Made by a program: the position numbers and the translations under genes
NCBI GenBank assembly: GCA_048213135.1
Contig: PS015093.1
Coordinates: 119,523 to 156,942, forward strand
DNA length: 37,420 nt
DNA from: Reclinomonas americana ATCC 50394
Taxonomy: Eukaryota
Direction: 5' to 3'
Shown here: positions 1 through 37,420 of the stretch, piece after piece
Position numbering within the stretch: the first letter of the stretch is position 1
Layout of the letters: the number at the start of each line of letters is the position of its first letter
The notes under the pieces: generated by a model
What the model was told of the DNA's origin: nothing
Seen by the model: the letters and a program-made list of their open reading frames with translations, nothing else
The model's database searches: none

Positions 1-539
1 CTGGCAGCCATGCGTCGCTTGACTCGTTGCCGATTATTCCGTCACGGAAGAACCCCAAGACACTGCCGCCGCCCACCGACTTGCCCGTGGATGTGTCGTC
101 GGCGACTCGCGCCGGTGCTCGTCGTGCGGAACGCTCACTAGGCTCCGGCGCAGTGGCCCCACCGTCTCCATTGCTGCCTGGCGCAGGAGGAGCGAGTGGA
201 GGAGGAGGAGCAGCGGCAATCGCAGCTCCTGCCTCCGACGCCTCCGACAGCGCGCCCTCGTCGCTGCATGAGCGACCGGTCAGGTCGTCGGCGAACGGCA
301 AGTCGTCGGGGGGCGCCCCTGCTGTCGCGCCCTCATCCTCATCGTCGTCATCGGCGGCGGCGGCGGCGGCGACCAACGGCAAGCTGGTAGCCGGAGATGC
401 GGGTGGTGGCGCCGCCGCCGCCTCGGCCGCCAGGAGAAGCAGCGGCTCATTACCGACTGCTGCAGCGGGCAGTGGCCGATCGGCCTCAGGGGCAGGGACA
501 TCTGGTGGCAAGACGAACCGCAAGTGTGTGCTGTTGTAG
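1..539 (+). CDS. 3' end of an unidentified gene: Ser/Ala/Gly-rich low-complexity tail ending in a CaaX motif (KTNRKCVLL*)
   Basis: Frame 3 is open from the window start to TAG at 537-539, with GC-rich coding-like composition. It ends in basic residues plus C-V-L-L, a typical geranylgeranylation signal. The 5' part lies outside the window. Confidence 0.6.
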   Translation, partial: GSHASLDSLPIIPSRKNPKTLPPPTDLPVDVSSATRAGARRAERSLGSGAVAPPSPLLPGAGGASGGGGAAAIAAPASDASDSAPSSLHERPVRSSANGKSSGGAPAVAPSSSSSSSAAAAAATNGKLVAGDAGGGAAAASAARRSSGSLPTAAAGSGRSASGAGTSGGKTNRKCVLL

Positions 540-1424
540 TAGGCATTAGTCGTGTTTGTGTTTCTCTTTCCTCTTCTCTCCTAGTCTTGTTTCTTCGTCG
601 CAGCGAGAGCGTGGCTCGAGTGCGTGTGCATTCGGCGGGCTCGCAAGTGGCTATTGGTGCGATATATATGTTTGCGGTGGCGTGGTGTGTGGTCTTTTCT
701 TTCTTTCTTTCTGCACCTTGGCGTGCGAGATGTTCGTAGTGAGTAAAGGAAAATGGATAAGGGCACGGTGGGGAAAGGGCAAGGGGAAGGGGAAGAGGGG
801 AGAGGGACAAAGGGGAAGAAGGGAGACAGAGGGAAAGGAAAGGAAGGAGAGAATGAGGGAGCAAATGGTGACAAGATTAGTGGAATGGAGGTCAAGAGAA
901 GACAGTCAGGCCGACGAAGTGCGAGGGAGAACCGAGGTTGGAGTGAGAAGTGCAGGGCGATGGAGGATGAGAAGACTGTCAGGCCGAAGAAATGCGAAGG
1001 AGAGCCGAGGTTGGAGTTCAAGCTGTGAGATACCATGAGCACCGCCAGGCTTTTGCTGCAAGGGAACGGAAAACGGTGAACACGTTGAGTGTTACAGCGA
1101 AGTGGCCGCGAATTCTGGCCTAGCCGATCCTGCATGCGCACACTGCGAATACGGCAAGTCACCGGATTCGGCGCAGTATACGGAGCGAATACGGTGGTCA
1201 TACGACCGGATTCGCGCGAATTCCGCAAGAGTTGTGATCGAGAATGGTTGACGAGGAGTTGAAGGAGATCGAAAACACACGCTTCGAGAGGAAAGAAGAA
1301 AGAATTGCAGCAAGGTGCGACAGCCCGCACGCAGCCACAGGAACTACTCACACTCGAGCAGCTCGAGAAAGAAGAAACGTCGCGACTCGTCCCATTTCCT
1401 CTTATTCTCTGTCTTGAGCCAAAC

Positions 1425-2510
1425 ATGCCCCCTCTTCGCTTCCTCTGCAGGTGCCTGCGAGGCCACACTGGCGAGGTCTCCAGTGTCACCTTCACTCGCG
1501 ACGGCCGGCACGTGCTGAGTGCTTCAGTGGACGGAACAATTCTCAAGGGGTCATTGACGAGTGGCGCGCATGTGCACCTGTGCTCTGCGGGATACGAAGG
1601 CGTTTGGTCACTGGCAGTCTCCGCTGACGCGCTGCGTTGTGTGATTGGAGGCTATGCAGCGCACATGTGGTCGTTTCACACAGCGCTCGAGGATCCGCAA
1701 AGAGAGAGGCTACTGCGCCGGCACGATGCAAAAGCTCCGATCATGTCAGTTGTCTTTACTCCCGACGAGCAGCACGTGGTGTGCGGGTGCTGGAACGGTA
1801 CTGTGTATGTGTACTCGGTGGCAAGCGGATACGCAGTGTGGAAGTTGCAGGATTGGCAAATGAAACAGGTGGAGACCGTGGCGGTCACGCCCGATGGTCG
1901 TCACATTGTGAGTGGTGGCGGTGAGGTGCTGCATGTGTGGTCGATGGCGAGTGGAGAGCTTGTGCGACGAATCGCAGGTCACGAGTCTGTCGTGGAGTCT
2001 GTTGCTGTCACTCCTGACGGGCTGCGCGTGGTGAGCGGCAGCTGGGACGAGACCGTTCGTGTGTGGTCACTGGCAAGCGGGGCGCAGGAGCGATGCTTGC
2101 GGGGCCACACTGACGAGGTGCACACTGTGGCTGTCACCGCGGATGGGCGGCACATTGTGAGCGGCAGTCGCGATGGCACCGTCCGCGTGTGGTCGCTGGC
2201 GAGTGGGGAGGAGGTGTGTCGGTTGATCGCGCGCTGTCATCCAGTGTGGTCGGTCGCCGTGTCTCCCGACGGGCAACACATTGCGAGTGGGAGTGCAGAC
2301 AAGAAGGTGCGCGTGTGGTCGACACCGTGCGGACTGGCGCGATTGGAGCTCGAATGGGCGCGGCGGGCGCAGCAGGCGGTGCGTGAGGCGGGCGGTGGGG
2401 ATGATGATGATTCGCGGTGCTTGCCGGAGTTGGTGCTGCGGTGCTTCATCGTCGAGGAGGCGGCGGTGGTGGTGTATAGGTGTGGGGTGGATCCCGAGAT
2501 GAGCTTGTGA
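1425..2510 (+). CDS. Intronless 7-repeat WD40 protein with a conserved ~60-aa C-terminal tail (WD-A)
   Basis: ATG at 1425 (MPPLRFLCRCLRGHTGEV). Seven WD40 units of the type GH..V.SVAVTPDG.HIVSGS.D.TVRVWS, followed by the tail ...RCLPELVLRCFIVEEAAVVVYRCGVDPEMSL*. The start codon is inferred. Confidence 0.85.
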   Translation: MPPLRFLCRCLRGHTGEVSSVTFTRDGRHVLSASVDGTILKGSLTSGAHVHLCSAGYEGVWSLAVSADALRCVIGGYAAHMWSFHTALEDPQRERLLRRHDAKAPIMSVVFTPDEQHVVCGCWNGTVYVYSVASGYAVWKLQDWQMKQVETVAVTPDGRHIVSGGGEVLHVWSMASGELVRRIAGHESVVESVAVTPDGLRVVSGSWDETVRVWSLASGAQERCLRGHTDEVHTVAVTADGRHIVSGSRDGTVRVWSLASGEEVCRLIARCHPVWSVAVSPDGQHIASGSADKKVRVWSTPCGLARLELEWARRAQQAVREAGGGDDDDSRCLPELVLRCFIVEEAAVVVYRCGVDPEMSL

Positions 2511-2947
2511 GGGAAGGGGAAGGAAGAGGGAAAGGAGGAAAGGGGAGAAGGGGTAAAGGGGGGAGAAGGGGGAGGGAAAGGGTGAGGGAAGGCGAGAGGA
2601 AGCAAATCGGATATCTCCGATTTGATGCCCGCTGCTCCGGAACGTCGCTATCCAAGCTTTTCACAGAAGCACGGCAGATACAGCAAAAAACACAGAGCTT
2701 TTTCGATTTGCGATTTGCGTTTTCGCGATTCTCGATCAACTATCTGCCCGTGGGATCGATGGCGTTCTGACGCTCGACACGATCTTGTCATCAGGGCGGC
2801 GCGCTGGTGCCTGTATCCCACCAGCGCCGCTTGAGACCTGTAGCTGTCCCTTTAAAGCCGTTCTTCGCTGCTAATACAGCTGCCTTGTTTCTTTCCTGCC
2901 TGTAGTTGACAATTGAACACAAAAGAACCATCGAGGTGGTACTCTGT

Positions 2948-5900
2948 TTACTCATACAAAGCATTGGTGAAATCCGGAAGAAACGAACCGCATATTCTCT
3001 CGAGAACTTCTCCTTCTTGGGGGCCCCGTAGAATGTGAACAGATCTGCCGCGTGCTCGGACAGTGCGATCGCCCACAACAACTGAGAACCGAGACATACT
3101 GGCAGGATCGGCCAGAGCGCAGTATCGCACTTCTAGATCTTGTCCACTCGCCAGCGACCAGACTCGCACTGTGTTGTCCTCACTTCTACTTACAATGTGC
3201 TGACCATCGGCAGTGACAGCAACACATGTTACCGCTCTCGTGTGTCCCACCAGTCGCAGCACCTCCACACCACTCACCAGAGACCATACACGCACTGATC
3301 TGTCAGCACTCCCACTAACAGCGTGCTGCCCATCGGGAGTGACGTCGACAGACAGTGCCCCTTCAGTGTGCCCCTCCAGCCTTTGCATTTCCTCTCCACT
3401 CGCCACGGACCACACTCGTAAGGTGTTATCACCACCCCCACTCACAATGTATTCGCCATTAGGAGATGCAGCAATAGACCACACCTTTCCAGTGTGCCCC
3501 GTCAATCGTCGCACGTCTTCTCCACTCGCCAACGACCACACTCGAATCATCTTGTCATCACTCCCACTTACGATGTACTGAGCATCGGGAGTGACAGCTA
3601 CCGACCGCACCCCTCCAGTGTGTCCCTCCAACCGTCGTACTTCATACCCACTCGCCACAGACCACATTCGTACGGTCATGTCCCTGCTTACGCTGGCAAT
3701 GTGTTGACCATCGCGTGTGACAACAACAGAATACACCCACCCAGTGTGACCCTCCAACCGTCGCACTTCGCCGTTCACCATCGACCACACACGCACAGTA
3801 TTGTCACTACTCCCACTTACTATGTGCTGGCCATCGGGCATGACAACAACAGACCAAACCCACCCAGCGTGCCCCTCCAACCGTCGCACTTCCTCTCCGT
3901 TCACCATCGACCAAACACGCACAGACTGGTCAATGCCCCCACTCACGAGGTGCTGACCATCGGGCGCGACAGTGACACACAGCACCTCACGAATGTGTCC
4001 CTTCAACACTTGCGTTGCCCTACCACTTACCAAAGACCATACTGTCACTGTCCCATCCCGACATCCAATTACAGTGTGCTGTGAATCTGGAGTGACTGCA
4101 ACAGAACGCACCCTCCCATCCACAACCCGTAAACTTGCTCTCCACAACCGCACTTGCTTTCCACTCCACAGTGACCACACTCGCACTGTTTCATCATCAC
4201 TCCCGCTCACAATGTGCTGGCCATCGGGAGTGACGGCAACAGATACAACCTGGCCAGTATGTCCCTTGTATCGTCTAACCTCTACACCACTCGCCAGTGC
4301 CCACAACCGTACAGTCTCGTCCAAACTGCCACTAACAATGTGCTGGCCATCGGGTGTCACTGCGACCGATAACACAGTACCAGCATGGCCCTCCATCGGC
4401 TTCCTCGGCCACTTCACACCCGTCACATTCGCCCCTCTGAAATCCGCCTCCCTCGCATACGCCATGCACACATTCACCCCTTGAATATCCGCCCCCCTCC
4501 ACACCGTCCTATGCATCACCGCATCCCTCAAATCCGCACCCCTCACTCGCACACCCGACAGATCTCGCCCACTGAACGACACTTGTGCCACACACAACAC
4601 CGTCGCCGCATTCGCGGCTGCCGTCACCAGCCGCTCCTCATCCACCTCCCGTGACAACGAAATCACCTCCCACAGTCTCGCTTGCAATCGAGGTGACCGT
4701 CGTACCACCTCGGCCATCTGCTCCACTAACGATGGCCGATCATTCAGAAGTCGCACTGCCAGCACATGCTGCTGCACATTTTGCATCGTCAACCTGCTCT
4801 CCTCATCCCACGTCTCCCACGCAAATACATGTCGTGCCACACAGTGCTCCAACAACGACAGATGCACGAATCCCCACTGTGTCGTCCCATACCGTCGCAC
4901 AATCGGACAGCACACACGCACATGCTGATTCTTGTGACCAAGGAATTTGTCAAACGGTCCCTCTTCTACTCGTCGCATGGCGATTGGTGCACCACCGAAC
5001 TCAGCAATGTCCTCTACGAACGCCCGCTCCTCTGATGTTACGCGCACCACATTCCTCTCATGCATCAGCCGTGCCAATCCCTCACAGAAAGCGAGACACG
5101 TCTCCTCACTCGGCACACGCTCCGCACCGAGACGCGTTTGTCTCTCCTGCTCTCTCACAATCCACTGTCGAATGAATCGGTCAAACACATCACACCGAGT
5201 CGGTCGCTGCACACCATTTGCCACCAACTGCGGCAACACACGCGCCACCACTGCCAACAGGAATGGATTCGACACCAGTGCATCCAGTCCATGCACACTC
5301 TCCAATGCACGGATGTACTCTTCGGAAGTCGACCATCGCACTTCACCATCGTCATTATCATCATCACCACCAACTTGCACCAGTCGCGCGATGTATTCCT
5401 CAATCTGCTCCTTGTTGAACGGTGCAATGTGCCGCTCCATCAGCTGCTGCATGCACAGCTGACCGCGTGCATCCAATGGTGCAAAGTCCCGTCGATACTG
5501 CGTCACACCACCCAGTGCCGTAAGAGCGTAATCGCCTCGACACGCGATAATCACCTTCAAGTCGCGACACACATCCAGCTGGTTCTTGACAAACAGATTC
5601 ACACCACGATACAACTCATCGTATCCGTCAAGCAACAACAGCAATGGTTCCTCCTTCAACCGTCGCACATCGCCTTCCAATCCCAACTCGGGTGACAGTC
5701 GCTCCAACGCCTCCTCCAACAATCGCTCATCGGCATTGCGCAGAGCACCAAGAGGCACGCGCACAGGCACTCGTCTGCTCTCTCTCGCCTGCCACTGCCG
5801 CCACGCTCGCTCCGCCAGCACCGACATGGTGGTGGTCTTACCGGCTCCACTATTACCAAACAGCACCAACACACGCTGGGTGGTGTTGGCGTCGGAGAGG

Positions 5901-7216
5901 AAATCATCCACCTCCGTCAGCAGATTCGTCATCTTCTCTCTCGACGAGACGTCACGCTCACGCGAGCACACGAGTGGCACATACATCTGCATGTCCTTAC
6001 GCATACTCTCATCGTGCTGGTAGAACGAGAGCTCACGTACAGCCAGTCGATGCAGTCGCTCCTCGAAGGTGCTGATGATGTGCTGGATGTGACGTGCCTC
6101 GCAGACACGAGCGGAGAATCGAGCACGCTCATCAGCCGTCAACTGCAGTCGGGAAAAGATGGAGAGCAAGATACCACCGTCACCAAGGTAATGCTGCACA
6201 GCGACGTCTGTCAACGGCAACTCATCGTGTCTCAGCTTGTTTCTCACACTGTAAAGTTTCTTGACAGCCTTCCGTTCATCAACATTGCCAATCAACAACA
6301 GCCTGCGCCCGTCACCCAGAACGAGTCCACCATACAGCATTATGGAGGCGAGCGCCGTCGTGTCAAACCCGCCACACGGAGGGTCGGATGATGGATCTGC
6401 TGCGACAAACGCAGCACGCCAGGCCAACACCACCGACTGCTTCTCCTCGAACAACTTGACTCGAGAAGGGTGGAGTGGAGCATGTCGCTCACGCCATGCC
6501 TTCACTGCCGCCGCATCCATGCCAGCAGGCGTGTAACTCGGCACCCACGCCCGCACATCAAAGTCGGGATGATCGCGACTGAACTGCGCCAATGCGCGTT
6601 GACAGCGCAGACGCACGGCCTCCTGCACCACCTCAAAGGCCATGTTGATGCGCTGCGAGTTTATCATGCTGGGCAACACCCCATACACAGTCAGCACACA
6701 CTCACACAGAGAGAAGAATAAGCAGGGAGAGAGAGAGAGGATGACGAAGGCAAGCAGAACAAACCGAGTCATTCGCTCCGAGTTGCTGTGCGAGGACGTG
6801 AAAGTGAGATGAATGTTATGCACAGAGGAAGAACCACAGACACACACACCTTCTACTCTCACTCCCTCCACTCGACTGCAGCACCACGCCAAGAGTCACA
6901 CGGACGACGAGATCAGTGGTGGATGAATTGATGCCGAGATCCTCCAGCTCCATTCCGCCAACCTTGGCCACCTTGTACGGCACCGGCTTCTCCACTCCCA
7001 CAATCTCCATCTCCCCATCTCCGCTCTTCTCCCGCAGCAAGCGCGTGGCGTCGCGGAGCAACTCCGCGAGAGTGGACACGGCCGACAGGCCTTCCACCAC
7101 CACCGACAGCGACGAATCATGCGACGCACTCACGTGCACAGAGAACTGACAAGGAACAGTGAGCACACAGCAGAAGGAGAGATGACTGGGCACACAACAC
7201 AAACACACACCGACAT
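2948..7216 (-). CDS. NLR-like STAND protein 1: Ubl-like - HEPN-like - NACHT - pentapeptide repeats - 10 WD40 repeats (~1340 aa)
   Basis: Manual model join(7216..7211, 7145..6850, 6668..2948) with GT-AG introns and consistent phases (0, 2); a GCTGAC branch-like motif precedes the second acceptor. Motifs: Walker A GNSGAGKTT, Walker B LLLLLDGYDEL, VIIACR, SNPFLL, winged-helix FVHLSLLEH, AAANAATVL followed by pentapeptide repeats (DLSGVRVRGADLRDA...), and 10 WD40 units. The N-terminal region has FDTTALASIM...RNKLRH (RxxxxH at 6227-6244). Confidence 0.88.
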
Positions 7217-7407
7217 TGTTTGCACTGCGCGTGTTCGGTACGTATATTTGTTGCGTTTCAAATCTGTCAAACGTCAACTCTCTCTCGTCACAACTCGGAA
7301 CAACCAGCTCGCGCGTGTTGCAGCTGCCTCTCTGTGCCTCTCTCTCTCCCTCGCCCTCGCAAAAGAATGAATCGTCCTCGTCCCCCACACACACATCCTT
7401 TCGCGAA
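7217..7407. promoter_or_regulatory. Probable bidirectional promoter between NLR-like gene 1 and WD-B
   Basis: Only 191 bp separate the inferred minus-strand ATG (7216) and plus-strand ATG (7408). No specific element is recognised; the call is positional. Confidence 0.5.
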
Positions 7408-8502
7408 ATGTCATTGGCACGCCATCCACACCTCCTCAAGCAAATCGAGGCACACGCCGGCGAGCTCTGCTCGCTCACCGTCTCCCCCAACGGCCGCTTC
7501 TTCGTCACCGGCGGCTACGACTCGGCCATTCGCGTGTGGTCCTCCGCCACTCTCGCCGAGATCCGCGTGCTCGTCGGCCACGTCAGCGCCGTCTGGTCGG
7601 TCGCCGTCACCCCCGACAGCCGCCACATTGTGAGCTGCAGCTGGGACAACTCGGTGTGTGTGTGGAACCCGGCGACGGGACGCCAAGTGCGCACGCTGAG
7701 TGGACACTACGGGTCGGTGGACTGCATGCAAGTCAGCAGCGATGGGAAGCTCATTGTGAGCGGTGGAGCTGATAAGACTGTGCGCGTGTGGTCGCTGGCA
7801 AGTGGCGAGCTGCTGCGCGAGTTGGAGGGGCACGAGGGCTCTCTGTACTGTGTCGAGTTCACGCGCGATGGGCGTCATGTGTTGAGCGCAGGCTTTCAGA
7901 GTACGGTGATCCGCGTGTGGTCCGTGGAGAGCGGGAAGGAGGAGCGGTGTCTGGCAGGCCACACGGCATGCGTCGTGTCGCTTGCGGTCACTCCCGACGG
8001 CCTGCACGCTGTCAGTGGCAGCGATGATGGAACCGTTCGGGTGTGGTCGCTGGCCAGTGGAGAAGAGGTGCGACGGCTGGAGGGGCACGCGGATGGATCC
8101 GGAGTGCGTGCGGTGGCGGTGAGTGCCGATGGGCGGCGTATTGTCAGCGGCGGCGATTGGCAAGACGGCACAGTGCGCGTGTGGTCGCTGGCGACGGGCG
8201 AGGAGACGCGACGACTGGAGCTGTGTCCGGAGGGCGTGACGTGCGTGGCTGTGACGCGCGATGGGCGTGTGCTGAGTGGAAGCTTCGACGGGGTGTTGCG
8301 GGTGTGGTCGTCGCCGGGCGGGCGTGCGCAGGTGGAGTTGGAGAGCGCGAGGGCGGCGATGCGAGTGGTGCAGGCGATGCTGGAGGAGGAAGCTCGAGGG
8401 GAAGAGCGGTGTCTGCCGGAGCTGGTGATGCGGTGCTTTATGGTGGAGGAGGCGGAGGTGGTGGTGCGCAGGTGTGCGGTGGATCCGGAGTTGCGCTGGT
8501 GA
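7408..8502 (+). CDS. Intronless 7-repeat WD40 protein with a conserved C-terminal tail (WD-B, paralogue of WD-A)
   Basis: ATG at 7408 (MSLARHPHLLKQIEAHAGE). Seven WD40 units, then the tail ...RCLPELVMRCFMVEEAEVVVRRCAVDPELRW*, which matches the WD-A tail. Confidence 0.87.
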   Translation: MSLARHPHLLKQIEAHAGELCSLTVSPNGRFFVTGGYDSAIRVWSSATLAEIRVLVGHVSAVWSVAVTPDSRHIVSCSWDNSVCVWNPATGRQVRTLSGHYGSVDCMQVSSDGKLIVSGGADKTVRVWSLASGELLRELEGHEGSLYCVEFTRDGRHVLSAGFQSTVIRVWSVESGKEERCLAGHTACVVSLAVTPDGLHAVSGSDDGTVRVWSLASGEEVRRLEGHADGSGVRAVAVSADGRRIVSGGDWQDGTVRVWSLATGEETRRLELCPEGVTCVAVTRDGRVLSGSFDGVLRVWSSPGGRAQVELESARAAMRVVQAMLEEEARGEERCLPELVMRCFMVEEAEVVVRRCAVDPELRW

Positions 8503-9565
8503 GCGGGAGGGGAAAGAATGGGGAGGGGAAAGAATGGGAAAGGGGGTTTTATAGAAGGGTTGTGGTTAATGAAGTGTATGTATTGCTAATGAGGTGGGAA
8601 AGAAGAGACTTAGAGAGATGCACAGACGCTGCATGAGGGTTTATTCGTCGAGAGGAGAAGAACGGGAGGAGAGGCGGTATGCAGATGCAGTGCGTGGCTT
8701 TCTTGTTGACTTTGATGGCGAACTGTCACTGTTCGTTGTAAGTGTAGAAGAATGGGAGGCGCTGAAGCAGAAGCGTGTTTTCTCTTCTTGCACTGAGAGT
8801 CGTGAAGGTAGTCTGCGGCCGTTCGTTGCAGAGGGGAGGAGAGTTGGAGGAAAAGCGGTTACGCAGATGCAGCGCGTGGCTTCCTTGTTGAGTTTGATGG
8901 TGTGAAGGCAGTCTGTGGCTGTGAAGGCAGAGGCGCTGAAGCTTCACGCTGCTTTCTTCTTGAACTGGTAGGCAGGGCTGCTCGTGCCAGTTCGTTGCAG
9001 GGGGACTGGCCTGAGCAGCTGCACATGCAGGTTAAGACCGTCGACTGTTGTGTGGGAGAGAGCACGGTTGCTGCCAGTGATGTGTGAGGCGCGATCGAGG
9101 CAGATCGCTGCAATGGAGAAGGCAACTTTGCAAGCAGTTCAGTGACTTGGTCGGCAAAAGAGCCTTTGCGCTCTGCTGCACCTCTCACAACTGCCTCTGT
9201 AGCGTTTCTCTCAATCGAGCTCAGCTGTCTCCTAGCTGCAGCGTGCTTTTGTTCAGTCCAGCTCTTGACGAACTGCACCTCTTGCCTGTTCCATTCCTCG
9301 ACGTCGACGTCAATCGGTAACGCGACACATCAGCACGACAGCTGAATTCCTCGTGCAACTCCCACTGGCCTTACAACAAAAAAACAGCAACTATGTATGC
9401 GCAAGCAGGCGGACAGCCGCGTGTTACGACTTCACGCCCCTTCAAAATCGTTGAAAACAAGCCAGTCACAGGACGGACGCAGACACGCGTCGTCACGCGC
9501 TCTTCGTTTTCACACTCAGAGAGGCCGCTGTGAGCAGAGGAATGTACTCAAGACCAGGAGGATCA

Positions 9566-9774
9566 ATGGCATCAGGGTGAGTGTGAGAGAGGGGAGAGAG
9601 AGGAGAGAGAGAGGGAGTGGGGAGAGAGGAGAGAAGAGAGATAGAGAGAGAGAGAGAGTCTTGAGAGAAGAGAGAGTATGGACCAAGATTGACAGCGAGG
9701 AGAGAGAGAGAGAGAGAGAAGAGAGAGAGAGAACGACGACAAGATACTCTGTCTCTCACACAACTAGGATCTCG

Positions 9775-9811
<37 letters not shown>

Positions 9812-9985
9812 CGTACACGCTCAGAGTCTGTGCGGTGTGTGTATCTCTCTCTCTCTTTCTTTCTCTCTCTCCCTGTGTGTTGTGGTCAGGACAGCAGCAG
9901 AAGGCACGCACACACTCTCACCCCACAGAGAGAAGAGAGAGCCTCTCGCTCTCTGTCTCTCTTTCTGTCTCTGTCTCTCTCTCTT

Positions 9986-10031
<46 letters not shown>

Positions 10032-11545
10032 TGTGGCCAGGGCAACAGCAGAAGACACACACGCACTCTCAACCCAGAGAGAAAAGAGAGCCTCTATCCA
10101 CACACTCTCACACACACGCACAAGAGTGACAAGACAACTGTGACATACCTTGCTGCACTCTCTCCCTCTCTCCTCGCCCCCTTCTCACCCTTCCCTCTCT
10201 CGCTCTCTTTGTTGCAGCGATTCTCGTTTCTCCTCCAGCATTGCTGGCGTCGGCGCAGTGGCACCCAAGAGCCGACTCTTCTCGGGTCCACCGGGAGCGG
10301 GCGGGCGACGACAGGCGGCGGCGTCGGCGTCTGGAGGCGCCTTGTCTGCGGCGGCATCGCAGCAGCAGATGGAGACGGAGAGTTGCGATGTGGGAGAAGG
10401 AGGGAGAAAAGGGGGAAGGAGGGAGGGAATGGGGAGAGGCGCAGAGACGATCGTAGACACACTCGTGTTCTCTGAGATTGAGAAAGAAAGAAGAGAGGGA
10501 GAGAGAGGGGAAAGAGAGAGAGAGAGGATGAAGAACACAGCGAGGCGCAAGGGGACAGGCGCAGAGACGATCGTAGACATACTAGTGTACTCTGCGAGAG
10601 AGAGGGCGAGTGAGAGGATGAGAAGCAGAAGGAGATGCAAGGGATACAGATACAGAGATTTTTCTGAGAGAAAGAGGAAGGAAGAAGAGCAAGAGGACAA
10701 GGACTCAGAGTGAGATTGTCGCTTGCGTTCCATCATTCCACCTCTCATCTTGAGTTTCTTGCTACGTCTCCTTTCGCATTGCGTTTGCTCTGGAGGCTTT
10801 GCACACACTCTGCCTTGCTCCTTCGTCAGTTCTTGTCCCCTTCAGTTCGTGCATCTCCTCGCCACTCCCTTGGATCGGCTCGCTGCATTCTGTTGTGCGC
10901 TTGCTCTCCTCAGTACGTGTTCGCTTTGATTCTCTGCGGTGTATCTTCTTCGCAAGCTATTCTCTTCAGTTCGCGCATCGTGTTCTTGCCATTTGTCTGC
11001 TCTCTCCCTTGCTGGAGATCTCTGCTCCCTCCTTCGTTTTTCTTGCGCTCTTGGCCCCCGAGCTCGTGTGTCTTTCTTCTCCTCTCCACTTTCAGATCTC
11101 TGCTCACACCTTCCTCACCGCCAGTGTTGTTCTTTCTCTCGTCCCTTCCGCACCCTTTGCCCTCCCCTTCCCTGACATCCTTCCCCTCTTTCCCACAGGC
11201 CTCCTGGAGCGCCAGAACGACACCTACATCGTGGACCTCGGCAAGGGCGCCGTAGTGCTGCGCACCATGGCCGAGGGCATCTCAGAAGAAGTGGATCGAC
11301 AGAATAGCTTGCTGAACGGCATGGTGCGTGCCTCTAACATCTTCCACTTCCTCCTCTCCCCCTATATCTCACTCCTTCACCCCGCACAGCAAGATGAAAT
11401 GGGCAACACCTCCAATCTCCTGTCGCGCACCATGGACCGCATGAAGGAGGTCACCAAGGCCGCGTCGTCGAAACACATGTGTTACCTGATTCTCTTTATG
11501 TTTGTCGCGCTGCTGGTTCTCTACTGGATGACCTACAAGGCATGA
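9566..11545 (+). CDS. BET1: Bet1-like Qc-SNARE (~151 aa, C-terminal transmembrane helix)
   Basis: Model join(9566..9576, 10218..10381, 11199..11323, 11390..11545) is phase-consistent: MASGDSRFSS...KSRLFSG...METESLLERQND...ISEEVDRQNSLLNGMQDEM...HMCYLILFMFVALLVLYW. It has a SNARE heptad with a central Q and a TM anchor. BET1 versus BET1L/GS15 is not resolved. Confidence 0.8.
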
Positions 11546-11576
11546 GCGGGGCGGCGGTAGAATCATAAGTGTACAT

Positions 11577-11693
11577 GTGCTGCGTTGCGAGTGTGTAATA
11601 GTAATAACAGCTTCACTGATCCATACACAACAAGTGCTGCGTTGCAAGTTTGCAATAGTAATACCAAAAGCTTCACTGATCCATACACAACAA
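11577..11693. repeat. Two-copy ~60-bp tandem duplication downstream of the SNARE gene
   Basis: gtgctgcgttgc.agt.tg.aatagtaata...agcttcactgatccatacacaacaa occurs twice in tandem. Confidence 0.8.
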
Positions 11694-11838
11694 TGAGCAT
11701 CTCCATTGATCGCTGTGAAGTTCCGTGTGCTTTCCTTCTACCTGCTGTGGCTATGCTGCACTTGCCCACTTATTGTTGGCTGGGTCAGTCGTGGGAGAGA
11801 GCGTTCCCCCACCTTCTTCCTTCACATATTCGGCTGTA

Positions 11839-12942
11839 TTATGAGTGACCATCCTGCAAGCCACGCAGCATGGTGCGTGCGGCCTTGCGCATGGCGGCGA
11901 TTCTTCGCGAGATATTGTCGAGGAGAGCCTCGGCGACCACCTTGCGCTCCTCGTGCAAGGCGTTCCACTCGCCCTCATACTCGGCCACCGTCGTGCTCTT
12001 GGCGGTGGCAGTGGCGGCCGCCGCCGTCTCCAGCACGGCGGCCATGTACAGCGGTGTGTAGGCCTCCAGCGTTTTTTGCAGCTCCTCCGCCGTGGAGGGG
12101 TTAAAATAGGTGAAGCACGGGTCCTCCTCGCGCCCCGAGCCCCACAGCTCCACCGTCAGCACCAGCGGCACGCCGACCTTGCCGTGCGCGTAGTCGAGTA
12201 GCGTGCCGTCGGCGGGGTACTCGCTGATGCGGCGGGCCTCGCCAGTGGCCCTGCGACAATCAATTAGAGGGGAAGAGGAAAAGAGGTGAGAGCGGTCAAG
12301 GCGCACCGAAAGTTTATCGTCGTGGATTGCACGAGACGCTTCACGAGCGACTCAATGTCCGCCGCATTGCTGGCGGTGGTGGCGGTGGTGTCGGCGTAGG
12401 GCCAGTAGATCTCCGCAATGCCGCTGTGGATGTCGAGCAGGGCGTCGAGCTGGCGAGAGAGGAGGGCGTCGCGGACGAATTGTGTTTCGCGTTCGGAGAA
12501 CGGGCGGCGGCCGCGGTATTCTTCGTCGCCGATTTTACCGCTGCGCAAAAAAGGGAAGGAGAAGGGGGAGGGGGAGGGAATGGGGATGAGGGAAAGGGAG
12601 AAGAGAGAGAGAGGGATACACGAATGGAAGAGAGAGAGACAAAGACGACTGATGACAGAAGCAAAGGGGCGGTGAAATGCAGCAATAGAAGAAAACCAGA
12701 TTGGGAGTCGCAGACAAAGGGTTTATACGGACAGCTGAACGCAGTGAGGATGCGAGATTGAAACCAACAGAGAGAGAGAGACAAACAAAGACGACTGACG
12801 ACAGAAGAGAGAGGGCGGAGAATGCAGCAAGTGAAACAAACTCTCGTGGGAGTCGCAGACGAAGAATCAAGACAACCTGCTGAAAATAAAGGGAAAGCTG
12901 AACACAGTGAGGATGCGAGATTGAAACTAACAGAGAGAGAGG

Positions 12943-12973
<31 letters not shown>

Positions 12974-14566
12974 AGAGAGAGACAAAGACGGTCAAAGACA
13001 GAAGAGAGAGAGGGCGGAGAATGCAGCAAGTGAAGAAAAGACCGCTTGGGAGTCGCAGACGAAGAGTCAAAGAAAACCTGCCCATAATGAAGGGACTGTT
13101 GTGTTGCTCTGCGGATGCGAGATTGAAACGAACAGAGAGAGATAGGGAGAGAGGGAGAGAGGGAGAGAGACACAAACGAAGACGGCTGGTGATGAAAAAC
13201 CGGGGCGGAGAATGCAGCAAGTGCAATAAAACCCGCTTGGAAATCGCAGACGAAGAGTCAAAGGCCACCGAAAGGCAATGTATGATCATACAAGGACAGT
13301 TGAATCGCTCTGAGGATACGCAACGGAGCCCACCAAGAGAAAAGAGGGAGAATGGCGATGAAGACAGGAACACTCCCCATTACACGCCTCATAGAAGAGC
13401 GGCAATCACATGAGGCAAGGTCAGGGGAGGGGGTGCATCTCAATCACTCTACCTCCCTCCCCTTGTCTCCCTTCCCCCTTCCAGCTCACCTGCTCCCCTG
13501 TCCACCAAAGTTCCAATCAAAATTGCGATTGAGATCGACCTGCGCATCGTTCCCGCGAAAGCAATCATCCTTGGTCTCCTCGAGGCGCAGTCGCCCGTCG
13601 GGATTCAACAGACCAATCATGTACAACTCGGCGCGCTCCAGCACCCGCCACACGAGTGGCGACTTGCTACGGCTGCCGTTGGCGAGGTACGCCAGAAAGT
13701 GCAGGAACGACTCGCTCGGCACCAGCTCGCGCGGGTGCATGCCGAACACGAAGCCGACGCGGACCTTGTTCTGCGTGCGCGTGCTGTCCTTGCGAGCGCC
13801 CACCGGTCCGCCCGTGCCGTCCGTGTCCAGGCGCTCCTCCCGGGCGTCGTGGTCGTCGACGTCGTCGTCGATGGGGAGGATGGTGGAGGGGGGAGGAGAG
13901 GTGATCTGTGGGAGGGAAAGGGTGAGGGAGAGGAAGGGAGGTGAGAGGGAAGGGAGGAGGAAAGAAGGACATCGTCCCTGCTTCCGTCATGTGAGCGATC
14001 AACGCAGCGAGGGAAAGAACGCAGTGACGACCATTCTGTTCGTTGCCGCAGTGCAGTCCCTGAGGAGAAGAGGCGAGGAGAAACTGATCACGAAATACAA
14101 GAGCAGACACGGCAGTCTGCAGCTGACTTGACAAGGTACAGAGCAATTCTTGATTGCAAGCTGCAACTGCACAACTTCTGCAAACAATGCAGCTCTTGAT
14201 CGCAACGAGAGACAGAGTAATCCTTTGCCCTTTTCCTCCCTTATCATCCCCTTTTCCTCCCCTTCTCCTCCCCTTCCCCTTCATGCCTCCCACCTTGAAC
14301 AACTCCACACTCGTCCCTCTCCTCGTCACCGTCGACTGCACAATCTTACATGTGCCTTTTGGCGCGAACGCCTCACTGCATAAACGACGAGCCTCGCTAA
14401 TCACAGAAGACACAGAGTGATACAGATCGCGACCTTGCTCTTCCTCCTTTGCCACACTGCATAAAACACAATGTGAGGGGGAGTGTGTGTGTGAGGGAGT
14501 GTGTGTTTTCTACCTTGTGCAGGCGAGGAGGCAGAGGAGCGCGAGGAGCAGCGCGTGTCGTTGCAT
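11839..14566 (-). CDS. Secreted zinc carboxypeptidase, peptidase family M14
   Basis: Model join(14566..14514, 14456..14294, 13905..13490, 12540..12307, 12250..11839) is phase-consistent. Signal peptide MQRHALLLALLCLLACTS. Motifs: YHS, GMHPRE (HxxE), NPDG, DLNRNF, YRG..PFSE.ET, DIHS and TVEL (catalytic Glu). Confidence 0.9.
12630..13320. repeat. Intronic degenerate tandem repeat (~4 units of ~165-200 bp)
   Basis: Recurring blocks gatgcgagattgaaac (near 12749, 12912, 13114), ggcggagaatgcagcaagtg and gggagtcgcagacgaaga. Confidence 0.75.
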
Positions 14567-15032
14567 GTGTCGTGCGTGTGTGTCCTGTGTCCTTCTTCGT
14601 TGTCTGTCTGTCGGTGTGAGAGAGGGGAAGGCCTGTGCGTCTGTCTCGCTGTGTGCGCGCTCTCATGTCGATGTTCAGAGTTGCGTTGGAATCGTAATGA
14701 GTGTGAGAGACAACTCGTGTGACATTGGGCGCACTCAGCATTGACACACTTCGCGCGCTCTCTCGCAACACACTCTGCTCTCTCTCTCTCTCTCCCTCTC
14801 ACACATATACACTCACTCACACTCTCTCAGTGCACCCTCTCTGCGCTGCAGTCACTCACTTGTTGACTCACACTCTTTCGCGCGCGCATCATCTCTTGAC
14901 CTCTCTCTCTTCTCTTCACTGCACACTTGCACACTGACACTCATACACACACACACACACACACACTGTCGCACTCTCCACGCTGCAAACTTGCGATCTG
15001 ATGCATGCAAGCCTCTCTTTCTTCTCTCTCTC

Positions 15033-15160
15033 TCTCTCTCGCACTTCTTCATACCATACATGCGCCACAACGTTGCACCTTGCGTACTGATACACTCTCT
15101 CGCACTTCTTCATACCATACATGCGCCACAACGTTGCACCCTTGCGTACTGATACACTTG
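15033..15160. repeat. Two-copy ~60-bp tandem duplication
   Basis: ctctctcgcacttcttcataccatacatgcgccacaacgttgcacc..gcgtactgatacac occurs twice. Confidence 0.8.
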
Positions 15161-15346
15161 CACACTGCTCTCGCACACTCCTCTTGGTCTTGTCATTCCA
15201 CACTCTCTCACTCCCTCTTGCTATCGCTTTCCATTTCCTCCTCCTTACCCCACCCTCTCTCTCTTCTTCTCCCTCCCTTCCCTCATCGCCCTCTCCTTCC
15301 CAACCCTTCTTCTTCTTCATTCTTTCATCACCATCTCCTCCTTCAG

Positions 15347-17176
15347 AAACGCGCCACTCAAACTGGCGGCAAAACGCATCACCGTCACCACCACCACCAC
15401 CACGACAGTGATGATGAGGAGGATCTCTCTGCATTGGTCTCGTCCAAGAGCGGCAGCAAGATGCAAGTGGACGGCGACGATGACGACGATGCAGAGGAGA
15501 TTGTCAAACCGTATCGATTCGATCCACTAGGTCTCCCACCTCAACATTCTGTGTAAGATGCTGCTGTTGCTCATTCAGAGTGCTGCAGCGCACGTGCCTG
15601 CTGGAGACGACGATGACGATCGGCATCTGCAGTCGGCGAGCGATCCGCATGCGTGGCGGTTGCCGGAGGTGGCGGTCGACGATGATGGTGAGGAGGTGCG
15701 GGCGCAGCCGGCGGTGGCGACGGGCCTGGTGCGCGAGGAGTGGATGACCAACAAGGAGATCGGGCGGGAGAGCATGGCGCGTGCGTTTGGCAAGGATAAG
15801 AATGGTNNNNNNNNNNNNNNNNNNNNNNNNNNNNNNNNNNNNNNNNNNNNNNNNNNNNNNNNNNNNNNNNNNNNNNNNNNNNNNNNNNNNNNNNNNNNNN
15901 NNNNNNNNNNNNNNNNNNNNNNNNNNNNNNNNNNNNNNNNNNNNNNNNNNNNNNNNNNNNNNNNNNNNNNNNNNNNNNNNNNNNNNNNNNNNNNNNNNNN
16001 NNNNNNNNNNNNNNNNNNNNNNNNNNNNNNNNNNNNNNNNNNNNNNNNNNNNNNNNNNNNNNNNNNNNNNNNNNNNNNNNNNNNNNNNNNNNNNNNNNNN
16101 NNNNNNNNNNNNNNNNNNNNNNNNNNNNNNNNNNNNNNNNNNNNNNNNNNNNNNNNNNNNNNNNNNNNNNNNNNNNNNNNNNNNGGCGGGGATGGCGATG
16201 ACGAGAAGAAGACGAGGGATGATATCGAGGCGGAGAAGCGAGCGGCCATTCGCAATGCGAGGGAGCTGAATCCGTATCTGAAGGATGGGGGGTCTGGGTT
16301 GCCGGCGGAGGTGGGCGCGGGGGAAAGGGGAAGGGAGGGGAGGAGAAGGGGAAGGGGAAGGGAGGGAAGGAGAGAAAAAAGGGAGGGTGAGCGTGTGCTT
16401 TCCTATCTCTCTCCGTCATCCTCTCACGAAGTCTCTCTTTCTCTTCTACGTGTGTGAGTATGTGGGGATATCAGGCACCACGAGGCTATGCTTTAGTGAA
16501 TGTGAGAGCGAGGGTAAACAAGCGAGTGTGAGCGAAGGAGTGTGTGTCAGCGAAATGGATCGAGAGTAGATGAGAGGGATAGCAGGAAAGGTTGAGTTTG
16601 TTGTTGAACGAGTGAGGCAGTACCTCACTGTATGCGTCGCACAACGCATGCGCGAACAAGTGAGTTTGCGCTAGACGAAGTGAGAAGTTGACTGAGTGTA
16701 CTTCAGCGAGAGTGAGAGTGCGCCTGTTGGTGTTCGATTGATCACAACATGCCATTGTGCTCTTGCGTGTATCGCCCTGATTCGAGGCACGTACACCCTG
16801 CGACACTGCGGGCCAGCGAGTGAGCGACTTCGTAGTAGCGAGCGGGTCGTTGTTGGGAAATGCACGACAGTGAGACCGCATAGATGTGACTGTGCTTGTG
16901 CCTCTCTCTCTCTCTCTCTCTCTCTCTNNNNNNNNNNNNNNNNNNNNNNNNNNNNNNNNNNNNNNNNNNNNNNNNNNNNNNNNNNNNNNNNNNNNNNNNN
17001 NNNNNNNNNNNNNNNNNNNNNNNNNNNNNNNNNNNNNNNNNNNNNNNNNNNNNNNNNNNNNNNNNNNNNNNNNNNNNNNNNNNNNNNNNNNNNNNNNNNN
17101 NNNNNNNNNNNNNNNNNNNNNNNNNNNNNNNNNNNNNNNNNNNNNNNNNNNNNNNNNNNNNNNNNNCGTTGTCGTC

Positions 17177-17226
<50 letters not shown>

Positions 17227-18968
17227 TTCGCGTAGCGAACCTGACGCCTTCGTAGTTGTGAGGATATTCACGACAAAGAGAGCTGGTAGAGGTGTCTCTG
17301 TTTGTGCCAGTCTCTTTCTCTGTCTGTGTGTGTGACTGTCTGTCTGTCTGTCTCTGTCTCTCTCTTTCTCTCTTTCTCTCTCTGTGTGTTTGTCTCTCTC
17401 TCTCTCTCTCTGTGATTTCTCTCTCTCTGTGTGCCTTTCTCTCTCTCTGCCTTGCTTTCTCTGTGAGTGAGTATCCAAGAGTGCAACAAGAGTGAGTGCG
17501 TGTGCATTCCTGCCTCTGACTCGTTGTGTCCTTTCCCTTTCGCCAGGGCACCGCACCACCACCGCGTGATGTGACCATGTCCGGTGACCGACGTGCCCGG
17601 GGCACCGACGGCGGTGCAATGTGGCGACGCAAGGCGGTGCAGCGTGCGCGCGAGCGTGCCGAGGAAGAGGGTCGTCCGTTTGAGGAGGTCGTGATGGAGC
17701 GTTGGGGAGTTGCGTTGCACAACCATCTCTCGATCAAAAGATCCCCCTTTGCTAACTCTGCCATGCGCAGTCTCTGGACATTCTCAAGGAGGTGGAGGAG
17801 GACGCTCGTCGCGGCGGCGATGACGATGGTGGACGTCGCCATCGTCACCATCACCACCACCACGAGCACCATCATCGACATGCTCGCGACGATGACCGAC
17901 ACCGACCGCGAGATGACGATCGCCATCACCACCACCGCCACGGAGACAAGAAGCAGGAAGAGGAGGAGGAGAGTCGTCACAGTCATCATCACCGCAGCCG
18001 TCACCATCATCACGATGACGACGGCGGCCGTGGTGAAGGTTACGACGGAGACCGTGATCGCGACCGGCGACGGGAGCAGAAGCGCGATAGACGTCGCCGC
18101 GATGCAGATCGCCTGGGCCTCGTCGCGCCCTCCAGCACCGAGGATTTGCGCTGGGAGGAGCGCAAATCGGGCGGCCGTGCCTCGCCCCCGCCGCCCACAT
18201 CGTCGCCGTATGTGGCGAAGCAGGAGGAGGAGGAACGCGCCAAGACTCCTCCCCCACCACCGGCCAAGGAGGAGGACTCGGCGGAGCGCATGCGCGAGGA
18301 GATGCGACGACGTGTGCGTGAGCATGCGGAGAGGGTGAAGCAGGCTCCCGCAGTGTTGCCGCCGCCACCGCCACCTCCTGCAGCACGGCCGGTGGCGCCG
18401 CCTTCATCGGGTGCACCGGTGCCCTCGGTGGATGCCATTCTGCAGGCGCGAAGGATGCAGGAGGAGTCGTCGTTGAAGAGCGAGGCGGAGCGGTGAGTGT
18501 GTGCGTGCTTGAAGATGTGTGCTTGAAGAGAGAGAGAGAGATTGTGCGTGTGTGTGTCCGTGGCATGCGTAATAGTTCATGTATGGTGCGCGTGTATTGG
18601 CACCGTGGTTGAGTTCTCATCTCATTATTCTGCCACTCCTGCAGCGAGGAAAAGCTGAACAAGTTGGCCGGTCGAGCGATGAAGGCTCAACTGAGTGGCA
18701 AGACGGAGCTGCACGCCAAGCTGCAAAAGGAGATGGAGGAGTTGAAGCGTGCGCCGATTGTGCATGTGAAGCTGGTGGCGCCGTCGGTGGATCTGACGGG
18801 GCGGCCGGTGACGCTGGGTGGGCCGGAGGTGGCGGATTTGAGAGTTGCGGGGGTAGGGGAAGGGTGGGGGTGAAGGGGAAGGGAGGCAATAGGGGAAGGG
18901 AGGGGCAAGGGGGGGAGCGGGGGTGTGTGAGCGAGTGTGTTTGAGTGCGTGCCAGTATGTGGGTGCGT

Positions 18969-19067
<99 letters not shown>

Positions 19068-20739
19068 TGTAGTGTGTGTGTGTGNNNNNNNNNNNNNNNN
19101 NNNNNNNNNNNNNNNNNNNNNNNNNNNNNNNNNNNNNNNNNNNNNNNNNNNNNNNNNNNNNNNNNNNNNNNNNNNNNNNNNNNNNNNNNNNNNNNNNNNN
19201 NNNNNNNNNNNNNNNNNNNNNNNNNNNNNNNNNNNNNNNNNNNNNNNNNNNNNNNNNNNNNNNNNNNNNNNNNNNNNNNNNNNNNNNNNNNNNNNNNNNN
19301 NNNNNNNNNNNNNNNNNNNNNNNNNNNNNNNNNNNNNNNNNNNNNNNNNNNNNNNNNNNNNNNNNNNNNNNNNNNNNNNNNNNNNNNNNNNNNNNNNNNN
19401 NNNNNNNNNNNNNNNNGTGTGTGTGTGCGTGTCAGTATGTGTGTGTGTGTGCGTGTCAGTATGTGTGTGTGTGTATTGTGTGTGTGTGTGTATTGTGTGT
19501 GTGAGCGAGAGGGAGAGAGGGAGAGAGGGAGATGAGGAGATGGCGGATGGAAGGCAGAAACTGATATTTGATTGGTTGCTGATGTTGTGATGGCAGGGCA
19601 AGGCGGGCACGGGAGAGGACGCGACGGTTACGCAGTTGTTGGCGGCTGAGGTGAGTGGTGAACAGAAGAAGAGAAGCGACTTGCAGACGGTGCATATTGA
19701 AGAGATGCAATGCATGTGCCTGTGAATCTGTGTCGGTACTATGTGTCCCACCGTGTTTCTAACACAAGGAGTTGAGCGATCCTTACCTTTCCCCTCACTC
19801 TTCCCCCTTTCCCTTGTGCAGCGCGCCACTCGCTCCGCCGACTACTCCCTCGAGCTGGCTCGCTCGCTGGGCGGTGCACAACATGGCCGCGCTCTCGACG
19901 ACGCCTTTGACGGCGCCGACTATCCCGACGTTGCGCCATCCTCCCATCGTCCTTGCTCTGCTCTCTTTGCTAACTTGCTTTGCATTTCTCAGAAATCCGG
20001 TCGAAAGCCACGGCAGCCACGACCCGGCCAGCAGTCCAAGGAGCAGCGCCAGCGCCAGCAGACCATCATGCGTTTCGTCCACACCCTTCCGCGAATTCCC
20101 TCCTCACCCTCGCCCTCACTCTTCTCCCTTTCCTCGACACAGACAACCAGCGCTCGGCACGCGCCCTGGAGGGCTGCCAGTGGTGCATGAACACGCCAGC
20201 CTTCCGCCGCGACCTGATGATCGCCATGGGCGAGCACGTGCTGCTGATGCTGACGCCGTCGCAACCGATTGTGGCCGATCAGTGCTGCCTGGTGCCGATT
20301 ACGCACGCCTCCTCGTGGCGCGGTGTGGACGAGGAGGTGTACGAGGAGATGCAGGTGTTCCGCCGGCACCTCGTCAACATGTTTGAGGCGCAGGATCGCG
20401 GTGTGGTGTTTGTGGAGACGGTGCGCTTCCTGAAGAAGCAGATGCACACGCGCATCGATTGCTACCCGCTGCCGCGCGAGTCGGCCGAGGATGCGCCGAT
20501 TTATTTCAAAAAGGCCATTATGGAGGCCGGCAGTGAGTGGTCGCAGAATGTGCGATTGGTGGATACGAGGGAGAAGGTGAGTGGGGGGAAGAGGCAAAGG
20601 GAGAGGGAGGTGAAGAGACGGAGAGGCAAAGGGGGAGAGAGACAAAGGGAGAGAGAGGGAGTGAAGGGAGGGAGAGAGAGGCGAAGGAAGAGAGAGGCGA
20701 CGGGAGAGAAAGAGAGGGAGGCGGAGGAGAGAGAGGTGC

Positions 20740-20773
<34 letters not shown>

Positions 20774-22417
20774 GCAAAGGAAGAGAGAAATTGAGGTGAA
20801 GTGCGATGGTATTGCCAGAGAGACAAGTGGGGGGCGAGTGGGAGGTGAAGGAGAGAAAGAGGAGAGAGGCGCAGGAAGAGAGAGGTGAAGAGAGAAGGGG
20901 CGGAGAGGGATTCGAAGAGAGAGAGAGAGAGAGACAGAGAGACAAAGTGAGGGAGAGGCGAAGGGAGAGAAAAAGGAAAAGGGAATGAGAAACGAAGAGA
21001 GGCAGAGGGGCGTTCGTGAAGTCGGATGGAGACAACAGGGGAGCGAAGGTTGAGGGAGGTGAAGGGAGCGAGTGGGAGGCGACGGGTGACAGAGGCGAAG
21101 GTGGAGGGAGAGAGAAGGCGAAGGGAGGGAGAGGGAGACGAAGGGAGAGAGGGGAAGGGTCGGGGAATAATATTGGAGTCGGGGAGAAGGCAAGCACAGA
21201 TGATGTTTGCGAAGTGGGATGGTGTTATCAGAGACAATTGGGGACAGAGATGAGAGAGACAAATGGAGAGAGAGGGAGAGCCAAAGGAAGAAGAGAGAGA
21301 GAGGGAGACAAACGGAGTGNNNNNNNNNNNNNNNNNNNNNNNNNNNNNNNNNNNNNNNNNNNNNNNNNNNNTTCTCCCTCTCCCCTCCTTCGCCTTCTCG
21401 CTCCTTCTTCGCCTCCCACTCTCTCCCGTATTGTCTTCTGATAACATCATCTCACTTCACAAACGCTCCTCTGCGCTCTTCTTCTCCCTCTCTATGTCCC
21501 CAACTTCGATATTCGTTTCCTCTACTCTCATTTCGCTCTCCGTTCGCCTCACTCTCCGTCCGTACACCTCTCTCTCCTCCTTCGCCTCTCACTCTCTCCC
21601 CTATTGTCTGTCTGCGAACACCATCCCACTTCGCAAACATCATCTGTGCTTGCCTTCTCCCTCTCTGTCCCCGACTCCAAATTTGTTTCCCCAGTCCTTT
21701 ACCCTCTCTCCCTTCGCCTCCTTCTNNNNNNNNNNNNNNNNNNNNNNNNNNNNNNNNNNNNNNNNNNNNNNNNNNNNNNNNNNNNNNNNNNNNNNNNNNN
21801 NNNNNNNNNNNNNNNNNNNNNNNNNNNNNNNNNNNNNNNNNNNNNNNNNNNNNNNNNNNNNNNNNNNNNNNNNNNNNNNNNNNNNNNNNNGAAAGAGAGG
21901 GGAAGGGACGGGGAATAATTTTGTAGTCGGGGGAAAATGGCGATCGCAGAGGAGCGTTGCTGAAGTGGAATGGTGTTGCTGACGTCCACTGGTGACAGGG
22001 ACTGCGCCGATCTATTCCCGAAGGCTTTGCGTACTTCCACGTCGAGTTCGAGCAGGGTGGCGGTTTCGCGCACATTATCGAGGAGGAGAAGGAGTGGTCG
22101 CAGGGCTTTGGAGAGGATATCGTTGGTGGCATGCTGGAGATGGACCCGGAGCAGGTGAGCAACAAAAAGAACGGCTTATTCCTCCTCCTCTGTCTCACTC
22201 ATTCGTCGCGCAGTACCTGGGACGCCGACGCGGCAAAGGCGCAGCCACGAATGCCGCTGCGGCGGTGTCGGAGCGCGACCGCCTGCGCAGCTTCCTCAAG
22301 ATGTGGGAGCCTTACGATTGGACGCAGATGCTGGATGGAGGCGATTATGAGGGTTCATCTGCCGCCCCCGCCGCCACCACCACCACAACGACGGAGACGG
22401 CTGCTGCGGGAGAGTAG
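15347..22417 (+). CDS. CWF19L2: CWF19-like protein 2 (CwfJ C-terminal domains), multi-exon and spanning gaps; first exon not located
   Basis: Family motifs occur in order across exons: REEWMT, RELNPYLKDGGSGLP, DGGAMWRRKA..RA.E.A.EEGR.FEEVV.ERWGSL, NKLA...MKAQL.G, CQWC, VVFVET, HT.IDCYPLP, APIYFKKAIMEA.SEWSQN, FAYFHVEF..GGGFAHIIEEE, FLKMWEPYDWT. Stop at 22415-22417. A His/Asp/Arg-rich low-complexity insert lies at ~17800-18120. Confidence 0.9.
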
Positions 22418-22435
22418 TCTTGATTTCTTTACCAT

Positions 22436-25190
<2,755 letters not shown>

Positions 25191-25516
25191 CGTCGTGCAT
25201 TGTCTGCAGACCACCGTCATCGTGAAAGTCTTTTCGCTGTGATGCATGAGAGAAGGGGGTGAGTGAGAGTTACAAGATCTCGTGGAAGCGAGTGTGCGAA
25301 ACTCGGCGTGTGCGTTTCATTTGCAGTGCAGAGTGGCTGCTGACAAGGACAAGGACGCAGACTTTCTTTCGTCAACTGCAAACTTTGAAGTTTTCGTAGG
25401 TCTTCTGGTATGTCACAAAGAGCGCTGTCGTCTGTGCTGCAGCAGGCTACACTGCTGCATGTTCACGATGTTCATTACTGCAAATGACAATCCTTGCTCG
25501 CATGCTTCTTTTCCTT

Positions 25517-31166
<5,650 letters not shown>

Positions 31167-31203
31167 CTGAGATAGAGGGATTGTGAGACACAGACAGACA
31201 GAC

Positions 31204-31283
<80 letters not shown>

Positions 31284-31530
31284 NNNNNNNNNNNNNNNNN
31301 NNNNNNNNNNNNNNNNNNNNNNNNNNNNNNNNNNNNNNNNNNNNNNNNNNNNNNNNNNNNNNNNNNNNNNNNNNNNNNNNNNNNNNNNNNNNNNNNNNNN
31401 NNNNNNNNNNNNNNNNNNNNNNNNNNNNNNNNNNNNNNNNNNNNNNNNNNNNNNNNNNNNNNNNNNNNNNNNNAGTGTGGGAGGCCACGTCATGAATTGT
31501 CATGGGTGGATGAGTGGCAGGGAGGGAGAG

Positions 31531-31564
<34 letters not shown>

Positions 31565-31921
31565 GAGGAGGAGGAGGGGAAAAGCAGCAGTAGAGCAGAA
31601 TGCAGTAGAGTCGCACTTGAATGAGGGAAGGCGAGGGGAGAGAGAGAGCGCGAGAGAGAGAACAGGGGGCAAGTCAGAGGACAGAGAGTAGAATGCAGCA
31701 GCAGCTGCAGGAGTACAGCAGATTGTGGCAGAGCTGCACTTGAAAGAGGGAAAGAGAGAAGAGGGAGAGAGAGCGTGAAGAAAGGAGTAGAATGCCGCAG
31801 AAATGCGCTTGAATGAGGGAAGGTGAGGAGAGAGAGAGAGCAGGGGGCGAGGTGGAGGACAGGGAGGAAAGGAGAGGAGAATGTGCTGAGGTGCTCCTTG
31901 CGAGAGGAAGGCGAGGAGAGG

Positions 31922-32240
<319 letters not shown>

Positions 32241-32564
32241 GCAGATGAATGAGGAGGAAAGGAGCAGAATGCAGCAGAGTTGTACTTGCGAGAGGGAGGC
32301 ATTGGCGTTGAGATTGAATGAGAGAGAGAGAAGCGGAGGAGGAAGGTGTGATGTGTGTGTGAGAGAGGAGAGTGGGAGAGGTTGAGAGATGGAGAGAGGG
32401 AACGCAACGGTGACTAGGTGGCAGCGTGGATCACGGAGAGGTGAGAAGACACGAGCAGCTCGTGTTGGAGCTGCACTTTGCAGGATGGATACATGAGTGG
32501 CATGAGGCACAGAGAGCTCAGCGAGTGAGAATGAGGGAGAGGAGGAAGAGCGTCTGTCGCAAGA

Positions 32565-32601
<37 letters not shown>

Positions 32602-33054
32602 GAGAGAGCAAGCAGAAGGTAGAGTTTGAGGGGGAAAGGCATGCAGATTGAGAGGTACAGAAAGGACTGGAGCACGAGGTGGCAGATTGAGATCAAAGTG
32701 GAGAGCTTGAGAAGCAGGCATTGAGATCGTCAGAGGCAGGAATTGAAGAAGCTTACTCTGCAGCGTGCATCGTGAGAGACTCAGGTTTGACTTCATTTTG
32801 ACTTGGAGAATTGTGCGTCACTGGGAGCTTGTGTTGCGAGGAGGAGGAGGAGGAGGAGAACCCTGTCGCAAAGCGATCTCTCGCTCTCTGAGTTTGGTGC
32901 AGCCTTGACACCTTGTGCTGTCCTCCCTCGCTGAGTGTCAGCGCTCGTCTCGACCTGTGAGAGCGTATCTGCAGAGAACAGCACGAAGCGAAAGGGGATT
33001 GCCTTCACACCGGCTTCTTCCAACTCCGTCCCTAACTCCCTTCTCCCTCCACAG

Positions 33055-33288
33055 GTATGCATGCAAGTGGACCACGCACTCGCCGGCATTGCCGAGAAGA
33101 TCAAGAACATGTGTGTGTTGTGTGAGTACCCTCCATCCCTCTGCCTGATCTCCTCTTCTTATTCACCGTGACTCACCGTTCCCGCAACAGACTGCGTGGA
33201 CATCACCGAGGTTCCCGATTTCACCAAGATGTACGAGTTGTACGAGCCATGCAGCATCATGTTCTTCTTCCGCAACAAGCACATCATG
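33055..33288 (+). CDS. DIM1: DIM1/TXNL4A U5 snRNP protein, internal exons
   Basis: join(33055..33121, 33191..33288) gives VCMQVDHALAGIAEKIKNMCVLYCVDITEVPDFTKMYELYEPCSIMFFFRNKHIM. The N-terminal exon(s) are not seen and are probably in a gap. Confidence 0.92.
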
Positions 33289-34179
33289 GTACGTCCTCAT
33301 AGCCCTCCCTGCACGCGCTGTCCATGAGCTCGCACATTGTTGTCACTCTCGTGAGCGTACACTTATTCTGGTCATTCGTAACTTCTTGTATCACTCGTGT
33401 TTCTATTGTTTCTCGATCTCTGCCGTCCAATGTCGCTAACTCATCAGTCTCACGATGACTCTTCCTCTCTCTCTCTCTGTTTCTGCTTATCCTGCTCACA
33501 CTTGTTCATTCTCTCTTTCCCTTCATTCATTCTCACTCTCACTGACCGTCTCTTCTCTCCCCTCCTCTCATCTCTTCTTCTCTCTCTCTCTCTCTCTCGC
33601 CTGTCTACTCCTCCGTCTCCTCTTTCCCTCTTCCCCTCCCCTTCCCTCTTGCTTCCCCTCTTCTCACCCCTTCCCCTTATCGNNNNNNNNNNNNNNNNNN
33701 NNNNNNNNNNNNNNNNNNNNNNNNNNNNNNNNNNNNNNNNNNNNNNNNNNNNNNNNNNNNNNNNNNNNNNNNNNNNNNNNNNNNNNNNNNNNNNNNNNNN
33801 NNNNNNNNNNNNNNNNNNNNNNNNNNNNNNNNNNNNNNNNNNNNNNNNNNNNNNNNNNNNNNNNNNNNNNNNNNNNNNNNNNNNNNNNNNNNNNNNNNNN
33901 NNNNNNNNNNNNNNNNNNNNNNNNNNNNNNNNNNNNNNNNNNNNNNNNNNNNNNNNNNNNNNNNNNNNNNNNNNNNNNNNNNNNNNNNNNNNNNNNNNNN
34001 NNNNNNNNNNNNNNNNNNNNNNNNNNNNNNNNNNNNNNNNNNNNNNNNGTCAACGGTAACAAGGATATTTTCACGTCGCTTTTTCTCACTTTCTACATCA
34101 CGCGGGCACGGGAGGAGTCACGGCCCGCACACAAAAAAACGCATATACAGATAGATACACACACACACACACACAAGCC

Positions 34180-34335
34180 TCAGTATCGGTACTTGGTGGA
34201 GTAGTCCTTGGGGCCGACCACCAGACCGCGGCCCTTGCGTGCGCCGCGGTAGACCACCTCGATAATGTCGATCAGCTCTTGCTTGTCGGTGAGTGCCCAG
34301 TTGATCTTGTTGTTGTTGCCGGTGCCGAGGTCGAC
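34180..34335 (-). CDS. DIM1: DIM1/TXNL4A last exon, on the opposite strand to its upstream exons
   Basis: CAG|VDLGTGNNNKINWALTDKQELIDIIEVVYRGARKGRGLVVGPKDYSTKYRY* is the canonical Dim1 C-terminus and continues in phase 0 from ...KHIM. Confidence 0.92.
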   Translation of the reverse strand, partial: VDLGTGNNNKINWALTDKQELIDIIEVVYRGARKGRGLVVGPKDYSTKYRY

Positions 34336-34475
34336 CTGNNNNNNNNNNNNNNNNNNNNGTGTTGCTGGGCGAGGGAAGGAGGTGAGGGGGAGGGGAGGAG
34401 AGGGAGGGGAGGAGAGGGAGGGGAGGAGCAGGGTCTGGTTCAGTTGCGGTGCATCTCTCTCTCTCTCTCTCCTCA

Positions 34476-34960
34476 TTAAGTTCTCTCAGCAGCACACACC
34501 GGGATGACATGGAGATGCACCGCAGCAAAGAGGAAGAGTTCGACAACCGGCAGCTGCACTCCTCACTCCCTGTCCCCTCGAGAAGTTCTTTCCGCAGCAC
34601 ACACCAGTTTGGCAGAAAGATGCACCGCACCAACGAGTGAGACTTCAACAACCGGCAGCTGCACCAAGCCCTGCTCCTCACTCCCCATTCCCTCGTGAAG
34701 TTCTTTCCGCAGCACACAGCACGTTGACAGAGAGATGCACCGCAGCAAGGAGGAAAAGTTCGACAACCGGCAGCTGCACCAAACCTTGCTCCTCACTCCC
34801 TATCTCTCGTGAAGTTCTTTCCGCAGCACACACCGGGTTGATAGAGAGATGCACCGCTGCAAAGAGGAAGAGTTCGACAACTGGCACTGCACCAGACCCT
34901 TCTCACTCCCATATCCCCTCGTTAAGTTCTTTCCGTAACACACACCAGTTTGACTGCCCA
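34476..34960. repeat. Degenerate tandem repeat, ~105-115-bp unit, 4-5 copies
   Basis: aagttct(t/c)tc.gcagcacaca recurs near 34478, 34583, 34698, 34812 and 34924, with gagatgcaccgc and cggcagctgcacc blocks in between. Confidence 0.85.
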
Positions 34961-35156
34961 AGTCAGCATTGTTGGTTTTGAGCACGTTTGCCCTCCTTAT
35001 TGATCATGAGCTGCCAAGTTCCGCAGTCATCTTCGATATTTCACGTTGTGACGCCAAGATCAGCATTCAGTCAATAATACCGCCGGTATCTCCTGGTAAA
35101 CCATGCCGCCCTCCTTGTCGGCACCCCCCTCGTTCATAAACAAGCCCATTCACTGC

Positions 35157-36785
35157 TCACAGACCGAGCATTGCATCCAGGTCTTCCTCCTCTTCTTCCT
35201 CCACCTCTTTTCGCATATCAAGCTGCGGAGCACTCGCCCTTGGCGGTGCTGGCGGCGGCGGTGGTGGAGGTGGCGCCTGCTGCGACGCACTGTCATCCTC
35301 CTGGGTGAGTTTTGGCACGGCGAGAAACGTCTTGCGCTTGCGGGAAGCCGGCGCATCGGCGACGAATGGATTGGAGGCTGCTGGTGGTGGAGGTGGAGGT
35401 GGTGGGGGAGGCGGCGGGAGTGGATCCCGAGTGGTGCAGATCACCGGCCGCAGCGCCAGTGCCGGCACTTGCGGCCGTGGAGGCGGTGGAGGTGGTGGCG
35501 GCGGGGGCGGAGAACCGTGACCATACCCGCCTGAGTTGAACGAGAGTCCGGAGAGGACGGGAGGGGTGAGCGCGCCCACTCCCATGCCCACGCTGCCGAG
35601 ACCGGCGCCGGGCGAGAAACTCTCAAAGCCAGTGGCGGCACTGCGGCGCGCCCCAAAGCCCGAGCCATCGGCATCGTCGTCGAGGCGGCGCTGGAGCGGG
35701 AAAAGGGGAAATGAGTGGAAGGAGAGAAGACAAAGAGAACCCTTCACTGCCACGCACCACTGTCGACTGGCGCACCGACGTCGCCGACCCGGGCAGCTGA
35801 CCCATTGTGGCTGGCGAGCCGAAGCGACGCAGCGATGCCAGCTGGGAGCCCGTCACCGAGTTGGCGGCGGCGGCTACGGAGGGCGGGGCGTGCACGCTGA
35901 CAACGTTGAGTGGGGTGACAATCAGGCACTGGCGGTCGTAGCTCGGCGCAAAGAGGGCGCAGTTGCGCAGCACGACTGCGGTGTATGGGCGGAGGAGGTC
36001 GGGGTGGAGGTCGGCCACGCGGCGGTGGATGGTGGATTGAAGGGTCCCTGAGATTGGGGAAGGGGGATAAGGGGGAAGGGAGGAGGGGAAAAGGAGGGGC
36101 GAGGAGAAGGAAGGGAGTGGAAGGAAGGAGGAACTGACAGAAGTGAAAGAGGTGAACGGGAGGAGAGGCGAAAACGAAAGGGATGGACATGATCAGAGAG
36201 GGGATGGAGAGAGGGACGGACAAGCTCAGTGGGGCAAGGGAGAGAGGGGAAGTGCCAGAAGTGAAAGCGGTAAATGGGAGAGGCGAAAGCGAATGGCAGG
36301 AAGACAGGAAGGACAAGCTCAATAGGTAAGGGAGATGAAATAGGAGAGGCGGAAGGGAGCGGGAAGGAGAGGCTCAGTGGGAACGGGAAAGGAAAGCGAG
36401 GCAGAAGGGAGAGGGAAGGGAGAACTGACAGAAGTGAAAGAGGTGAACGGGAGGAGAGGCGAAAAAGAAAGGGATGGACATGATCAGAGAGGGAATGGAG
36501 AGAGGGACGGATAAGCTCAGTGGGGCAAGGGAGAAAGGGGAAGTGACAGAAGTGAAAGCGGTAAATGGGAGAGGCGAAAGCGAATGGATCGAGAATCGAG
36601 ATGGCAGGAAAAGAGAGAAAAGCAACGCGGAATACATCTGTGCAGGCCGTCGCTCGGACTCTCAAGCAAAGCGTCGCCCAGAGATATCAAGGTGCCCACT
36701 CCGCACCTGTGCCATCATACACCGTCACCAGCACATCATCGTCGTTGCTGTCGACAGACTTGACCAGAACGCTGATAAGCGCCAC
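35157..36785 (-). CDS. HROB: HROB/MCM8IP-like OB-fold protein (DUF4539), 3' exons, with a Pro-rich C-terminus
   Basis: join(36785..36707, 36047..35758, 35690..35157) gives VALISVLVKSVDSNDDDVLVTVYDGTGTLQSTIHRRVADLHPDLLRPYTAVVLRNCALFAPSYDRQCLIVTPLNVVSVH. This matches the HROB pattern V.IKS...D....DPTG.M.GT.H....L..G.VL.L....VF.P....L.VT..N.V. The 5' exons lie beyond the window. Confidence 0.8.
36131..36590. repeat. Intronic direct duplication (~170-bp core, ~290-bp spacing)
   Basis: gaactgacagaagtgaaagaggtgaacgggaggagaggcgaaaa...gcggtaaatgggagaggcgaaagcgaatgg occurs at ~36131 and ~36422. Confidence 0.85.
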
Positions 36786-36827
36786 CTGCAAAACTGTTTT
36801 AGTGCCAGGCGCAAACTCTCTCTCGAA

Positions 36828-37185
36828 AGGAGCACAGCTAGAGGAGCGGAGCAGAGCGAGAGGAGCGGAGCAGCGAGAGGAGCGGAGCAGCGAGAGGAGC
36901 GGAGCACAGCGAGAGGAGCGGAGCAGCGCGAGAGGAGCGGAGCAGCGCGAGAGGAGCGGAGCACAGCGAGAGGAGCGGAGCAGCGCGAGAGGAGCGGAGC
37001 ACAGCGAGAGGAGCGGAGCAGCGCGAGAGGAGCGGAGCACAGCGAGAGGAGCGGAGCACAGCGACAGGAGCGGAGCACAGCGAGAGGAACGAAGCACAGC
37101 GAGAGGAACGGGAGCACAGCGAGAAGAACGAAGCAGAGCGAGAGGAACAGAGCACAGCGAGAGGAACGGAGCACAGCGAGAGGAA
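36828..37185. repeat. Intronic ~18-20-bp minisatellite (gaggagcggagcacagcga)
   Basis: A directly visible tandem array; it produces the spurious ERSGAQRE / LRSSRCAP ORFs. Confidence 0.9.
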
Positions 37186-37420
37186 AAGAAAGCAGGGAGA
37201 AGAGGAGTAGCGCTATGAGAGAGAGCCCATTCCCTTCTCCCCCACACTCCCTTTCCCTTCTCCTTCCACTCATCGCTTCTCGCTTCCCCTTCCCACTTGC
37301 CTTCCTCTTCTCTTTCTACACTCCCCTCCCTCCCATATGTCAACTTCACCACCAACAGTCCCTTCTCCCACTTTCCCCTCCTTCCCGCTATCCCTCCCTT
37401 GCCCCTTCTCTCCCCTCCCT

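Follow-up and report, generated by a model that had tools for sequence, protein, structure and literature searches.

Analysis of a 37,420-nt window of Reclinomonas americana DNA (the whole stretch that was analyzed) suggests, with a probability of roughly 0.6 for the reading as a whole, that each of two paralogous genes encodes one NLR-type (STAND) receptor, in which a short upstream exon and a HEPN-like effector precede a NACHT NTPase, a pentapeptide-repeat stretch and a WD40 sensor. Both genes lie on the minus strand (copy 1, 6667..2948; copy 2, 29716..25517) within long open reading frames (2948..6892 and 25517..29923, respectively), and encode proteins of 1239 aa and 1399 aa when counted from their conserved ATGs (6667 and 29716). 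The open reading frames and the 74% amino acid identity over 1181 aligned residues confirmed the paralogous pair described in an earlier note on this DNA. In both copies the frame stays open from residue 1 through the last WD40 unit, and the tripartite organization typical of NLRs was found in each: N-terminal effector, NACHT NTPase and repeat sensor in one predicted polypeptide, so that the NLR-like layout holds. The features are collected in Table 1.

Table 1. Positions of the predicted features of the two receptor genes in the window.
Feature	Copy	Position	Strand	Remarks
Putative first mini-exon	1	7211..7216	-	ATGTCG, then GT donor; inferred as nearest ATG upstream of exon 2 acceptor
Exon 2	1	6850..7145	-	Conserved module of ~84 aa and variable tail of ~14 aa; begins after CT-rich tract and AG; ends AG/GT, phase 2
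Proposed intron	1	6669..6849	-	181 nt, GT..AG; predicted between exon 2 and main exon
Start of main exon, with divergent HEPN-like domain	1	6053..6668	-	Residues 1-205 from ATG 6667
Key residues of HEPN-like domain	1	6362-6364; 6242-6244; 6227-6229	-	D102; R142; H147
NACHT NTPase module	1	4598..5950	-	Residues ~240-690; Walker A K277 at 5837-5839; Walker B D347-E351
Pentapeptide-repeat stretch	1	4424..4588	-	Residues ~694-748; between NACHT and WD40
WD40 array	1	3155..4423	-	Ten units; residues 749-1171; hypervariable unit positions 16, 18, 34, 36
C-terminal tail and stop codon	1	2948..3154	-	68 aa; conserved in copy 2
Exon 2, equivalent module	2	30868..31166	-	Begins after (CT)n and AG; ends AG/GT, phase 2
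Proposed intron	2	29718-30867	-	Includes 444-N gap
Main exon	2	25517..29717	-	Paralogue of copy 1 main exon
HEPN-like domain	2	29099-29716	-	R143 at 29288-29290; H148 at 29273-29275
NACHT	2	~27656-28996	-	
Pentapeptide-repeat stretch	2	~27491-27655	-	
WD40 array	2	25727-27490	-	14 units
Tail and stop codon	2	25517-25726	-	

The NACHT module was recognized by Pfam (E 7.1e-8, 32.9 bits against a cut-off of 26.7), and its Walker A (GNSGAGKTT, 271-279) and Walker B (LLLLLDGYDE, 342-351) motifs are invariant in both copies. The stretch that follows matched pentapeptide repeats (PF00805; 26.4 bits against a cut-off of 20.2), and 13 pentapeptide or designed beta-solenoid chains of the PDB matched residues 694-753 at E <= 0.03 (best E 4.7e-9). 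The WD40 arrays comprise 10 units in copy 1 and 14 in copy 2, each of ~42 aa and near-identical save for a few hypervariable positions; within the unit, entropy is highest at 15/16, 18, 34 and 36. In the predicted proteins, such a pattern marks a ligand-binding surface undergoing diversification. Intact NACHT motifs and C-terminal WD40 repeats, both asserted earlier, are thus present in both copies. The C-terminal tail (56% identity between the copies over 45 aa) gave no Pfam match. Seven relatives were found for the 501-residue NACHT region, at 25-30% identity over 80-100% of the region; WD40 or propeller domains are listed for all seven, pentapeptide repeats for at least five and NACHT for at least three. 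Five of the seven are named (one from Mycoavidus, two Mortierella-type fungal proteins and two JGI entries called 'WD40 repeat protein'), and a sixth is a record with a EukProt identifier that also carries TIR_2.

The ~200 residues ahead of the NACHT module are probably a HEPN domain of Swt1/DZIP3 (Abi2/Swt1) type that has diverged strongly but retains a catalytic-type R-x4-H in both copies. Searching these residues with phmmer against 1.84 billion representative proteins returned only a spurious coiled-coil repeat protein, and PADLOC, NCBIfam and a PDB profile search of the domain gave nothing relevant. The copy 1 N-terminus had no Pfam match, and the sole match of the copy 2 N-terminus at E <= 10 was HEPN_Swt1 (residues 131-157, profile positions 74-100 of 115), which was sub-threshold at 13.2 bits against a cut-off of 27.5 (E 0.11); neither copy reached a curated HEPN threshold. 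In the ESM Atlas, 22 of the 30 clusters nearest to copy 1 residues 1-209 (scores 0.90-0.94) carried HEPN_Swt1, HEPN_DZIP3 or DUF4559 on 11-38% of their members and the other eight had no common family; this search, with a recognition value of 2122 (below 2300) and only three of the ten best named matches agreeing in family or clan with the best, was flagged 'probably wrong'. For copy 2 residues 85-215 the top three clusters were HEPN_DZIP3 (94% of members), HEPN_Swt1 (99%) and HEPN_DZIP3 (55%), and nine of the ten best named matches agreed in family or clan with the best, at scores of 0.75-0.77 that rank as 'lead only'. The scales of both Atlas searches are uncalibrated for protein parts. The Atlas neighbors of the domain were mainly cnidarian and mollusc clusters.

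A profile of the two paralogues was compared by hhalign, without a secondary-structure term, with bacterial PF18731 (HEPN_Swt1) domains from 10 of 401 and 11 of 401 genomes (21 domains). Against 10 domains the score was 33.4 (P 5.6e-5, probability 66%), a value reached by none of 200 column shuffles (mean 12.1, maximum 21.2); against all 21 it was 29.9 (P 3.9e-4, probability 36%), reached by none of 100 shuffles (maximum 24.8), with the match spanning residues 95-158, that is, the D-helix and the R..H helix. Probabilities with this two-sequence query profile were 36-68% overall, and single sequences gave 6% and 18%. When windows were slid over residues 1-688, three of 14, all containing ~131-158, scored 29-34, and the other 11 scored 10-17. 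Alignment by MAFFT with the 10 bacterial domains (12 sequences) ran end to end, with R142 and H147 as the only invariant columns and D102 nearly so; with 21 domains (23 sequences) H147 was invariant and R142 nearly invariant. AlphaFold2 reached a pLDDT of 39 from the two paralogues alone and 78.9 with bacterial HEPN rows in the alignment, the latter model being circular as a test for HEPN. Cas13 and Csm6 chains appeared in structure comparison of the N-terminal model, all below the noise mark of 8. The earlier note had guessed a Swt1/DZIP3-type HEPN and had named profile comparison and Foldseek as checks: several weak, partly independent lines favor the guess, including hhalign scores above all 300 shuffles, but no curated threshold was reached and Foldseek of the model found nothing in the PDB at E <= 0.001. 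We rate the HEPN assignment as probable and no higher because no structural test was independent.

At the motif level, the FDTTALASIM segment (101-110) and the downstream RxxxxH reported previously were found in both copies: the segment is unchanged between them, D102 lies 40 residues before R142, and R142/H147 of copy 1 (RNKLRH) correspond to R143/H148 of copy 2 (RKGLAH), the conservation of R and H being judged on two family members. Within the first 235 residues another R....H is also conserved (RHAPLH at 61/63), two further Rx6H motifs occur, and an R....H by itself is no more than chance would give; R142 and H147 stand out because of the family alignment, not because of the motif count. 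Between the copies the HEPN-like core has a dN/dS of 0.27.

A short conserved exon is likely to be spliced in frame ahead of the HEPN-like domain. Exon 2 is 75% identical in amino acids between the copies, with a dN/dS of 0.26-0.31 and 27 of 53 differences synonymous against 26% expected (p 1.2e-4); judged from these substitutions, the exon is under purifying selection in its frame. DNA similarity between the copies is limited to the proposed exons and one 56-nt CT-rich match, the introns being otherwise unalignable. Both copies have AG/GT after two codon bases at the upstream junction and AG/C-ATG at the main exon; the junctions are phase-matched in both, and the frame is therefore kept. The exon 2 frame has no in-frame ATG ahead of its internal Met, and the copy 2 counterpart of the mini-exon region falls in an N gap. 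The outer coordinates given earlier, 7216 and 31166, coincide with the ATG and the AG acceptor, respectively, of the proposed upstream exons. The 'Ubl' label once given to this module found no such backing: no Pfam family matched either copy's exon at E <= 10, and a PDB profile search returned six weak rows, none ubiquitin-like, which leaves a conserved coding exon and an in-frame splice model. By our own reading of the sequence, the exon has a strand-helix-strand pattern. The CWF19L2 gene in the window has junctions of the same style as the proposed receptor introns.

Ligand activation, oligomerization, dimerization and RNase activity of the receptor are proposed by analogy with other STAND proteins and with HEPN RNases. 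Binding of a ligand by the WD40 propellers would release autoinhibition, and nucleotide exchange at the NACHT module would then lead to oligomerization. The N-terminal HEPN domains would thereby meet and pair, forming a composite R/H site, and RNA would be cut, with translation arrest or cell death as the result. For the cell, the outcome may be an abortive-infection-like response or self/non-self discrimination. RNase L and Ire1 (KEN-type HEPN) and CRISPR Csm6 and Cas13 are HEPN RNases activated by induced dimerization or conformational change, their sensors answering to 2-5A (with ankyrin and pseudokinase), unfolded proteins, cyclic oligoadenylate and crRNA, respectively. They resemble the mechanism proposed here, in which sensor-driven pairing turns on a latent HEPN nuclease, as an analogy and not as membership: they belong to other HEPN families and, unlike the present proteins, have no STAND NTPase.

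It is unlikely, though several results favor it, that the N-terminal ~200 residues form a lineage-specific helical effector or adaptor other than HEPN, carrying R-x4-H by chance; the proteins would still be NLR-type receptors, with an output such as membrane attack, protein recruitment or signalling to a partner. The lack of a curated model over threshold and of any sequence relatives of the domain, the poor AlphaFold2 model without borrowed bacterial rows, the second conserved R....H and the doubtful Atlas call for copy 1 all fit such a domain. On the other side, the profile HMM, the language-model features and the profile-profile comparison converge on one small group among ~24,700 families, the hhalign signal exceeds every shuffle and is confined to the R..H helix region, and D102, R142 and H147 fall in conserved columns of HEPN_Swt1 with family-like spacing. 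A HEPN fold without nuclease activity, serving in RNA binding or sensing or as an oligomerization surface with output through another protein, appears very unlikely. Such a role would agree with the view in excerpts of PMC3710099 that the HEPN dyad of Swt1 is possibly inactive and could serve in binding or sensing, and with copy 2 having K where N usually follows the arginine; yet RK..AH, in the form RKxxAH, also occurs in one bacterial PF18731 member, R and H are retained in both copies under purifying selection, and the inactive HEPN versions described in the same excerpts are those without the motif.

The upstream exon might instead belong to a separate small gene or another transcript, with the receptor beginning at ATG 6667/29716, an arrangement we consider rather improbable; it concerns just the first module and does not conflict with the main explanation. 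The AG/C-ATG junction would allow the main-exon ATG to be a real start after a 5'-UTR intron, the exon has no family match and no ATG in frame ahead of it, and the 6-nt exon 1 is conjectural. Against this, the exon is under purifying selection in its frame, it lies directly upstream on the same strand in both copies, its donor and acceptor phases match in both despite unalignable introns, and as a stand-alone gene it would have no start codon. As for the role of the receptor, same-species self/non-self recognition, comparable to that of fungal HET-E/NWD, in place of pathogen defense is somewhat unlikely and would leave the molecular mechanism unchanged. WD40 variation focused at unit positions 15, 16, 18, 34 and 36, unit numbers that differ between the copies, and fungal proteins among the closest NACHT relatives speak for it. 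Near-identical WD40 units with focused variation and differing unit numbers are the pattern of the Podospora HET-E/NWD genes. The same repeat pattern is, however, compatible with pathogen sensing as well, and bacterial HEPN outputs are tied to antiviral roles in the portion of PMC3710099 considered.

The combination had also been put forward as not a described system, which overstates its novelty, since HEPN-NACHT proteins have been reported computationally in cnidarians, molluscs, cephalochordates and bacteria (sections of PMC3710099, PMC9646362 and PMC8260672); the gene pair is a very divergent HEPN-NACHT variant, not a new kind of system. Passages of PMC3710099 describe HEPN-NACHT fusions in cephalochordates and cnidarians, HEPN-STAND proteins in bacteria and an Ava_2192-type HEPN fused to an AAA+ ATPase. 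Parts of PMC9646362 report more than 50 DZIP3-HEPN-NACHT proteins in the pearl oyster, whose NACHT proteins can bear C-terminal WD40, TPR or LRR repeats, and parts of PMC8260672 report 17-83 HEPN-NACHT proteins in anthozoan species; in these portions of the three papers, the RNase output of the animal receptors is a prediction. As far as such excerpts describe them, the animal proteins (DZIP3/hRUL138-like or CXorf38-type HEPN; cnidarians, bivalves and cephalochordates) likewise place a Swt1-group HEPN, its Rx4H usually RN...H, before NACHT, and their genes form expanded or duplicated immune-type families, like the present pair. In contrast to them, the present domain lies below the Pfam threshold of either HEPN family, none of the seven detectable NACHT relatives bears an animal name, and the genes have, in addition, a pentapeptide stretch and a proposed further exon at the N-terminal end. 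Bacterial HEPN_Swt1 proteins (PF18731, Ava_2192-like), to which the present domain aligns, carry a Swt1-group HEPN with D...R-N-x-x-A-H, and bacteria also join N-terminal HEPN to STAND NTPases and repeats (PMC3710099, in the part of its Table 1 considered); the present domain is only 11-22% identical to the bacterial ones and has two loop insertions. The 21 bacterial examples lie in open frames of 187-1223 aa.

The closest chassis, at the NACHT identity given above, was found in NACHT-pentapeptide-WD40 proteins of Mortierellomycotina fungi and the endobacterium Mycoavidus cysteinexigens, which are mentioned in an excerpt of bioRxiv 10.1101/2022.03.16.484565. They too have pentapeptide repeats between NACHT and a long array of alike WD40 units, and several paralogues per genome, as here. 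Their N-termini differ from those of the present genes and are longer (about 500-600 aa); a 520-aa Mycoavidus N-terminus gave only sub-threshold TPR matches, and no HEPN was seen in the fungal and Mycoavidus relatives compared here. The pair may represent, at slightly less than even odds, the first NLR with a HEPN output beyond animals and bacteria, assembled independently in a poorly sampled eukaryote: a Swt1-group HEPN RNase, by now diverged past the detection of any sequence relative, and a further small module at the N-terminus would have been placed on a Mortierella/Mycoavidus-like NACHT-pentapeptide-WD40 chassis, and a ligand on the hypervariable WD40 would activate the RNase by induced proximity.

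Receptors of the HEPN-NACHT kind rank with the most strongly expanded of the predicted immune genes in corals and bivalves. With its compact gene, unbroken main coding exon, clear R-x4-H and modular WD40 sensor, the present receptor would be a convenient construct for asking whether a HEPN RNase is switched on through induced proximity when STAND modules oligomerize. The NACHT-pentapeptide-WD40 chassis occurs with differing N-terminal domains in fungal-named, fungal-endobacterial and the present eukaryotic proteins, and this variety is relevant to the assembly and exchange of receptors of the NLR type.

The window holds two long open frames on the minus strand, and the similarity between the two copies starts at ATG 6667 and ATG 29716, from which copy 1 (P0001) encodes 1239 aa and copy 2 (P0002) 1399 aa. 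Their products share 74% identity across 1181 aligned residues, confirming the two paralogues described in the earlier note. Divergence is uneven along the protein, with dN 0.25-0.30 and dN/dS 0.27-0.30 over the first ~200 residues and dN 0.07 and dN/dS 0.17 over the NACHT region. The intact NACHT motifs and the pentapeptide and C-terminal WD40 regions that had been claimed were likewise recovered: NACHT scored above the Pfam threshold (32.9 vs 26.7 bits) with Walker A (GNSGAGKTT) and Walker B (LLLLLDGYDE) invariant in both copies, residues 694-753 were recognised as pentapeptide repeats (26.4 vs 20.2 bits) and matched pentapeptide proteins and designed solenoids in the PDB (best E 4.7e-9), and Pfam found 10 WD40 stretches in copy 1 and 14 in copy 2. 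A C-terminal tail of 68 aa is conserved between the copies (56% over 45 aa) and matched no family.

Coordinates of the receptor genes and neighbouring features in the window
Feature	Position (strand)	Remark
Long open frame, copy 1	2948..6892 (-)	
Long open frame, copy 2	25517..29923 (-)	
Conserved frame of upstream exon, copy 1	7145..6894 (-)	conserved ~84-aa frame directly upstream of main exon; 75% identity between copies
Conserved frame of upstream exon, copy 2	31166..30915 (-)	as for copy 1
AG/GT boundary, copy 1	6850/6849	
AG/GT boundary, copy 2	30868/30867	
AG/C-ATG opening of main exon, copy 1	6669/6668	
AG/C-ATG opening of main exon, copy 2	29718/29717	
WD40 array, copy 1	3155-4423 (-)	10 units
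WD40 array, copy 2	25727-27490 (-)	14 units
WD40-only gene	1305-2510 (+)	beside copy 1
WD40-only gene	7408-8502 (+)	beside copy 1, other side
Housekeeping-gene exons	20163-20576 (+), 21996-22436 (+)	
Housekeeping-gene exons	11842-12351 (-), 13489-13986 (-)	
Housekeeping-gene exon	10754-11542 (+)	
Housekeeping-gene exons	within 22593-24911 (-)	
Runs of N (examples)	30115-30558, 31284-31473	

The WD40 stretches resolve into near-identical units of about 42 aa each, except for one unit of 46 aa and one of 41 aa in copy 1, and in some units the GH or W signature is missing. Variation among units is focused on positions 15/16, 18, 34 and 36, a pattern that, as read from the repeats, is typical of a diversifying binding surface. 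Two adjacent units of copy 2 are separated by a single residue, suggesting recent unit duplication or concerted evolution. When the NACHT region (residues 200-700) was searched, 8000 candidates were scored and only seven relatives reached E ≤ 0.001, with 25-30% identity over 80-100% of the region; their database domain lists hold WD40 or propeller domains in all seven, pentapeptide repeats in at least five and NACHT in at least three. Five carry source names (Mycoavidus cysteinexigens, Entomortierella, Mortierella and two JGI 'WD40 repeat protein' records), the sixth, for which TIR_2 is also listed, has an EukProt identifier alone, and the seventh is a record without a name. A single M. cysteinexigens assembly contains at least five paralogous NACHT-pentapeptide-WD40 loci (L001-L004 and L008), which in their best segment are 65-80% identical to P0005, the protein used as query; the only matches of a 520-aa Mycoavidus N-terminus were to TPR, all of them sub-threshold. 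NACHT-WD40 proteins in Mucoromycota and Mycoavidus are reported in the accessible sections of a preprint on fungal NLR effectors, where horizontal transfer is raised for proteins of this type (10.1101/2022.03.16.484565).

The N-terminal ~200 residues are, at the level of sequence, an orphan. A word-indexed search with residues 1-235 returned zero relatives, two metagenome scans gave 595 and 594 pattern matches with none confirmed, PADLOC had no relevant match for the region and its sole NCBIfam row was an irrelevant one to TssE (E 0.085). A PDB profile search with the two-sequence profile gave no relevant match, and with a 23-row alignment it yielded weak unrelated rows only, the HEPN-like protein HepS standing at E 1.9. 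The single match from an exhaustive phmmer search of 1.84 billion representatives was a 3151-aa coiled-coil repeat protein aligned in 22 stretches, which we judged spurious as a relative.

This region had been proposed to be a HEPN domain, and several lines favour that assignment, although the Pfam match is sub-threshold and the profile probabilities all stay below 70%. The sole Pfam family found at E ≤ 10 in the N-terminus of copy 2 was HEPN_Swt1 (residues 131-157, profile positions 74-100 of 115; 13.2 vs 27.5 bits, E 0.11); at the same cut-off copy 1 had no HEPN_Swt1 match. In the ESM Atlas, 22 of the 30 clusters nearest to copy 1 residues 1-209 (scores 0.90-0.94) were annotated as HEPN_Swt1 (20% of members), HEPN_DZIP3 (11-38%) or DUF4559 (11-37%), and the other eight, summed from the counts per family set, had no common family. 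DUF4559 we take to be the CXorf38 family, which sections of PMC3710099 put in the Swt1 group. Atlas recognition of this query was low (2122, < 2300), and the Atlas graded its family call 'probably wrong', since a family or clan is common to just 3 of 10 matches. With copy 2 residues 85-215, the top three clusters were HEPN_DZIP3 (94%), HEPN_Swt1 (99%) and HEPN_DZIP3 (55%), and 9 of the 10 best named matches share family or clan with the best; the scores were just 0.75-0.77, and the calibration is invalid for parts of proteins.

Bacterial PF18731 (HEPN_Swt1) domains were present in 21 of 802 sampled genomes from two phyla, 14 of them N-terminal in open frames of 1000-1220 aa and 7 in frames of 187-643 aa; in three further genomes reached via other loci PF18731 was sought and was absent. 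These domains (from 10/401 and 11/401 genomes) were compared by hhalign with the two-sequence profile of the receptors. Ten domains gave a score of 33.4 (P 5.6e-5, probability 66%), reached by 0 of 200 shuffles (maximum 21.2), and all 21 gave 29.9 (P 3.9e-4, probability 36%), reached by 0 of 100 (maximum 24.8); column shuffling flatters these scores because it destroys local composition. The reversed query scored 12.5, and single sequences reached probabilities of 6% and 18%. As a control with real sequence, residues 1-688 were tiled into 14 windows, each 129 columns wide; the three windows holding residues ~131-158 scored 29-34 and the remaining 11 scored 10-17. The 21-domain alignment spans residues 95-158 and so takes in the R..H helix as well as the FDTTALASIM one. 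Unguided MAFFT aligned the N-terminal domain with the bacterial family end to end: with 12 sequences R142 and H147 (copy 1 numbering) were the only invariant columns and D102 was nearly invariant, and with 23 sequences H147 was invariant and R142 nearly so. FDTTALASIM lies opposite the (W/L)D.AALL..(V/M) helix of the bacterial family and ERKAVKKLYSVRNKLRH opposite ER.LV.EL..VRNRWAH, and one bacterial member carries RKAFAH, with the RK..AH of copy 2. The R....H motif by itself says little, as a reading of sequence; a further R....H lies at 61-66, and Rx6H occurs two more times in the N-terminal region. Taking these lines together, we put the probability that the N-terminal domain is a HEPN member at about 0.7.

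AlphaFold2 with the two paralogues as sole input gave an unusable model (pLDDT 39). Adding 21 bacterial rows raised pLDDT to 78.9 (pTM 0.71), a model that is circular because the added rows are HEPN domains; its predicted core comprises helices at 2-32 and 103-112, a hairpin, a helix at 129-146 ending at R..H, and a helix at 154-204. A Foldseek search of the PDB yielded zero matches at E ≤ 0.001. Structural comparison, under the tool's noise mark of 8 throughout, gave the following figures: 6vrc, Cas13 (6.6, 4.7, 110); 3o10, sacsin HEPN (6.2, 3.4, 91); 4pqz, yeast Swt1 C-terminal domain (6.2, 4.2, 124); 8vz6, AbiF (6.0, 5.4, 151); 4rgp, Csm6 (5.8, 5.4, 113); 3c8g, possible regulator YggD (5.6, 3.6, 96); and 1wwp, ttk003001694 (5.4, 3.7, 90). 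Sections of PMC3710099 name 3c8g and 1wwp as HEPN structures. A homodimer prediction of the domain, run without the alignment, scored 0.01, the mark being 0.32, and counts neither way.

In each copy a conserved upstream exon starts immediately after a CT-rich tract and AG, with dN/dS 0.26-0.31 and synonymous changes at 27 of 53 (26% expected, p 1.2e-4). After a variable tail it ends in AG/GT two bases into a codon, and the main exons open with AG/C-ATG, so that splicing between these sites would preserve the reading frame in either copy. The proposed introns are not alignable between copies save for one 56-nt CT-rich match. No upstream ATG lies in the exon's frame, and the nearest start candidate is the ATGTCG/GT at 7216 of the earlier note (copy 1; its copy 2 counterpart falls in a gap). 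The ubiquitin-like fold claimed for this exon found no match in Pfam at E ≤ 10 or in a PDB profile search; by our own reading alone, it may form strands alternating with one helix.

The window is a draft sequence interrupted by 11 runs of N, together 2287 bases, and long (GA)n/(CT)n tracts border these gaps. The 5′ end of copy 2 is unreadable because its proposed intron contains one gap and a second sits a little upstream of its exon 2. The CT-rich tracts ahead of AG suggested a kinetoplastid source, which we rejected since neighbouring genes change strand and ordinary GT..AG sites border the CWF19L2 exon. Housekeeping-gene exons are separated by CT/GA-rich introns, which shows that the window comes from an intron-bearing eukaryote. 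Among them, CWF19L2 was identified by matches with PF04677 and PF04676; its exon, only 41-42% identical to vertebrate proteins, has ordinary GT..AG boundaries of the same kind as the upstream exon of the receptor. Identity at this level does not establish the microbial eukaryote of the earlier note. Others, recognised by eye, are an M14-type carboxypeptidase, a SNARE-like tail-anchored protein and a JAB/MPN exon with GWYHSHP. The two WD40-only genes have units resembling those of the receptor and a common 50-aa C-terminal tail (CLPELV.RCF.VEEA..VV.RC.VDPE, 57-74% identity) with no Pfam family and no third copy in the window. The one at 7408-8502 starts ~190 bp from the putative receptor ATG 7216 on the opposite strand, and the two genes may serve as partners or decoys.

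An architecture with HEPN ahead of NACHT has been described before, and to that extent the statement that this is not a described system did not hold. Sections of PMC3710099 describe cephalochordate and cnidarian proteins that combine CXorf38-type HEPN with NACHT and DEATH, and bacterial STAND NTPases with N-terminal HEPN; in 10.1101/2022.07.19.500537, HEPN is also among the domains listed for bacterial NACHT architectures. According to sections of PMC8260672, HEPN is the commonest NACHT partner in 9 of 15 cnidarians, and anthozoan species have 17-83 HEPN-NACHT proteins. For the pearl oyster, the accessible text of PMC9646362 reports more than 50 DZIP3-HEPN-NACHT proteins in which Rx4H is the commonest motif, its R usually followed by N, and NACHT proteins that can end in WD40, TPR or LRR repeats. 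The term HEPN is absent from the fungal NLR effector preprint (10.1101/2022.03.16.484565). A literature search covering the main texts of openly available papers found neither the combination HEPN + NACHT + pentapeptide + WD40 nor any HEPN-NLR from eukaryotes other than animals. A form with pentapeptide-WD40, or one bearing a Ubl, may already be listed among the HEPN-NACHT architectures tabulated in the supplements of PMC9646362, PMC8260672 and PMC3710099. We rate the gene pair as a new, very divergent form of a design that is already known.

The domain order and the intact NTPase motifs are observed in both copies. In STAND proteins the ligand releases oligomerisation, and in HEPN RNases paired domains form a composite R/H site; because these behaviours are established for the two classes, we infer the further steps of a mechanism from them. 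A ligand would be bound by the WD40 array and oligomerisation would proceed through the NACHT module; by analogy, the putative HEPN domains would then pair and cut RNA, and the outcome may be arrest or death of the cell.
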